Positions 1 through 64,000 of a stretch of DNA of 64,000 bases are shown in pieces. The stretch spans positions 1,280,001 through 1,344,000 of the forward strand of contig CBDFGR010000002.1 in assembly GCA_965247115.1 (NCBI GenBank), written 5' to 3'. The stretch comes from Myxococcota bacterium. Lineage in GTDB: Bacteria > Myxococcota_A > UBA9160 > SZUA-336. The notes beneath the pieces are model-generated. The model was not told the DNA's origin, did not search any database, and saw only the letters and a list, made by a program, of their open reading frames with translations. Every line of letters begins with the position of its first letter. Within the stretch, counting starts at the first letter, position 1. The position numbers were made by a program, and so were the translations under genes.

Positions 1-1059
1 GGTCGCGTGGGGGAAGTCGGTCTCGAACATCACGCTCTGGGGGCCGATCCAGTCGAGCAGGTGGGTGAGGCCGACGGTCTCGAACCAGAAGCACCCGTAG
101 AACTGTCGTCGGAAGTACTCCGACGGCAGCATCGAGAGTCGCTTCCGGTCTCTCGGCGCGCTCTCGCCGAGCTGGTAGTCGAGGGCTTCGAGGAAGAACG
201 GGATCCACCCGATCCCGCTCTCGACCGACACGAACTTCAGCTCCGGGAATCGCTCAGGGACGGCTGCGTAGATGAGGTTGCTGAGGACGCGGGCGTTACC
301 GAGGAAGAGGTTCGCCGACCCGATCGCCAGCTTCGACTCAGAGCTCATCGACGGCCACGGCGACCCCTGGCCGAAGAAGTCCAACACCGTCTTGGACGAC
401 CCGATGTGGAAGTTCACCGGCATCTTCAAGGCCTGGCAAACCTCCCAGAACGGATACCAGTCCTCGGTCCCGAGATCGGGCATACCAGCCTCCTCGGGAT
501 TCGAGCACGTGACCACGCCCTTCAGCCCGAGCTCGTGGCAGCGCTCGACCTCGGCCACCGATGCTTCGATATCCCACCAAGGCATGAGCGCCATGCCGAA
601 GACCCTCTGGCCCGACTCCTCCTGCATCTCGGCCATGGCGTCGTTGTAGATCTCGGCACAAGCGATACGCAGGGCCTTGTCCTCGACCCTAATGAAGCTC
701 TGGTTCCCGAAGCCAGCCACGTTCGGGTACATCACCTGAGCCCAGATGCCGAGCTCGTCCATCAGGGCGGTCCGAGCCCCCATCTCCCACGAAGCCGGGT
801 GCACCTCCTCGGTGTTCTTGCGAAGGAACTCGACGCCGAGCACCTTCCCGCCGTCTGGGGCGATCACGCTGACGGCGGACGTGTAGGCGATCTCTATGTC
901 GCCATCGACGATCCACCGCAGGCCCTTGGCCCCCTCCTTGATCTGGGGAACGCGATCCCGGTAGGCGGCTGGCGCCCTGGAAGTCCAGAGGTCAGGCGGC
1001 TCGGAAAGGTGCGTATCGGCGTCGATGATTCGGAGGTCGTCGAGCAGGTCTTCGGCCAT
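1..1059 (-). CDS. Amidohydrolase family protein (3' end runs off the window)
   Basis: Manual translation MAEDLLDDLRIIDADTHLSEPPDLW...QVMYPN...CMFETDFPH; DxH and TDFPH motifs; not in the ORF track because it has no stop in the window. Confidence 0.85.
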   Translation of the reverse strand, partial: MAEDLLDDLRIIDADTHLSEPPDLWTSRAPAAYRDRVPQIKEGAKGLRWIVDGDIEIAYTSAVSVIAPDGGKVLGVEFLRKNTEEVHPASWEMGARTALMDELGIWAQVMYPNVAGFGNQSFIRVEDKALRIACAEIYNDAMAEMQEESGQRVFGMALMPWWDIEASVAEVERCHELGLKGVVTCSNPEEAGMPDLGTEDWYPFWEVCQALKMPVNFHIGSSKTVLDFFGQGSPWPSMSSESKLAIGSANLFLGNARVLSNLIYAAVPERFPELKFVSVESGIGWIPFFLEALDYQLGESAPRDRKRLSMLPSEYFRRQFYGCFWFETVGLTHLLDWIGPQSVMFETDFPHAT

Positions 1060-1350
1060 GGCCTAGATTCTCCTCTCGGGTGGCTCCCAGCCCCTGCTTG
1101 GCCGCGGGGCGCTCGCGCCAACTGTCGTCGGCGAACGGGTTCGAACGATCTTACGGTCTGGGCTAAGTGCGGCGCAAGCAGCTTCCGCCCGGCGTGCGAG
1201 ATGCCGCTCGCGCAGGATGGCTGCCCGGGGGCGGGTCGTCGATCTGCTCGACGGAGATCTTTCCGATCGGGGAGCTGTTCACGAGCGGCCGCCCATAGCA
1301 CGTGGGCGCTCGGCCCGTCCCCTTCCGGGAATCGGGGTAGACTGCTCTGC

Positions 1351-2223
1351 ATGAAGTTTGGCTTCCTCAGCTCGAATCACGTCGGTGGACCCCGTCCGGA
1401 TGTCCTCGCTAAGGAGCTCGAAGACCGGGGCTTCGACTCGGTGTGGATGCCAGAGCACACCCACATCCCGGTCAGCCGCGATTCGGCGTACCCGTTCGGC
1501 GGCGAGCTTCCCGACGGCTACTGGCACATGATGGATCCGTTCGTCTCGCTGATGGCCGCGGCGGGCGCGACCTCGAGAATCAAGCTCTGCACCGGCATCT
1601 GTCTCGTTCTGCAGCACGACGTGCTCGACCTGGCCTGCACCGTGGCGACACTCGACGCCCTGTCGGGCGGGCGAGTCCTGCTCGGGATCGGCGTGGGGTG
1701 GAACGAGGAGGAGCTCGCGAATCATCGGCCCGACCTCCCGTTCAAGCAGCGGTACTCGGCCATGCGCGAGCGGGTCGAGGCCCTGCGAACGATCTGGACC
1801 AGCGAAGAGCCGGCGTATCAGGGCCGCTGGGACCGCTTCACGGCGTCGTGGGTCTATCCCAAGCCGAATCAACAGCCCGTGCCCATCGCTCTCGGCAACG
1901 CCGGCCCCGTCGGGATCGGTCACGCCGCTGAGTACGCCGACGCGTGGTGTCCGATCGACACGGTGCTCGTCCAGATCGGCGGTCCCGCCACGGCGATCGA
2001 GATGTTCCGCGACCTCGCGGCCAAGGCGGATCGGGATCCCGAGACGATCCCGATCAGCATCTTCTCGTGGGGGCCGCCGAATCCGAGCCGCTACGAGCAG
2101 TACCGGAGCCTGGGCGTGGAGCGCATCGTGCTGCTCCCGCCCTCGATGAACACGGCCGAGTCCGATCGCACACTCCCCTACCTCGACGAGGCCGCGCCGG
2201 TCATTGCGGAGTTAGGCGACTGA
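1351..2223 (+). CDS. LLM-class (probably F420-dependent) oxidoreductase
   Basis: GFDSVWMPEHTHIP, DPFVSL, SGGRVLLGIGVGW motifs; start MKFGF at 1351, the upstream part of ORF 7..2223 is shadow of the amidohydrolase. Confidence 0.88.
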   Translation: MKFGFLSSNHVGGPRPDVLAKELEDRGFDSVWMPEHTHIPVSRDSAYPFGGELPDGYWHMMDPFVSLMAAAGATSRIKLCTGICLVLQHDVLDLACTVATLDALSGGRVLLGIGVGWNEEELANHRPDLPFKQRYSAMRERVEALRTIWTSEEPAYQGRWDRFTASWVYPKPNQQPVPIALGNAGPVGIGHAAEYADAWCPIDTVLVQIGGPATAIEMFRDLAAKADRDPETIPISIFSWGPPNPSRYEQYRSLGVERIVLLPPSMNTAESDRTLPYLDEAAPVIAELGD

Positions 2224-2261
2224 GGAGCGCTCGCGTGCACAGTGAGGACCAACGGTAGAGG

Positions 2262-2400
2262 ATGCCCCCGCTCGCGGGGCTCCGCGTCGTGGAGATCTCA
2301 CTCTACGTCCAGGGGCCGATCGCCGGCCTGCCCCTCGCCAGCTTGGGTGCCGACATCGTCAAGATCGAGCAGGTCGGAAGAACCGACTCGATGCGAGCTA
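2262..2400 (+). pseudogene. CaiB/BaiF CoA-transferase family III, N-terminal fragment
   Basis: PLAGLRVVE...GP...LASLGADIVKIE then runs into the stop of the opposite-strand gene. Confidence 0.75.
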
Positions 2401-2402
2401 GC

Positions 2403-3236
2403 CTACTCCTTGATCCCCAAAAACCGACTAATCAGCTGTTGCGTCAGAGCGGCGCCGGGCAAGGTGAGCCCCAGGTCATGGCCCAGCTCTAAGGCTAGCT
2501 GCAGGTCCTTATGCATCAGCTGCATGAGGCCTTGTGGGCCGTTGGTGTAGGTGTCTTTGTAGTCACGCTGGCGAACCCAGTTGTCGGCGACTTTGCTCTG
2601 GCCGGCGCTGGCTTTGACAACTTCTTGGAACATAGTGAGATCAAGCCCGGCGGTTTCGGCCAGTTTCATGCCCTCGGAGGCGGACAGCATATTGATGTAG
2701 GCAATAAGATTATGAGCTAGTTTGGCTATTGAGCCCATGCCCAGATCGCCTAGATGGAAGATGTTTGCTCCCGATGTCTCAAACACGGGCCGACATTTTT
2801 CAAACGCGGCCTGGTCGCCACCGACCATGTAACACAGCGTCTGGGCTTCTGCGCCACGTTCGCCACCACTGACTTCAGCATCGATAACGCTCACCCCGCG
2901 TGCCTCGGCCAGCTCGGCGATTTTGCGGATCGTTCTAGGATGCACGGTGCTATGAATCGCAATGACGCTGCCGGGCTTGGCACCGCTTAGGACTCCACCT
3001 TCTTCGAGCGTGACTGCCTCGACCTGGGCGTCGTCTACCACAACGAGTTCGATGATCTCGCCGTGGGCACCAATTTCGTTCGCAGAATGCGCAGTCTTCG
3101 CCCCAGCAGCAGCCAGCTCGACCAGCGGTTCCTCTCGTAGATCATAAGCCATAAGGTCAAAACCAGCCTTGGCCACATTGAGGGCCATGGGTTTGCCAAT
3201 ATTTCCAAGACCGATAAAACCGACGCGTGTTGTCAT
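2403..3236 (-). CDS. NAD(P)-dependent oxidoreductase, 3-hydroxyisobutyrate dehydrogenase family
   Basis: [14 protein letters not shown]ossmann motif, DAEVSGG, KLAHN; RBS GGAGAG; lower GC than flanks. Confidence 0.88.
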
Positions 3237-3251
3237 TGTGTGTCTCTCCAC

Positions 3252-3400
3252 ATCGTGTACGTGATCATGGCTTCCGCCAACCGCGATCCGCGCTTTATAG
3301 CCCCAGACACCTTGGACATATTGCGCGAAGACAACAAGCACCTTGCCTTCGGTGGCGGAATCCACTTCTGCCCGGGCGCCCCGCTCGCCAGGCTCGTGGC
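3252..3400 (+). pseudogene. Cytochrome P450 C-terminal fragment
   Basis: SANRDP...[19 protein letters not shown] heme-cysteine signature, truncated on both sides. Confidence 0.8.
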
Positions 3401-3406
3401 GGCGCC

Positions 3407-4558
3407 TCAGTCGAGCTTGTAGATCCGGCGCACGTTGCTGCCCAGCACGTTGCGGCGCGTCTCGGGGGTGAGCGGCTTCACGAAGTTCTCGAGCGAACGC
3501 ACCCAGGAGTGCGGGTGGTCAAAGTGAGGGTAGTCTGTTGCCCACATGAAGTTGCCGGCGCCCACGTGGTCGATGATGTGGGGGGCGGCCGTCTCGTCGG
3601 GGTCGCCCGAGATGAAGCACTGCCGGCGAAAGTACTCCGCGGCTGTCGGGCCCGGCTTGACCTTCCGCAGGTTCATCGCGTCGCTCATCCCGTCTATCCG
3701 GTCGAGCACAGAGCCGATCCAGCCGGAGCTCGACTCCAAGATGCCCAGGCGCAGGGTCGGGAAGCGGTCCAGCGTGCCGTAGGCCAGGAAGGAGAAGAAG
3801 GACTGCTGCACCCACGCGCGGACGAAGAGCCCGGCCGCAATGAAAGCGTCATTCTCGCGGGTCCACTCGAAGAGGTCGCCGTTGATGGATCCCGGAACGA
3901 AGGTAGGGTGCAGCGCAATCGGCACGTCCAGCTCCACCGCCTTGGCGTAGATCGGGTCGTGGTCGGGGTGCCCGTGGGGGACTTTGCTGTGGCTGAACGG
4001 AGCCAGATACGCGCCCTTGCAGCCGTCGCGCACCGCGCGCTCCAGCTCGATCGCTGCGGCCTCCGGGTCAAGCAACGTCAGGTGGGCGATTGGGACCAGG
4101 CGACCGCCAGAGTCGCGGCAGAGGTCCGCGATCCAGCGGTTGTACGCGCGTTGGTAGGCCACGGTGATCTCCGGGTCGGTGACCGCCCACTCCCAGAGCA
4201 GCCCAATGCTCGGGTAGAGCAGCGCCTTCTCCAGGTTCTCTCGGTCGAGTAGCTCCAGCCGCTCCTTCGGGTCGGCAGCGCCGTACGGGATGTGGTCCAT
4301 GTAGCGGCGCTCGGGGCTCGGGCGCGGGTCCTCTTCCCCCATGGCGCCGATGACCCCGAGCGAGCCCCTGTTGGTCCGCTCCGACTTCCGCCCATCGATC
4401 TCGAGGTACTCCAGGCCCTCGTCGTCGACCTGGATGCGCATCGCGCGCGACTTGTATCTCTGCTCCAGGTAGTCCTCCCAGAGGGTCGCGGGCTCCAGGA
4501 CGTGGCCGTCGGCGTCGATCGTGCCGTCGTAAGGAAAGCGCAGGATCTCGTAGGCCAT
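3407..4558 (-). CDS. Amidohydrolase family protein
   Basis: [35 protein letters not shown] and upstream TATACT. Confidence 0.88.
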
Positions 4559-4760
4559 CGCAGGGCTCCTATCGGATAGGGCGCCCAGTATACACGCTCC
4601 CGCCGACGCCAAGGAGCCGCCCGTACTCTCCGTGACCGTCACGTGAGCGTGTAGCCGCCGCTCTTGCGCCCTCGCATTGGCACTCCGGGATCGGACGAAA
4701 GGCAATTGTCAAGAGCACGAAAGCCCTTTTAGACTGTCCGATGGCTCAAAGGAGTGCGAC

Positions 4761-5630
4761 ATGGCGGAGCGGACCCTCAAGGCGAACGGGATCGAGATCT
4801 GGACGGAGGACTTTGGAGACCCCTCCAATCCCCCAATCCTCTTGATCATGGCAGCGACCGCCCAGGGCCTGCATTGGCCGGAGGCGTTCTGCGAGCAACT
4901 GGTCGCGGGGGGGCGGTACGTCATTCGCTACGACAACCGCGATACCGGCCAGACCACCTGTTTCGACTTTGCAACCGACCCCTACACGCTCGACGACATG
5001 GCCCGAGACGCGGTGGGCGTACTCGAAGGCTACGGGCTGGAGTCGGCCCACGTGGTCGGGGCGTCGATGGGCGGGATGATCGCCCAGATCTTGGCCCTCG
5101 ACTTCCCAGAGCGCGTGCGCACCCTGACCCTCGTCTTCTCGTCACCGGTCTCGAACGTGGCCGGACGCGACGTGATGCAGGAGCCGGGTGAGCTCCCCGG
5201 GCCCACACAGCCGGTTCTGGACATGCTGGCCGAACGCGCGGAGCGGCCGCCGCAGACGCGGGCCGAGCGCATCGAGGCCGGCGTGAAGCTGTGGCGCACC
5301 ATGAGCGGCAGCTTCGCCCCCTTCGACGAGAGCTGGTTTGGAGCGCTCGAGACCCGCTGCGTCGACCGCGCGTTGAACCACGACGCGGCGTTCAATCACG
5401 CTTTGATCAGCCCCCACACCCCCCCCCGCCCCGACGCATTGAAGGCGCTTCGCCTGCCCACCCTGGTGATCCACGGCACTGAGGACCCGATCCTCCCCCA
5501 CGCGCACGGGGTCGCCCTGGCGGATCAGATCGAGGGCACGAAACTCGTGTCGATCGAGGGCCTCGGTCACGAGCTACCGCCGGCGGCGTTTGAGCGCTTC
5601 TCCGACGCGATTCTGAGCCACACCTCGTGA
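4761..5630 (+). CDS. Alpha/beta hydrolase
   Basis: GASMGG nucleophile elbow, VIHGTEDP, GLGH; RBS AAGGAG. Confidence 0.9.
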   Translation: MAERTLKANGIEIWTEDFGDPSNPPILLIMAATAQGLHWPEAFCEQLVAGGRYVIRYDNRDTGQTTCFDFATDPYTLDDMARDAVGVLEGYGLESAHVVGASMGGMIAQILALDFPERVRTLTLVFSSPVSNVAGRDVMQEPGELPGPTQPVLDMLAERAERPPQTRAERIEAGVKLWRTMSGSFAPFDESWFGALETRCVDRALNHDAAFNHALISPHTPPRPDALKALRLPTLVIHGTEDPILPHAHGVALADQIEGTKLVSIEGLGHELPPAAFERFSDAILSHTS

Positions 5631-6104
5631 CCCGCGCAGGCGGGCACCGCGGAGCACACGGCACTGAGCTGCACGGATGCGGCCGTCAGGTGTGAACTAA
5701 CCGTCGTCGTAACGCCCGAGGTCAGACGAAAATATTGTCTCCGACGCCCATCATGCGGGAGACGCCCTCATTTTCCTGGGGTGCCGATGGCCCGTCCCGG
5801 TCCGTCGGGTAGGGGTGCCACGGACGGAGCGCGTCGTTGAGCTCGGGGTACTTCTGAACCGCCTTGGCGTTGTCGCCAACGGCTACCGTCTCAGACCACG
5901 TGTGAATGGGTTAGAGGTAGCTGCGCCCGTGGCATCAGAGCTTGGAGCTCCTCCAGGATCGCCTTCATGGGCCCGGACACGTCCGCGCGTGTACCGGTCA
6001 TCGAGCTTTCTCCATCTTGCTAGTTCGCGTGCGACTACCCGATCTTTAGGCCAGCTCTTGCATCCCTACTGCGATAGGACGACTCAGAGTGACCCCAGTT
6101 TCGC

Positions 6105-6151
6105 TTGACAACAGGGCTTCGCCGTGACGCAATCCTGTAGTCATTGCTACA
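6105..6151 (+). promoter_or_regulatory. -35 box TTGACA and palindromic operator upstream of the TonB-dependent receptor
   Basis: TTGACA at 6105-6110; TGTAG-tcattg-CTACA inverted repeat at 6136-6151. Confidence 0.5.
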
Positions 6152-6183
6152 TGAAATGGTGCTTGTGCACTCGGAGGGAGACC

Positions 6184-8520
6184 ATGAGTTTGTTGCGAAT
6201 TTCCTTCTCAGCAGTCCTCATCCTCGGCGGGCTGAGTGTCGTCCCGGCGCCAGCCGTCGGTCAGGAGGCGGAGTCCGAGGCCCAGGAGTCTCAGCGCTAC
6301 GGGATCGAGGAGATCGTCGTCACGGCCGAGCGTCGCGAGAAGAGCGTACAGGACACTCCCATTGCGATCTCAGCGTTCTCCGCGGCCGAGATCGGGCGCA
6401 GCGACCTGGACGCAATCGAGAACATCCAGTTTCAGGTGCCGGGACTCGTGTACGCCGAGGTCGAGAGTTACTCTCAGGTTACCCTGCGCGGCGTGGGTCT
6501 CGAGGTCCTAGCCACTGCGGGCGAGCCGGGCGTCGCGTTCAACATCGACGGCGTCTATCTCCCGCGAAGCACCACGTCCAATGTGATCCTGTCCGACCTG
6601 GAACGGATCGAGATCCTGAGAGGTCCACAGGGGACGCTGTACGGCCGCAATACGGCTGGGGGTGCGATCAACCTGTGGACCAAGGTGCCCTCGGGCGAGT
6701 ACGAAGGGGATATTTCGGTCCTCTTCGGGAACGAGAACCGTTTCCGGACCAGGGCCGCGATCTCCTTCCCCATCGGCGAGCAGCTGAGCGCCCGCGTGGG
6801 CTTCGCCTCGGACGAGCACGACGGCTACCGAAGGAATGAGTTCGCGGGGGGCGGGGCTCAGCATGGCGGCGCGTGCACGATTGCGAATTGTCGCGTCAAG
6901 CGCGAAATTGACGAGCGGGACCACGACTCCTTCCGCGGCGTCCTGCGTTGGGTTCCGACGGACGATGCGGAGGTGCTCTGGCGCTACGCGTATTCCCGCG
7001 ATCACAACGGGGGGCCCTCCTTCCAGTACGGTACCGAAATTATTCCGGCACTCGCTCCGAGTTTCTTCGGCGGCATTTCCGGCGACCGTGGCTCCAACTT
7101 TCAGAACGACTTTCCGAGCAAAATTGTGCGGCGGACTCAATCCTTTAGCCAAACGATCAGCTTGGACCTGAGCCTCCCATGGCTGGGCGACACGACCCTC
7201 AAATCGGTCACCGCGTACCAGAAGTTCTACTGGAGATATCACGCCGACAATGACGGCACCGACATCGCCTTCCTCAATGCACTGGACACCGAAGAGACCA
7301 AGACCTGGAGCCAGGAGTTAACGCTCAGTTCCGCGGGTGACGGCCCGCTCGAATGGGTGGGCGGACTCTTTTACTTCTCCGATCGGGCGGACTCTGGCCG
7401 CTTTGATCGCCCGTTCGAGAACCCGGAGACGTACGTGAACCCGATATTACCTGAGAATCTTGGTTTCAATCTCAACCAGAAGATCGAGGCGTGGGCGGCG
7501 TTCGCCCAGGGCAGCTATCACGTGACCGACCGCCTTCGTCTCACGGTCGGGGCTCGCTTCACGCGCGAAGAGAAGGATTTCAAGAATCACATCGATTTCA
7601 CTGTCACAGACGTACAGGGCGGGTTCTTCGGTATCCCCGGCGGCACTCTGTTAGTTTCCTGCCCCGGCGTCGAACACGATAATGACTGGTCCAAGTGGAC
7701 GCCCAAGTTTGGAATCGACTACAGCGCGACCGATGACATTCTACTCTTCGCCTCGATCAGCCGGGGCTTCAAGGCGGGCGGAGCGAACGGGTTCGCTTGC
7801 GGGGAGCAGTTCGATCAAGAGGATCTCTGGGCCTACGAGGTGGGAGTGAAGAGTCAGTGGTTCAACAATCGACTCCAGGTCAATCTGGCCGGTTTCTACT
7901 ACGACTACGAGGACTTCCAGGCGCTCATCTTCACCGAGGCCGCTTCGAGGCTCGAGAATGCCTCTGACGCAGACGTCTGGGGTGCAGAGCTGGAGTTCGT
8001 GGCGGTCCCCTTTGAGGGGTTTCAGCTCAAGGGAGGGGGGTCGCTTCAGAAGGCGGCATTTGACGACTTCCCTACGGTTGATCAAATGTGCCAACCCGGG
8101 GTCCCCGAAAACTTGAACGCGGGGTGCTCGAGAGCCAGGCAGCTGAAGGGAAACGATCTTCCGCGGGCCCCGCGAATGAGCTGGTTCGTCAATGCGGAAT
8201 ACGAGCGACCCATCGGAGATTGGGGCACCGGGGCTCTGCGGTACGAGTTCTCATGGACGGATAAGTACTACTTCACCCCGTTCAACAACTTTTACACGCA
8301 GCAGACTGCCTTCAGTCTCAGTAACGTACGTTTTATCTACGGGACCTCCGGCGGACGCTTGGAGGACAGGCTGGGTGACATGGAGCTCCATCTGTACATC
8401 AACAACTGGGGCAACAAGGACTACCTCGGTAGCGAAATCGAAGTCACCCTGACAGGCGGAACTTTGGCTCAGTGGCAGAACCCGAGAAACTACGGAGTCG
8501 AGCTCCGCTACAGATTTTGA
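6184..8520 (+). CDS. TonB-dependent receptor
   Basis: Signal peptide, IEEIVVTAERRE TonB box, ERIEILRGPQGTLYGRN plug motif, C-terminal YRF; RBS GGAGGGAG. Confidence 0.95.
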   Translation: MSLLRISFSAVLILGGLSVVPAPAVGQEAESEAQESQRYGIEEIVVTAERREKSVQDTPIAISAFSAAEIGRSDLDAIENIQFQVPGLVYAEVESYSQVTLRGVGLEVLATAGEPGVAFNIDGVYLPRSTTSNVILSDLERIEILRGPQGTLYGRNTAGGAINLWTKVPSGEYEGDISVLFGNENRFRTRAAISFPIGEQLSARVGFASDEHDGYRRNEFAGGGAQHGGACTIANCRVKREIDERDHDSFRGVLRWVPTDDAEVLWRYAYSRDHNGGPSFQYGTEIIPALAPSFFGGISGDRGSNFQNDFPSKIVRRTQSFSQTISLDLSLPWLGDTTLKSVTAYQKFYWRYHADNDGTDIAFLNALDTEETKTWSQELTLSSAGDGPLEWVGGLFYFSDRADSGRFDRPFENPETYVNPILPENLGFNLNQKIEAWAAFAQGSYHVTDRLRLTVGARFTREEKDFKNHIDFTVTDVQGGFFGIPGGTLLVSCPGVEHDNDWSKWTPKFGIDYSATDDILLFASISRGFKAGGANGFACGEQFDQEDLWAYEVGVKSQWFNNRLQVNLAGFYYDYEDFQALIFTEAASRLENASDADVWGAELEFVAVPFEGFQLKGGGSLQKAAFDDFPTVDQMCQPGVPENLNAGCSRARQLKGNDLPRAPRMSWFVNAEYERPIGDWGTGALRYEFSWTDKYYFTPFNNFYTQQTAFSLSNVRFIYGTSGGRLEDRLGDMELHLYINNWGNKDYLGSEIEVTLTGGTLAQWQNPRNYGVELRYRF

Positions 8521-8573
8521 ATGACGGGGGGAGAAGGCATTCGCTGGGGGGCAAAACCCAATACGAGCGCTGC

Positions 8574-8909
8574 CTAGGCAAGCGGCACAACTGCAGCCAG
8601 CACCTGCTCACTGCCAACCACACGAGTAGTGTGGCCTTTGCCGGTGAGATCTTCTGCCAGATTGGCATCTCCCGGCCCAAAGCGCCGTACCGTACCGTCT
8701 TCTAGGCCGATTTCCATCTGGCCAGAAAGAACAAACACATATTGCCGGCGCGGCGCATTATGCCAATCCATGAATGTATCTACAGGCAGCTCATGGAAAA
8801 AGATCTCCCCCGTGGCCTGCGGCGAGGTTAAGCCCGGATGTGAGGCCAGAGCCTGTTCCTCAATATGAGACTGCCCATCGGTGCCTGTATATAAGCGAAA
8901 AATACCCAT
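8574..8909 (-). CDS. Cupin domain protein
   Basis: WHNAPRRQYVFVLSG...EDLTGKGHTT; RBS AAGGAG. Confidence 0.8.
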   Translation of the reverse strand: MGIFRLYTGTDGQSHIEEQALASHPGLTSPQATGEIFFHELPVDTFMDWHNAPRRQYVFVLSGQMEIGLEDGTVRRFGPGDANLAEDLTGKGHTTRVVGSEQVLAAVVPLA

Positions 8910-9259
8910 GTTGTTTCTCCTTGACCTTAATGCCTGAGCCTGTGCTAAGCCGCAGAAATATACTTGATGCAGCGGCGCGACCGTTGCCAGGTTCTTCGCG
9001 CCGCTCTACGAACGCCGGGGTTCGGCGATGAAGTCGGCGAGATCGGCTCGGCTCGTCGCCTGGAACAGGTCGACGTTGCGGTAGGGATAGTTCACGGGGA
9101 CGCAACCGATCTTGGGGTCCTCCTCGTCGTCGATCCCCTCTTCGAGGTGGGTCTGCACGAAGAACAGCGCGCGCCCGAGCGTGGCCTGGAAGCGCCCGAG
9201 CCAGGAGCCGGTGACCCTCCTTGTCTTGCCTACTACGCAAGGCGTAGGATAGGCCCACC

Positions 9260-10453
9260 ATGGAAACAATGCGCCACGGGGTCTTTATACCTCCGCACCA
9301 CCCGGTCGACGAGGACCCGACGCAGTGCATCCAGCGCGACCTGCAGCTCATCGAGCACCTCGACGCCCTGGGCTACGAGGAGGCCTGGATCGGCGAGCAC
9401 CACTCGTCCGGCTTCGAGATCATTGCCTCGCCCGAGATTTTCATCGCCGCTGCGGCGGCTCGCACCGAGCGCATCAAGCTCGGCACGGGCGTGGTCTCGC
9501 TCCCGTACCACAACCCGCTCATGGTGGCGAACCGCATCATCCAGCTGGACCACCAGACCATGGGCCGCGTCATGTTTGGCGTGGGCCCGGGTCTTCTGCC
9601 GTCCGACGCCATCATGTTGGGGATCCATCCCAGCACGCAGCGCGAGCGCATGATGCAGTCGCTCGAGGTGATCCTGCGCCTGATGAAGGGTGAGACGGTC
9701 ACGGAGAAGACCGACTGGTTCGAGCTCCACAAAGCGCGCTGCCACCTACTCCCCTACACCAAACCGCATCCCGAGGTGGCCGTCGCCAGTGCGGTAACGC
9801 CGTCTGGCGGGCGCGCGGCAGGTCGCTACGGCTTGGGGATGCTGTGCGTCACCTCGACCCAGCGCGATGGCTACGACGCGCTCGGAATCAACTGGAGCAT
9901 TGCGAACGAGATCTCGCAGGAGGTGCGCGGCGTGCCGATGGACCCGAGCGTCCTGCGCCTCGTGGGTCCGGTCCACCTGGCCGAGACACGCGAGCAGGCG
10001 CGCAGCAACGTCCGCTTCGGCTTGGAGAAATGGATTGACTACTTCTTCAGGATCAACCCGGCCGCGCAGCTGGGCGGCGACATCACCGGCCGGTCCCAGT
10101 CCGAACAAGACCTGGACCCAGTCGAATCCATGATCGAGTCGGGATGGGGCGTCATCGGCACACCAGACGACGCGATCGCGCAGATCGAGCGGCTGCAAAA
10201 GAAGGTCGGCGAGTTCGGCGCGTTCGTCCAGCTGGCCCACAACTGGGCCGACTTCGAGAACACGAAGAAGTCGTACGAGCTGTGGCAGCGCTACGTCGCG
10301 CCCTTCTTCCGGGGCGCCAACCGCAACCGCGTCGACTCGTTGCAGTGGGCGTCCGATAACGCGACCGAGTTCATGGGCGCGGCGATGAAGGCCGCGACCG
10401 AGATGATCCAGAAACACGAGGCGGAGCGGGCGGAGAAGAAGGCCGCGTCGTAG
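9260..10453 (+). CDS. LLM-class flavin-dependent oxidoreductase (limonene monooxygenase-like)
   Basis: GYEEAWIGEHHS, IKLGTGVVSLPYHNP, QLDH...GRVMFGVGPG. Confidence 0.9.
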   Translation: METMRHGVFIPPHHPVDEDPTQCIQRDLQLIEHLDALGYEEAWIGEHHSSGFEIIASPEIFIAAAAARTERIKLGTGVVSLPYHNPLMVANRIIQLDHQTMGRVMFGVGPGLLPSDAIMLGIHPSTQRERMMQSLEVILRLMKGETVTEKTDWFELHKARCHLLPYTKPHPEVAVASAVTPSGGRAAGRYGLGMLCVTSTQRDGYDALGINWSIANEISQEVRGVPMDPSVLRLVGPVHLAETREQARSNVRFGLEKWIDYFFRINPAAQLGGDITGRSQSEQDLDPVESMIESGWGVIGTPDDAIAQIERLQKKVGEFGAFVQLAHNWADFENTKKSYELWQRYVAPFFRGANRNRVDSLQWASDNATEFMGAAMKAATEMIQKHEAERAEKKAAS

Positions 10454-10467
10454 CCATCCCGCGCCCG

Positions 10468-10650
10468 TTGCGACCCATCGGAGTCATCGTCAATCCGGTC
10501 TCGGGTCCGCGATGTCCGCCGGCTCGCGTCGCGGGCGCGCTCGTCCACGCCCTAGGACGAGCGCAACCAGGTCTCGGGCGTCGTCATCGACGCCGCGGCC
10601 GCCGGCAGCGAGCACATCCTACTGGTGCGGGAGCCGTTCCGCATCGCGTT
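10468..10650 (+). pseudogene. NAD kinase/AcoX-like N-terminal fragment, frameshifted
   Basis: IGVIVNPVSG then shifted RDVRRLASRA, the NPxSGRDxRRL motif. Confidence 0.55.
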
Positions 10651-10832
10651 TCCGTTTACAGTGCGGATCCGGAAGTACACGCATACCCAGTCGCCGGGAA
10701 TCGGCTACGACGTCGAGATCTCGGATCTGCACGATATCTTCAGCTGGGCATTCGGCGATCTGCGCGTGCCGAGCCTCTACCCGGTACCGGCGCACAGTTA
10801 ACCAACAACTAGAACAACACCAGGAGACGTGA

Positions 10833-11927
10833 ATGCCTACCAGCGCCACCGCCGCCGTGCTGCATGATCCCCATGGGCAGTTCACCCTTCAGGAGGTCGA
10901 ACTCGACGACCCGCGCAGCGACGAGATCCTCGTTCGCATCGAGGCCAGCGGCGTTTGCCATACCGATGAGATGGCGAAGGGGATGCTGGAGCCGCCGATG
11001 GTTTTGGGCCACGAAGGCACCGGAGTGGTCGGAGCCATTGGATCCGGAGTTACCCGGGTCAAACCCGGCGATCGGGTCGTTATCTCTTACGCCTGGTGCG
11101 GTACCTGCCGAGAATGCACCACTGCGCATGGCTACCGGTGCGAGCGGGTGCTGCCGATCGCGTTCGGCGGCTCGCGCCTGGATGGATCGAAGACCATCAC
11201 CTTAGACGGTAAGCTCATCTCCAGCGCGTTTTTTCAACAGTCCTCGTTTGCAACCCACTCGATCACGCTCGAACGAGACGTGGTGCCGGTGGCGCATGAC
11301 CACGCAACCGAGATGATGGCGGCCATTCCCTGCGGTATACAGACGGGGGCGGGGGCGATCCTGAATTCGATGCAGGTTCGCGTCAAGGACGTGCTGGCGG
11401 TGTTCGGCACCGGCGCGGTCGGGCTGAGTGCGGTGATGGCGGGACGATTGTCCGGCGCCTCGCCATTGATTGCCGTCGATATCGTCGATGAACGGCTTGA
11501 GCTCGCGCTCGAACTGGGAGCCACCCACGCCATAAATGCGAAAGACGGCGAGGTCGCCGCCAGGATTAAGGAGATCGTGCCGCGCGGCGTCGATTTTTCG
11601 CTGGACACGACCGGCAACGAGCAGGCGCTCGAGGACGCCATCAGGTGTCTGGCCATGGGCGCCGAATGCGGCATCGTCACGGCGCCGCATCTCGGCGAGA
11701 AGTTCCCGTTCACGCCGATGGGTATTTTTGTCCGCACCGCAACCCTGCGCGGTATCATCCAGGGCTCGGCGTTGCCGAACCTGTTCCTGCCCAAGCTCAT
11801 CGAGCTGCAGCAGCAGGGCCGCTTCCCTTACGAACGTCTGATCCGGACATACGACTTCGCAGACATCAACCAGGCGTTCGAGGACTCGGCCGCGGGACGC
11901 ACTATCAAGCCAGTGTTAAGGATGTAG
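10833..11927 (+). CDS. Zinc-dependent (aryl-)alcohol dehydrogenase
   Basis: GVCHTD, GHEG, CxxCxxC, CGIQTGAG, GTGAVG; RBS AGGAG. Confidence 0.92.
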   Translation: MPTSATAAVLHDPHGQFTLQEVELDDPRSDEILVRIEASGVCHTDEMAKGMLEPPMVLGHEGTGVVGAIGSGVTRVKPGDRVVISYAWCGTCRECTTAHGYRCERVLPIAFGGSRLDGSKTITLDGKLISSAFFQQSSFATHSITLERDVVPVAHDHATEMMAAIPCGIQTGAGAILNSMQVRVKDVLAVFGTGAVGLSAVMAGRLSGASPLIAVDIVDERLELALELGATHAINAKDGEVAARIKEIVPRGVDFSLDTTGNEQALEDAIRCLAMGAECGIVTAPHLGEKFPFTPMGIFVRTATLRGIIQGSALPNLFLPKLIELQQQGRFPYERLIRTYDFADINQAFEDSAAGRTIKPVLRM

Positions 11928-12509
11928 GAGCGATGGAGGGTTCGTTCCTCTCAGCCTCAATCCCTATGCGCACGCTCTGTTCATCGCCGGACACCGCCAC
12001 CTCACCCTGGGTGAGCCCCTCCCGCCGGCCACCTGGATGGGGTTTCCCGGTGAGGACCCGTCGTGGATCGACCGGGACGAAAATGGCAACGCGACACTGA
12101 CCCCCGATCGCCTGGCGCAGCTCAAGATGCAGATCAACCCCTTCACAAGAGCAGCCCTTCGGCGATAGCGTCAGAGGGCCGATTCGGCCCCCCGAGGTAG
12201 AAGCCGGTCGGGGTACGTACCTCAGCTTCGATCCGGACTTCCAAATGGGTCAGCAGATCCTGAATGGATCGTTCACGGACCTGAAGTGCGAGCCGCTGCC
12301 CGACGGGAGCGTGCGCTACCCGAACCACGCGCGCTACGTGCGTCAGATCGCCCGGGCGGCCGAGGAACTTGTGGATACGTTCGACCTGCTCCTTGAGGAC
12401 GCCGACGCCATCATCTCTGAGGAGGCGCGGGCCGACGTCGGCTTCCGGAACTCGTGCTCCTGAGCGGCACCGTCGGTGTTATTGCCCATGGTGACCCACC
12501 CGCCGTAGG

Positions 12510-12743
12510 CTAAGTACTCTGATCCGAAAGTTCGGTGACGTATTCTGAGCGGCTCAGGCGGCCCGGGGAAGCGGCGGCTGGGTGGCTTCCAGGCGCCGGA
12601 GCAGGGCCGCGAGATCTTTGCGCGTGAACTTCCACGCAAAGGGTTGGGCGGCGCATTCGTAGTAATCCCCAACGCGCGCGAAATCGTTTCTCGCAACGCT
12701 CGCCCCGGTGAATCGAAGCGTTGTCGATGATCCAGAAGACACG
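12510..12743 (-). mobile_element. IS630-family remnant (transposase C-terminus with internal deletion)
   Basis: VFWIIDNASIHRG and AQPFAWKFTRKDL motifs in two frames. Confidence 0.65.
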
Positions 12744-12869
12744 GCAGAAGGCCGAGCCGGCTGGCGGCGTGGCACCGCAGCTCCCGCAGGTGAGCTCGAG
12801 CCGCGCGCCGCACGCGCTGCAGAAGGCCGAGCCGGCCGGCGGCGTGGCACCGCAGGTTGGACAGGTCAC
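12744..12869 (-). pseudogene. Double zinc-ribbon N-terminus of an adenylate cyclase/AAA ATPase, truncated
   Basis: MTCPTCG...AFCSACGARLELTCGSCG...AFC; near-identical 37-bp direct repeat at 12744-12780 and 12819-12855. Confidence 0.7.
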
Positions 12870-12948
12870 GGTCCCATCTTACCTCTCGAAGAGAGGCTCC
12901 TAGGACCGGCAGTAGCGCGTCAGGTAAACATCAGGTTTCGGCCAGCTC

Positions 12949-13130
12949 CTAGCGAGGATGAGCCGGATCGAGCGAGCCGAAGCCCGACAGCCCCAACTCC
13001 CTCGCCACCCGCTCCGCGTGCCCGGCCGCGCCCATCTCGGTGTAGAGGTGGTGGGCATCGCGGAGTTCACGCTCGCGGGTAGCGTTGTCGTCGAGCAGGC
13101 GCGCGATCTCAGCTCGCGCTTCCGCAACTT
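12949..13130 (-). pseudogene. C-terminal fragment of an adenylate cyclase-AAA-TPR protein
   Basis: RERELRDAHHLYTEMGAAGHAERVAREL resembles the C-terminus of the intact gene at 46735-50022. Confidence 0.7.
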
Positions 13131-13181
13131 GAGGCAAATAAACCGTTAGGCCTGTTTCTTCGATGCTCCGGGGCGGCCGTT

Positions 13182-14150
13182 AGCCTGCACGCGGGCGTCG
13201 GCGTCCCTGCGCGGGACCGCGCGCGCCTCGAGCGACTCTGTCGCTACGTGGCCCGGCCGCCCATCGCCACCGAGCGTCTCTCCGCTCTCCCCGACGGGAA
13301 TCTCTCCTACCGGCTCCGGCACCGCTGGCGCGACGGTACGACCCACGTCGTGTTCGAACCGCTCGAGCTGATCGAGAGGCTGGTAGCCCTGATCCCACCC
13401 CCCCGTGCGCACCAGGTCCGCTACCACGGAGTGCTTGCCCCCTGTGCCGGCTACCGCGATGCGGTCGTTCCCGGCCACCTCTATCCGGCCACCACAACTC
13501 CCGCTGCCGAGAACGCCGCAGCCCTTGCTGCAGAGCCGGCGCGGGACGAGCCACAGCCTGCGGCCCAGGTCCACAGCGACTGTCGCGGCTCAGAAGCACA
13601 CGCGACGGATGCCGGGCGCCCCAACGCGGGTCCACGACGCGCGGAGTCGGCGCCCGAAGGGGCGCCCGTAACCTCCGCGCACGCTGATCCTGCACAGTTC
13701 TCCTTGGCCCGGCCCCTCAGACAGCGACTCCGGTGGGTGGACCTCATGCGTCGCGTCTTCGCGGTCGACGTCCTCGCGTGTCCGCGTTGCGGAGGCCGCA
13801 TGCAGCTCATCGCTGCGATCGAACAGCCGCGCGTCGTCGAGGCAATCCTCCGCTGTTTGGGACTCTCCGCGCGACCTCCACCCATGGCCCCGGCGCGCCC
13901 AATCGGCCAGCCCGTGCTGCCGTACGTCGACGCCCTCTAGAGAGACGATCGTCAGATCCTCGCCCTAGCTCGGCTGCAGAACCGATGCGCGCCGCACGGC
14001 AGCCGTGCGCCTCCGCAGGGCACCGAACGGGCTCAACCCCGGCCGCACTGGCGTACCACCCGCTTAAAGGCCCCGCGCCCCGGCCCTCAGACCAATCGAT
14101 AGGACGGGAAGGGCCATTGTCACAACCCGAAAAACCCTCTTAAACTCCCT
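13182..14150 (+). mobile_element. IS91/ISCR rolling-circle element, 5'-truncated; transposase fragment ends at 13940; putative oriIS end interrupted at 14150
   Basis: LERLCRYVARPP single-Tyr ISCR-type motif, WRDGTTHVVFEPLELIERL, RYHGVLAP, CPRCGGRM. Confidence 0.8.
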
Positions 14151-14359
14151 TCCATAGGGTAGGAGCGCAAGACAGACTTCCCCGATCGCCACAGATTCTT
14201 CGATCCTGGCGTCTGCTCCCGTTGTGGCTAGGCGGTCTCGAGTTGAGAGTTCGTGCTCGTGGTTCCGTCGGAGCAGCGGCGGAGCCTCTACGAGCTGCTC
14301 GGTCTGAGGATTCGTACGAGGGCAACCCCATCGCATCGCGATTCGTTGGCGTGTGTGCT

Positions 14360-14525
14360 CTCCACGGAAACGTGGGAACCATCCTTCCATCTGGGCCTCT
14401 GTCGGCCATCGCTTCGTTTGGTTCTTCGGAGGGGCATAGCTTATCCGTCGGACCTCCAGGCTCTTGGGCCGTCGGCCAGGGAGTTTATGGATGCTCACCT
14501 CCGCGGCCACGCAGAGCGTGGCATG
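14360..14525 (-). ncRNA. Predicted bridge RNA (seekRNA) of the IS1111 element
   Basis: 5' hairpin 14506-14522; target loop with guides at 14478-14487 and 14440-14446 matching the insertion site; donor loop with guide at 14384-14390 matching the element end; RNA ends approximate. Confidence 0.8.
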
Positions 14526-14593
14526 CGAACACTCTTCGCGGCTGTGTACTCGAATGATTGCCTTCTCGTCGACTCTCCCGATCGAGCGGTCGC

Positions 14594-15660
14594 CTAGCCT
14601 TCGCACGTCTCCGTGGGCGGACTGGCTCGTCCGGGGTTGTACTCCTCCTCGTCCTTCCACATCCGTAGCACCGTGGCTGCGATCATGCGGGCCAAGCTGA
14701 GCTTTGCGAGCGTCGGCTTCGTTCCACCATCGAGAAGCCGCTGGTAACGCGCATGGATGGGATCCTTGTTGCGCTGCGTGATCACCGTCGTCGCGGCGCC
14801 CTTGAAGATGCTCTTCAAGACGCGATTGTGCTGGCGGGAGAGCCCTCTCGTCTGAGGAACCCGCGCCTGGATCCAGCTTCCATCGGCCGTCTGGACCCAG
14901 TCCGAGCTCGAGCGGGTCACGATACCCAGCCCGCAGTAGCTCCAGAACTGTCGCTTCGTGCGGAAGCGGTGGGGCGTCACGACAATCGGGACCAGTCGTG
15001 CTGCGCGGATCGGTCCGAGGCCGGGTGCGGTCTCCAGGATCGGGACGATGGGGTGCTTCTTCGCCTCTCGAAGGAGATCGGCCTCTGCCTGCTTCTTCTG
15101 CTCCCACAAGAAGTCGAGATGATCGTAGAGTCTTGTCGCTCTCGTCTGCGCGCTGGAGCAGAGCTGCTTCTGCCACTCGTCGCGGCGACGCGGGCTGTAG
15201 ACATCCAGGCCGGTCACCAGGACACCGCGCGATCGGTACAGGCTCTTGATCCGAGCCTGCACCCGCACGACGTCTCCGACCCCCGTCATGTGGATCCGCG
15301 AGAGCTCGCGCAGGCGCGTGAACTCTCGCGGTGCCTTGAAGACCGGCTTGTCGAGGTTCCCCATGCGCAGCTTCTCGGCCAGGCCATACGCATCGCGCTT
15401 GTCGCTCTTCGAACCCCGGCTCTCCGTGATCCCCGCAACCACGATCTCGTCCACGTGAGGACTCAGCGTCTCGTACAGCCACGCGCTCTGAAGTCCCTCT
15501 TCGAAGACCAGATACTTCCGGCCCGGAATCATGCGGACGGCCTCGACCAGGGCCTGGCCGTTGGTCTCACCGGGAAGTCCTTCAACCGCTTCCCTGTCTG
15601 CGAGATCACCGCCAGCGTGCAGCTCGCGGCGTGGATGTCCATCCCGATGTATCGTTCCAT
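14594..15660 (-). pseudogene. IS110 DEDD recombinase with a 1-nt frameshift near 15568
   Basis: MERYIGMDIH in one frame, then FEEG, KSDKRD, PGLG, FWSYCGL...RSSS in the next; RBS GAGGAGG. Confidence 0.85.
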
Positions 15661-15821
15661 TGGTGCCTCCTCTCGTTGGGTATTGTTGATTTCCCAACTC
15701 GAGGATTCCCGACGGGCTCGGGAGGCACCACCCTCCGCCTCCGGGCTCACGGCTCGCCCTGCAGACGCCATACCCCTATGATGCTTATCCCCATCGACAG
15801 ATTTGGGCAGAGGGGGATCCC

Positions 15822-16687
15822 ATGAAGGTCTGCACCCGAGCGCTCGCTCTCCTCGTCATCGCATTGCCGATGACTCTCCACGCCGCACCGGAGGTCGTGC
15901 AGCTGCAGACGGAGGGGCTGAATGCAATCGAGCTCGAGGCCTTCGACCCCTTTCTCGACTCCGTGGTCCTCTCGGGCGTCAGCGAGTACGCGATTAAGGA
16001 GCTGTACCGCGGTGAGTTCGTAGCCGCATTGTACGAGGCAAAGCCGGCGCTTCTGGACATCATCAGTACGCCGTTCCCGTTGGACGAGTTCGTCTGGGTG
16101 ACGAGCGGCGAACTCATCCTGACCGATGTCGATGGACGCAGCGAGAGCTACGTGGCGGGCGACACCCTGCTCGTTCCCAAGGGCTGGAAGGGCACCTGGG
16201 AGATGCGCGGCAACTATCGCGAGTTCGTCGTGATCGAGACCCGCGCCAACGACAGTGTGGATGGCTTCTGGAAGAACATCGGGCTGATCATCGCGGGTTG
16301 GTTCCGGGATACGCCCCACGTGGTGCCGCTGCCGGCCGAGGAGTTCCGGCGCGCCGAACTGGAGCCCGTGCAGCCCACGTCGGCTGATCTCAAGATGACC
16401 GGCGGCGATCCGGAAGCCTGGAAAGCGGTGGGGAGTTCATCGTAGAGCTGTACGCCAGCCCCGCGGCCGTCGTGCAGATCGACGATCCCTTCCCCTACGA
16501 CGAGTTAGTGTGGATGCTGTCTGGCGAGCTGGTTCTGACGCCGACGGGGGGCGAGGCGGTAACCTACGGCGCGGGTGAGGGCGTGGTGGTGCCCAAGGGA
16601 TTCGTGGGAACCTGGGAGACGCGAGGCGACTACCGCGAGTTGATCATCATCGAGACCCGGGCCATGAATCGGGTCCACGAGGAGTAG
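15822..16687 (+). pseudogene. Secreted tandem cupin (DUF861/EutQ-like) protein, split near 16430
   Basis: Two repeats of PFPxDExVW...SGEL...VPKG..GTWExRGxYRE in different frames. Confidence 0.7.
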
Positions 16688-16690
16688 ACG

Positions 16691-16800
16691 ATGCCGAAGC
16701 CCATCACCCGGCGAGATTTCCTCAACGGGGCCGCGCTCACCGTAGCGGCCGGAGCAACGCTCTCCCCGCAAGAGCTGTTGGCACTCGAGGCAGAGGTGAT
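16691..16800 (+). pseudogene. Tat-signal N-terminus of an oxidoreductase, truncated
   Basis: MPKPITRRDFLNGAALTVAAG followed by unrelated sequence. Confidence 0.55.
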
Positions 16801-17405
16801 CTCTGGTCGATCACCCACATACCCACAGGCCACTACTGTGCGAAGGTGGACACGCTCCGCGACGGCAGGGAGTTCGCACGAAGGTTGAGGAAGTTGGACT
16901 GGGAATTTCCGGAGTCCTCGGTCCTCGAAGATGAAGGCCCTCGGTGAACCCGTCCGGAAGGTACTTGGCGACTTGCGCGCAGCGCGAAACGGCCCCGAGA
17001 TCCGCCGACGACGACCGCATCCCAACACCGTCGGTCAGGAGGAGTGATGGCCCGCTGCTACGCCCAGGATCTGGAAGCCTCGAAAATCTGCTTGAGGCAA
17101 CCGACCCTCGCCTGTGGAACCAATCCCACCTTGAGCGACTCGGGGACTTTCTCACGGCAGGTCGCGTCTATTGTTACCACCCCATCGGGGGGGGGAGCAC
17201 GCGCACACGAACAGGACGAGGGCTCTCAGGAGGAGGTTGGTCAGCTGCATCAAATACGTATCTAACGGGCAAGCGGAGGCGCACTGCCGATGTTCAGCAC
17301 ACCGACGCAGAACAGGAGCGTCGAGTCCCGCCTAAATGGTCCCCAAACGACGGCTAGCAAGGTCTGTGAGGGGTCCCCGCGCTGAAGGTAGCAGGGCTCG
17401 CAGCG

Positions 17406-19994
17406 TCAGTCCTCGTCGATCTCGATGGAGAGGTCACCGTCCGGGCTTGCGTTCGGTGGAGTTCGCTGTGTCTCGCGGTAGAGCTCGGTCTCCACGCTGC
17501 GCTCGCGCAGCCGTTCGCGGAACTCCTCGAGCGTAGCCTCGTGCTCCGCAGTCTCGAGCGCGTCGGGCATGTAGTGCAGCGTGACCTGCTGGATGATCGG
17601 TTCGCGGTCCTGGATCGTGGCAAGGACCTCAATCTCGTTACGGCCGTCCTGAAGCTCCAGAAAACCGTCAAACGAGCCATCCGGAAACACGCGCACGGCC
17701 CGCGCGGCGGTCTGGTTCGTCTGGTTGCGAATCTCTACGGCTTCTAAGCCGCTAAGTCGGACCTCGGCGAGCCTGGCCACGATGTCTCCGGGATCCTCGA
17801 GGGAAACGTAGGAGCCCAGGCTCACCTCCGCGATCTCGCGATAGGTTTCGGCGGTGCGAAGCGGCCCGAGGGCGAACGCGTGGATCCGGATCCCGTACTC
17901 CCCGTAGAAGCGTGCGACTCGAAGCGCGTCCCTACTCGCTGCGGGCACACTAGGAGCTGTGGGGCGGCCGTCGGACAAGAGCAGCACGCTGCGTTTGCGT
18001 CGAGCATCGGGATCGGCGTGATCGACGAGCTCCTGGAGGCTTACCGCGAGCGCGATCGCATGGCTCGTCCCCGTCGGATCGAACTTGATCTCGTAGGCGT
18101 CCAGGGCCGCGAGGACCGCCGAGGGGGGACCAAGCGGGACCAGCACGCGTGCGCTGGCGGTGAATGTTACGAGCGCGACCCGCGTGGTGCGAGGGTCGAG
18201 CCGCCCGACCAGCCTGTATGCCGCTGCGAGTTCTGCCTCGATGATCGAGTCATTGGATCCATCCCCGTCTATGTCGCGGTGCAGCTTCGTCAGCGTGCTG
18301 TTGGACTCGTCGAGCGCGATCACGACGTCGTGAAGCGTGGTCTCGAACAGGCCGGCGCTCCCGAACAACTCGGTGAGGGGGAGCGGCCCCGTGATCACCT
18401 GTCCCTCTTCAGGGGTTTCGAGCTCCAGCCGCGCCGTCAGGTGGCGTGTAGAGCGTCCACCTTGAGTCGCGATTCCGGAATCTCGGATCAGCCGCTCGAT
18501 GCGGCTCTGATCCACCTCTCTCAGTGCTTCGTCGTGTGGCTGCGAGTTCACGCGTCGCAGCAGATCGCGAGCCTCCGCCGTCCTGTCGGCTTTCAGGTAG
18601 AGCTCCGCGAGCTCCAGGTTGAGCGGCGAGTAGCCGGGTGCGCGTGCCCGAGCGGCTTCGAGTGAGCGGATCGCCGCGCCCGGGTCACGTTGACCCTGGA
18701 TTCGGGCCAAGCCAACGTGCGAAGCCGCCTGGGTCGGGTCTAAGTCCAGGCTCGTCTCGTAGTGGGATCGCGCGCTATCGATGAGCTGCGACCTCGCCGA
18801 CCGAGATCCGGCCGAGCTCGCGGAAGCGCGTGCGAGCAGCGCATCTCCCGCGAGCCTGTGCACCTCCGGGTCGGCGGACCGTAGCTCGAGCGCCCGGTTG
18901 ACCAGCGCGCCGGCCTTCACGGGGTCGGTGCTGACGAGGAGCCGCCCGAGAGTTGCGCAAGCCTTTGCGTGATCCGGGTCTGCCTCCAGCGCGGACTCAA
19001 GCAGCTGCTGCGCGGTGCTCAGATGCCGCTGGCTGCTGTGCAATGCGAGGTCGGCGAGAAGATACAGCTGCTCGGGCTTATCGAGCGGGGCGAGCTCAAC
19101 CCACCCGTCTGAACTCGTGTCCTCCAAGGGGAACGGTACGATGGGGATCTTTCCGGTCCGAATGTACTGAACGAGCTCGCGCTCGAGCTCCTCGACATCC
19201 GAGCCAAACGCCGACTCGACAGCCTGTTCCGGATCCTCCCCTCTGTGGACCGCCCGGAGGTAGTCCGCCAGGCCCTCATGCCATTGTCGATACCCCTGGA
19301 GGTGCCCGTGGTGGAGAAAGTGCGTGAGAGCCCACGACTGCGCGTAGAACATGGCGAGTGCGCGATCCGACCAGCTGAGGATGTCCGTCGCGCTCAGCAT
19401 TCGGCGTAGACCGAGGAGGTTTCCGTAGACCAGCCAGTCGGCGCGGCCGTGAGGGACATCGCCGAGGTGCACACGGCGTTCGGCGACCCTGACAGAGCTG
19501 AGAAACTCTGCGAAGCCCTCGTCATACCAGGCCGGATAGGACACGTTCGACGCGTTCCGGAGCACGAAGTGGACGTACTCGTGGAACGCGATCGGGATCG
19601 CTCGCTTTTCTTCGCTGGCGTTGACCGTGAGGAAGTTGCGGTGCAGCCCGGGGACCATGAACCCCTCGACGTTGGAGCGCGGCCTGAACCTGGCAAAGGT
19701 GCGAGCGTCTCCAAAGAGGTACACCGTGGTCGGTAGCGTCGGCTGGATGTCCTCGAGCTCCGTTACGCTGATCACGATTTGGCGGAACCGTTCCAGTTCC
19801 CGCGTGATCGCGCGGGTTGTCTCTGCGTCCGCGCTGCTGATGCCTTGGAAGTGCTCAGAGCGCAACCGGATCCAGTGCTGATCCGTCACCGGTGTGGCGC
19901 AGGCTCCCAGTCCCCCGAAGAGGGCCGTCGTCAGCAGCAGCGCTCTGACGAACCCTATGATGGCTCCGACGTTGTCTTGGGGCGCGGGGGGCAT
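17406..19994 (-). CDS. Lipoprotein with zincin-like HExxH domain, TPR repeats and C-terminal VWA domain
   Basis: Lipobox LGAC; FHEYVH...WYDEGFAE; helical repeats; DESNS MIDAS-like motif, LLLSDG. Confidence 0.8.
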   Translation of the reverse strand: MPPAPQDNVGAIIGFVRALLLTTALFGGLGACATPVTDQHWIRLRSEHFQGISSADAETTRAITRELERFRQIVISVTELEDIQPTLPTTVYLFGDARTFARFRPRSNVEGFMVPGLHRNFLTVNASEEKRAIPIAFHEYVHFVLRNASNVSYPAWYDEGFAEFLSSVRVAERRVHLGDVPHGRADWLVYGNLLGLRRMLSATDILSWSDRALAMFYAQSWALTHFLHHGHLQGYRQWHEGLADYLRAVHRGEDPEQAVESAFGSDVEELERELVQYIRTGKIPIVPFPLEDTSSDGWVELAPLDKPEQLYLLADLALHSSQRHLSTAQQLLESALEADPDHAKACATLGRLLVSTDPVKAGALVNRALELRSADPEVHRLAGDALLARASASSAGSRSARSQLIDSARSHYETSLDLDPTQAASHVGLARIQGQRDPGAAIRSLEAARARAPGYSPLNLELAELYLKADRTAEARDLLRRVNSQPHDEALREVDQSRIERLIRDSGIATQGGRSTRHLTARLELETPEEGQVITGPLPLTELFGSAGLFETTLHDVVIALDESNSTLTKLHRDIDGDGSNDSIIEAELAAAYRLVGRLDPRTTRVALVTFTASARVLVPLGPPSAVLAALDAYEIKFDPTGTSHAIALAVSLQELVDHADPDARRKRSVLLLSDGRPTAPSVPAASRDALRVARFYGEYGIRIHAFALGPLRTAETYREIAEVSLGSYVSLEDPGDIVARLAEVRLSGLEAVEIRNQTNQTAARAVRVFPDGSFDGFLELQDGRNEIEVLATIQDREPIIQQVTLHYMPDALETAEHEATLEEFRERLRERSVETELYRETQRTPPNASPDGDLSIEIDED

Positions 19995-20270
19995 CCTCTG
20001 CTCACCCTACCACGGTGGGACTACCGAGCGGGCTCAGGCGCTTTCTCACTAGGCGACCGATAGCCCGCGACGCCCGCCGGCGGCGCCCTCCAATTCCGGT
20101 TTGTGGCTGACACCCTGCATCTTGACGAGCGCCCGCCAGTGGTTCGCCGCGAAGACCCGTCGTGTTTCGGTCAGATACGCGCAGGCAAGGAATTTCATCC
20201 GACATGATGCTCTTCGCCGCCGCCTTCAGGGCCGTGCCTGCCAGCGGATCGTCGCCGGCCATCTGTATGG

Positions 20271-20609
20271 ATGCTTCAATTGCAATTGCGAGGTTGGAGA
20301 GATCCGTTTACACACGAGCGAGTTGCTGATGCATGGGGTGATCTCCCTCCGGAGGTTCTCGATCACGAACCAGATACGAGATGGAACTCTTTGACCAATG
20401 CAGATGATGTTGGAGACCATATCCAGAATCAGAGGCTTCCTGGCGGTTATCATTTGACAGTTGATAAAGGTGATTCATCGGTGCGCGTCCACCATGATAT
20501 TTATGATCCGACCTTAGATCCGTGGTCGGCCCTATGGCACGGGATTGAGTACTTATTTCGCGATCGGTCGCGTTCGATTCGTGGCAACAATTATCCCGAC
20601 TGGGAATGA
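20271..20609 (+). CDS. Putative orphan polymorphic-toxin C-terminal domain
   Basis: Lower-GC ORF with VHHDIYDP, abutting a lipoprotein-like gene in an RHS context; 5' end uncertain. Confidence 0.45.
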   Translation: MLQLQLRGWRDPFTHERVADAWGDLPPEVLDHEPDTRWNSLTNADDVGDHIQNQRLPGGYHLTVDKGDSSVRVHHDIYDPTLDPWSALWHGIEYLFRDRSRSIRGNNYPDWE

Positions 20610-21131
20610 ATGGCTGTGCGGATCAAACATTACGTCAGTTTACTCTTGAGAGCGGCATTGCTCTTCCTCGTCATTCAAGTTGTGGGATGTGATCGGGGAA
20701 TCATCACTGAGCTGTTAGTTGAGCAAGATGAACTAGCGAAGCCTGTCCTGATTCTCTCGGTCCCACCTGACGGGTCGAGCGCATTTCGCAAGTCGTTTTC
20801 TGTGAAATACCGAGGACTGTATGTAGTAAAGTGGTTTACGACTCTCAAGAACAAAGACGTTAAGCTATATGAGCTTCCTGACAAGACCAGGACCTTAGTA
20901 GCCGAGTTCAGAATTTATGGAAACGACAATGTCGAAATAGAGAAACACGACTTCACAGTTGACTTCCCAACCACAGTTACAGGTACAAGTCTTTTCTCAC
21001 TTGCTTCTCCTAGACAACTTCCGCTCAACCAAAATCTAATATTTGAAGTCTCAGTGTCCATAGCTGGTGGTTCAGAGCTATACGACTCGGTTACTTTTGT
21101 GATAAGGAGGTGGACATATTTGTATCACTGA
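20610..21131 (+). CDS. Hypothetical lipoprotein, putative immunity protein
   Basis: Hydrophobic signal with VVGC lipobox; AT-rich; starts right after the upstream stop. Confidence 0.55.
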   Translation: MAVRIKHYVSLLLRAALLFLVIQVVGCDRGIITELLVEQDELAKPVLILSVPPDGSSAFRKSFSVKYRGLYVVKWFTTLKNKDVKLYELPDKTRTLVAEFRIYGNDNVEIEKHDFTVDFPTTVTGTSLFSLASPRQLPLNQNLIFEVSVSIAGGSELYDSVTFVIRRWTYLYH

Positions 21132-21193
21132 GATGTCCGCTTAGTGCGCCTGCTTGCCGGCCAAAATGTTCGCGTTGTACGCACTGTAGGCCG

Positions 21194-21511
21194 TGAGCCG
21201 AGTTTGGACAGATGGGGTCGATGATCTAAGAGAGGGTTCCGGGCTCTGAGGGGAGAAGGAATCCATGGCCAAGAAGGAATCGGCAGAGAAGGCGGGCCGA
21301 GACATCCGACGGAAGACACGACGGCGGTTCTCGGCGGAAGAGAAGATCCGGATCGTGATCGAGGGCCTGAGGGGCGAGGAGAGCATCGCCTCATTGTGCC
21401 GCCGCGAAGGCATCGTGGCGAACCTCTACACCCGCTGGAGCAAGGAGTTTCTGGAGGCGGGCAAGAAGCGCCTGCTGGGAGATACGCAGCGAGAGGCGAG
21501 CTCGAGTGATG
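21194..21511 (+). mobile_element. IS3-family fragment (left end and truncated orfA from 21265)
   Basis: TG-starting end; RRRFSAEEKIRIVIEGLRGEESIASLCRREGI HTH. Confidence 0.8.
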
Positions 21512-21763
21512 GCACCTGGCGAATATAAGCCGACTACAGCGTCAGGCATCGCGCTGATCGGGCACGAGGTACTTCACGCACAGCAGTATCAAGAGCTTGG
21601 GAACTTCCGGTTTAGAGTCCGCTACCTGAGAGAATATCTGGGAGGCCGGCTGGGTGGGTTGAGCCCCGATGAGGCCTACGAGAAAATCTCCTTAGAGCAG
21701 GATGCGTCTGCGTTAGAAGATCGAATACAGCCCGATCTCGTAGAACAGGGTTATCCCCGATGA
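21512..21763 (+). pseudogene. Orphan DUF4157-like (HExxH) toxin C-terminus, copy 1
   Basis: LIGHEVLHAQQY; near-identical to 26210-26458. Confidence 0.7.
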
Positions 21764-22287
21764 ACACCTGCAAGCAAGCGTCGCTCTCTCTACTCGCTGT
21801 TGTGCTGCTATTGGTCCTGGGGCTTAGCGTCTGCGATCCCGTGCCATGGGTTCGGTGGTTGGTCGCCCGCAGCTGCTCCGACGTCGAGAAGGAGTTTTTC
21901 CGCAAATCGGGTCCCGAACGACGGCGTTTGATCCTCGACTACCCGCTCGAGCAGCAGGTTAATCTCTATCTAAAGTCGTTTCATTGCAGACATCCGGGGG
22001 ACTTGAGCCTGTCGGGCGTAGTGGCCAGCAACGGAGCAGACATTGTTCCCATTCTGAGAGATCGCATTATAGAAATTGACAGCGAGCATCACAAAAGTGT
22101 CCTAGTCGGTATCTTCTTCGATATGCAGTTTTCTGGCTACTATCCGGTTGCTTCGGACACTGAAACCATGAACTTCTTAGAGCAGCAAGCAGCATTAATG
22201 GAAGATACCGTGTGGAGGGAACTAACCGTTAGGGATATTATGCTGATTAAGAAGAAAGGCGGGTTGAGGCCAAGCGAAGTCGCACAG
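21512..22287 (+). repeat. 776-bp diverged duplication of 26210-26985
   Basis: Gap-free manual alignment. Confidence 0.95.
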
Positions 22288-22290
22288 TGA
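21760..22290 (+). CDS. Putative immunity protein, copy 1
   Basis: N-terminal hydrophobic helix; start overlaps toxin stop; paralog at 26458. Confidence 0.7.
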   Translation: MNTCKQASLSLLAVVLLLVLGLSVCDPVPWVRWLVARSCSDVEKEFFRKSGPERRRLILDYPLEQQVNLYLKSFHCRHPGDLSLSGVVASNGADIVPILRDRIIEIDSEHHKSVLVGIFFDMQFSGYYPVASDTETMNFLEQQAALMEDTVWRELTVRDIMLIKKKGGLRPSEVAQ

Positions 22291-22555
22291 GGCAATCGTT
22301 CCCACAATCGTCTCGCTCGTTCCCGCGATTCGGTGCTTAGTTGACACCCTGCGGCGGTTTGTGTTCACACCCGACGCAGCGGCCTGCGGATCTCGCTGGG
22401 GCTGCGCGGACGTGCGCTCGGTCTGCCTCCGGTTGCGAATAATCGCGCGGAATCATAGCCCTGTCGTGCCGGAAGCAGAGCGACCATTTTGGTCGCTCTT
22501 CTGAACCCCCGGATATTGCGATGCTTTCTTCTCGGCCGCGCGTTCGTTCGCGGTT

Positions 22556-23035
22556 GCAAACGGGGTAGCCACGGGGGCGTTCGGGAGGCTGTTCCCAAAC
22601 GGCGCCGATTCCGCACTTGGCGCACAAGAGGCGGAAGGCTGGGTAGCGCTTATTGTGAGAGTGTTGACCACTTGGCACTACGAGGGTCGCAGGGCAAGAA
22701 ACTCAAACTTACCACCGACTGCAAACGAGGCTGAAGCTGCGGGATGGGAGAAGAGGCCACCAGACCAAACGAGTTTTCACGATGACGGCCCCCGCGAAGT
22801 AAAATACATCCATCGGGATGGGCGAGAGGCTGTATATAGGAACGGCGCCTTGGTTACAGATCCGCGCATTGCCGGTACTTATAACTACATAAACCCGGGC
22901 ATGCCTCAGAGTCCATACGACGTTTGGGGTTGGGGGAAATATGCAGTTAGAGGTGCGGCCCATGTAGTCGTTGATGTGCTCCCATATTTTATTGGAGGTA
23001 ATACCCGAAGCGGAGATCTACAACAATGCTGTTAA
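22556..23035 (+). pseudogene. Orphan RHS toxin C-terminal module
   Basis: In-frame ANGVATGAFGRLFPNGA linker then VKYIHRDGREAVY...LVTDP...GTYNY domain. Confidence 0.7.
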
Positions 23036-23547
23036 GAATGCTGTCGCTAATATTGGTGTCGTTAGGTTTGTTCGGATGCTTGCCGACGTACATTGTTTCA
23101 AATGAATTATCTAACAAATACGATGAGAGTAGATACAATGAGAGCAGAGCGTTCTTTAGCGAGGACTATTCATCACTGAAAGACAATGATGTACTTTTCT
23201 ATATCTACACTGGCTATTACCACAAAAAAGAGAAAAAACTCATTGTATTCTTGGAGTACGATTTTTTGGACGAAGTAGATACCTTCTTGACTAGAGCTGA
23301 CCTGCTTGCAAATGACCAACTGTTTACAAGTGCCAGTACTGGAGACAGCTATTCAGAGACGCCAACAAAGTTTGATGACTATGTCTTGTACCATGGCAGC
23401 GCACGGCTAGCGTTCGATGTTCAGGATATTGATGATCTTCTGGGTAATGACTTGTCAATAGAAATGGGATTTCGTTATAGAGAAATAGACAGTTCCATAC
23501 GTATTGACATCGATATTGATCTGATGTTTCTTATGCCAACCACTTGA
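23026..23547 (+). CDS. AT-rich lipoprotein, putative immunity protein
   Basis: LFGC lipobox; overlaps toxin stop; RBS GGAG. Confidence 0.65.
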   Translation: MLLRMLSLILVSLGLFGCLPTYIVSNELSNKYDESRYNESRAFFSEDYSSLKDNDVLFYIYTGYYHKKEKKLIVFLEYDFLDEVDTFLTRADLLANDQLFTSASTGDSYSETPTKFDDYVLYHGSARLAFDVQDIDDLLGNDLSIEMGFRYREIDSSIRIDIDIDLMFLMPTT

Positions 23548-23683
23548 GGTGTCCTCGTAGCCCGATCGATTCATCCTGTACTGAATCACCCCGAGATTCC
23601 CGGGAGTCTCGAGCCAGCCGCAAGACGGTCCGCGTCATCGCGCTCACGGCGAGAGTGGCCGAGCGCCAAGCGGATCGCTCGCC

Positions 23684-24058
23684 TCATCCCGACAGGTCGA
23701 GCTGGAGCTCGCGCGGATGGGGCAACTCGCCAACCTTCCAGCCCTGAACGTGGAGCCGGGTAGGCTCGTAGTGCTCGCCGACGTAGGTGTGGTACTCAGG
23801 CCGCTCGCGTTCCGTACGCTCCACGGCCATCTGCCGTCCCTCGGGTGTGTCGAAGACGATATCGATCGCCTCCCCCCACCCGGACCCGAACTGGTGCTTG
23901 CTCTTCTCGTGGCCGCCCACAAGCGCGTTCCGCTTCTCGGTGCGGCAGCCACCCGTGACCGATCCGCCATACCAGCAGCAGAGCTGCCAGCACCAGAGCA
24001 CGAACTCGCCCACATCGACCCAATCGATCTGGTGCGGCTCCGAGAGAGGCAGGCTCAT
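23684..24058 (-). CDS. Phage peptidase M15-like endolysin
   Basis: GCRTEKRNALVGGHEKSKH...AIDI...LHV. Confidence 0.6.
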   Translation of the reverse strand: MSLPLSEPHQIDWVDVGEFVLWCWQLCCWYGGSVTGGCRTEKRNALVGGHEKSKHQFGSGWGEAIDIVFDTPEGRQMAVERTERERPEYHTYVGEHYEPTRLHVQGWKVGELPHPRELQLDLSG

Positions 24059-25206
24059 GGCGCCAGCGAACGCATCCAGTCCGGCATCGTCCGGTCGTGC
24101 CGGCAGCGCAGGCCCGCTTCTGGGCCGCAGGTATCGTAGGCGCCGAAGTTCCCGCCCAAAAAGACCGCGCGGTGGTAGAGGAACCGGATCCAGCGCCAGC
24201 GCCACGGGAGCGATGTGCGGATGTTCTCCTTGAGCTCCCCATCGGCGTCGTTCTTGCGCTGCCACGTCATCGAGCCGGCCGGGTGACAGCGGGTGCAGTA
24301 CCTCCAGTCGTGGATCCGGCAGGCCCAGCGGAAGTCGAAGCCGAAGAGATCGTCCGGCGAGCTCGAGCAGCCGTCGTCCCGGAAGTGCTCCGGGATCTCT
24401 GCAAGCGTCCGCTTCGCCTCCTTCGGGATCGGCCGCTGCAGTCTGAAGGTCTGGCGGCTCGCGACGGCATCCGCCCCCACACCGGGGCCGTTGAAGACCC
24501 GGTCGGCGTTCCACTGCCCGACCCCGGCCGTCATGGCAATCGAGGTGCCCCGGATCCAGGTCGTGAAGTCACCGTTGTAGACCGCGTTCTCCGCGATATT
24601 GATCCCGAGCGTGTCCCTAGCTACCGCCAGGCTCGCGTCGTCGAGCAGCGTCGCGCCGTAGGCCGACACAACACCCGTGTAGTCGGCCAGACCGCCCGCG
24701 AGGATCGCGGCAGCGACGTGCTGCTTCGTGGTGAGGTCCGTATCGTTGACGGGGTCCACGGCACCCGTCGCCCGGTTCCCGTTGAAGTCGTAGCGGCCAG
24801 AGCCGTCGGTGTCCCCCTCGATCAGGCTGGGGGCGCGCTCCACAAGCTCGCGCGTCCGCTTCTGCTGAAGGGTCACGCGGTCGAGCGCGTCCTCGTGGCT
24901 TGCCGCGGGGAAGGGATCTCCAGAGACGTAGTCCGTGAGTTGCGTCAGATCCGGATCGATGTAGATGACGAGGGTCTGCCCCGTAGGCGGGGCCGTAATC
25001 ATCGTTAGCGTGCCGCCTGCATCGAGTCCCGCTCCCGTAAGCGTATAGTTCGTGGTGATGACCTGGACGACATCCGTCCCGAGAGCGTCATCGTGGAGAA
25101 GAGCCGCAATGTCCCCATTCGCGAGGAACTTGAAGGGAACCGCGAAGACCGTCGTGGAGCCGTTCCCGGCGTAGGTGACTCGGGTCTGTTCTGTGGAGAT
25201 TGTCAT
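24055..25206 (-). pseudogene. Phage tail-fibre N-terminus fused in frame (~24445) to a phospholipase A2-like fragment
   Basis: YAGNGSTTVFAVPFKFL...HEDALDRVTL T7-type fibre anchor; DGCS...ACRIHDWRY...AD motif. Confidence 0.65.
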
Positions 25207-25215
25207 GCCTGCTCC

Positions 25216-25445
25216 TTACAGAAGAGACGCGCCGAAGCCCGCCGCCCTTGTGGTCCCAGAGAGCAGCGATGCTGCGGCCCTGTTTCGGCCAATCTTCTTC
25301 GCACTCTTTGCGCGCTGCCTCTCAAGGAACGCTGTGTTCCTCGCCTCGATCCCCGCATTCGTTGCGTCGAGCTCGAGTTCTGCGGCGTTCTCCGCATCGG
25401 GAGAGGACGCCTGGGAGGACGCGGCGCTGGCGATTGCCGGGGTCC
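25216..25445 (-). pseudogene. Phage internal virion protein-like fragment
   Basis: Ala-rich helical ORF ending just before the tail-fibre RBS (AAGGAG). Confidence 0.4.
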
Positions 25446-25447
25446 AG

Positions 25448-26458
25448 ACCCCACGCGGGTTCACCGACCACGAGCATCTGGACGACTTCGCGCTCGTCCA
25501 CATGAACGGCCGGATCTACGACCCGGTGCTGGGCCGGTTCCTGAGCGCGGATCCGTTCATCCAATTCCCCGAGTCGACCCAGGGCTTAAACCGCTATAGC
25601 TACACACACAACAATCCGCTGTCCTTCACCGACCCCTCGGGCTACGTCTTCAGGTTTCCTTTGCCCGTATGGCTTACTTTCGAGACCGTGTCCCTAAACA
25701 TCCGGAGGGAGATCTTCCTCAGCGACCTAGCCCACTCCATTGCCAATCTCCTCGGTCGCGTGTTCCGGCGTGCGGATACCGAAAGCCCCGCCAACGTGTT
25801 CCACCCCGCCGATCCGATCGAGACGCCTCCCCAGGGCGCGGGTGGGGAGGTCGGCTCGGAGCACGGCCGCGACCGCTTCAGGCAGGAAAGTGTCGCCGAC
25901 TCGGTAACTCGCCGATTTATGGCAGCGGAGGGCCGAATCGTCCGCGACGCTGTCGTCGGAGCCATCGCTTCCACCCTCGGAGGCCAAAAGTTCGCTAACG
26001 GCGCAGTCACCGCCGCATTCGGAAGGCTGTTCGCAAACGGTGCAGCCACCGAGGGTCAGGGATTTCCCTTACCGCGCGAAGTCATTGATGCTCTCGATCC
26101 TTACTTCGAGAATTTCGACCTCCACGACATTCTTGTCCGAATGGGCATACCGCGGTATGTCCGCGGTGACCGAATCGTAGCCTATACGGACAAAAACAAT
26201 ATCTTCTTCGCACCTGGCAAATATAAGCCGACTACAGCGTCAGGCATCGCGCTGATCGGGCACGAGGTACGTCACGCACAGCAGTATCAAGAGCTTGGGA
26301 ACTTCCGGTTTAGAGTCCGCTACCTGAGAGAATATCTGGGAGGCCGGCTGAGTGGGTTGAGCCACGAGGAAGCCTACAAGAACATCTCCTTTGAGCAGGC
26401 TGCGTCTGCGTTAGAAGATCGAATAAAGCTCGATCTCGAAGAACAGGGTTATCCCTGA
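25448..26458 (+). pseudogene. 5'-truncated RHS protein: core plus DUF4157-like HExxH C-terminal domain
   Basis: RGFTDHEHLD...HMNGRIYDPVLGRFLSADP...NRYSY..NNPLSFTDPSG; HEVRHAQQY. Confidence 0.88.
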
Positions 26459-27030
26459 TGAACACCTTCAAGCAAGCATCGCTCTCTCTACTCGCTGTTG
26501 TGCTGCTATTGGTCCTGGGGCTTAGCGTCTGCGATCCCGTGCCATGGGTTTGGTGGTCGGTCTCCCGCAGCTGCTCCGACGTCGAGAACGAGCTTGTCCG
26601 CAAATCGGGTCCCGAACAACGGCGTTTGATCCTCGACTACCCACTCGAGCAGCAGGTCGATCTCTATCTAAGTTCGATGCATTGCGTACATCCGCCGGAC
26701 CGGAGCCTGTCGGGCGTAGTGGCCAGCAACGGAGCAGACATTGTTCCCATTCTGAGAGATCGCATTATAGAAATTGACAGCGAGCAGTCCAAAAGTGTCC
26801 TAGTCGGTATCTTCTTCGATATGCAGTTTTCTGGCTACTATCCGGTTGCTTCGGACACTGAAACCATGAACTTCTTAGAGCAGCAAGCAGCATTAATGGA
26901 AGATACCGTGTGGAGGGAACTAACCGTTAGAAAGATCATGCTGATTAAGAAGAAAGGCGGGTTGAGGCCAAGCGAAGTCGCACAGGGGGATGTCCCGGAG
27001 GCTGTTGGACTTGAAGACTTGAAAGACTGA
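26458..27030 (+). CDS. Putative immunity protein, copy 2 (stop replaced by IS256, 14 extra residues)
   Basis: Paralog of 21760-22290; TGATG coupling to the toxin. Confidence 0.7.
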   Translation: MNTFKQASLSLLAVVLLLVLGLSVCDPVPWVWWSVSRSCSDVENELVRKSGPEQRRLILDYPLEQQVDLYLSSMHCVHPPDRSLSGVVASNGADIVPILRDRIIEIDSEQSKSVLVGIFFDMQFSGYYPVASDTETMNFLEQQAALMEDTVWRELTVRKIMLIKKKGGLRPSEVAQGDVPEAVGLEDLKD

Positions 27031-28439
27031 GGGCGGCGGCTCCTTCCGCCTCCGTGTGTTACGGAGGTGGTGCCAACCATAAGGAAGGAGCCACCATGGC
27101 CAAGCATGCCAGTCCGCCCGCTCATCTCCAAGTCGTCGAGTCTCCGAAGACCGTGGCGGTCCAGATCCCGCTGCCCGTTCTGGGGGCGCTTGTGGACGCG
27201 AAGAGTGCCCTGTTCGACCTGTGTGTCGGCGTGGGCCAGCAGGTCCTGGGCGTGCTGATGGAGCACGACCGGGACACGTTCTGCGGCCCGAAGGGGAAGC
27301 AGGACCCCAAGCGGAAGGCGGTCCGCGGAGGCAGCACGCGCTCAGAGGGAACGCTCGGAGGACGCCGAATCCCGGTCCGTCGGCTTCGGGCACGAGGCGC
27401 CGCAGGCGAGCTCGCGCTGCCGAGCTTCGTCTTTGCTGCCGACCGGGACCCGTTGGATCGACACACGCTAGAGGCGATCGCGTGCGGCGTATCGACGCGC
27501 AAGTACGCGCGGAGCCTCGAGCCGCTCGCCGAGGCGGAGGAGCGGAGCGTCTCGAAGAGCGCTGTGTCGCGGCGATTCGTGGCGCTGTCCCAGCAGCAGA
27601 TGACAGCGTGGCTGACCAAGCCGCTTCACGACGTGGACCTCCGGGTCCTGGTGATCGACGGAGTCGTGTTTCGGGACCACACGATCCTGATCGTGCTGGG
27701 TGTGGACAGCGACGGGCGGAAGCACGTCCTGGGCCTGTGCGAGGGCACGACCGAGAACAGCCGGGTAGCGCAGGCGCTGCTCCGCGATCTGCTCGAGCGG
27801 GGTCTCGACTCCGAGCGCGCACGCGTCTTCGGGATCGACGGGTCGAGGGCGCTGCGGGTCGCGATCCGCAAGACCTTCGATCGGCTGGGGGTCGTGCAGC
27901 GCTGCCAGATCCACAAGCGGAGGAACATCCTCTCGCACGTGCCCGAGGCACTCCACGCCAGCGCGTCCAAGGTCTTGGTCGAGGCCTGGGACAGCCCGGA
28001 CGCGGAGCTGGCGGAGCGTCGTCTGCAGAGGCTCGCCGACTCGCTCGAGACCGAGCATCCCGGAGCCGCGGCGTCGATCCGCGAAGGCCTCGAGGAGACG
28101 CTCACACTCCAACGTCTGGGGCTCAAGGGCGCGCTGTACCGGACACTGCGGAGCACGAACACGATCGAGAACCTCAACGGTTCGGTCGCGACCTACACAC
28201 GCAACGTGAAGCGGTGGCGTGGAGGCTCGATGCTCGTCCGCTGGGTCAGTGCGTCCGTGCTCGATGCCACGCGGCGCTTCCGAAGGGTCCGCGGATATCG
28301 AGACCTCGCCGCCCTCGTCGTCGCACTGCAGAAGGTCGAAGACCAACAGCAAGACGCCATCCACCCTCAGGTCGCGTAGTAGAATCCCTCAAACCCGGAG
28401 CCGCCGTTCTCGAAGTTCAACACCGAACGGGACATCGCC
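26986..28439 (+). mobile_element. IS256-family element
   Basis: Imperfect terminal IRs GGGGATGTCCCG...TGTTGGACTT and AAGTTCAACA...CGGGACATCGCC; no matching target duplication. Confidence 0.9.
27096..28379 (+). CDS. IS256 DDE transposase
   Basis: VIDG, IDG, QRCQIHKRRN, STNTIENLN; RBS AAGGAG. Confidence 0.92.
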   Translation: MAKHASPPAHLQVVESPKTVAVQIPLPVLGALVDAKSALFDLCVGVGQQVLGVLMEHDRDTFCGPKGKQDPKRKAVRGGSTRSEGTLGGRRIPVRRLRARGAAGELALPSFVFAADRDPLDRHTLEAIACGVSTRKYARSLEPLAEAEERSVSKSAVSRRFVALSQQQMTAWLTKPLHDVDLRVLVIDGVVFRDHTILIVLGVDSDGRKHVLGLCEGTTENSRVAQALLRDLLERGLDSERARVFGIDGSRALRVAIRKTFDRLGVVQRCQIHKRRNILSHVPEALHASASKVLVEAWDSPDAELAERRLQRLADSLETEHPGAAASIREGLEETLTLQRLGLKGALYRTLRSTNTIENLNGSVATYTRNVKRWRGGSMLVRWVSASVLDATRRFRRVRGYRDLAALVVALQKVEDQQQDAIHPQVA

Positions 28440-28825
28440 CGCGACGCTGTTGCGGCCGAGCTGGTCGTGCTCGAGCTGGAGGCCCTCGATCACGCTCCGC
28501 GTGCGCTGGGCCGCACGGCTCCGCTCTTCCGCTCCCCTGCGCGCATCCTCCCGATCCTGTCGCTCCTTTCGGATCTTGTTTTTCTCGGCTTGCTCCTCGA
28601 GTAGACCAGCAAGCTCCTCCTTCCGCCCGCTCAGGACGTTCTGGTTCCAGCCTAGCGATCCCTGTGTCTCGATTTCTTTTTGGAGATCTTCGACCCGCTC
28701 GTCGATGGGCTTCTCCAGCAGCCCGATGAACTCACCAAACTTCTTCCCCCAGGAGATCAGGGTCGGCAGCGTTTCGGTGTAGCTCTCTGCGAGCTCGGCG
28801 ATCGCGTCTGCATTCTGCAGCAACC
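28440..28825 (-). pseudogene. Coiled-coil fragment, possibly phage tape-measure protein
   Basis: Helical charged ORF in phage context, cut by IS256. Confidence 0.35.
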
Positions 28826-28890
28826 GAGGGGTCGGGATTCGGAACGACGGTTAGGGCCGCTGCTGATTTTCGGCCGCGTTGGGTGGCCAT
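28826..28890 (-). pseudogene. Terminase small subunit N-terminal fragment
   Basis: MATQRGRKSAAALTVVP immediately downstream of an HNH gene. Confidence 0.5.
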
Positions 28891-29306
28891 AAGGATCTCG
28901 TTTCCTCCGGTGATCTCGTTTTCTTACGCTTTAGCGACCAAAAGGGTGGGCTCCGGTTCCCAGGACAGCCCAAGAATCGTTTCACCCCCCCCCATCCCCT
29001 GTTCGCCGGATGCCTGGGGTCGACGGGCCAGCCGTCCAACCCCACCCGGATGTCGTAGCCGCGCCGCTCCTCGCGCTGCTTGTGGCGGTTGTGGCACGGC
29101 GCGCAAAGCGGCTGCCAGTTGCTCGGGTCCCAGAAGCGCTTCGAGTCGCCTCGATGCGGCACGATGTGATCCACCACGCAGGCCTCGGTCACGCGACGCT
29201 CGGCCTGGCACAGAACGCACAACGGGTGCGCGCGCAGGTACGCGTGCCTCGCGGTGCGCCAGCGATGGCCGTAGCCCCGCTTTGCTGCGGATAGGCGACT
29301 CGCCAC
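28851..29306 (-). CDS. Phage HNH endonuclease (packaging-associated type)
   Basis: HPLCVLC...VVDHIVPHRGD...FWDPSNWQPLCAPCHN...DGWPVDP. Confidence 0.88.
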   Translation of the reverse strand: MASRLSAAKRGYGHRWRTARHAYLRAHPLCVLCQAERRVTEACVVDHIVPHRGDSKRFWDPSNWQPLCAPCHNRHKQREERRGYDIRVGLDGWPVDPRHPANRGWGGVKRFLGCPGNRSPPFWSLKRKKTRSPEETRSLWPPNAAENQQRP

Positions 29307-29310
29307 CCCT

Positions 29311-29532
29311 TCACCCTCCGAACAGCGCCGGCCAGAACGAGCGCGCGGTCACGGCCAGCATCCCACCCAAAAGTACGTAGAGCAGCTTGAGGTTGCGCTC
29401 GCTGTGTGCCTCGATCTTCCCGAGCTGCGTTTGGATCTCGCCATAGCGCCGCTCGCACAGGATCTCGTGACGCGAGAGCTTCTCCTGGGCCTCGGTGCGG
29501 ACGCGCTCAACCTCGAGGGTTGCCTCGGTCAT
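29311..29532 (-). CDS. Small phage membrane protein
   Basis: HEILCERRY, coiled coil and C-terminal TM, within a lysis cassette. Confidence 0.55.
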   Translation of the reverse strand: MTEATLEVERVRTEAQEKLSRHEILCERRYGEIQTQLGKIEAHSERNLKLLYVLLGGMLAVTARSFWPALFGG

Positions 29533-30116
29533 TTGCTCACCAGCTGCCGCACGAGGGTTGCGGCGAGACCTTCCTGCCCCGCGGCCACGCGCTTGTCGCG
29601 ACTGCGCGACACCACCCCGACTCCGAGCACGGCCAGCGCGACACTCCACTGCAACGTGAGAGACGCCAGGCCTTCGAACATCGCGCGCAGGAACTCGGTC
29701 GCTGCGCCGCGGTCCTCGGCACCCAAGCTGAACCCCACGACAAGGATCACGCCGACTCCCTGAAGTCCCCAGGTGCAGGCCGAGATGTAGCCCCAGAAAG
29801 GACGCCAGCGGCGCACCACGGGATCCTCGGATGCCAACTCCGCACGCATCGTGCGCTGGATCTCGGCCTGCCGCGTCGACTCGACCTCTAGGTGGAGCGA
29901 GCGCAGCTCGGTGCGGCGCTCCATCTCCAGCGCCCGCAGCCGCTCCGCCGCGGGAAGATCCGAGAGCGCCGTCTTGATTGCCGCCGGATCCTCCTCACAG
30001 CCCAGGGCCGAGGCGATGAGTGTGCCCGCTGCCTTTCCCGCGGGTCCGCCGAGCAATCCGCCCAGAAGCGGCGCGCCGGCCCCGATCACCGCTTGGCTGA
30101 GCTCGCGCCAATCCAT
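29529..30116 (-). CDS. 3TM-type holin
   Basis: APLLGGLLGGPAG...RRWRPFWGY...LGVGVVSRSRDK. Confidence 0.78.
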   Translation of the reverse strand: MDWRELSQAVIGAGAPLLGGLLGGPAGKAAGTLIASALGCEEDPAAIKTALSDLPAAERLRALEMERRTELRSLHLEVESTRQAEIQRTMRAELASEDPVVRRWRPFWGYISACTWGLQGVGVILVVGFSLGAEDRGAATEFLRAMFEGLASLTLQWSVALAVLGVGVVSRSRDKRVAAGQEGLAATLVRQLVSK

Positions 30117-30502
30117 CAGTAGCTCCACAGCGCCCGGCCGCCGGGGCGGGGGACGCGGTCGAGGTGCAGGTAGCGTGCGGACCGCTCGCCGTTCTGCTGG
30201 ATCCCCACACCGATCCAGTCGAGAGCCATCGCAAGCGCGAGCAAATCAAAGGCCGCTGCACCCGCCACCCGTACATCCACCGCACCAAGCGTGTGTGCAT
30301 GCAACGCGCCATTGCCTTTGGCGGCTTCGGTCGGATGCTCCGAGCAGCGATAGCCCGACGAGACGCGCATCGGACGGTTGTATGCAACGCGCAGCAGGCC
30401 GAGCGCATCGAGGAACGCCGGGTACTCCTCCCCCTCCGGCAACGCGCCGCAGTGTCGGCAGGCCAGCTCGTCTGCACGGAAGTGCTCGGGCAGATGCACC
30501 AT
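30116..30502 (-). CDS. Peptidase M15 endolysin
   Basis: HFRADELACRHCG...SSGYRC...H..GAVD...YLHLD. Confidence 0.85.
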   Translation of the reverse strand: MVHLPEHFRADELACRHCGALPEGEEYPAFLDALGLLRVAYNRPMRVSSGYRCSEHPTEAAKGNGALHAHTLGAVDVRVAGAAAFDLLALAMALDWIGVGIQQNGERSARYLHLDRVPRPGGRALWSY

Positions 30503-30584
30503 GCCATCGACCCTATGGGTCCGTGCCGAAACTTCAACGGGCGAGGTCGACCGCTTTTGACCGGTTTGGTCCGGTTTCGACCAC

Positions 30585-30750
30585 TTATTTTTCCGCGAGA
30601 GAACGCCCCAGCTCGGAAACCGGGATCCAGTAGCGCTTCTGACCGCAAGGGCCGGTGGTGATCCGACAACGGATCTGCCTCGTCTGGCACCAGTAGCGAA
30701 CCGTCCTCACGCTGCGCCCGATCCGGGCGGCGAACGTCTGCGGCGTGAGC
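30585..30750 (-). CDS. Small phage helix-turn-helix DNA-binding protein (start uncertain)
   Basis: LTPQTFAARIGRSVRTVRYWC...YWIP. Confidence 0.55.
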
Positions 30751-31058
30751 TCACGCACCAGGCTGCGCGTCTGTGCCCTCGCCGGACTGCTGCACATTCC
30801 CTCCTCAAGCGCCCCAGAGACTCCAGGACACGAGATCTTCTACGAACAGGACCCACACATCGTGTTCCCGCGCACAAGCCCGCAGAAACGATCTCTGGCA
30901 CACAAGCAAGCTACACACAATCGTGACACAGCGTAGCTCAATCGCGCTGAGTCAGCGACGGAAAAGAGGGGCCGTATAGGGCCGTTTGGCCGTCGTCGAG
31001 ATCGCGCATGATCGACGATGATCATCGCTGATACGCATGCTGCGCTAACTACACGTCT

Positions 31059-32309
31059 TTGCGTGGGTTGGAATCGATCCGCCGCATCGTCGGCCTCGAC
31101 CTCGATCTTCCCTGCGTGGCGATGACGTGCCTGGCCGGCCCGAAACGGTCGATCGAGGCGCTTCGCGCCGGTGCGTTCTGGTTCGTCGAGAAGCCCGTCG
31201 AAGAGAGTCTCCCGGCGCTGGAGCGCCTGATTGCGGAGGCGCTCCGGACAGGCCGACCGGGCACGGTCGCTCCCGCCACGCCGCGCGCCGGGGGGGAGAC
31301 CATCCGGGGAATCGAGAGCATCGTCGGCAAGAGCGACGCGCTGCGTCGCTCGCTCGAGATGGTGCGCCGCGTGGCCGACTCGGAGGCGACGGTCCTCATC
31401 CTCGGCGAGAGCGGCACCGGAAAGGAGCTCGTCGCACGCGCGATTCACTTCCACAGCCGGCGGGCGAGCGCGAACTTCGTCGCCGTGAACTGCGGCGCGA
31501 TTCCGGAGACGCTGCTCGAGTCGGAGCTTTTCGGCCACGTGCGCGGCGCCTTCACCAGCGCGGATCGCCAGCGCGATGGCCGCTTCGCCGTGGCGAACGA
31601 GGGGACGATCTTCCTCGACGAGATCGGCCAGATGAGCCCCAACCTGCAGGTAAAGCTCCTGCGCATCCTGCAGGACGGGACCTACGAGCAGGTCGGGTCT
31701 TCCATCACGGAGACCTGTGATGTGCGAACCATTGCCGCCACCAATCAGAACCTGCAAGAGGCAATGAGCACGGGGCGCTTCCGCGACGACCTCTTCTACC
31801 GGCTGAACGTCGTGCCGGTCGAGCTCCCGGCACTGCGCGAACGACACGATGACATCCCGCTGCTCGTCGAGCACTTCCTGCAGCGGACGGGCGGCCATTT
31901 GCAGGGCTTCACGAACGAGGCGATGCAGAAGCTATGCGCGTACGCCTGGCCTGGGAACGTGCGCGAGCTCGAGAGCCTGGTCGAGCGCATGTCCATCCTC
32001 TGCGTCGACGACTGGGTCGAGCTCGACGATCTGCCTCAACCCTTCCACATCGCGTCGAGCGCAGACATGGTTCAGGCGCCGCGCGTGCCCGCGTCAGGCC
32101 TCTCCTTCCAGCAGGTCGTGGGGCGCTTCGAGTCGGACATCATTCGGCAGGCACTCGAGCGCACGCGTTGGAACAAGAGCAAGGCGGCGCAGCTTCTGGA
32201 TCTGAACCGCACCACGCTGCTCGAGATGATCAAGAAGCGCGGCCTCGAGCGCCGCCCGCCTCGCAAGCCCGAGCCGGAGCCGGGGCGGAAGCCGTCCTCC
32301 CAGGCCTGA
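31059..32309 (+). pseudogene. Sigma-54-dependent (NtrC-family) regulator, N-terminally truncated
   Basis: GESGTGKE, ESELFGH, GAFTSA, FLDEI, WPGNVREL, Fis HTH; first half of receiver domain missing. Confidence 0.8.
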
Positions 32310-32312
32310 GAC

Positions 32313-33206
32313 TCAGGAGCGCCTGCGCTCGTCGAGCCGTGCGCGCTCCAGCACCGTCCTTGCGCGAGCCAGGTGGGGCGCGTCCACCATGTTGCCCTTG
32401 AACGCGAACGCCATCCGGCCCGCGCGCTGCTGCTCCTCAAAGGCAGCCACCAGCTCCTGGCTCTCGGCAATCTCTTCCGCAGACGGGGAGAAGGCCGCAT
32501 TCACGATCTCGACCTGACTCGGGTGGATCGTCATCTTGCCGGTGAACCCCATCTGGGCGGATTCGCGACACTCCCGCTCCAGTCCGGCGGAGTCCCGAAT
32601 GTCGACGAACACCCCGTCGATCGGTTGGACACCGGCGGCGCAGGCCGCGAGCAGCGTCATGTGACGCGCGAGCCGGAAGATCTCCAGGTAGGCGCCACTC
32701 TCGTCGCGGTTGCGGCGCGCTCCGATCGCCGCCGAGAGATCCTCCGCCCCCCAGGTCAGCGCATCGACCCGCGAGCTCCCTGCGAGCTCGCGGATGTTGA
32801 GGAGACCGTCTGGCGTCTCGGTTGCAATCACCAGCAGCGTGACTTCCCCTGGGGGCAGGCCGCGCTCCTTCTCGATCCGGCCCAGGATCTCGTCGATCTG
32901 CTCCAGCTCCTCCCGCCCGCTCGTCTTCGGAACGACGTACGCGTCTGGCCGGCCGAGCATGGTCCCTTCGAGGTCCTCTACACCCCACGGTGTGTCGAGC
33001 GGGTTCATCCGGACGAGCCGCTCCCTCCCGCCAAAGTCGGCTTCTCGGAGCCAAGCCGTCACGGTCTCGCGGGCGGACTCCTTGTTCTCTGGCGTGACAG
33101 CGTCTTCCAGATCGAGGATCAGCGCATCGGCGGGCAGCTCGAGCGCCTTCCGAAACATCTTCTCGTTGGCGCCGGGAACGAAGTGGACCGCGCGACGCAG
33201 TCCCAC
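32313..33206 (-). CDS. HpcH/CitE-family CoA-ester lyase
   Basis: LILDLEDAV, VRMN, ETP, GAEDL, GFTGKMTIHPSQ, MVDAPH. Confidence 0.9.
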   Translation of the reverse strand: MGLRRAVHFVPGANEKMFRKALELPADALILDLEDAVTPENKESARETVTAWLREADFGGRERLVRMNPLDTPWGVEDLEGTMLGRPDAYVVPKTSGREELEQIDEILGRIEKERGLPPGEVTLLVIATETPDGLLNIRELAGSSRVDALTWGAEDLSAAIGARRNRDESGAYLEIFRLARHMTLLAACAAGVQPIDGVFVDIRDSAGLERECRESAQMGFTGKMTIHPSQVEIVNAAFSPSAEEIAESQELVAAFEEQQRAGRMAFAFKGNMVDAPHLARARTVLERARLDERRRS

Positions 33207-33213
33207 GGCCTAG

Positions 33214-34488
33214 CAGGCTGCGGAGAAAGTGACTGGTTGAGGGGTGGTCCTTCCGACGAGGGGGTTCACCGGCCGAGGGGCGGGGCGCGATTCCCGGTTC
33301 GAACCGGTCTTGGGCTCCGCTGATCGCGGGGCGGTTTCGCACATGACCTACGTGGCCTCCAGCAGCTTGCGGATCCGGATCAGGTTGTAGGCTGCGGCCG
33401 TGAAGGTGAAGACCCAGCCGACCCGATCCGTGCCGCGGTGTCGGGTCTTGCGCATCAGCCCCACGGTCTTCATCCAGCCGAAGACCTCTTCCACCCGTTT
33501 GCGAAAACGCTGACTCAGTTCGTAGCCCCGGTGGCGCGTCGTCCGCCCGTCGATCGCGCTGCGTCGATTCGTCGTGTTCTGCGCCACGTGTGGGGTCACG
33601 CCCAACTCTCGAAGCTCTTCCACGAACCCCTTCGTGTCGAAGCCCTTGTCTCCGCCCAATGTCCTCCGACGCCCGCCTCCCAGACCTTCCACCATCTCGA
33701 GCGCCGCTTCGCGCTCCGCATATCCCGACGCCTGCGTGAGCTTCGCCGCGACCACCAAGCCGTTCCGGTTCTCCGTCACCACGTGTCCCTGGTACGCGAG
33801 TCGGGCGCCTTGGCCTCTCATACCGGCGAGTCGTGCGTCGGGATCCGTCGTCGACGCATGCGTCTGGTTGCTCCGCTTCTCGCCTCGGAAGTTCACCGTC
33901 GGGTTGCCCGGGTCATCGTCGTCTCTCCGTTCCTCGTCCTTCCGTACGAAGCTCTTCTGGCTCGCCCACGCCTCGATCAGCGTCCCGTCTACCGTGAAGT
34001 GCTCCAACGACACCCATCCCTCGGTCTCGGCCTGCTCCAGCACTGCGTCGAAGAAGTGCTCGGCAATCTCGCCCTTGAGCAGCCGGTCTCGGTTCTTCGT
34101 GAACACCGTGGCGCTGAACACCACCTCGTCAAGCTCCAGACCCACGAACCAGCGATACAGCAGGTTGTACTCCAGCTGCTCCACCAGCTGCCGCTCGCTC
34201 CGGATGGTGTAGAGCACCTGCAGCAGCAGGGCGCGCAGCAGCTGCTCCGGGGGCACGGACGGGCGCCCTACGCCTCTGGCGTAGATCGCGTCGAAGCGCG
34301 GCGATAGCCGCTGCAGCGCCGTGTCGACCATGCGCCGCATCGCTCGAAGCGGATGATCATCCGGAATCCGCGACTCCAGCGACACGTAGCTGAACATCCC
34401 GCCCTGAAGCGTCCCCTGTCCTCTCACGCCTCCCCCTTTGGGGCTCGCTCCCAAGGTACCCTTCGATGAGGAGTTTTTCAGCAGCCTG
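33214..34488 (-). mobile_element. IS5-family element with CTAG target duplication
   Basis: IRs CAGGCTGCGGAGAAA and TTTTTCAGCAGCCTG; CTAG at 33210-33213 and 34489-34492. Confidence 0.93.
33348..34427 (-). CDS. IS5-family DDE transposase
   Basis: SLESRIPDDHPLR, FTVDGTLIEAWAS, GDKGFD, RKRVEEVFGW; GTG start with RBS. Confidence 0.93.
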   Translation of the reverse strand: MRGQGTLQGGMFSYVSLESRIPDDHPLRAMRRMVDTALQRLSPRFDAIYARGVGRPSVPPEQLLRALLLQVLYTIRSERQLVEQLEYNLLYRWFVGLELDEVVFSATVFTKNRDRLLKGEIAEHFFDAVLEQAETEGWVSLEHFTVDGTLIEAWASQKSFVRKDEERRDDDDPGNPTVNFRGEKRSNQTHASTTDPDARLAGMRGQGARLAYQGHVVTENRNGLVVAAKLTQASGYAEREAALEMVEGLGGGRRRTLGGDKGFDTKGFVEELRELGVTPHVAQNTTNRRSAIDGRTTRHRGYELSQRFRKRVEEVFGWMKTVGLMRKTRHRGTDRVGWVFTFTAAAYNLIRIRKLLEAT

Positions 34489-34938
34489 CTAGGCCTTGCG
34501 GAGCATCATCGCGGCGCGCGAGCAGCGGGCAACGACTTCGTCGCGCTGATTCAACCCTCGGTGCTCGAACGTGACGATTCCCCACTCGGGGTGCGACTTC
34601 GACTCGCGCTTGCCCGCAACCTCGGTCACCGCGCGGATGGTATCGCCGATGAGGACCGGCTTGGGAAACTCGACCCGCTCGAAACCGAGGTTTCCCACCG
34701 TCGTCCCCAGGGTCGTCTCGCCGACGGAGAGCCCGACGACGAGCCCGAGCGTGAAGATACTGTTGACGAGGCGCTCGCCGAACTGGGCCCCCTTGGCGAA
34801 CTCCGCATCCAGGTGGAGCGGCTGGGGATTCATCGTGAGCGTCGTGAACAGGAGATTGTCGGTCTCCGTCACCGTGCGTCCGGGCTGGTGCTCGAAGACA
34901 TCTCCGACCTCGAACTCCTCGAAGTACTTCCCGGACAT
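34489..34938 (-). CDS. MaoC-family dehydratase
   Basis: [10 protein letters not shown]...[22 protein letters not shown]. Confidence 0.9.
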
Positions 34939-35037
34939 CGACCCTCTCGCGACGACTCGTCGAACTGTACCAGATGTCCGTTGAGCAGGCGCCTGGCAGT
35001 CAGCTAGAATCCGCCCAGCCATTCGAGAGAGGTCCTG

Positions 35038-36087
35038 ATGCAGAGCCCCCGAGACTTCTTCAAGCCAAAGGCGATCGGAGCGCCACAGCCGGCGCGCGAG
35101 ATCCCGGTCAAGCCATCGCGCATGATCCACTTCTTCGACCCGAGCAACGAGCGGATGACCGCCAAGGTGCCCGACATCGCCCTTCAGGTGGACATCCTGC
35201 TCGGCAACCTGGAAGACGCGATTCCCACCGAACGAAAAGTCGAAGCGCGAGAGGGGCTCGTCAAGATCGCCAGGAACGCAGACTTCGGCACGACCCAGCT
35301 CTGGACACGCGTCAACAGCCTGGACAGCCCGTGGTTCCTCGACGACATGACACGACTCGTGGGGGAAATCGGAGATCGCCTGGAAGTGATCATGATCCCG
35401 AAGGTCGAGGGCCCCTGGGACATCCACTTCGTCGATCAGCTGCTGGCCCAGCTCGAGGCCAGGAACGGGCTGGAGCGGCCGCTGCTCGTGCACGCGATTC
35501 TCGAGACCGCCCTCGGCGTATCGAACGTGGAAGAGATCATCCACGCGAGCCCGCGCATGCAGGGGCTGAGCCTGGGACCAGCAGACCTCGCTGCGTCGCG
35601 GCGCATGAAGACGACACGCGTCGGTGGCGGGCACCCCGGGTACCTGGTCCGCACGGACCCGGACCCCGACGAGCCGGATGCGCTGCGGCCGACCGCGCAG
35701 CAGGATCTTTGGCACTACACCATGGCGCGTATGGTGGACGCCTGTAACTCCGCGGGGGCCCTGCCCTTCTACGGGCCCTTTGGCGACATTGGCGACGCCG
35801 TGGCCTGCGAAGACCAGTTCCGCAACGCGTTCTTGATGGGGTGCGTCGGCGCCTGGTCCCTGCACCCGAGCCAGATCCCCATCGCCAAGCGCGTCTTCAG
35901 CCCGCCGCCAGACGAGGTCGCCTGGGCCCGAAGAGTGATCGACGCGATGCCCGACGGCAGCGGAACGATCATGCTCGAAGGCAAGATGCAGGACGACGCT
36001 ACGTGGAAGCAGTGCCGGGTCATGGTCGAGCTGGCGCGTCTCATCGCCGAGCGAGACTCCGAGTATCGGGAGCTCTACGGCTTTTAG
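35038..36087 (+). CDS. mcl: Malyl-CoA/beta-methylmalyl-CoA/citramalyl-CoA lyase (Chloroflexus Mcl type)
   Basis: [55 protein letters not shown] recalled from C. aurantiacus Mcl. Confidence 0.82.
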
Positions 36088-36093
36088 GCGTTC

Positions 36094-36606
36094 CTAGGTG
36101 ATCTGGCGGCCCCGCGCCATGAGCATCTTTCCCGAGCGGACCAGCTCGGTGATCCCGAAGGGCCGGAGCAGGTCGACGAACGTGTCGATCTTCTCGCTCG
36201 AGCCGTAGATCTGAAGGATCAGCGAGTCTGTGCCGTAGTCGACCACCTTGGCCTTGTAGTGCTCCGCAACCTGGAGGATCTCCGTCCGGCGGTCGAGGGC
36301 ACACTCTATCTTGACGAGCCCGATCTCTGTCTCGAAGGCGTCTTCCCCGGTGTGGTCGATGGCATGGACCACGTCGACGAGCTTTGTGAGCTGCTTGACC
36401 ACCTGCTCCAGGCTCTCCGCGGAGCCAGATGACGTGATCGTCATCCGCGAGTAACGGCCCTCTACGGCCGGGCTGACGACGAGGCTCTCGATGTTGAAGG
36501 CGCGGCGGGCGAACGTGAGGGCTACGCGGACGAGCACTCCCGGCTTGTTGTTCACAAAGAGCGAGATGGTGTGCACGGCCGCAGACGCGGCGAGCGGCTG
36601 CTCCAT
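36094..36606 (-). CDS. ilvN: Acetolactate synthase small subunit
   Basis: NKPGVLVRV...RRAFNIESL ACT domain; follows ilvB. Confidence 0.93.
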   Translation of the reverse strand: MEQPLAASAAVHTISLFVNNKPGVLVRVALTFARRAFNIESLVVSPAVEGRYSRMTITSSGSAESLEQVVKQLTKLVDVVHAIDHTGEDAFETEIGLVKIECALDRRTEILQVAEHYKAKVVDYGTDSLILQIYGSSEKIDTFVDLLRPFGITELVRSGKMLMARGRQIT

Positions 36607-36607
36607 C

Positions 36608-38323
36608 TCAGGCACTCCCCACCGGCTTCTCGAGCTTCTGCTTGGGAGCCTCGATCAGCATGTCCGAGATCGCCGCGCCACCGGGAATCATGGGAAACAC
36701 GTTGTCTTCCTTGACGACTTCCGCAACGACGAGCACCGGGCCCTCATCGTACTCGTGGGCCTCCAGGAGGATGCGCTCTATGTCAGCGGGGCGCCGGATC
36801 CGGAGTGCCTTCATCCCGTAGGCGCGTGCCAGCTTGACGAAGTCCGGGTTGCCCTCGAGATCCACGCCGGACAGGCGGTTCTCGAAGAATAGCTCCTGCC
36901 ACTGCCGCACCATCCCAAGGAAGTTGTTGTTGATGACCAGGCATTTCACGCCAAGATCGTGGATCTGCGCCGTCGCCAGCTCCGCCTGCGTCATCTGAAA
37001 GCCGCCGTCTCCCACGACGGCCCACACCTTCTTGTCCGGCGAGCCGAACTTCGCACCGATGGCGGCGGGAAAGCCGTAGCCCATGGTTCCGGCGCCCCCG
37101 CTCGTAAGCCAGTGGCGGTTGGACCGCGTTCTGCAGAACTGCGCCGCCCACATCTGATGCTGACCCACATCGGCCGTGATGATGGCGTCCCCCCTCGTGA
37201 TGGAGTTGAGCCGATCCAGCACGTGCTGGGCGCGCAGGCCTCCCTGCTTCGGGTACTTGAGCGGGTACTGCTTGCGCCACTTGTTGCACTGCTCGAGCCA
37301 TCCCGCGGTGTCGAGCATCTCGACCTGAGGGATCAGGTCCTCGATCACGAGGCGCGCATCCCCCGCGATGCAGACGTCAGGGCGCAGGACTTTATTGAAC
37401 TCCGCCGGGTCGATATCGACGTGGATCTTGACGGCGTCGGGGCAGAACGCGTCTACCTTGCCCGTGACGCGGTCGTCCCAGCGCGCGCCGATCGACATGA
37501 TCAAATCGCAGTGGGTCACCGCCTTGTTGGCGTAGGCGGTGCCGTGCATGCCGAGCATGCCGAGGTGCAGTGGGTGGGTCTCGTCGGCCGCTCCCTTGCC
37601 GAGCAGGGTATTCACCATCGGCGCGTGGAGCTTCTCGGCGAGCGTCATGACGGCCTTGCCCGCGTCCGAGATCACGGCGCCATGCCCCACATACAGGACA
37701 GGCCGAGCCGATTTCATCAGAAAGCCGGCGGCCTCGGCGATCGCCTCGGGGTCGCCCCGCGTCGGGACGGTGTAGCCCGGAAGGTCGACCTCGTCGGTAA
37801 ACGGAGCCTCGCAGGGACCCTGGCTCAGGTCCTTGGGGACGTCGACGACGACCGGGCCCGGACGACCCGTCGTGGCCAGGTGGAAGGCCTCGCGCATGAT
37901 CCGCGGGATCTCTGCCGGGTCCTTCACGAGGTAGGAGTGCTTCACGACGGGGTAGGTGATCCCGGTGACGTCGGCCTCCTGGAACGCGTCGGTGCCCAGG
38001 TTCGGGCGGATCACCTGCCCGCAGATCACGACGATCGGCGCGGAGTCCATCAGGGCCGTCAAGAGGCCCGTCACGGTGTTTGTCGCGCCCGGGCCCGAGG
38101 TCACCAGCACCACCCCCGGCTTGCCCGTGGCCCGGGCGTAGCCGTCCGCCATGTGCGTAGCTCCCTGCTCGTGGCGGGTCAGGATGAGCCGGATCTTGGA
38201 GTCGACCAGAGCGTCGAAGAGGGGCATGGCCGCCCCACCCGAGAGGCCGAAGATGAACTCCACACCCTCTCGCTCCAGGCACTGTACGAGTCTCTCGGCT
38301 CCTGTCGCGACTTTCGTATCCAC
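36608..38323 (-). CDS. ilvB: Acetolactate synthase large subunit
   Basis: [39 protein letters not shown] start with RBS GGAGG (alternative ATG 38353). Confidence 0.95.
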
Positions 38324-38618
38324 TTGTCCCTCCGGAGCCCGATTCGAGGCCATCCAGGCAAAAGGAGACCGATTCTACCCGCCCCTCCGAGCAATTCCAA
38401 GGAGAAGTGGTCACGATTTCGGAAAGTTCGAGCATCGAGAGTCGAAAGCAGCTCAAGATCTCTGTGGAAAGTCCCAGTTTCGGGTTCAGAAGGCGCACGC
38501 TCCACGAAAGTGGGCCTTTCCGTCCCGAAATCGGGCTCCTCGACGAACCTTCCGGATCAAAAACAGTGGATCCGGCGTCACGAAGGTCTACACGATCGAG
38601 CTGCTATATTCGGGTCGG

Positions 38619-40265
38619 ATGGCGGAGTTCGAATATCAGCCGATCTTCGAGCTGGAACCCGAGCAGGTCGAGTACCGAACCCTGACCTCGGACCACGTCT
38701 CGATTGGCGAGTTCGAGGGGCACCCGATCCTGAAGGTCGAGCCGGAGGCCCTCACGTGGCTGGCGCGGGAGGCGATGGTGGACGTGGCTCACCTGCTGCG
38801 AGCGAGCCACCTCTCCCAGCTCGCCAAGATCCTGGAGGATCCGGAGGCCTCGACGAACGACCGCTTCGTCGCGGTCGAGCTGCTCAAGAACGCGAACATC
38901 GCCGCCGCCGGCGTCCTGCCGGGTTGCCAGGACACGGGGACCGCCATCGTCTTCGCCCACAAGGGAGAGAACGTCTTCACGGGAAGCGACGACGAGGAGT
39001 CGCTGTCTCGCGGGATCTACCAGGCCTACCAGGAGAAGAACCTGCGCTTCTCGCAGATGGCGGCCCTCGACATGTATACGGAGAAGAACACCGGGACCAA
39101 CCTGCCAGCGCAGATCGACATTCACGCCGAGCCCGGTCACGAGTATCGCTTTCTCTTCATCGCGAAGGGTGGCGGCTCCGCAAACAAGACCTTCATGTAT
39201 CAGGAGTCCCGCGCGGTCTTGGATCCGGAATCTCTGCTCCGCTTCGTGAACGAAAAGCTCAAGACGCTCGGCACCTCGGCCTGCCCGCCCTACCACCTCG
39301 CACTGGTGATCGGTGGCACCTCTGCGGAGATGACGGTCAAGACGGTCAAGCTGGCGAGCGCCCATTCGCTCGACGGACTGCCGACCTCGGGCAACGAGCT
39401 CGGCCGCGCGTTTCGGGATCCCGACCTCGAGGAGAAAGTTCACAAGCTTTGCAACGAGACGGGGATTGGAGCCCAGTTCGGCGGCAAGTACTTTGCGCAC
39501 GACGTGCGCGTGATCCGTCTCCCCCGGCACGGCGCCTCGCTCCCCATCGGTCTCGGCGTGTCGTGCTCGGCCGACCGCCAGATCCTCGGCAAGATCACAG
39601 CGGAAGGTCTGTTTCTGGAGCAGCTCGAGACCAACCCTGCGAAGTACCTGCCAGAGGTCACGCCTTCTGAGCTCGGCGGCGAGGTCGTGGAGATCGATCT
39701 CAACCGTCCCATGAGCGAGATCCTCGAGGAGCTCGGCCGACACCCCGTGGCAACGCGGCTCTCGCTCACAGGCCCGATGGTCGTGGCGCGCGATATTGCA
39801 CATGCCCGGCTCAAGGAGCGGCTCGAGCGCGAGGGGGATCTTCCGCAGTACCTCAAGGACCACATGGTCTACTACGCGGGGCCCGCAAAACGTCCAGAGG
39901 GCTACGCCTCGGGCTCCTTCGGCCCCACGACGGCCGGCCGGATGGACTCCTACGTCGACCTCTTCCAGCAGCACGGAGCCAGCATGGTGATGCTCGCAAA
40001 GGGCAACCGCTCGAAGCAGGTTCGCGACGCCTGCGGCAAGTACGGCGGCTTCTACCTCGGATCCATCGGCGGCCCCGCCGCGCGCCTGACCGAGCACAGC
40101 ATCAAGAAGGTCGAGGTTCTCGAGTACGAAGACCTCGGCATGGAAGCCATCTGGAGCATCGAGGTTGAAGACTTTCCCGCCTTCATCATCATCGACGCCG
40201 AGGGGAACGACTTCTACGCGAACCTCACCGAAGCCCGTCCCAAGCCCCTCCTGACGCTCGAGTAG
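38619..40265 (+). CDS. fumA: Class I (Fe-S) fumarate hydratase
   Basis: [27 protein letters not shown]. Confidence 0.95.
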
Positions 40266-40294
40266 CCCGTCGAAACCTCCCCGGGGGAGCTTCG

Positions 40295-41686
40295 TCAGAA
40301 TTCGGCGTAGCCGGGGACTCGGGGGAAGGGGATTACGTCGCGGATGTTCTCCATGCCTGTGGCGAACTGGACGAGGCGTTCGAAGCCCAGGCCGAAGCCG
40401 GAGTGGGGGACCGTGCCGAAGCGGCGGAGGTCGCGGTACCACCAGTAGTCCTCGGTGCGCAAGCCACACTCCGCGATCCGAGCGTCGAGCTGCTCCAGGC
40501 GGTGCTCGCGCTGTGAGCCGCCGACGATCTCGCCGATCTTCGGCACGAGCACGTCCATGGCGCGCACCGTTCGCCCGTCGTCGTTGACGTACATGTAGAA
40601 CGGTTTGATAGCGCGCGGGTAGTCGGTCACGATCACGGGTCGGCCGACGTGCTCCTCGGTCAGGTAGCGCTCGTGCTCGCTCTGGAGGTGCAGCCCCCAG
40701 CGCACGGGAAACTCGAACTCCTGCCCGCTCTTCTCGAGCACGGCGACGGCTTCCGTGTAGTCCATGTGCTCGAACGGGCTCTCGATGATGTGCTCGAGCG
40801 TTGTCAGGATCGTCTTGTCGATGCGCTGGTTGAAGAACTCCATGTCCTCTGCGCAATCCGTGAGGAGGACCTGGCATATCTGCTTGAGGAACTCCTCAGC
40901 CAGGTCCATCTGGCCGCGGAGATCCATGAAGGCCATCTCCGGCTCGATCATCCAGAACTCCGCCAGGTGGCGGCTGGTGTTCGAGTTCTCTGCGCGGAAG
41001 GTCGGGCCGAAGGTGTAGACGTTCGTCAGTGCGAGTGCAGCGATCTCCGCCTCGAGCTGTCCCGACACCGTGAGGTACGCCGGCTTGCCGAAGAAGTCCT
41101 GCGAGAAATCGACCGCCCCGGTAGCGTCTCGAGGCGGCTCAGCGGCGTCGAGCGTGGAGACGCGAAACAGCTCGCCTGCGCCCTCGCAGTCCGAATCGGT
41201 GATGATCGGAGTCTGCAGGTAGATGAAACCCCGCTTCTGAAAGAAGTCGTGGATGGCCCGCGCCGCGCAGTTCCGCACGCGCAGGACCGCGCCGATCGTA
41301 TTTGTGCGCGGCCGCAGATGCGCGATGGTGCGCAGGAACTCGAAGCTGTGGCGCTTCTTCTGGAGCGGATAGTCCTGCTCGGCGGCAGAGACGACTTCGA
41401 CGCGGCTCGCGCGCAGCTCGAGCTTCTGACCCTTGCCGGGCGATGGCACCAGCTCTCCGCTGACCTCGACGGCGCTACCAGTGCCGAGCTTCGCGAGCCC
41501 GTCGGTTGCGCTCTCGAGCTCGTGGGGAACCACGACTTGGAGTCCCGCGAGGCAGGAACCGTCGGACAGCTCCAGAAACGCGACGTCCTTGGCGTGGCGC
41601 GCCGTGCGGAGCCAGCCGCGCACGGCCACGGGCTCGCTCAGATCCTCGCGCGCCAGGAGCTCCTTGACCCTGCAGAACTCGGGCAT
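40295..41686 (-). CDS. asnS: Asparagine--tRNA ligase
   Basis: [34 protein letters not shown]. Confidence 0.97.
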
Positions 41687-41743
41687 GCCCGTACCTCCCC
41701 CGGCGAGGGTAGCCAATGCGCTGCCAGCGGGCCGAGATCGGAG

Positions 41744-42670
41744 CTACAGATAACGACCGGAGGGCGCGGGCAGGCGGTTCGTCACGCGCTTGGCGCGCTC
41801 CACCTCGGCCAGCAGATCTGACGTGAGGACAAACCCGCTCTCCCGGCTCGCCGCCTCACAGCGGGCCTTTGCGCGCAGAACCGCGTGCAAGAGCCGGATC
41901 CAGTCGCCGATCGAGCCGTCCTTGTGCTGACGGGCCACCTCGATCCAGTCGACATCCTCGAACAGCTGCCGTCCGGCTCGGCGCTCGGCCGCGTGCGCAT
42001 GAACGCCGAGGGCGGCCGCGATGTCGTCCGGGACGAGGGGCGTCACCTCGACCACACGCTCGAAGCGACCCGTCGCGAGCAGCGCGGGGCGGATCGCATC
42101 GGGCTGGCTGGTCGAACCGATCACCAGCGCGCCCGCTGCCGCGATCGCTCGATCGACGAGCTCGAGCAAGAACTCCATGACCGGACCCAGGGGCAGGTCG
42201 ACCCGACTCCCGCCGAGCGCCGCGGCCTGCATGAACTCCAGCTCCTCGAAGAAGACCGTCGTGGGCGGCATCTCCTCGAGCGTGGCCCCCCAGGCCGCAA
42301 GGAACTCGCCGACCGGCTGGGATGCGTGCACCATCTGCAGCACCAGGCGCGGCACCGTGATCTCCAGAAACGGCATCCCGGTGTGGTTCGAGAGCCCCTC
42401 GGCGAGAAGCGTCTTGCCGCAGCTCGCGGGCCCCACGAGAAGCAGCCCGGGAGGCTGAAACGTTCCCCAGTGCGCGTATACCTCGGGGTCCGTCACGGCA
42501 CAGGCGTACGTCAGCACCTCCTCTTTCGCGGACTCGAGCCCGCCGATGTCGCCGAAGCTGAGCGTCGGGTCGGCTTCGAGGCGCGCGGCCTTCGCGACGA
42601 GGGGAGACTTGCGCAAGAACGCATCCCAGATGTTCTTGGCGCGTTGCCGGACGAGATCGGGTGTCGCCAT
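41744..42670 (-). CDS. AAA-family ATPase domain protein
   Basis: FGDIGGL, GPASCGKT, FFEELE, PALLATGRFE. Confidence 0.8.
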   Translation of the reverse strand: MATPDLVRQRAKNIWDAFLRKSPLVAKAARLEADPTLSFGDIGGLESAKEEVLTYACAVTDPEVYAHWGTFQPPGLLLVGPASCGKTLLAEGLSNHTGMPFLEITVPRLVLQMVHASQPVGEFLAAWGATLEEMPPTTVFFEELEFMQAAALGGSRVDLPLGPVMEFLLELVDRAIAAAGALVIGSTSQPDAIRPALLATGRFERVVEVTPLVPDDIAAALGVHAHAAERRAGRQLFEDVDWIEVARQHKDGSIGDWIRLLHAVLRAKARCEAASRESGFVLTSDLLAEVERAKRVTNRLPAPSGRYL

Positions 42671-42760
42671 CCCCACATTCTACACGCGCCCGCGGACGCC
42701 CTGAAAGCCTCCTGGGCCTGACACTTGCCAGTAGCTCGCAACGCCAATAGCATCGCCGCT

Positions 42761-43549
42761 GTGGAATTCAAAACCGTCATCGTCAAGACAGAGGGCTCGA
42801 TCGGGCGGCTGATCCTGAACCGCCCGGAGCGGCTGAACGCCCTGGGCCCCACGATCATGGGAGATCTCACGGAAGCGGCGCACTGGTTCGACCGTCAGCC
42901 GGAGGTGCGCGTGGTGATCGTGAGCGGTGCGGGCCGCGCGTTCAGCGCCGGTGCCGATCTCAAGGACACCGCGCCCACCCCGGCGCCTACCTGGCAGGAG
43001 CGCCGAGAGGGCGGACAGATCGGGCTGCGGATGGCTGACGCGATCGAGCAGATGCACGCCGTCACCATCGCCCGCATCCAGGGCTACGCGGTCGGCGGCG
43101 GTGTCGTCCTCGCGGCGGTCTGCGATCTGCGGGTGGCGGCAGAGGACGCGGTCTTCTTCATCCCCGAAGTGGACCTTGGCCTGCCGCTCGCATGGGGAGG
43201 CATCCCGCGACTCGTACGCGAGATCGGGCCCGCGCTCACCAAGGAGCTCGTCATGACCTGCCGACGCTTCTCGCCGGCCGAGGCCAAGGCCGCCGGCTTT
43301 GTGAACCGCGTGGTTCCGGAAGCCGAGCTCGACGCAGAGGTCGAGGCCCTCGCGCGCGAGATTGCCGAGAAGCCCGCCGTTCCCGTCATCATCACGAAGG
43401 AGCACGTGAACACCGTGACGCGTCAGATCGCCGGGACCACGGCGTACGCCGACGGGGACGTCCTGCAAGGGACATCGGCTGCCCAGGAGTCTCGCGACGC
43501 GGGCAGAGCCTACAGGGAGCGGACCTTCAGTCGGCCGAAGTCGAGCTGA
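42761..43549 (+). CDS. Enoyl-CoA hydratase/isomerase
   Basis: LNRPERLNAL, FSAGADL, AVGGG, IPEVDLG. Confidence 0.9.
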   Translation: MEFKTVIVKTEGSIGRLILNRPERLNALGPTIMGDLTEAAHWFDRQPEVRVVIVSGAGRAFSAGADLKDTAPTPAPTWQERREGGQIGLRMADAIEQMHAVTIARIQGYAVGGGVVLAAVCDLRVAAEDAVFFIPEVDLGLPLAWGGIPRLVREIGPALTKELVMTCRRFSPAEAKAAGFVNRVVPEAELDAEVEALAREIAEKPAVPVIITKEHVNTVTRQIAGTTAYADGDVLQGTSAAQESRDAGRAYRERTFSRPKSS

Positions 43550-44237
43550 CGCTCCGCTCGATCCCGTCGAAGAACTGCCACCACATTGCGAGCGACTGCT
43601 GCACCGCGCGGCGCACGCGCTCCTGCCACTCGTCGGACGTCGCGTAGCCCAGCACAATGTGCTTGCCGACGTCGCTGTGGTCGGCGTCCGCGGTCTCGTG
43701 CACGTCCCAGAAGGCGACCGCTTCGCGCGCCAGCCCGTAGTGCTTCTCTAGCCCGCGAGCGAAGTGAGCGAAGCTGCCAGGAACCTGGCCCTCGGCCGCC
43801 AGGTTCATGGCCGCGGAGCCCTCGACGAAGGAGCGCTGCTTGCTCGAGAGCTCGAACCAGTCGATCAGCGCCGCGGTGGAAGGGAGCGGCTTCCCGTGGA
43901 CAAGCTCCTCGCGGTCCATTCCGAGCCCGAGCCCGAACAGGATGAACAGCTCGGGGTGCGGCAGATCGCAGCCCGAAATGCGTCCGGTCTCCTCTTCGTA
44001 AAGGCTCTCGGCAAGCTCGACGCGCTGCGCGGGGTCGGGACAGCTCGCGTGCAGCGCGCTGATCGCGCGCGGAAACTCGCGCACCTGCAGGAAGAACTGA
44101 ACGGCGAAGGTGCGCAGCGACGATCTCGGCTCCTTCCCCTCCTGGATCCGCAGCCAGAGTGGATGGCCCCCGAAGCTCCTCCCGGCGTCGATGCTGGAGC
44201 GGAGCTCAGCGGCAAAGTCTTCGCGCGAGAGCGCCAT
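43527..44237 (-). CDS. Heme-oxygenase-like di-iron enzyme (PqqC/TenA/CADD superfamily)
   Basis: LYEEETG...HPELF, AEG, FWDVHETADADH. Confidence 0.8.
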   Translation of the reverse strand: MALSREDFAAELRSSIDAGRSFGGHPLWLRIQEGKEPRSSLRTFAVQFFLQVREFPRAISALHASCPDPAQRVELAESLYEEETGRISGCDLPHPELFILFGLGLGMDREELVHGKPLPSTAALIDWFELSSKQRSFVEGSAAMNLAAEGQVPGSFAHFARGLEKHYGLAREAVAFWDVHETADADHSDVGKHIVLGYATSDEWQERVRRAVQQSLAMWWQFFDGIERSVSSTSAD

Positions 44238-44309
44238 GCAGTGCATTGTACATCAAGCACGAGATAGAATGCTCGCAGCCAGCACGGCAAGCGAAAGGGG
44301 AACCCACGT

Positions 44310-44807
44310 ATGGGACAGAAACTCGAGGCGGGCGAGACCTTCCCGAGCGTTACCATGAAGCTCGTCGGTGGGGAGACCGTCACTCTGCCGGACGACCTCG
44401 CGACCCCCTACGGAGTGGTGCTCTTCTACCGGGGTCACTGGTGACCCTACTGCCGAAGGCAGTTGTCTTCGTTCGAAGAGAAGAAGGATGAGCTCGCGGC
44501 TCTCGGCGTGAGCGTCTACGCAGCAGCCGTTGACCCCGAAGAAAAGTCCAAGGAGGTCGCGGACTCCGGCGTCAGCTTTCCGCTCGCACATGGCGTGACA
44601 CGCGAGATCGGGGAGAAGCTCGGATCCTGGTGGGATGACCGGCGGGACTTCATTCAGCCGTCGGAGTTCGTCATGTCGCGGGACGGCACGATCATGTGCT
44701 CGTCCTACAGCAGCAGCCCGCTCGCCCGTACCGATCCCGGCGACGTGATCTCGCTCTTGAAGTTCATCGAGTCGCGGAGAAAGAAGAGGGAGGCCGAACG
44801 GGGCTGA
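44310..44807 (+). CDS. Peroxiredoxin-like (AhpC/TSA) protein with in-frame UGA at 44442-44444, probable selenoprotein
   Basis: VVLFYRGHW-UGA-PYCRRQL; frame stays open with thioredoxin-fold sequence; UGA at the first Cys of CxxC. Confidence 0.85.
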
Positions 44808-44812
44808 CGGCC

Positions 44813-45583
44813 TCAATCGTCGAAGGAGCCATGGCGGCCCGCGCCGTCCGCGAAGCGCCGCGCCCCTTCCCGGGTCTCGCCGGAGTCGATCACCTCGCGG
44901 CCTAGCCGAGTTTCTTCGGTCATGGCGGCATCGAAGTCCAGATCCCACTGGCTGTAGGACGACAGGCGGTCGCTCCGCAGACAGCGCTGCGGAAACGCGG
45001 CCATCTGCTTCGCCATAACGACAGCCTCCAAACGTGCCTGGCCCGGCTCCACCAGGCGGTTCGCCAGCCCCATCAGGCGGGCCTCCTCTCCGGACACACC
45101 CCGGCCCGTCAGGATGAGATCCAGCGCGTGGCTGTGTCCCAGCTTTCGCGACAGGCGCACGGTCCCGCCGTCGATCAGAGGCACGCCCCAGCGTCGGCAG
45201 AACACCCCAAAGACGGCGTCTCGCGCCGCAACGCGCAGATCGCACCAGATCGCGAGCTCCAGCCCGCCAGCAACAGCGTAGCCTTCGACCGCCGCGATCA
45301 CGGGCTTTGTGAGCAGCATGCGAGACGGACCCATCGGACCGTCGCCCTCCCGGCCCACGCGGTTGCCGCCCCCCCCGGAGACAGCCTTCAGATCTGCTCC
45401 CGCGCAGAAACAGCCCTCCGCGCCGGTCAGCACGGCCACGCCCATGTCCTCGTCTGCCTCGAAGGTTCGGAACGCATCTGCGAGCAGCGCGGCGGTCGCT
45501 CCGTCGACACAGTTCCACACCTTTGGGCGATTGATGGTGACGATCGCCACGGGTCCATCAGTCTCGTACGTCACGTTGCTCAT
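44813..45583 (-). CDS. Crotonase/enoyl-CoA hydratase
   Basis: FCAGADL, AVAGGLELA, FCRRWGVPLIDGGT. Confidence 0.92.
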   Translation of the reverse strand: MSNVTYETDGPVAIVTINRPKVWNCVDGATAALLADAFRTFEADEDMGVAVLTGAEGCFCAGADLKAVSGGGGNRVGREGDGPMGPSRMLLTKPVIAAVEGYAVAGGLELAIWCDLRVAARDAVFGVFCRRWGVPLIDGGTVRLSRKLGHSHALDLILTGRGVSGEEARLMGLANRLVEPGQARLEAVVMAKQMAAFPQRCLRSDRLSSYSQWDLDFDAAMTEETRLGREVIDSGETREGARRFADGAGRHGSFDD

Positions 45584-45660
45584 ATTTCCCCCTGCGAAAA
45601 ACCACGGCGCTCATTATGCGTTCGGCGGCTTCTCCGGGGAAATGCGAACATAGCGCCGGA

Positions 45661-46731
45661 ATGCCAGCCAGGTCGGAGCTACGCGGCGACTCGATTCGCA
45701 CAGAGAGACTCGTTCGTCAGCGCCTCGCGACACCCCTGGCGGCCCGAAAGGGCGTCGGCGAGCTGATTCGAGCGCTGCAACCGCTTTCCACCGGGCCCCA
45801 GGCGCGGCCAGGGAGCCCGCCGCGCCTCCTGCACAGGACCCGCTTCAACGACGAGGCCGCGCTCGATCGGTTGAGGCAGGAGCGCATGCTCGTGAAGGGT
45901 CGCTTCCGGGCCGGAGGCGTTGGATACGTCCTTGCGGAGGACCTGGCGCTCTACGCGAACGCCTTCCAGAAGCCGCTCGAGCGGCCGAACGATACGCAGG
46001 CCGAGGTTCTGGACGTCGTGCAGCGAGCCGGCCCGATCACACCAAAGCAGATCAAGGCGGAGACCGGCCTGCTGAACAAGCGGATCATGCCCGCGCTTCA
46101 CAGACTCCAGACCGCGTTCCTGGTCTACGAGGACCAGCTCGACGACGACTGGGATCGGCCCTGGTACGACTTCGAGACGGAGTGGCCGCGCGTGAAGCTT
46201 GACCCGGCGCGGCGCGAGGCAGATCTGGCCGAGGTCCTGCTGCGCTTCCTTCACGCTCACGTCTTTGCCACTCAGGAGCAGATCCGCGACTGGACTCAGC
46301 TGCCTGTGCGCACGCTCCAGTCCTTGCTCAGCGAGCTCGAGCAAGCAGGCCAGATCCTGGTGCGCAAGGTCGACGGCCTCGGCGAGGGCTTCTGCCGCGG
46401 CGGAGACGGCAGGCTGCTCGACCGGTCTCTCCCGGAGAGCCTGTTCGTTCTTCACAAGGGCGATTTTCTGGTACGTGCGCGGGAGAGCGAGCTCAACCGT
46501 CGCTTCGGAGCACGCGACATCCTGCAGTTCTTGCTGATCGATGGCGACTTCGTCGGCGCGGTCCGCGGCCATTGGGGCTTCAAGCCCTTTGATGTGACTG
46601 ACGTGGCACTCGAGCTGCCCCGCGCGATGCGCGAGCGACGACGCGAGGAGATCCTTGCCGCGGTTGTCGCCGCGTATCCCCCACCCCGGCACCAAGTCCT
46701 CCGTTACGCGGGCAAAAGACTGGCGCGCTAG
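45661..46731 (+). CDS. Winged-helix protein, AlkZ/YcaQ-like DNA glycosylase family
   Basis: ERLVRQRL, LVKGRFRAG, RFLHAH...DIRDW-like, LIDGDFVG. Confidence 0.55.
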   Translation: MPARSELRGDSIRTERLVRQRLATPLAARKGVGELIRALQPLSTGPQARPGSPPRLLHRTRFNDEAALDRLRQERMLVKGRFRAGGVGYVLAEDLALYANAFQKPLERPNDTQAEVLDVVQRAGPITPKQIKAETGLLNKRIMPALHRLQTAFLVYEDQLDDDWDRPWYDFETEWPRVKLDPARREADLAEVLLRFLHAHVFATQEQIRDWTQLPVRTLQSLLSELEQAGQILVRKVDGLGEGFCRGGDGRLLDRSLPESLFVLHKGDFLVRARESELNRRFGARDILQFLLIDGDFVGAVRGHWGFKPFDVTDVALELPRAMRERRREEILAAVVAAYPPPRHQVLRYAGKRLAR

Positions 46732-46734
46732 CCC

Positions 46735-49700
46735 GTGCTCTGCCCGGCCTGCGAGCATCCGAATCCGGAGGGATCGCGCTTCTGCAACCGCTGTGGCGCG
46801 AATCTCGGGGCAACTCCCTCCTCTCCGCGAGATGCGCCCCGCCACTACACGCCGCGTCATCTCGCCGACAAGATCCTGACCACCAGGTCGGCCCTCGAAG
46901 GCGAGCGCAAGCAGGTCACCGTGCTGTTCGCAGACGTGAAGGGCTCACTCGACCTGGCAACGCAGCTCGACCCGGAGGAGTGGCACCGAATCATGGACCG
47001 CTTCTTCCAGATCCTGGCGAGTGGCGTTCACCGCTTCGAGGGCACAGTCAATCAGTACACAGGCGACGGGATCATGGCCCTGTTCGGCGCGCCAATCGCC
47101 CACGAGGATCACGCCAGGCGCGCATGCTACGCCGCGCTCCACCTGACCGAAGAGCTGCGGCGCTACGCGGACGAGCTGCGCCTTCACGAGGAGCTCAACT
47201 TATCGGTCCGCATGGGTCTGAACTCGGGAGAGGTGGTCGTCGGCCGCATCGGGGACGACCTGCGCATGGACTACACCGCACAAGGACAGACGGTGGGCCT
47301 GGCCGCGCGCATGGAGCATCTCGCGGAGCCTGGCAAAGTCTTTCTGACCAGGCACACCGCCGATCTGGTCAAGGGCTTCTTCGAGCTCCGGGACCTGGGT
47401 GAGACCTCGGTCCGAGGCGCTGAGGAGCCCGTGCGCATCTACGAGCTGGAAGGTGTCGGACAGCTACGGACGCGACTCGACGTATCGCGCAGCCGGGGCT
47501 TCTCCAGGTTCGTGGGCCGTGACGAGGAGATGGCGCAGCTCGAGGCCGCCCTGGAGCTCGCGATCAACGGCGAGGGCGGGGTCGTGGCTCTGATCGGCGA
47601 GCCTGGCGTCGGCAAGAGCCGGGTCGGCTTCGAGTTCCTGGAGCGCTGCCGCGAGCGTGGTCTGCCCCTGTACCGAAGCCACGCCCTCTCGCACGCGCGC
47701 TCCGTGCCGTTTCTGCCGGTGCTCGATCTCATGCGGGACTACTTCGGAATCTCGGAGCAAGACGGCGACGAGACCGCCCGGGACAAGATCGCCGGGCGAG
47801 CCGTACGATTGGACGACAGCATCGCGGACGCGCTCCCGATCCTGTTCGACTTTCTGGGCGTACCAGACCCGTCGCAGCCCGCGCCCCTGACCGATCCCTC
47901 GGCGCGCGAGTCGCGGCTCTTCGAGGTCGTAAGCCGGCTGCTGCAAGCGCGTAGCGCGCGCGAGCCCACGGTTCTGATGATCGACGATCTGCACTGGATC
48001 GACAGTGGCAGCGAGCGCTTCATCGGACACCTGGTCGACTCGCTGCCGCAGACACGCACGCTCCTGCTGCTGATCTTTCGGCCGGAGTACCGCGCCCCGT
48101 GGATAGCCAGGCCGTATTACCGAGAGCTCTCGCTCTCCCCGCTTGCCCCCGCAGCCACAGCACAGCTACTGGCGGAGCTGCTGGGAGTGGACCCCAGCGT
48201 CCGCAAGCTGCCCGACCTGATCGAGCAGAGAACCGAGGGGAACCCGTTCTTCATCGAAGAAGTCGTCCAGGCGCTCGTCGACTCGGGGGCACTCGTCGGG
48301 GCACGAGGAGCACACCGTCTGGCACAGCCGATGGAAGAGCTTCGCGTCCCGGACAGCGTTCAGGCTCTGCTCGCCGCGCGGATCGACCGGCTCCCGGAGT
48401 CCGCGAAGCGTCTGCTACAGACGGCAGCCGTCATCGGCAAGCAGTTCGGCGAGGCCCTGCTCGAGGCCGTCATCGAGCTGCCCCGCCTGGAGCTCGCGGT
48501 CCTCCTTCAGCGTCTGCTTGCGGGGGAATTCATCTACGAGGAGGCGCTGTACCCAGAGCCCGAATACTCGTTCAAGCATCCCCTGACGCAGGAAGTGGCG
48601 TACGGAACCCAGCTTCGTACCGGCCGCACACGTACACACGCTGCTGTCGCCCGTGCCATCGAAGCTGCGGACCCTGCGAAGGTCGACGAGCAGTCCGCCC
48701 TTATCGCACACCACTGGGAAGCGGCGGGCGAGGCTCTCCTGGCCGCGCGCTCGCATCGCTCCGCCGCGGAGTGGGCGGGAATCCGCCACCCGGCGGAGGC
48801 GCTCCGACATTGGCAGAGGGTTCCGGAGCTCCTCAGAACGCTCCCTGAGACCGCGGAGACGAACGCCCTCGGGGTGGAAGCCTACGTCCGCATCTTGCTC
48901 CTGGGCATGCGCCTCGGCATGACGGAAGAGGAGGCGGCGGAGGTCTTCGACGAGGGGCGGGAGCTGGCGTCGCGCGCCGACGATCCGCATCTGTTGGCCG
49001 GTCTGCTCTACCGCTACGGAGCGCTGCGCGGCACGGAGGGAGCGATCGAGGAGGCGCTCGAGTTCAGCCGCCAGGTGCTGAACCTGGGCGTCCAGACGCG
49101 CGACCCCGACCTTCTATGGGCAGCACGTGTGGGCGTCGCGCACTGGTCGCACTATCTCGGGAGGCTCCGAGAGGGATTGTTGGTGATCGACCGAGCGCTC
49201 TCCCACGCCTCGGACGATCTCGATGTCGGAACGGAGTTTCTCGGCTACCGCCCGATCATCGGACTCCGCATGTACCGCGGCATGCACCTCCTGCTGATGG
49301 GACGCCTCGAGGAGGCGGAGGCCTGGCTGCAACGAGCCCTGCGGAGTGCCGAGGACGCAGGCGAGGTAGAGCTACCGGGCTGGGTGCGTCTCTACCAGGG
49401 AAAGCTGGCCTATTACCGTGGAGATGCGGACCTCGCCCTCGCCAACAGCCGCGCCGGGCTGGAGGCCGCGGAACAGACGGGCAGCGGCTTTGGTGCCGTA
49501 CAGGCCTACCACGCGCTCGGCTGCGCGCACCTGTTGCGACAGGAATGGGCAGAGGTGATCGACATGAGTCGGGTGGGCCTCGAACTGGCGCGAAGGACCC
49601 GGACCGGCTTGTTCCTCGAGGCGGAGCTGCTGGTCCACGTGGCGGAGGGACAGCTCGGGCGCGGAGAGTGGGCGCCAGCGCGATCGAGTGTTCGCGAAGC

Positions 49701-50022
49701 CGTGGCTGTGGCGCGACGGCGGGGCACGCGCGTGGCCGAGGCCATGGCCCTGCTTGTGGAAGCGCGTCTTCTGACGCGAACACGGGGAGGGAGCGCCCGG
49801 GGGAGAGTCCTGGCAGGGCTGCGCGCGGCTCAGTCGCTGATCGACAACACGGGAGCGCGAACCCTGGAGCCCTACGTGCATCTCGAGCGAGCGAACCTCG
49901 CCCGCGCAACAGGGGACCGGGGTACACGGCAGCGAGAGCTTCGCATCGCCCAGCGCCTGTTCCGCGAAATGGGCGCCGGGGCGCGGTCTGTCCGTCTCGA
50001 AGAAGAGCTGCGCGGCCTCTAG
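46735..50022 (+). CDS. Zinc ribbon - class III adenylate cyclase - AAA ATPase - TPR protein
   Basis: ERKQVTVLFADVKGS, GDGIMALFGAP, GEPGVGKS, IDDLHW, GNPFFIEE. Confidence 0.93.
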   Translation: MLCPACEHPNPEGSRFCNRCGANLGATPSSPRDAPRHYTPRHLADKILTTRSALEGERKQVTVLFADVKGSLDLATQLDPEEWHRIMDRFFQILASGVHRFEGTVNQYTGDGIMALFGAPIAHEDHARRACYAALHLTEELRRYADELRLHEELNLSVRMGLNSGEVVVGRIGDDLRMDYTAQGQTVGLAARMEHLAEPGKVFLTRHTADLVKGFFELRDLGETSVRGAEEPVRIYELEGVGQLRTRLDVSRSRGFSRFVGRDEEMAQLEAALELAINGEGGVVALIGEPGVGKSRVGFEFLERCRERGLPLYRSHALSHARSVPFLPVLDLMRDYFGISEQDGDETARDKIAGRAVRLDDSIADALPILFDFLGVPDPSQPAPLTDPSARESRLFEVVSRLLQARSAREPTVLMIDDLHWIDSGSERFIGHLVDSLPQTRTLLLLIFRPEYRAPWIARPYYRELSLSPLAPAATAQLLAELLGVDPSVRKLPDLIEQRTEGNPFFIEEVVQALVDSGALVGARGAHRLAQPMEELRVPDSVQALLAARIDRLPESAKRLLQTAAVIGKQFGEALLEAVIELPRLELAVLLQRLLAGEFIYEEALYPEPEYSFKHPLTQEVAYGTQLRTGRTRTHAAVARAIEAADPAKVDEQSALIAHHWEAAGEALLAARSHRSAAEWAGIRHPAEALRHWQRVPELLRTLPETAETNALGVEAYVRILLLGMRLGMTEEEAAEVFDEGRELASRADDPHLLAGLLYRYGALRGTEGAIEEALEFSRQVLNLGVQTRDPDLLWAARVGVAHWSHYLGRLREGLLVIDRALSHASDDLDVGTEFLGYRPIIGLRMYRGMHLLLMGRLEEAEAWLQRALRSAEDAGEVELPGWVRLYQGKLAYYRGDADLALANSRAGLEAAEQTGSGFGAVQAYHALGCAHLLRQEWAEVIDMSRVGLELARRTRTGLFLEAELLVHVAEGQLGRGEWAPARSSVREAVAVARRRGTRVAEAMALLVEARLLTRTRGGSARGRVLAGLRAAQSLIDNTGARTLEPYVHLERANLARATGDRGTRQRELRIAQRLFREMGAGARSVRLEEELRGL

Positions 50023-51239
50023 GTCTGGGACTGGGTGTGGGAGACTTGCTGGTGCCACTCCAGAGCGACCCGATGCTGCTCCGCGATCGAGCTCTCGGGC
50101 AGACCGAGCTCCGTCGCCAGCGACGATACCCGGTCCCAGTCTGCCCTCTCGTGTGCGAGCACCAGGGCGCGAACGCGTCCCAGTCGGGATTCGTCGTCCA
50201 GGATGCCCGCTTTGATCTCCTCGGACAGCGCCATCTCCTGCACGAGCTCGGTGAGAGGCCGGCCGACGAGCGCGTCCACCAGTGAGAGCAGTCCGACCAG
50301 GAACAGGTCGTGGGCGTGTCCAGCTAGCGAGGCCAGCGGAGCCAGGAGCTCGCACACGCGCGCCCGCACCAGACACGTCACGACGAGCTCTGCCGGCTTG
50401 TCCTCGCCGAGCTCGCCGATCGCGAGCATGGTGGCCCACTTCTTGACTGTGGCCTCACCGAGCAATGTGAGCGCGCCCTTGACCGAGCGCACGCGCCCCT
50501 TGTAGCCGAAGGCTGCCGAGTTCAGCATCCGCAACAGCCGCACGGAGAGGGACACGTCGCCCTTGATGATCTCCTCCAGTCGGTCGAAGTCGAGCTCCAG
50601 TCGCGAGACCTCCTGGATGAGCTGCAGGTAGTTCAGCTTGAAGGCGGGAATCTCCTTGCGCGAGATCATCTCGGGGGTGCAGAAGTAGAAGCCCTGGAAG
50701 TACTCGAACCCCAGCCGCATGCCTTCGCGGAACTCCTCGACGGTCTCCACCTTTTCGGCCAGGAGGTGCACCCGCGAGCCATAGAGCGTCACCAGCTCCT
50801 GTCGCTTGGCGGTGGACGTGGTTAGAAAGTCCACCTTGATGAAGTCCGCCATCTCGATCAGCGGCGCGTAGTCTGCATCCTCGACGTAGTCGTCCAGTGC
50901 GAGCAGGTAGCCGGATCTCTTCAGCTCCTTGCAGGCTTCGACCACTTCGGCGTCCGGCTTCACGGTTTCCAGGAGCTCTAGCACCACCCGCTGCGTGGGC
51001 AGGATCGAGTAGAGGTGCTCGGTCAGTACACGGCGCGCAACGTTGACGAATGCGAGCTTCATGGGGGCAAGCGCGTCCAGGCCGAAGGTCGCGACACTGT
51101 CGTGGATCGTCTGCGACGACGCGGCATCCGCATCGATGCCGGGAAAGATGTTCTCCGGGCCCGCCCGGTACAGCAGCTCGTAGCCGAACACATTCTGGTC
51201 CGCGTCGAGAATCGGCTGCCGCGCTATGAAGACGTCCAT
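50019..51239 (-). CDS. EAL and HDOD domain protein
   Basis: ARQPI...GYELLYR, LALDDY, AEKVET, QGFYF, then HDOD. Confidence 0.9.
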   Translation of the reverse strand: MDVFIARQPILDADQNVFGYELLYRAGPENIFPGIDADAASSQTIHDSVATFGLDALAPMKLAFVNVARRVLTEHLYSILPTQRVVLELLETVKPDAEVVEACKELKRSGYLLALDDYVEDADYAPLIEMADFIKVDFLTTSTAKRQELVTLYGSRVHLLAEKVETVEEFREGMRLGFEYFQGFYFCTPEMISRKEIPAFKLNYLQLIQEVSRLELDFDRLEEIIKGDVSLSVRLLRMLNSAAFGYKGRVRSVKGALTLLGEATVKKWATMLAIGELGEDKPAELVVTCLVRARVCELLAPLASLAGHAHDLFLVGLLSLVDALVGRPLTELVQEMALSEEIKAGILDDESRLGRVRALVLAHERADWDRVSSLATELGLPESSIAEQHRVALEWHQQVSHTQSQT

Positions 51240-51375
51240 CTGCCCCTGGGGATTCCTGTCCTCTCTGGAGGTATCGGGCAGCCCCTTGGGGAACTTCAGG
51301 GAGGCTGGGAAAGATTCGCGTCTCAGCGGTCGATAGTCCTCTTGCGAGCCCAACTTCGCCGAGGAACGCAGCGCT

Positions 51376-52290
51376 TTGCCCGACTTGCCCTCCATCGTTC
51401 AAGCCGCGCTGAAGAGCTGCGCGTCCAACGTCGGCCCGCTGATCGGGGTGGAGCTCGAGATCGGCGAGTTCGAGACGGAGACGAGCGAGACGATCCCGGA
51501 GGGCGAGCTCGCCGTGCTGCCGCTCTCGCTGCGCAGCGACGACGATCAGCCCGCCGCCGACGATCCAGTCGTCGGGCTCACGCTGAGCGTGCCGATCCAT
51601 GAGCTCGTAACCCTCGGTCGCCGCATGGCCGGCGATGAAGAGCCGGACAAGGAGCGCGAGATTTCTGGAGAAGACCTCGGGGCGTGCGCAGAGGTCCTGA
51701 CCGTGATGGGCAGTGCGATCGCCGAGTCGTTCCGAGAGCAGCTCGGAGGTCTCGAGCTGGAGGCGGGAGCCTGGTGGTCCACGAGCGAGCCCGAAGAGGC
51801 AGCCTTTCCCGACGGATCGCATCTATGCGGAAAGACCACCGTCGACGTTCCGGGCGGAACCGCCGTGGAGCTCACGCTGCGTGTGCCGGACAGCGTCCTC
51901 GAGCAGACCCTGGGAGTGCAGGCGGCGGCGGATCGAAGGGAGGTGCTACTCGTCGGAGTCGCCACCGAGCTCGCCCAGACCCTGCAGCCCATCCTGGACG
52001 CCGCCGAGCTCAATGTCGCGCTCGCCGATCCCAACGCCGAGGAGGCCACGATGAGCTACGAGACGGCCGACTTGCTGCTGCTCTCGGACGATCGGGACGA
52101 TGCGCTCGCGCTGCTGGGCAGCCTGCGGAAGGCGGACTCCACCTGGAGGAAGCCGTCGATCCTGTGCATGCGCGAGCCCACGCGAGACAGCGTCGTCCGC
52201 GCCATGGAGACCGGCGCCAGCTACGTGCTGAAGCTCCCGACAAGCACGGCCGAGCTGCAGAGGGCCCTCGCGACCCTCCGCAGCGACTGA
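51376..52290 (+). CDS. CheC/CheX-like domain fused to a receiver-like domain
   Basis: ACAEVLTVMGSA resembles the CheC ExxN segment; C-terminal AMETGASYVLKLP. Confidence 0.55.
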   Translation: MPDLPSIVQAALKSCASNVGPLIGVELEIGEFETETSETIPEGELAVLPLSLRSDDDQPAADDPVVGLTLSVPIHELVTLGRRMAGDEEPDKEREISGEDLGACAEVLTVMGSAIAESFREQLGGLELEAGAWWSTSEPEEAAFPDGSHLCGKTTVDVPGGTAVELTLRVPDSVLEQTLGVQAAADRREVLLVGVATELAQTLQPILDAAELNVALADPNAEEATMSYETADLLLLSDDRDDALALLGSLRKADSTWRKPSILCMREPTRDSVVRAMETGASYVLKLPTSTAELQRALATLRSD

Positions 52291-52346
52291 GCTCGTCACC
52301 GACCCGACGCTCCTGCTGCTACCATGGCCGCCCAGGAGGAGCTGTC

Positions 52347-52745
52347 ATGAGCAAGCCGGAGCGGGTCAACGTGGAGGGCCTGGGGAAGCTGCCCGTGTTT
52401 TCCCACGCCTCGATCGCTGGAGATCTCATCTTCGTCTCGGGAACGCTCGGTACGAAGTCCGGTTCGTTCGAGCTGGTCGCCGGGGGCATGGCCCCGGAGA
52501 CGACACAGACCCTGGAGAATATTCGCAGCATCCTGGCGGGTGCCGGCGCGAGCCTGGACGACATCGTCAAGGTGAACGTCTTCGTGACGGACATGAGCGC
52601 GTTCCCGGAGATGAACAAGGCCTACCTGGAGTTTTTTCCGGAAGACCCGCCTGCGCGGATCACGATCGGCTGTGCGGCGCTGGCGCTCGACGCAAAGATC
52701 GAGATCGACTGCATCGCCGCGAAGCCTAGGCCCGCGCGTTCGTAG
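52347..52745 (+). CDS. RidA/YjgF family protein
   Basis: FVSG, IVKVNVF, MNKAY, PPARIT, IEIDCIA; RBS AGGAGG. Confidence 0.9.
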   Translation: MSKPERVNVEGLGKLPVFSHASIAGDLIFVSGTLGTKSGSFELVAGGMAPETTQTLENIRSILAGAGASLDDIVKVNVFVTDMSAFPEMNKAYLEFFPEDPPARITIGCAALALDAKIEIDCIAAKPRPARS

Positions 52746-52751
52746 CGGGCG

Positions 52752-53462
52752 CTACGGGATCAGGTAGCTGGCGAGCGACTCGAGTCCTTCGCTGTCTGTA
52801 ATGGTGATGTAGCCCTGGTCGAAGCGAACCAGACCCTCGCTCGCCCAGGCACGCATCTGCTTGTTGATGCTCTCCCGAGTCGCTCCGACCAGCTCGCCGA
52901 GCTCGTGCTGCGAGAGTCGCAGCTCGATCAGCACGCCCGTTGGCGTCTCCTTGCCGTACGTCTGCGCCAGACCGACCAGCTTCTTCGCGAGACGAGAGGG
53001 GAGCGTCAAGAAGAGCGTGTCCTCCACGAGCTCGCTGAGCCGGCGCACCCGTCCGGCAAGCAACTGGGCCAGGTTGATGGCCACCTTCGGGTGCTTCTCG
53101 AGAAAGGGATTCAGGTCGCGCCGGTGCAGGGTAAGCAGCTCGCACGGCTCGATGGCCTCCGCGGTCGCCGAGACTGGGTATGAGTCCAGAAGAGAGATCT
53201 CGCCGATCACCTCGCCGGGATTACTGATGGAGAACACAATCTCCTTGCCCTCCTCACTCTCCCCGAGGATCCGCAGCCTGCCGCTCATGACTCCGTAGAG
53301 CTGGCGGTTCTCGTCTCCCTTCCGGATCAGAACCTCTTTCGCGCGAAGCCGCTTGGTCGTCGTGATCTCGACCAGCGCGTCGAGATCGCTCGGGTCGATC
53401 CCCTCGAAGATGGAGATATTGTGGAGCAGACGTCGGCGATCCACCCTCGCGGGCGCGGACAT
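52752..53462 (-). CDS. Crp/Fnr-family regulator
   Basis: IGEISLLD; LSQHELGELVGATRESINK HTH. Confidence 0.92.
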   Translation of the reverse strand: MSAPARVDRRRLLHNISIFEGIDPSDLDALVEITTTKRLRAKEVLIRKGDENRQLYGVMSGRLRILGESEEGKEIVFSISNPGEVIGEISLLDSYPVSATAEAIEPCELLTLHRRDLNPFLEKHPKVAINLAQLLAGRVRRLSELVEDTLFLTLPSRLAKKLVGLAQTYGKETPTGVLIELRLSQHELGELVGATRESINKQMRAWASEGLVRFDQGYITITDSEGLESLASYLIP

Positions 53463-53472
53463 GTTCGGCTTC

Positions 53473-54186
53473 CTAGCGCCCCAGATGCTCGCCGAAGAAG
53501 CTCTTCAGCTCGGCCCAGGCATCCTCCGCAGCCTTCGGCTCGTACGAGACGCGCTGATCGCAGAAGAAGCCGTGGTCGGCGTCCGCGTAGTTCTTGAGCT
53601 TGTAGTTCTTCCCCAGCTCTCGGAGCTTGGTGTCGACCGCGCCGACCTGCTCTTGCGGAATGAACGCGTCCTTCTGGCCAAAGAACAGGTAGAGGGGCGC
53701 GCGGATCTTGTCGGCCTGGTCCAGTAGCGCATCGATCCCGCCGCCGTAGAACGGCGCCGCCGCGGAGATCCGATCCGGCAGGGCGCAGGCCGAGAGGAAC
53801 GCGAGACGCCCACCCATGCAAAACCCCGTGCAGCCGAGCTTCGCGCTGTCCACGTTGTCTCTTCCCGACAGCTCGTCGAGCGTCGCGCGCATGTCCTCGA
53901 TGAAGCCGCCGTCGTCGAGCTTCTGCATGAGCTCGATGGCCTGGTCGAGCTGGTCGTACCCAACCTTGTTGTTCGGTAGCTCTCGGTAGTAGACGTCGGG
54001 GGCCACGGCAACGTAGCCCTCCTCCGCCAGCCGATCGGCCACACTCTCGATGTGCGGCACGAGCCCGAAGGCCTCGATCAGCACGACGACGGCCGGGTGG
54101 GGCCCGGCGCCTTCGGGCTCGGCGAGGTGAGCAGGCATGACGCCGGCGGGCGTCGTGATTTCGATCTTGCTGGTGCGGATAGCCAT
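53473..54186 (-). CDS. Dienelactone hydrolase
   Basis: EAFG, GFCMGG, HGFFCD; RBS GAGGAGG. Confidence 0.92.
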   Translation of the reverse strand: MAIRTSKIEITTPAGVMPAHLAEPEGAGPHPAVVVLIEAFGLVPHIESVADRLAEEGYVAVAPDVYYRELPNNKVGYDQLDQAIELMQKLDDGGFIEDMRATLDELSGRDNVDSAKLGCTGFCMGGRLAFLSACALPDRISAAAPFYGGGIDALLDQADKIRAPLYLFFGQKDAFIPQEQVGAVDTKLRELGKNYKLKNYADADHGFFCDQRVSYEPKAAEDAWAELKSFFGEHLGR

Positions 54187-54275
54187 CGGGATCCTCCTCG
54201 TTGGAATTTCCCCGAGTATACTGTGAGCGTCCCGCACCCTACCTAACCGCCGCACCCCGGGGTATGGTACAGCCC

Positions 54276-55496
54276 ATGCGGGAGCGCCCAGGCAGCGGGA
54301 TCCGAAGACGCGAGTTCCTCCGGGGTGGAGTGGCCGCAACACTGGGGGCGGCGTTGCCGCTTTCGGGTCGGGCGGCCGATCCGAGTCCGGTAGCGCGGGG
54401 GTTCCGGCGTCTTGGCCGAACCGACCTGGAGGTCTCGGACATCTCCTTCGGCTCCAGCCGCAGCGGCGACCCCCGACTCGTCGAGCACGCGCTCGAGCGC
54501 GGGATCAACTACTTCGACACGGCCGAGTCGTATCGCGGGGGTGTAGCAGAGACAGCCATCGGACGGGCTCTCCGCGGCCGCAAACGCGAGAGCGTCAGCC
54601 TGGCCTCGAAGACGGTGGCGGGACGCAACGAGAGTGCCGACGAGCTCATGCGCGCGCTCGACGGCAGTCTGCGCCGCCTGCAGACGGACCGGATCGAGGT
54701 CTACTTCAACCACTCGGTCAACGACCCCCGGCGACTCGACAACCCGGAGTGGTACGAGTTCGTCGCGCGAGCCAAGAAGGCCGGGAAGATCCTGTTCAGT
54801 GGAATGTCGGGACACGGTGGCCGACTCGGAGAGTGCCTCGACCACGCCCTCGAGAACGACCTGGTCGACGTCATTCTCGTCGCATACAACTTCGGACAGG
54901 ACCCGAGGTTTTACGAGAATTTCACGCGCGGCTTCGATCTCGTTGCCAACCAGCCAGAGCTACCTGCCCTGCTCGAGAGAGCGCGTGCGCAGGACGTCGG
55001 CGTCGTCGCCATGAAGACGCTGATGGGCGCCAGGCTGAACGACTTGCGCCCCTACGAGACCAGCGACGGGACCTTTGCCCAGGCAGCGTTTCGCTGGGTG
55101 CTCTCGAACCCGAACGTCGACGCGCTGATCATCTCGATGAAGAGCGTCGAGATGATCGACGAGTACCTCGGAGCATCCGGCAGCGGTCCGGTGCGCACGA
55201 CGGATCTGGAGCTGCTCGAGCGCTACGCCTCGCGGAACAGCGCGGCGCACTGCCGCCAGGGCTGCAACGCGTGCGCAGGGGCCTGCCCGCACGACGTGGC
55301 GATCCCAGAGGTCCTGCGCACGCGCATGTACGCGACGGACTACGAGGACCTTGCTTACGCTCGGGAGGACTACGCGAAGCTCGGGGCAGGCGCGGGCGCC
55401 TGCGAGAGCTGCACGCATCAGGCCTGCCTCGGATCGTGTCCCTACGGTCTGGAGATCGCTCAGCTCACACGCTCCGCTCACGGGCTGCTGGCGTGA
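54276..55496 (+). CDS. Aldo/keto reductase with Tat signal and C-terminal Fe-S cluster
   Basis: RRREFL, GINYFDTAESY, CRQGCNACAGACP, CESC...CLGSCPY. Confidence 0.88.
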   Translation: MRERPGSGIRRREFLRGGVAATLGAALPLSGRAADPSPVARGFRRLGRTDLEVSDISFGSSRSGDPRLVEHALERGINYFDTAESYRGGVAETAIGRALRGRKRESVSLASKTVAGRNESADELMRALDGSLRRLQTDRIEVYFNHSVNDPRRLDNPEWYEFVARAKKAGKILFSGMSGHGGRLGECLDHALENDLVDVILVAYNFGQDPRFYENFTRGFDLVANQPELPALLERARAQDVGVVAMKTLMGARLNDLRPYETSDGTFAQAAFRWVLSNPNVDALIISMKSVEMIDEYLGASGSGPVRTTDLELLERYASRNSAAHCRQGCNACAGACPHDVAIPEVLRTRMYATDYEDLAYAREDYAKLGAGAGACESCTHQACLGSCPYGLEIAQLTRSAHGLLA

Positions 55497-56757
55497 CGAT
55501 GAGCTGATCGAGGGGCGCTGCAGCAGCGCTGCTCGGGAACACATGCTGCTCGAGCGCGCCCGGCGGGACGCCGAGGTGATCGCGCAGCACGCCCTTGAAC
55601 AGGGAGCGGGCATCGAGGGTCGGCATGAGATCGCGCCCCTCGTAGAGCGCTCTCTTGCGGATTCCCGGCCAGTCCGACACGACCCGTCCGCCCCGGACCG
55701 CGCCACCCAGCAGGAAGGCCGCGCCTGCCGTACCGTGGTCCGTTCCCCGCGTGCCGTTCTCCCCCACCGTCCGACCGAACTCCGAAACCACGATCACGGC
55801 AGTCCGCGACCACGCGGGTCCCAGACCCTGTCGGAGCGTCGTCACCCCGCTGTCGAGGCTCGCGAGCTGCGTCGCCAGCCTGCCCTGTCCGGCCCCCTGG
55901 TTCGCATGCGTGTCCCAGCCACCAAACTCGAGCACGGCGATCCGCGGACCGTCTGGCGCGCTGAGGAAGGCGGCGGCGGCCCGAGCCAACGCTGCGAAGG
56001 CGACCCGGCCGGCGCGGCGTCCGCGCCCTGGTGTTGCACGGAGCGCCCGTTTTGCCATCTCGTCGGTAGCGAGCGCCTGGCGCAACCGCGCGGCAAAGAA
56101 CGCATCATCGCGGTAGAGGTCAAGGAGACGCGCGAGCGTGTCGGGATCCAGCGACGGCAACGGCGAGGGAGCCCACGACTCGACCGGCACGTCGCCCCGC
56201 AGCACCATGGGCACGCTCTGTGTGAGAGCCATGGCCGGTGGGCCTACCCCGGCAACGACCCCGCCCGATCGTGCGAGCAGCGCTCGGTTGAGCCAGCCGC
56301 TGCCCGCGTGGGGGACGGCAGTGCCGTTCTCGAGGATGTCCTGGCCGTCGATGTGGGAGCGCTCGCGATACGAGGTCGCGATCGCCTGAAGCACCACGAG
56401 CTCGCCCGTCTGATGGAGGCCATGAAGGGTGTTTAGAGCGGGATGCAGCCCGAACGTGCCGTCGAGCTTCAGCACACCGCCCACCTCTCCGGGAGCGGCC
56501 AGGGCGAGCCCCTCGCGGGTCCGCTCGTAGCTCGACTCCCCGTACGGTGGCACCGCTGCGAGTCCGTCCATTCCACCGCGCAGGATCACGAGCACGAACC
56601 GAGCCTCCGACTGTGTACGAGCGAGAGAGAGCCCCGGCAGCAATCCGAGGGCTGCAAGGGATCCAGCCCCTTCCAGGAAGTGTCGTCGCGTGAGCGACAT
56701 CTTCCGCGTCAGCGACATCTTCCGCGCGAGCGACATCTTCCGCGCGAGCGACATCAT
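55465..56757 (-). CDS. DUF1501 Tat-exported protein
   Basis: TRRHFL, LRGGMDGL, RSH, GWDTH, SEFGRT, GTDHG. Confidence 0.9.
   Translation of the reverse strand: MMSLARKMSLARKMSLTRKMSLTRRHFLEGAGSLAALGLLPGLSLARTQSEARFVLVILRGGMDGLAAVPPYGESSYERTREGLALAAPGEVGGVLKLDGTFGLHPALNTLHGLHQTGELVVLQAIATSYRERSHIDGQDILENGTAVPHAGSGWLNRALLARSGGVVAGVGPPAMALTQSVPMVLRGDVPVESWAPSPLPSLDPDTLARLLDLYRDDAFFAARLRQALATDEMAKRALRATPGRGRRAGRVAFAALARAAAAFLSAPDGPRIAVLEFGGWDTHANQGAGQGRLATQLASLDSGVTTLRQGLGPAWSRTAVIVVSEFGRTVGENGTRGTDHGTAGAAFLLGGAVRGGRVVSDWPGIRKRALYEGRDLMPTLDARSLFKGVLRDHLGVPPGALEQHVFPSSAAAAPLDQLIVTPAARERSV
56687..56754 (-). repeat. 18-bp tandem repeat x4 encoding MSL(A/T)R(K/R)
   Basis: Unit ATGTCGCTCGCGCGGAAG with minor variants. 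Confidence 0.92.
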
Positions 56758-58166
56758 CTGCGCTGGAACTCGGGGCTACCGAGCAGCAGCGCCATCGCCT
56801 GCCCTCGGTCCCTTGCACCTTCCAACGCCCGAGACGTCGCGCTGCTCAGCAGCGGCCCGAGGGCACTCGCGGCGACCTGTGTCGGACTCGCGCTGTCTCG
56901 ACGTCCGAACACGGCCGACCACTCGAGCCTCTTCAGCAGCGCGTCCGCCCCATCCCAGCTCGCAGACCTGTCCCCCCAGCCCGCGGGTGAGGGCGCAGCG
57001 AAGGGTGGCTGACTCAGCAGGCGGAGCGAACCGATCAGCTGGCGCTCGCGTGGAGCTTCGACACCGGTGGCACGAAAGGCCGAGACCACGAACTCCTGGG
57101 GACTCTTGAGCTTGGTGGCGGGGAGTCGCCAGGCCTCTGGGCTCGACGTGAGCGCGGCCGAGACCCTCGCGAGATCGCCCTCTGTTTCTCGAAATACATG
57201 CGCGACGCGCTCGACCACCGGGGGCGGAGGATCATCGGACACGAAGTGCCGCACGAGTTTGGTCGCGAGCAAGCGCGCAGTCGCCGGATGAGCCGCCAGG
57301 TCGCGCAGCACGGCGACGCCCTGCTCGAGGCCTGTATCTGGATAGCTCCGCCCAAGCAGCGTCTTGCGACCGGGCTCGTGAGCCGGGGAAAGGAACGCAA
57401 AGCGGCCGGCTCGTCCTGTCGTGAACCTCCGACCGTCCCTTCCCACAGTCCAGCCCGTGATCACCTCCGCAAAGCGGGTCACGTCTGCCTGCGTGTACCC
57501 CCCATCCACGCCGAGCGTGTGCAGCTCGAGGATCTCGCGCGCGAGGTTCTCGTTCAGGCCGCGCTTGCGTCCGCGTGCGCGTCTTGCTGCTCTGGAGTGG
57601 GGACCGATGGAGGACTGGTTGTCGAGGTAGATGAGCATGGCGGGGTGCGTCTCGACCGCGAGCAGCATGTCGACGAACCGACCGGTGACATACGGCCGGA
57701 TCGCCTCGTTCTCGAAGCTCACCGCCACACTCGAGAGCAAGGGCTCGCCGACCACCGAGACGGTGAAGTGGTTCGACCAGAAGTGCACGAGCCGCTCACG
57801 GAAGGGCTCGGAGGTGTTGATCGCCGCCAGCGTCCGCGCCGCGGTCTGCTCGAGGTAGCCGCGCTGCTGGGCCATGCGGAAGCCGCGCATCCTCGAGCGG
57901 AGCGCGGCCGAGGGCGGGGACTCACTCTTCTGGCGCTTCTTGCCGCGCATCTGGCGCCGCTCGGAGCGTAGCTCCTGTGCAGCGACCAGCTGCTCGTGGG
58001 AGGGAGCGAGGTCTTCCAGCTCCGCCGGAAGGGGTCGTCGACGGCCCAGCTGAGCTTCGAGCCAGCCCCTCGGGTCGGACCCGATGGCCGCGAGCTCGCC
58101 GGGACGCGCACCCAGGCCGAAGCGGTTCGCCGCAATGGCTGCGCGCGGGTTGCCGTCTGTCTTCAC
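56754..58166 (-). CDS. DUF1800 protein
   Basis: ERLVHFWSNHF, NENLAREILELHTLG, SPEFQRR; coupled to DUF1501. Confidence 0.92.
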   Translation of the reverse strand: MKTDGNPRAAIAANRFGLGARPGELAAIGSDPRGWLEAQLGRRRPLPAELEDLAPSHEQLVAAQELRSERRQMRGKKRQKSESPPSAALRSRMRGFRMAQQRGYLEQTAARTLAAINTSEPFRERLVHFWSNHFTVSVVGEPLLSSVAVSFENEAIRPYVTGRFVDMLLAVETHPAMLIYLDNQSSIGPHSRAARRARGRKRGLNENLAREILELHTLGVDGGYTQADVTRFAEVITGWTVGRDGRRFTTGRAGRFAFLSPAHEPGRKTLLGRSYPDTGLEQGVAVLRDLAAHPATARLLATKLVRHFVSDDPPPPVVERVAHVFRETEGDLARVSAALTSSPEAWRLPATKLKSPQEFVVSAFRATGVEAPRERQLIGSLRLLSQPPFAAPSPAGWGDRSASWDGADALLKRLEWSAVFGRRDSASPTQVAASALGPLLSSATSRALEGARDRGQAMALLLGSPEFQRR

Positions 58167-58281
58167 GCGCTCTCCTCCTTCGCCCCCTTGAACCGTCGGG
58201 CCGGTCTGCCGTTGCGCGCCACAACCTGCTGGCCGCTCGACGGTTGGACCTCATGAGCCGTGCAGTAAGATCCGGAACGCC

Positions 58282-59133
58282 ATGCGCCTGCCAGCAAAGA
58301 CTGGGCTCGGAGCCCTCGCGGTCGGTCTCCTCGCGGGAGTGCTCGCTCTCGTGTTGTGGCGCGATGTGCGCTCCGAGGTCGCTCCGGAGCCGACTGCCGC
58401 CCTGCCCGTGCCAGCCCCGGTCGCGTCAGGTCTCCCGCCGGTCGCCAGCACAACGTCCGAGGACATGGATCTACTGCGGGAGGTTCTCGCCGCCGAGGTC
58501 GCGGCACGCGAGGAGCTCGCGATCGAGGTCGACGAGCTGCACGAGGAGCTTGCGAGCTTGCGCAGCGAGCGAGAACGCTCGGTCGCGGAAGGCGTCCCCC
58601 GTGGAGCAGGCTTCTCCCGCCAGAGGCGCTTCTCAGAGGACCGGCTGCTGGAAGCCGGGCTCGATCGGAACCGCGCGGACCAGCTCCGCGAAGTCTACGA
58701 GCGAAACCAGCTCGACTTGATGAACCTGCGTGACCAGGCAATCCGCGAGGGGGTCGAGGGCGGTGGCGGCTTCGGGCAGATCTGGGAAGCGAGGGCCCAG
58801 CAGACAGCAGCCCTGCAAGAAGAGCTGGGACTCGAGCTGTACGACTTGATGCTCTACGGAGCGGGCCAGCCAAACCGGCTGGTCGTGCGCGACGTCCTGC
58901 CGGGCTCAAACGGGGAGATCGGCGGGCTGCAAGAAGGCGACATCATCCGCAGCTACGACGACCAGCCGGTCTTCGGCATGCAGGAGCTGCGCTATCTCAT
59001 GGCCCAGGGGGAACGACAGACGGCCGTCGACGTCGGTGTGGAGCGCGCGGGTTCCTCCACGACGGTGGAAGTCACCCCCGGTCCGATCGGCGTCAGGCTG
59101 CGTCCGGCCTGGCGCCAGCCGGAGACTCCCTAG
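58282..59133 (+). CDS. Membrane-anchored coiled-coil PDZ protein
   Basis: N-terminal TM; VLPGS...GLQEGDII. Confidence 0.75.
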   Translation: MRLPAKTGLGALAVGLLAGVLALVLWRDVRSEVAPEPTAALPVPAPVASGLPPVASTTSEDMDLLREVLAAEVAAREELAIEVDELHEELASLRSERERSVAEGVPRGAGFSRQRRFSEDRLLEAGLDRNRADQLREVYERNQLDLMNLRDQAIREGVEGGGGFGQIWEARAQQTAALQEELGLELYDLMLYGAGQPNRLVVRDVLPGSNGEIGGLQEGDIIRSYDDQPVFGMQELRYLMAQGERQTAVDVGVERAGSSTTVEVTPGPIGVRLRPAWRQPETP

Positions 59134-59141
59134 CCGCGAGC

Positions 59142-59699
59142 TCAGCCGAGCTTGCCCGCTGCAGCGATGATCTCAGCAGGTGCAGGGCGCTCCTGGTAGC
59201 CTTCGTGGCGCAGCTTGAAGCGGATGATGCCGCTTCGATCCACGATGAAGATCGTCGGGTGCGGGATGCCGCTCGTCCGGCCCGTTGCCTCCTTGTTCCT
59301 CACGCCATAGGCGTCGATCGTCATGCTGGCGGGATCCGAGAGCATTGTGTACTCGATACCGCGCTCTCGCGAGAACTTGGCCAGCACGCTCCTGGCGTCG
59401 TAGCTGATCCCGACGAGCCGCACTCCACTGGCATTGATCGCCGACAGATTGTCCTGCAGTTCAACTAACTGCTTCTTGCAGTAGGGTCACCAGTCCGCCG
59501 ATCGAAAGAAGACGATCGCAACGGGGCCAGTAGCGAGCAGCGCGTTCAGCGACTGCGTCTCCCCCGACTGGTCTTCCAGGGAGAAGGTGGGCGCCTGCTG
59601 GCCCGTGGCGAGACCGACCTCCTCGTCAGCCTGGACCGGCGCCCCCGCCAACAACAGGCCAAGGAGTGGAGCCATCATCTTGAAGGCGTACTTTCTCAC
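59142..59699 (-). CDS. Exported peroxiredoxin-like protein with in-frame UGA at 59487-59489, probable selenoprotein
   Basis: Signal peptide, APTFSL, IVFFRSADW-UGA-PYCKKQL in frame with ORF 59142..59423. Confidence 0.85.
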
Positions 59700-59768
59700 G
59701 AGCGACCCTCCCCGAGGCCTCTCACGGCCTCTCATCAGCATCCCTACGCTCCAGACCCCCGCCGGGTT

Positions 59769-61505
59769 TCACTCAGGGGCCACAGAGCCCCGCCCGACGA
59801 GATCCCGGGCGCGGGTCAGTGCCCGACGCGCGCTGACGAAGATACCGGGCTCCGACTCGAATAGGCAGTCCTCGCCAATCAGGTCGACGATCCCGAAGGC
59901 GCGCAGGACCTGGGCCAGCTCGGGTCGAACCCCGCAGAGCAGCACGTAGGCCCCCCGCTCGCGCGCCTCCTGGCAGAACTGCTCGAGAACCGAGAGAACC
60001 GTCGAGTCCATCGAAAGGGTGCGCTTGAGGCGCAGCACGATCGCCCCGGCACGGGCGGTGCCACTCGTCAGCCGATCTTGCAACGCATCCGCTACGCCAA
60101 AGAAGAGGTTTCCCTCGAGCTGAAGAAAGACGACGGGCGGAGCCGGGACGCCGATCCCCAGTGCCCGCTCCGCAAACGAGCCATCGGGCGCCTGGACCAT
60201 CTCGACCAGGTGCAGCTGGCTCGACCGCTGCAAGTAGAGCGAAATGTTCAGCAGGATGCCGACGAAGACCGCGTACGTGAGCGGCAGGAAGAGCGTCGCG
60301 CCGAGTGTCGTAAGACACACGAACGTGTCGGATCGATACGCCCGGGACATGCGCACAATCGCCCGCCAGTCCACAAGCTCGTAGGAAATCACGAACAGGA
60401 TCGCGGCCAGGCTAGCCAGCGGGATGTAGCCCGCCAGCGGCGAGAACACGAGCAGGATCGCGGCCACAAACAGGCCGTTGAAGACGCCGGAGTAGAGCGT
60501 GGCGGCCCCGGCCTGAACGTTGAGCGCGGAGCGCGAGAAGCTCCCGGACCCCGGAATGCACTGAAACAAGCTCGAGAGGGCGTTTGTCAGCCCCTGGCTC
60601 ATGAGCTCCTGGTTCGGCCTGATCCTTTGCCCCGTCTGCCCCGAGATCGTCTTCCCGATCGAGAAGACCTCGAGCAGTCCAAGCAGGCTCAGCGCGAAGG
60701 CTCCGCCGAGCAGGGCCTCGGTCGCGGACCAGCTGAAAAGAGGGAGCTGGAACGGCGGGAGACCGTAGGGGAGTGGCTGAATCAGCGGCAGGTTCGCCCC
60801 GGTCCAGCCAGCGAGGGCTACTGCCGCAGCACCGGCACACATCGCCGCGAGCGCAGAGGGTACACGTCGTGGAAGACGGCGGCCGAGCAGCACAATCGCG
60901 AGCGAGAGGACGCCAACGCTCACGGACGGTCCGCTGACCTCGGACAGGTGGGGACCCGCCCGCAGGATGGCTCCCACAAGCCCGGGCCAGTCCGCCACGC
61001 CACGTGGGGACGGGATGCCCAGGAAGCCGGGGACCTGCCCGACCGCAATCAAGATGCCCGCGCCCGCGGTAAAGCCCACGATCACCGACTGGCTGACAAA
61101 GCGGACCGCGGTGCCGAGTCCGATTCCGGCGAGGCCGACCTGCATCAGTCCCTTGAGCAGGGTCAGCAGCACCACGAGCTGCAGATAGCGCGCTTCGTGC
61201 TCACCGGGCGGCAGGTCCCCGAGCTGGCCCATCACGCGCGCCACGACCGCAGCGACGAGCAACGCCTGGGTGTTGACCGGACCCACCGACAGAAACGGCT
61301 GCGAGTTCAGCAACGAGCCGATCAGACACTGCACAATCAGCGTATAGAGCCCGTACTCGGGCGGGACTCCCGCGATCAGCGCCAGTGCCAGGGCCTGAGG
61401 TACGGCGACGACCGCGACCGTCAGCCCCGCGACGAGGTCCCTCGTCAGCTTGGCAAGCGTATAGTCGCGCGCCGCGTCGACCGGCTGGCGCAGCATTTCG
61501 AGCAC
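59769..61505 (-). CDS. sulP: SulP-family anion transporter with STAS domain
   Basis: DLVAGLTVAVVAVPQ, NQEL, SGSFSRS, LEGNLFFG. Confidence 0.92.
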   Translation of the reverse strand: MLEMLRQPVDAARDYTLAKLTRDLVAGLTVAVVAVPQALALALIAGVPPEYGLYTLIVQCLIGSLLNSQPFLSVGPVNTQALLVAAVVARVMGQLGDLPPGEHEARYLQLVVLLTLLKGLMQVGLAGIGLGTAVRFVSQSVIVGFTAGAGILIAVGQVPGFLGIPSPRGVADWPGLVGAILRAGPHLSEVSGPSVSVGVLSLAIVLLGRRLPRRVPSALAAMCAGAAAVALAGWTGANLPLIQPLPYGLPPFQLPLFSWSATEALLGGAFALSLLGLLEVFSIGKTISGQTGQRIRPNQELMSQGLTNALSSLFQCIPGSGSFSRSALNVQAGAATLYSGVFNGLFVAAILLVFSPLAGYIPLASLAAILFVISYELVDWRAIVRMSRAYRSDTFVCLTTLGATLFLPLTYAVFVGILLNISLYLQRSSQLHLVEMVQAPDGSFAERALGIGVPAPPVVFLQLEGNLFFGVADALQDRLTSGTARAGAIVLRLKRTLSMDSTVLSVLEQFCQEARERGAYVLLCGVRPELAQVLRAFGIVDLIGEDCLFESEPGIFVSARRALTRARDLVGRGSVAPE

Positions 61506-61612
61506 GGCGTGGCGTCTACCTTCCCAACCGGGTCATGAGTCGGTCACTGGGTAGTCAGCTCCATGCGGGCGAAAGCATACCTCCGCGACCGCCGGCCTTC
61601 ATCGACAGAGAC

Positions 61613-62302
61613 TCAATCCGGCAAGAGGCCGCGCAGCATGAACTCGATCGCGGTGTCCCGCGCCACGTCGTCAGCAAAGCGCTGCGAGGGATCCCACTTG
61701 ATGTGCATGGCCCAGGTCGCAATGGTCTCGATCACGATGCGGCCCGCCACCCGTACGTCGCGCAGCGGACGCAAGACCCCCCTGCTGGTCCTCGACTCGA
61801 GGTACGCGGTGACGCGGTCCCGCCCGGCGGCACGGCCCGATTTCTGCCACACGGGCCCGAGCTCGGGGTGATCGGAGCAGCGGTCGAGCAGCTTGATCCC
61901 TGTCTGGTGCCGCTCGATGACGGAGTACTGCTCGCGCAAGACTGCCTCCAGCTCGGTCCTCGCGTCGCCTCCGGACTCTTGCCGAAGAGCTTTGGAGAGG
62001 GCCGGAAGCTCGCCTTCAGCGGCGAGCTCCCGCTGTACACGACGCAGCAGCTCGCCCGGTTCCGGAGTGGGCACCGGAAGTCGAGCGGGCTGCACGACCC
62101 GACCGGGACGATCCGCGTGCGCCAAGCACAGGCCGAACAGAGCCTCCTTGCTCTCGACGTAGCCGTACAATGTGCCCTTTGCCACGCCAAGCGCCTCGGC
62201 GACATCCGCCATCTGGGTGTGACGGTAGCCGCGCGCAATGAAGACCTCGGTCGCGGTTCGCACGAGACCGTCGAAGCGGTGTTCCGGGATCCTACGAGCC
62301 AT
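61613..62302 (-). CDS. TetR-family regulator
   Basis: MADVAEALGVAKGTLYGYVESKEALF. Confidence 0.9.
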   Translation of the reverse strand: MARRIPEHRFDGLVRTATEVFIARGYRHTQMADVAEALGVAKGTLYGYVESKEALFGLCLAHADRPGRVVQPARLPVPTPEPGELLRRVQRELAAEGELPALSKALRQESGGDARTELEAVLREQYSVIERHQTGIKLLDRCSDHPELGPVWQKSGRAAGRDRVTAYLESRTSRGVLRPLRDVRVAGRIVIETIATWAMHIKWDPSQRFADDVARDTAIEFMLRGLLPD

Positions 62303-62948
62303 GGCCAGTCGCCGGAGACGCGTCCGGCGCGAAGATCTGAAAGCTCTGGGTGAGCAGGTAGTCATAGCCCGCGACGAGCTGGTAGCCGGCCTCGGCCATC
62401 TCCGCGACCATCTGGTCGACATTGCTCCAGTGGTCCTGCGTGACCATCCACCCAGTGATGCCCGTCAGGTCGTCCCGATCGTCGAGGTGGGCCACGCGGC
62501 CGCGCGGGCTCAGATCCGTCCTCACCCGGGCGAAGTAGGCGATGCGATCGTCGATGTGGTGGTACGTCAGGCAGGTGAGGACGAGGTCGATCTTCTCGTC
62601 CGGCAGCAGCGGATCGTGGAACTCGCCGAGGACGACCTCTACGTTCTCGAGCCCTTCGCGCTGCACGGTCGCGTGAAGGGAGTCGATCTTCTCGGCATCC
62701 ACCTCCACGGCATAGACACGGCCTGTGGGGCCGACCGCTTCCGAGAGCCAGGGCAGGAAGTAGCCATCGCCCGCCCCGATGTCCGCGACACGGTCGCCCG
62801 ATCGGATCTCCAGCGACTGGACGACGCGCTCGGGGTGTTGCCAGCCATCCCTCCCGGAGGTGGCGACTCGAAGCAGGTCCACTTTCCCGCCACAGCCCAG
62901 GAAGGCCAGAGTCAGGAGCAGGGAGATCGGTTGGGCAAGTGCTCGCAT
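62292..62948 (-). CDS. Class I SAM-dependent methyltransferase with lipoprotein-like signal
   Basis: FLGC; ADIGAGDGYF; VYAVEV; RBS AGGAGG. Confidence 0.88.
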   Translation of the reverse strand: MRALAQPISLLLTLAFLGCGGKVDLLRVATSGRDGWQHPERVVQSLEIRSGDRVADIGAGDGYFLPWLSEAVGPTGRVYAVEVDAEKIDSLHATVQREGLENVEVVLGEFHDPLLPDEKIDLVLTCLTYHHIDDRIAYFARVRTDLSPRGRVAHLDDRDDLTGITGWMVTQDHWSNVDQMVAEMAEAGYQLVAGYDYLLTQSFQIFAPDASPATGHGS

Positions 62949-62993
62949 CGTGAGGTCTCCTCCTGATTGCCTCGCGAGCAAGGCTATGATAAC

Positions 62994-63008
62994 TGACCGA
63001 GTCGGTCA
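62994..63008. promoter_or_regulatory. Perfect palindrome, probable TetR operator
   Basis: TGACCGA-G-TCGGTCA upstream of the methyltransferase-tetR pair. Confidence 0.7.
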
Positions 63009-63055
63009 ATAATTAGGCCTAGCCTCGCTTCTTGAGGCGGGTACCCTGACGCCGC

Positions 63056-63562
63056 GTGATCTACATCTGCAGCCTCGAGGAGATGCCGTACCACGTGCGC
63101 TCACTGCGAGCGGGCTACCTGGTCTCGCTCGTTCAGGCCGCGTTCCAACCTCCCACCCCTCCGGAAATCAAGGTCGACCGGCACCTCCGGATCCCGGTCG
63201 ACGACGTCTCGGTCCGCACGGACGGATGGGTCACCCCGGAGGAAGCTCACGTGGAGTCCCTGATCGCCTTCCTGCGCAGCTGGCCGGCAGACGAGCCACT
63301 CGTCATCCACTGCTACGCGGGTGTGAGTCGTTCGATGGCCGGCGGTCTGATCGCCCTAACACTCGACGCTGAGGGCCGGGAAGAGGAGGCGGCCCGAGTC
63401 CTGCGGGAGGCCGCGCCACATGCCCTACCGAACGCGCGCATCATTGCGCTCGCGGATCGAATCCTGGACCGTCAGGGCCGACTCGTGGCCGCGCGGGACA
63501 GCATGGGTCCCGCAACGCCGGTCACGGAGGGGCCGCTCGTCGAGCTCGTGCCCCTTCGCTAG
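63056..63562 (+). CDS. Protein-tyrosine phosphatase-like protein
   Basis: HCYAGVSRS CX5R loop. Confidence 0.88.
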   Translation: MIYICSLEEMPYHVRSLRAGYLVSLVQAAFQPPTPPEIKVDRHLRIPVDDVSVRTDGWVTPEEAHVESLIAFLRSWPADEPLVIHCYAGVSRSMAGGLIALTLDAEGREEEAARVLREAAPHALPNARIIALADRILDRQGRLVAARDSMGPATPVTEGPLVELVPLR

Positions 63563-63652
63563 CTGGCTCAGCTCCCGTTTGATTCGATGATGTGACCGGG
63601 CCCGTCCCGTAGCCGGCGCGGCCTTCAGCACCGGCGTAGCGGCACCGAAGAG

Positions 63653-64000
63653 ATGGGCATGGCAAGGCAGCTCGCTGCTGTCGGATTCCTGGCTTGCGCG
63701 CTGCTGATGCCCGCGCTGTGCGAGGCGCTCTGCCTCTTGCCCGAGCCTGCGATGACCCCGGAGCACTGCCACGAGGGTCCCGCACCGGCCAGCACACCCG
63801 CACCAGAGTCCGAGCACTCGGACTGCTGCAATGAGGTGGTATTTGTCGGGTCATCCGCTCCTCCCGAGCTCCGCTCCTTTGCGCCGCTTCTCGCTGCGGC
63901 CTTCCCGCTCGACCAGCTGGAGGTCGACCGGCAGGCGCCGCTGGCCCGCCTCCCGAGGCCACCCGACGGAGCAAACTCGCCCTACGTGCGCGTGAACCCG
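63653..64000 (+). CDS. Small Cys/His-rich exported protein (partial)
   Basis: Manual translation MGMARQLAAVGFLACALL...CEALC...EHCH...HSDCC...RPP, open to the window end. Confidence 0.5.
   Translation, partial: MGMARQLAAVGFLACALLMPALCEALCLLPEPAMTPEHCHEGPAPASTPAPESEHSDCCNEVVFVGSSAPPELRSFAPLLAAAFPLDQLEVDRQAPLARLPRPPDGANSPYVRVNP

Follow-up and report, generated by a model that had tools for sequence, protein, structure and literature searches.

An IS1111-like element of a Myxococcota genome is probably RNA-programmed for the oriIS end of ISCR/IS91-type elements

In the genome of a Myxococcota bacterium (assembly GCA_965247115.1), an IS110/IS1111-like element was found inserted at the oriIS end of an ISCR/IS91-type rolling-circle element. 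We propose, with a probability of about 0.85, that the insertion site is real, that this targeting is general within the clade of the element, and that the seek/bridge RNA of the clade is programmed to direct insertion to the oriIS end of ISCR/IS91-type elements. The insertion point, CCT/AT (the slash marks the junction), two bases ahead of a variable tetranucleotide, is used repeatedly by the clade. All positions refer to the window, which is the whole stretch of 64,000 nucleotides that was analysed, and the features needed here are the following.

13170..13940, plus strand: 3' fragment of an ISCR/IS91-type HUH (Y2) transposase, 5' half absent
13941..14150, plus strand: 3' non-coding DNA of the ISCR, with the oriIS terminal motif at its end (...CCCTCTTAAACTCCCT) and with position and motif order as in ISCR relatives
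14073..14150, plus strand: origin core of about 78 bp, also dispersed as transposase-less copies, often with a CCGC start
14117..14146, plus strand: outward promoter-like site inside the origin, TTGTCA-18-TAAACT (consensus match only)
14151..15786, minus strand: IS110/IS1111-like element of 1,636 bp (empty-site comparison, lengths of relatives, skip in run X5)
14154..14161, minus strand: inverted repeat at the right, sub-terminal with 3 bp outside it (from the sequence)
15771..15779, minus strand: inverted repeat at the left, sub-terminal with 7 bp outside it (perfect over 6-7 bp, 8/9 with one gap)
14594..15660, minus strand: DEDD recombinase gene (PF01548 and PF02371), frameshifted near 15568 in the window
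14370..14500, minus strand: predicted seek/bridge RNA scaffold, limits approximate (where an alignment of 55 elements is most conserved)
14478..14487, minus strand: predicted target guide 1, RNA UAAACUCCCU (blind mutual-information scan)
14440..14447, minus strand: predicted target guide 2, RNA CGGAUAAG, covering the last AT of the origin and the first bases of the tetranucleotide that follows
14384..14391, minus strand: predicted donor guide (GAUGGAAG), matching the right end of the element
15787..15792, plus strand: rest of the target, AT (origin end) and CCCC (ISCR target tetranucleotide; from 49 ISCR ends)
15822..16445, plus strand: unrelated cupin-domain gene (PF05899) downstream of the origin

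The original prediction had placed an IS1111-type insertion at an oriIS end, about 210 bp downstream of the stop codon of the ISCR-type transposase and shortly before an unrelated gene. Both distances were confirmed, the first junction lying 210 bp past the stop at 13940 and the cupin gene starting 35 bp past the second. The empty site had to be corrected: the restored 17-mer that had been put forward has no occurrence in the genome, whereas the motif with one T fewer has three. Uninterrupted copies in the same genome give CTTAAACTCCCT/ATCC as the true empty site, and since nine uninterrupted origin ends read ...CCT/ATC or a near variant, the bounds of the element were set at 14151-15786. The "one extra base" relative to the ISCR consensus that had been noted before was an error of the restoration; the corrected site is free of it. 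Excision of 14151-15786 restores the natural empty site with no target duplication, as is characteristic of the IS110 family. Outside the sub-terminal repeats the element has 7 bp (AAGCATC) on the left and 3 bp (GGA) on the right, in agreement with the terminal extensions of IS1111 elements, 7 bp left and 3 bp right (PMC11187229, in excerpt). Related elements mostly measure 1,639 bp by our script. A contig of run X5 joins 14149 to 15786 and skips 1,636 bp, which corresponds to an empty allele at this locus; because it is one contig with a short side of 46 letters, searched at 88% likeness, a repeat could mimic this result.

Other repeats were seen in the window. A 48-bp direct repeat (12744-12866) lies upstream of the truncated ISCR, and 12900-13120 has scattered matches in the genome. 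Downstream, 15822-16688 contains a tandem pair of cupin-like repeats (direct repeat of 101 bp, 75%) with a stop near 16445 between them, and may represent one gene with another assembly error. An HTH_Tnp_1 (IS3-type) ORF fragment occupies 21265-21528, and 21512-21811 is duplicated at 26210-26509 (95%).

PF01548 (DEDD) and PF02371 (Transposase_20) scored above cut-off both in the window ORF and in L108, an intact 355-aa relative of its recombinase, while NF033542 gave 100 bits on the frameshifted ORF, below its cut-off of 140. Near 15568, contigs from all four runs searched have one base more, with full depth in X1, X5 and X6; the frameshift, absent from the matching contigs of these three runs, is probably an assembly error. 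The sub-terminal inverted repeats of IS1111 elements are usually 11-13 bp long and near perfect. Those of the window element, 6-7 bp perfect or 8/9 with a gap, fall short of the strict IS1111 definition and are borderline for the loose one, a range of 7-17 bp being given in PMC11208160 (in excerpt). The non-coding DNA, 443 bp downstream of tnp (14151-14593) and 126 bp upstream, follows the IS1111 arrangement, and the order of the guides on the minus strand, 14487-14478 before 14447-14440, is that of IS1111 seekRNAs, in which the top-strand guide stands 5' of the bottom-strand guide (PMC11187229). Features of the broad IS110 family, as read from the sequence, are the DEDD and Transposase_20 domains, the lack of target duplication and the guide-like segments matching target and donor. 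The recombinase shares 25-28% identity with its best plasmid-borne IS110-family hits (below 28% among the best 25 listed), a sequence search of the PDB gave no hit, and the closest named relatives of the element come from genomes labelled Deltaproteobacteria or Myxococcota. Because the repeat is short and the protein was set beside plasmid-borne IS110-family hits with no named IS1111 protein among them, we file the element as IS1111-like and not as an IS1111 member.

The transposase fragment that precedes the insertion matched PF04986 with 74.5 bits and, weakly and far under the whole-protein cut-off, NF052416 (ISCR clade Ia, E 1e-31). Its full-length relatives (450-580 aa, 49-61% identity, one partial hit 75%) carry PF04986 and mostly PF14319; the Zn domain, absent from the 5'-truncated copy of the window, is present in these relatives and as a separate N-terminal fragment on contig C3 of the same genome. 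Of the 225 genomes of the class, 123 contained matches to the fragment. The ISCR end was mapped through such relatives by examining 69 transposase-linked 3' regions (29 + 40), from which 49 ends were kept, the others being short, truncated or unresolvable. As expected from the original prediction, the same terminal motif recurs at about 190-260 bp past the stop (193-258 bp), with unrelated DNA beyond. These ends share TTG[AT]CA ... TTATCGG ... CTT-N-CCTAT and are followed by a [C/G]C[G/T]C tetranucleotide, which is CCGC in 15 of the 49. ISCR1, ISVsa3 and another plasmid IS91-family element show TT..[AT]CTTCCTATAC at 223-235 bp past the stop, and the published 232-bp ISCR1 oriIS region, which ends 232 bp after the stop (PMC6218425, in excerpt), closes with the same terminal motif. 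If the four final bases represent the target tetranucleotide, the insertion would be 2 bp inside the end; relative to the published ISCR1 end, the figure is 6 bp. According to an excerpt of PMC13181058, a tetranucleotide adjoins oriIS in IS91-type elements, and IS91 requires its last 82 bp together with this tetranucleotide.

The fixed distance of the motif in 49 of 69 transposase-linked regions, the unrelated sequence beyond it and its presence at the published ISCR1 end make it very improbable that the repeat of about 80 bp is a separate REP- or MITE-like sequence often located behind ISCR genes, and not oriIS. Most copies of the repeat are transposase-less, as such a separate repeat would be, and the window origin is a divergent subtype that reaches a mere 6.0 bits on our model of ISCR ends, which speaks against the oriIS reading; an uninterrupted full-length ISCR with this subtype was found in none of the 225 genomes. 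Against a separate repeat, origin pieces of 131-151 bp in the same-genus genome G014 extend into the ISCR 3' region. A second transposase-linked copy (C2:822688-823188) is interrupted at the same base as that of the window. The origin pattern had no occurrence in viral contigs.

An nhmmer search of the own genome returned 22 origin hits, nine of them empty, six filled, i.e. running into the IS right end, and seven truncated or weak. All six true IS right ends adjoin an origin and all five left ends continue with [T/C]TATCC; two further loose matches were discarded as chance hits. G014 has 11 origin matches, one of which is filled. Dispersed origin-only pieces of about 80 bp occur in the own genome (C2:777063, 789607, 1081130, 1082642, 1199642 and 2162195, C3:838059 and others) and in G014 (L282-L292). 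Many of them have a CCGC start, the commonest ISCR tetranucleotide here, and an end in CCTAT followed by CC, and several lie just upstream of genes. They look like non-autonomous mini-ISCRs or short products of one-ended transposition, and their size is close to the 82 bp sufficient for IS91. A second, more typical origin subtype exists in three copies (near C2:2098927, C3:650451 and C2:30202), all empty and transposase-less, whose variable bases differ from the guide of the window element.

Two rearranged loci were also noticed in this genome. At C2:2197299-2199110, an origin is followed by about 19 bp of the IS right end, a gene of about 490 aa, amidohydrolase-like by eye, and 83 bp of the IS left end, so that a cargo gene is enclosed by IS110 ends; C2:1092775 and C3:2363187 carry further copies of parts of this region. 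At C3:1212193-1213723, the N-terminus of an ISCR transposase (81% to P0001) is fused to a reversed IS110 element without right end, as if an ISCR::IS110 composite had undergone a deletion.

To see how general the targeting is, 185 loci of related elements were collected (76 + 80 + 29, both contig scans being limited to their best 80); an end was located in 127, and 82 had a right flank of at least 45 nt, corresponding to 66 unique flanks. An HMM was built from the 49 ISCR ends only, with the last 5 nt left out and a cut-off of 10 bits; the poorly called L225 and L236 had been removed from the training set, and L087 and L223 had been trimmed. At least 10 bits were reached by 42 of the 66 unique flanks, a count that is partly circular since the training ends were chosen with the motif pattern. 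Control values were 3/178 for flanks of the other side, 4/3,928 for genomic CCTA[TG] sites, all four of them origin-like, and 0/1,320 for shuffles, and leave-one-out recovered 47 of the 49 ends. The model replaced an earlier nhmmer model from 25 ends, which was too insensitive (21/66 at 10 bits or more, window unscored). Of the 66 flanks, 49 have the short terminal motif, vs 457 of 3,928 background sites. Among the 24 flanks below 10 bits, five belong to an IS3-type class described below, about ten keep the short terminal motif only and the others look off-target.

Two relatives, L010 (87% aa) and L037 (55%), are inserted immediately downstream of ISCR transposases, at the identical base. In the original prediction, homologous IS110 insertions were expected downstream of IS91-family transposases; the association with ISCR ends is far over background, while the transposase itself stands in the expected place in only one of 37 long unique flanks. 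Conversely, of 40 transposase-linked regions none was flagged as carrying the IS right end, and inspection of the 29 others by eye revealed none either. The usual substrate thus appears to be an origin-only remnant. In a quick tree of 70 rows without bootstrap, the window element falls within a clade of 53 rows (SH-aLRT 100, at least 74% identity) with origin insertions throughout. More distant members (48-58% aa) are mostly at other sites: none of 29 reached 5 bits on the ISCR-end model, which also missed L037 among them, and L037, L040 and L048 are origin-like by eye only. One such distant relative (L051-L061) has the same RNA scaffold and is inserted in palindromic REP- or attC-like repeats of an Acidobacteriota genome.

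The non-coding regions of 55 complete elements were aligned and have a conserved scaffold in common. A blind mutual-information scan of 54 of them (L154, whose left end was mis-called, was left out) picked two segments, guides 1 and 2. Guide 1 of the window element reads TAAACTCCCT, an exact match to the last 10 origin bases before the junction. Over the 54 elements, 5.24 of its 7 variable positions match the origin, vs 3.35 ± 0.16 after permutation (maximum 4.06 in 20,000), and with the 32 distinct guides the values are 5.28 and 3.12. For guide 2, 13 of 25 non-consensus guides match the flank exactly, vs a permutation mean of 1.7, and 24 of 29 consensus guides are found at GGAT. The elements being kin, these permutation figures overstate the effect. 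The candidate donor guide varies by eye with the right end in the distant L037, L040, L042, L050, L063, L064 and L032; the blind scan identified no second donor guide in the non-coding region, and neither a candidate near 14335 nor an initial placement of guide 1 near 14428 was supported by it. Folding of the non-coding region, as single sequence or alignment, gave no convincing structure, and no Rfam family came near threshold for it. Because two non-coding segments co-vary with the target, targeting is most likely RNA-programmed, as had been proposed.

Six copies (L006, L007, L123, L160, L162 and L165) are inserted 43 bp inside the left end of another element, which we assign to the IS3 type because of its TG start and its likeness to the HTH_Tnp_1 ORF of the window. 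In the four of these copies that were aligned, both guides are altered to fit the IS3-type target, and the five placed in the tree are nested inside the origin-targeting clade. In a comparison of the guides of L142, L152 and L155 and of L260, guide 1 (TGAACTTCCT) has exactly the sequence with which the origin of an IS91-family element ends in an E. coli plasmid record.

These data also bear on a less probable but plausible explanation, that the RNA recognises a word of 14-15 bp only and that origins are hit as the main suppliers of this word, without selection for origins. About one third of the flanks are without full origin context, sister lineages are at other sites, and 5 of the 11 genomic sites that differ from the 14-bp target at no more than two positions are not preceded by an origin body, all of which would fit such an explanation. 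However, these five origin-less words are all empty while the six insertions in the genome are all at origins, and the 32 distinct guides still match origin variants, a pattern that would not arise by drift towards an arbitrary word. The mechanism would in any case be the same as in RNA programming for oriIS, and the two differ only on why origins are hit.

By reference to the biology of the IS110 family, the element would excise or copy itself as a circle and express its RNA; no circle joint was among the joins listed for the contigs of the runs. The DEDD recombinase would pair about 10 nt of this RNA with the origin end, a second pairing of about 5 nt would involve the AT and the start of the tetranucleotide, and recombination would then leave no duplication. 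The benefit for the element may be a plentiful intergenic landing pad, multiplied by the ISCR transposase, mostly as origin-only pieces of about 80-150 bp.

The original prediction viewed the element as hitch-hiking on ISCRs or disabling them. Hitch-hiking is conceivable since the left end of the element restores ...GCTTAT before CC, a natural origin ending at which the ISCR transposase might still nick, with the IS110 element as passenger; CTTAT or CTTAC closes 6 of the 49 natural ISCR ends, and L166, L167 and L169 combine an identical element and near-identical 330 bp upstream with three different downstream flanks. All three are contigs from metagenomes that contain a multi-copy element, and their joins may be wrong; the origin motifs upstream of such an ending are displaced by 1.6 kb. 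Pairs of filled and empty sites with the same downstream flank exist at this locus in X5, at C3:1212193 vs C2:2162118 (332 bp, 87%) and in G014 (L286, L291). Identical transposases are associated with differing origin variants (L108/L109, L166/L168), and guide 2 follows the flank, a correspondence that one would not expect to persist if the HUH enzyme carried the element along. These three observations argue that the origins were there before the insertions, so that hitch-hiking appears unlikely and independent insertion is the reading that the data favour. As to disabling, the insertion would put 1.6 kb between the origin body and the nick site with its tetranucleotide, and inactivation of that origin is for this reason the likeliest outcome. 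The outward promoter-like site (one found vs 0.2 expected from shuffles) would also be severed from the cupin gene.

A more tentative extension is that rolling-circle elements have in this clade a dedicated RNA-guided hyperparasite, engaged with them in a sequence chase in which the 6-7 variable bases of the origin diversify to escape and the guide follows, each insertion shutting an origin and cutting its outward promoter from the next gene. Since the guides span both the origin end and the host-derived tetranucleotide, only integrated, transposition-ready origins would be seen. If so, relatives of the element could be natural brakes on ISCR-driven gene spread, an idea prompted by some natural guides that read like the end of an enterobacterial-plasmid IS91-family element.

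The proposed targeting of origins would have several implications. ISCR transposition had no experimental proof according to an excerpt of PMC6218425 (2018), so that a site-specific interrupter would offer a direct handle on origin function, and the insertions mark the ISCR oriIS end to the base. If they inactivate origins, these elements would limit both the spread of ISCRs and the ISCR-driven expression of downstream genes. The 32 distinct natural guide-target pairs and one clean retargeting event may be useful to derive mismatch rules and to study longer guides in bridge recombinases.

Partridge and Hall reportedly dealt in 2003 with IS4321/IS5075-type insertion and Tn21-family terminal repeats. 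IS4321/IS5075, of the IS1111 family, insert site-specifically into Tn21-family transposons, at their 38-bp terminal repeat (PMC6052338, in excerpt). The window element resembles them in using a specific site at the end of a different mobile element, with the difference that their target is the repeat of a DDE transposon and not the rolling-circle origin of an HUH element. With the seekRNA systems of ISKpn4, ISPst6 and ISPa25 (attC), ISPa11 (REP) and ISEc11, as described in an excerpt of PMC11187229, it shares the long non-coding region downstream of tnp, the 7-bp and 3-bp terminal extensions and a top-strand guide 5' of the bottom-strand guide; it differs from them by its target class, its shorter and imperfect sub-terminal repeat and a predicted first guide of about 10 nt that tracks origin variants. 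The bridge RNA system of IS621 (PMC11208160, in excerpt) likewise has a DEDD recombinase and RNA segments that match target and donor, found by covariation, whereas its RNA is upstream and its core shared; the inferred target and donor cores of the window element would be one base different. On the target side, ISCR1, ISVsa3 (ISCR2), IS91 and IS1294 have a Y2 transposase with 37-44% identity to a full-length relative, and ISCR1 and ISVsa3 carry the same terminal motif, 223-235 bp past the stop. Unlike these named elements, the window ISCR clade ends in CCTAT followed by [C/G]C[G/T]C and its copies are mostly origin-only remnants.

In agreement with the earlier remark that this target class is not known to be described, we found no report of oriIS as an IS110/IS1111 target in searches of the non-subscription literature; target tables in supplements and in ISfinder may bear on novelty. 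The main text of PMC11187229 and PMC11208160 has no occurrence of "IS91", and the parts covered of PMC5737581, PMC13750824, PMC6052338, PMC13604230, PMC13393415 and bioRxiv 10.64898/2026.08.14.744561 do not describe such a target. Rolling-circle origins would thereby be an added class beside the known IS110/IS1111 targets, i.e. transposon repeats, attC and REP. By analogy, the element seems to work like IS4321/IS5075, the attC group and ISPa11, as an IS1111-type element aimed at the repeated sequence of another element.

Follow-up and report, generated by a model that had tools for sequence, protein, structure and literature searches.

RNA-guided recombination in the IS110 family is already known, and an element with a readable bridge RNA is an added member of a known group. 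Within this family the IS1111 elements are defined by the order of their guides and have ends extended by 7 nt and 3 nt, as described in PMC11187229, and their subterminal repeats are given as 11–13 bp by Siddiquee (PMC11187229) and as 7–17 bp by Durrant. The guides of IS621 are reported to pair with the incoming core after strand exchange (PMC13626964), and CazIS110 is described as integrating mainly by the top strand (bioRxiv 2025.10.25.684509). Here we analyse a stretch of 64,000 nucleotides from a Myxococcota bacterium (the window) and an element in it (Table 1) that we consider quite probably to be an IS110-family bridge-RNA transposon with an IS1111-type layout, parasitic on IS91/ISCR-like elements.

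Table 1. Positions in the window of the element, its predicted bridge RNA and the interrupted host element.
Feature	Position	Strand	Basis or remark
IS91/ISCR-like HUH transposase 3' fragment (host element)	13248..13940	+	PF04986, E 7e-14
IS91-like 3' end (presumed ori), interrupted 4 nt before its last conserved base	13941..14150	+	
Left target AAACTCC and target core CT	14142..14150	+	
IS110-family element with IS1111-type ends	14151..15786	-	1636 bp, no target duplication; empty allele and junction analysis
Subterminal inverted repeat, right end, with 3-nt extension beyond	14154..14159	+	
-35-like box TTGCGC (TTGACA in many homologues)	14165..14170	-	Predicted; 17 nt from the -10-like box in the circle
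Predicted bridge RNA in the 3' non-coding region, ends predicted	14376..14522	-	Fold, covarying stems, single genome match
Donor-binding loop and stems	14376..14424	-	Fold, covariation
Right donor guide AUGGA, core guide AG, handshake GA	14382..14390	-	5/5 in 58/59 loci
Putative left donor guide ACGAAGC-GAU	14408..14417	-	5/7
Target-binding loop and stems	14427..14503	-	Fold, covarying stems
Right target guide GGAU (14443-14446), core guide AA (14441-14442), handshake GC (14439-14440)	14439..14446	-	
Left target guide AAACUCC and core guide CU	14478..14486	-	Equals 14142-14150; covaries with flank
5' hairpin, kept in the closest homologues only	14506..14522	-	Fold
DEDD recombinase gene, frameshift near 15568 in the assembly	14594..15660	-	PF01548 and PF02371; 355 aa in close homologues
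Subterminal inverted repeat, left end, with 7-nt extension beyond	15774..15779	+	
Left donor ATGATGC and donor core TT	15778..15786	+	
-10-like box of the predicted circle promoter	within 15778..15786	-	
Right target ATCC, last conserved bases of the IS91-like end	15787..15790	+	

Recombinase, bridge RNA and guides

The recombinase matches both the N-terminal DEDD RuvC domain PF01548 and the C-terminal PF02371, the combination by which the IS110 family is recognized, and residues D8, E54, D87 and D90 are invariant in 23 homologues. About 440 bp of non-coding sequence lie 3' of the gene against about 125 bp 5' of it, and the guide for the top strand precedes that for the bottom strand, both as in IS1111. 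The serine loop reads GLGIVTRSSS, in which S252 is conserved in at least 90% and the P and G of G--P----SG are absent; the IS1111 motif GL-P----S(t)G is absent from the recombinase. Identity to IS5075, the only named IS1111 member compared, is 21% over 164 aa, and the recombinase profile gives 39.8 bits for IS5075, 41.3 bits for IS621 and 33 bits for ISCro4/IS622. The IS1111 assignment made in the earlier note therefore holds for the 3' non-coding region, the guide order and the ends and fails for the protein motif and the similarity to IS5075, the recombinase appearing no closer to IS5075 than to IS621. In a tree with three reference proteins the references stood on very long branches and the clade was not placed, and the family would be a deep-branching one, far from IS621 and IS5075. 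The NCBIfam model NF033542 scored 116.6 bits on the homologue L008 (cut-off 140), and a single-sequence PDB search gave no match to a bridge recombinase; no relatives of the recombinase were found in the viral contigs searched. The recombinase (window 14597-15562) also scores against the TIGR-Tas model, with E 5e-16, below the cut-off.

The frameshift pointed out in the earlier note is indeed present in the window, but an extra base was found at full depth in one contig each of runs X1, which may be the window's own source, and X4, which belongs to another study. The X4 contig has only one other difference from the window over 383 bases. With an intact allele known that is nearly identical, the break in the window was probably introduced during assembly.

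On the minus strand of the 3' non-coding region the sequences that had been read as guides are found in place (UAAACUCCCU at 14478-14487, GGAUAAG at 14440-14446, AUGGAAG at 14384-14390 and ACGAAGC at 14411-14417), as are the hairpin at 14506-14522 and the closing stems. The minimum-energy structure of 14350-14530 on this strand contains the hairpin and both internal loops at -66.8 kcal/mol, an energy that taken alone is modest (z -1.9; 13 of 200 shuffles are equally good). When the region was shuffled 100,000 times preserving dinucleotides, the 10-nt match to the left target arose twice, and for the two matches of 8 nt at the junctions the counts were 320 and 743; all three guide matches never occurred together. 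The guide matches are far above chance, and the predicted bridge RNA, of which the genome holds this sole copy, is very likely real. Three weak matches were obtained in Rfam, none reaching the gathering score, and the RNA model had no match in three plasmid IS110 loci; the scaffold and the protein motifs were not found in seven supplements of PMC11208160.

Searches of genome contigs gave 147 related stretches, from which 78 loci were recovered, mainly from Myxococcota-like, Gemmatimonadota and Acidobacteriota genomes; the RNA region is present in 71 of them. From these loci plus the window, seven without an RNA match and two with a truncated one were left out before counting, junctions were called from end motifs including neither core nor flank, and loci with a junction score below 18 (right end) or below 8 (left end) were excluded. 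The two-loop scaffold is paired in 97% of the cells of an alignment of 36 sequences, and in 11 of the 24 pairs both partners have changed in a compensatory way, whereas slid-control alignments reach at most 57% pairing. When each distinct guide was represented by a single locus, the left target guide agreed with its flank at 125 of 189 positions (two loci with a shifted loop being excluded from this test), compared to 61.6 ± 7.0 after permutation and a maximum of 98 in 100,000 permutations, and the right target guide matches at 53 of 64 positions, compared to 21.7. Within the TT-core clade alone and without the window, the left guide still matches at 65 of 91 positions (39 permuted). The left-guide test is conservative because several AG-core loci, which fit one base off, were scored unshifted. 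In five AG-core relatives (L031, L033, L041, L046 and L048) the left guide fits the target one base out of register, as though the first core base were unpaired.

The covariation check proposed in the earlier note came out positive, the target guides tracking the insertion flanks. The right donor guide matches the element's own end at five of five positions in 58 of 59 loci, over five variants (p 0.008). In this way the central claim, that an IS110-family element carries a 3' bridge RNA specifying the target and the right donor end, is backed by guide-flank covariation, three of the four guides covarying with target or donor. The left donor guide had also been claimed, but it is near-invariant at about 5/7 (5/7 in 49 of 55 loci) and scarcely exceeds permutation (29 vs 26.7), so that this claim is not supported. 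Such a poor left donor guide could mean that only the target loop matters, used as a seekRNA or in direct site-to-site transfer, with the donor loop a structural remnant and the ends recognized by protein, and short target-only seekRNAs are described as enough for ISEc11 (PMC11187229). We consider this improbable in view of the fit of the right donor guide over its five variants and of the donor-loop stems, which are highly conserved. In the preferred reading, with both loops in use, the donor loop reads the right donor end, as the covariation shows, and recognition of the left donor would be weak and may depend on protein contact with the inverted repeat.

Element boundaries and the IS91-like target

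The earlier note had restored the target as TAAACTCC-CT-TATCC by removing the element at a CT core, and this register is contradicted by several observations. An empty allele in run X4, seen in one contig of depth 4.7 that comes from a different study and matches the locus at 88% likeness, joins 14149 to 15786, skipping 1636 bp and not 1635. In loose ends from runs X1 and X15 the sequence past 14150 starts with ATCC after CT. The window's own genome has nine sites with one T (ACTCCCTATCC) and none with two (ACTCCCTTATCC), and a single T is found in 12 of 12 such ends fetched from one genome of the same genus. Since the empty sites carry one T, the target is AAACTCC-CT-ATCC with core CT and the donor core is TT, and the earlier register was one base off. 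Ordinary CT/CT cores, with target AAACTCC-CT-TATCC and an element of 1635 bp, could still be obtained by reading the right junction one base leftward, which places CT at both junctions and leaves the 7-nt guide fully matched. Apart from the skipped length and the single T, this register has against it that all 21 clade loci agree in the presumed first base of the target although the bases beside it vary, and that the left donor is one base longer in related elements with identical cores. The register is already largely refuted, and we regard it as very improbable. For GGAUAAG, said to pair 7/7 with the right target, sequence and position stand and the composition does not: it has 4 nt for the right target, 2 nt for the donor core and one handshake base.

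The corrected boundary gives the 7-nt left and 3-nt right extensions without target duplication, around a perfect subterminal repeat of only 6–7 bp that is imperfect further out. It also preserves the 17-nt spacing of -35 and -10 boxes seen in relatives with identical cores, an agreement that is partly built in, the right end having been located via the -35 box. On the gene's strand of the linear element no promoter was found. As a first step of the proposed mechanism, the ends would join as a circle, ATGATGC-TT-TCCAT, which is the presumed donor, and so create a -35/17 nt/-10 promoter for both recombinase and RNA. The circle junction was found in none of the metagenome contigs and, apart from viral matches, in none of 129 fetched loci; four viral matches were rejected, all lying in unrelated sequence contexts. 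RNA runs X15 and X17 contained only contigs of relatives, which cover the RNA region as well as the gene and so carry no information on whether a small RNA is made, from which strand or in what amount.

What the element has interrupted, overlooked in the earlier note, appears to be the 3' end of an IS91/ISCR-like element. The host transposase fragment matches the NCBIfam ISCR clade Ia model partially (E 1e-31, below cut-off), and the insertion lies 210 bases past this Y2_Tnp fragment. Fourteen similar ends exist in the genome, six of them carrying the element's right end, and all six right-end junctions of this genome fall within IS91-like ends. In other genomes of the class the motif N7-CT-ATCC was found downstream of the gene in 11 of 27 Y2_Tnp loci, some 190–260 nt after it (in 10 of the 11 about 190–250 past the stop). 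The ori of IS91 elements is located downstream of the gene (PMC5737581), and from its position the targeted end is presumed to be the ori. The exact pattern of the IS91 end gave no match in metagenome contigs and, among 301 genomes, matched only the window's own, being too specific. A literature search covering mostly openly readable papers found none on IS110-family elements that target IS91 ends.

In the second step, as covariation and empty alleles show, the target loop reads the 3' end of an IS91-like element, recognizing on one strand seven variable bases followed by CT and on the opposite strand ATCC. A model of the IS91 end restricted to 20 bases outside the reach of the guides places 11 of 20 TT-core flanks above the 99th percentile and none of 37 others, and the remaining 9 of 20 TT-core flanks are unlike IS91 ends. 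These ends might be hit merely as abundant repeats that happen to fit the guides, with no evolved specialisation. Many relatives do insert elsewhere (L059-L069 in repeats, L013/L014 in what is probably an IS end, and others at off-target sites), and a Y2_Tnp gene adjoins only 2 of the 33 homologous loci tested, 59 of 106 listed flank ORFs having been scanned, so that most targets would be orphan ends. On the other hand, the seven variable bases of the clade's guides shift with variants of the IS91 end while ATCC stays constant, and the independent model is fitted by bases that lie beyond the guide. A role as mere abundant repeats seems to us unlikely, and parasitism on IS91-like elements is the reading that we keep.

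Several derivatives and relatives deserve mention. Locus L002 (G000:C2:2197372-2199109) lies inside an IS91-like end and has a dihydropyrimidinase-like gene placed between 17 bp from the right end of the element and 87 bp from its left end, and is possibly a cargo-carrying, non-autonomous derivative; an empty allele of its site is present in G302 (L159, L161). Half-copies with one end only occur in G000 at C2:823188, 1091796 and 677303 and at C3:1192518, 1212196, 2388109 and 339741, and the copy at C3:1212196, which no longer has the RNA, retains an intact gene joined to a zinc-binding fragment of IS91. One-ended IS91 transposition is a conceivable source of the half-copies. L013 and L014 are close relatives retargeted maybe to an IS3-like left end (a weak Pfam match, E 0.048), and twelve CG-core relative copies (L059-L069, L083), several of them clustered in tandem, lie within a palindromic repeat in one genome. 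An extra AAG separates the element's end from the target at the right-end junctions of L031, L035 and L046, and L030:3514-3613 shows a deletion extending from the right target guide as far as the end of the element, at an apparent microhomology between guide and junction. In the window, a cupin-domain gene (15822-16687) starts 35 bp past the left end of the element and is followed by a short similar-looking ORF.

Unequal cores and strand exchange

The core guide within the right target guide equals the core of the donor-side junction in 55 of 56 loci (AA, AG or CG) and therefore reads the incoming donor core, not that of the target. Both junctions are available in 49 loci and their cores differ in 18. 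In all 18 the core read by the RNA is on the donor-side junction; the reverse was never found, and none of the 49 has TT at the left and CT at the right. Four further left-end junctions also read AA. Two exceptions to the core rule, L024 and the remnant C3:339741, are both decayed and lack the other end. If both strands were exchanged with a 2-nt stagger, the reverse pattern would be left half the time, an expectation reasoned from the IS621 model; the one-sided inheritance of cores at these natural junctions thus favours joining by the top strand only.

The cores could also differ and both strands be exchanged through a Holliday junction, in which case the one-sidedness would be due to mismatch repair with a bias, to cutting of the bottom strand directly opposite the cut in the top strand, or to copies with the other core having been lost. 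IS621 structures are described as supporting a four-strand model in which the host may repair mismatches (PMC11208158), TT stands at both junctions of three loci, and the donor side of one remnant reads CT. Unbiased segregation, however, would give 18 of 18 in one direction with p of about 4 in a million, assuming independent insertions. We therefore hold the four-strand route to be a real but lesser possibility, and top-strand joining remains our preferred reading.

In the third step of the mechanism the top strands would be cut just after the core and then swapped, with a chemistry like that of IS621; the observed pattern is that the target's core is kept at the left junction and the donor's at the right. 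The right target guide makes 6 of 8 pairs with the target before the exchange and 8 of 8 with the exchanged strand, and with both right-hand guides together there are 13 Watson-Crick pairs plus a wobble before and 16 after. The differing cores would in this fourth step give a gain in pairing that may push the reaction forward, something that the handshake bases at position 7 cannot do, since target and donor share C there. A fifth step, suggested by the one-sided inheritance, would most likely be fill-in of the other strand by replication, without its exchange.

The elements with a TT core group together as a single clade (99/100; 6 of 23 tree rows), in which position 7 is common to target and donor in 17 of 18 loci, vs 11 of 30 others. 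As the TT core arose once, this link with position 7 counts as a single evolutionary event. A shared position 7 is said to interfere with handshake pairing (bioRxiv 2025.05.14.653916). Our proposal is that the clade is a natural bridge system evolved to non-matching cores, in which the donor changed from CT to TT, the RNA changed alongside and the core does the job of the handshake; we give this about even chances, and the replacement of the handshake by a core mismatch is what we infer from that one event.

If the proposal is true, the junctions would be a genome-scale record of one-strand-only IS110 integration in native hosts, bridge editors could be used on pairs of sites whose cores are unlike, and methods that take a repeated core as the boundary would misplace such elements by one base. 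Whether one or two strands are exchanged in IS110 is disputed among preprints, and a natural core mismatch, as a built-in strand marker, makes the question testable. The rule, used in design, that the donor must have the same core as the target is likewise called into question. No paper on natural mismatched cores was found in a search of mostly openly readable literature; the surprise is limited by the end description of IS1111 from the Hall laboratory (no duplication, 7+3 extensions), which already allows unequal ends.

Comparison with known systems

ISEc11, ISKpn4, ISPa11 and ISPst6, as described by Siddiquee 2024 (PMC11187229), are like the element in their long 3' non-coding region, in having first the guide complementary to the top strand of the gene, in ends that reach 7 nt (left) and 3 nt (right) past the subterminal repeats, in the lack of duplication, and in natural retargeting among relatives. 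They differ in the perfect repeat (6–7 bp in the window, 11–13 in theirs) and in the serine loop (GLGIVTRSSS vs GL-P----S(t)G), and unlike them the window has a complete second loop, in which the right donor guide covaries. The recombinase profile gives IS5075 only 40 bits.

IS621 and ISCro4/IS622 (PMC11208160, PMC11208158, PMC13626964, bioRxiv 2025.05.14.653916) likewise have two simple internal loops, the same 7-2-4/5 register of left guide, right guide, core and handshake bases, and right guides that fit the incoming core after exchange. In the window, in contrast, an RNA located 3' of the gene reads the opposite strand, and the profile scores of these two are only 41 and 33 bits. IS621 and ISCro4/IS622 are described, and have been programmed, with matching cores, whereas the identical 2-nt core of donor and target in IS621 has no counterpart here, where the natural cores differ (target CT, donor TT). 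The copy-out/paste-in model of CazIS110 (bioRxiv 2025.10.25.684509) and the half-match model of IS621 (bioRxiv 2026.08.31.748434) predict one-sided core inheritance; they come from biochemistry on other elements, while here the evidence consists of natural junction sequences alone.

More than two dozen natural guide-target pairs give the programming rules of this recombinase family, which is aimed at the ends of rolling-circle transposons. Aiming at the conserved end of another mobile element is shared with IS4321/IS5075, which target the inverted repeats of Tn21, and with the attC-targeting IS1111 elements (PMC11187229). Unlike the case of IS4321/IS5075, the host in the window is a rolling-circle, IS91/ISCR-like element, and the insertion lies 4 nt short of the point where conservation of its 3' end stops.
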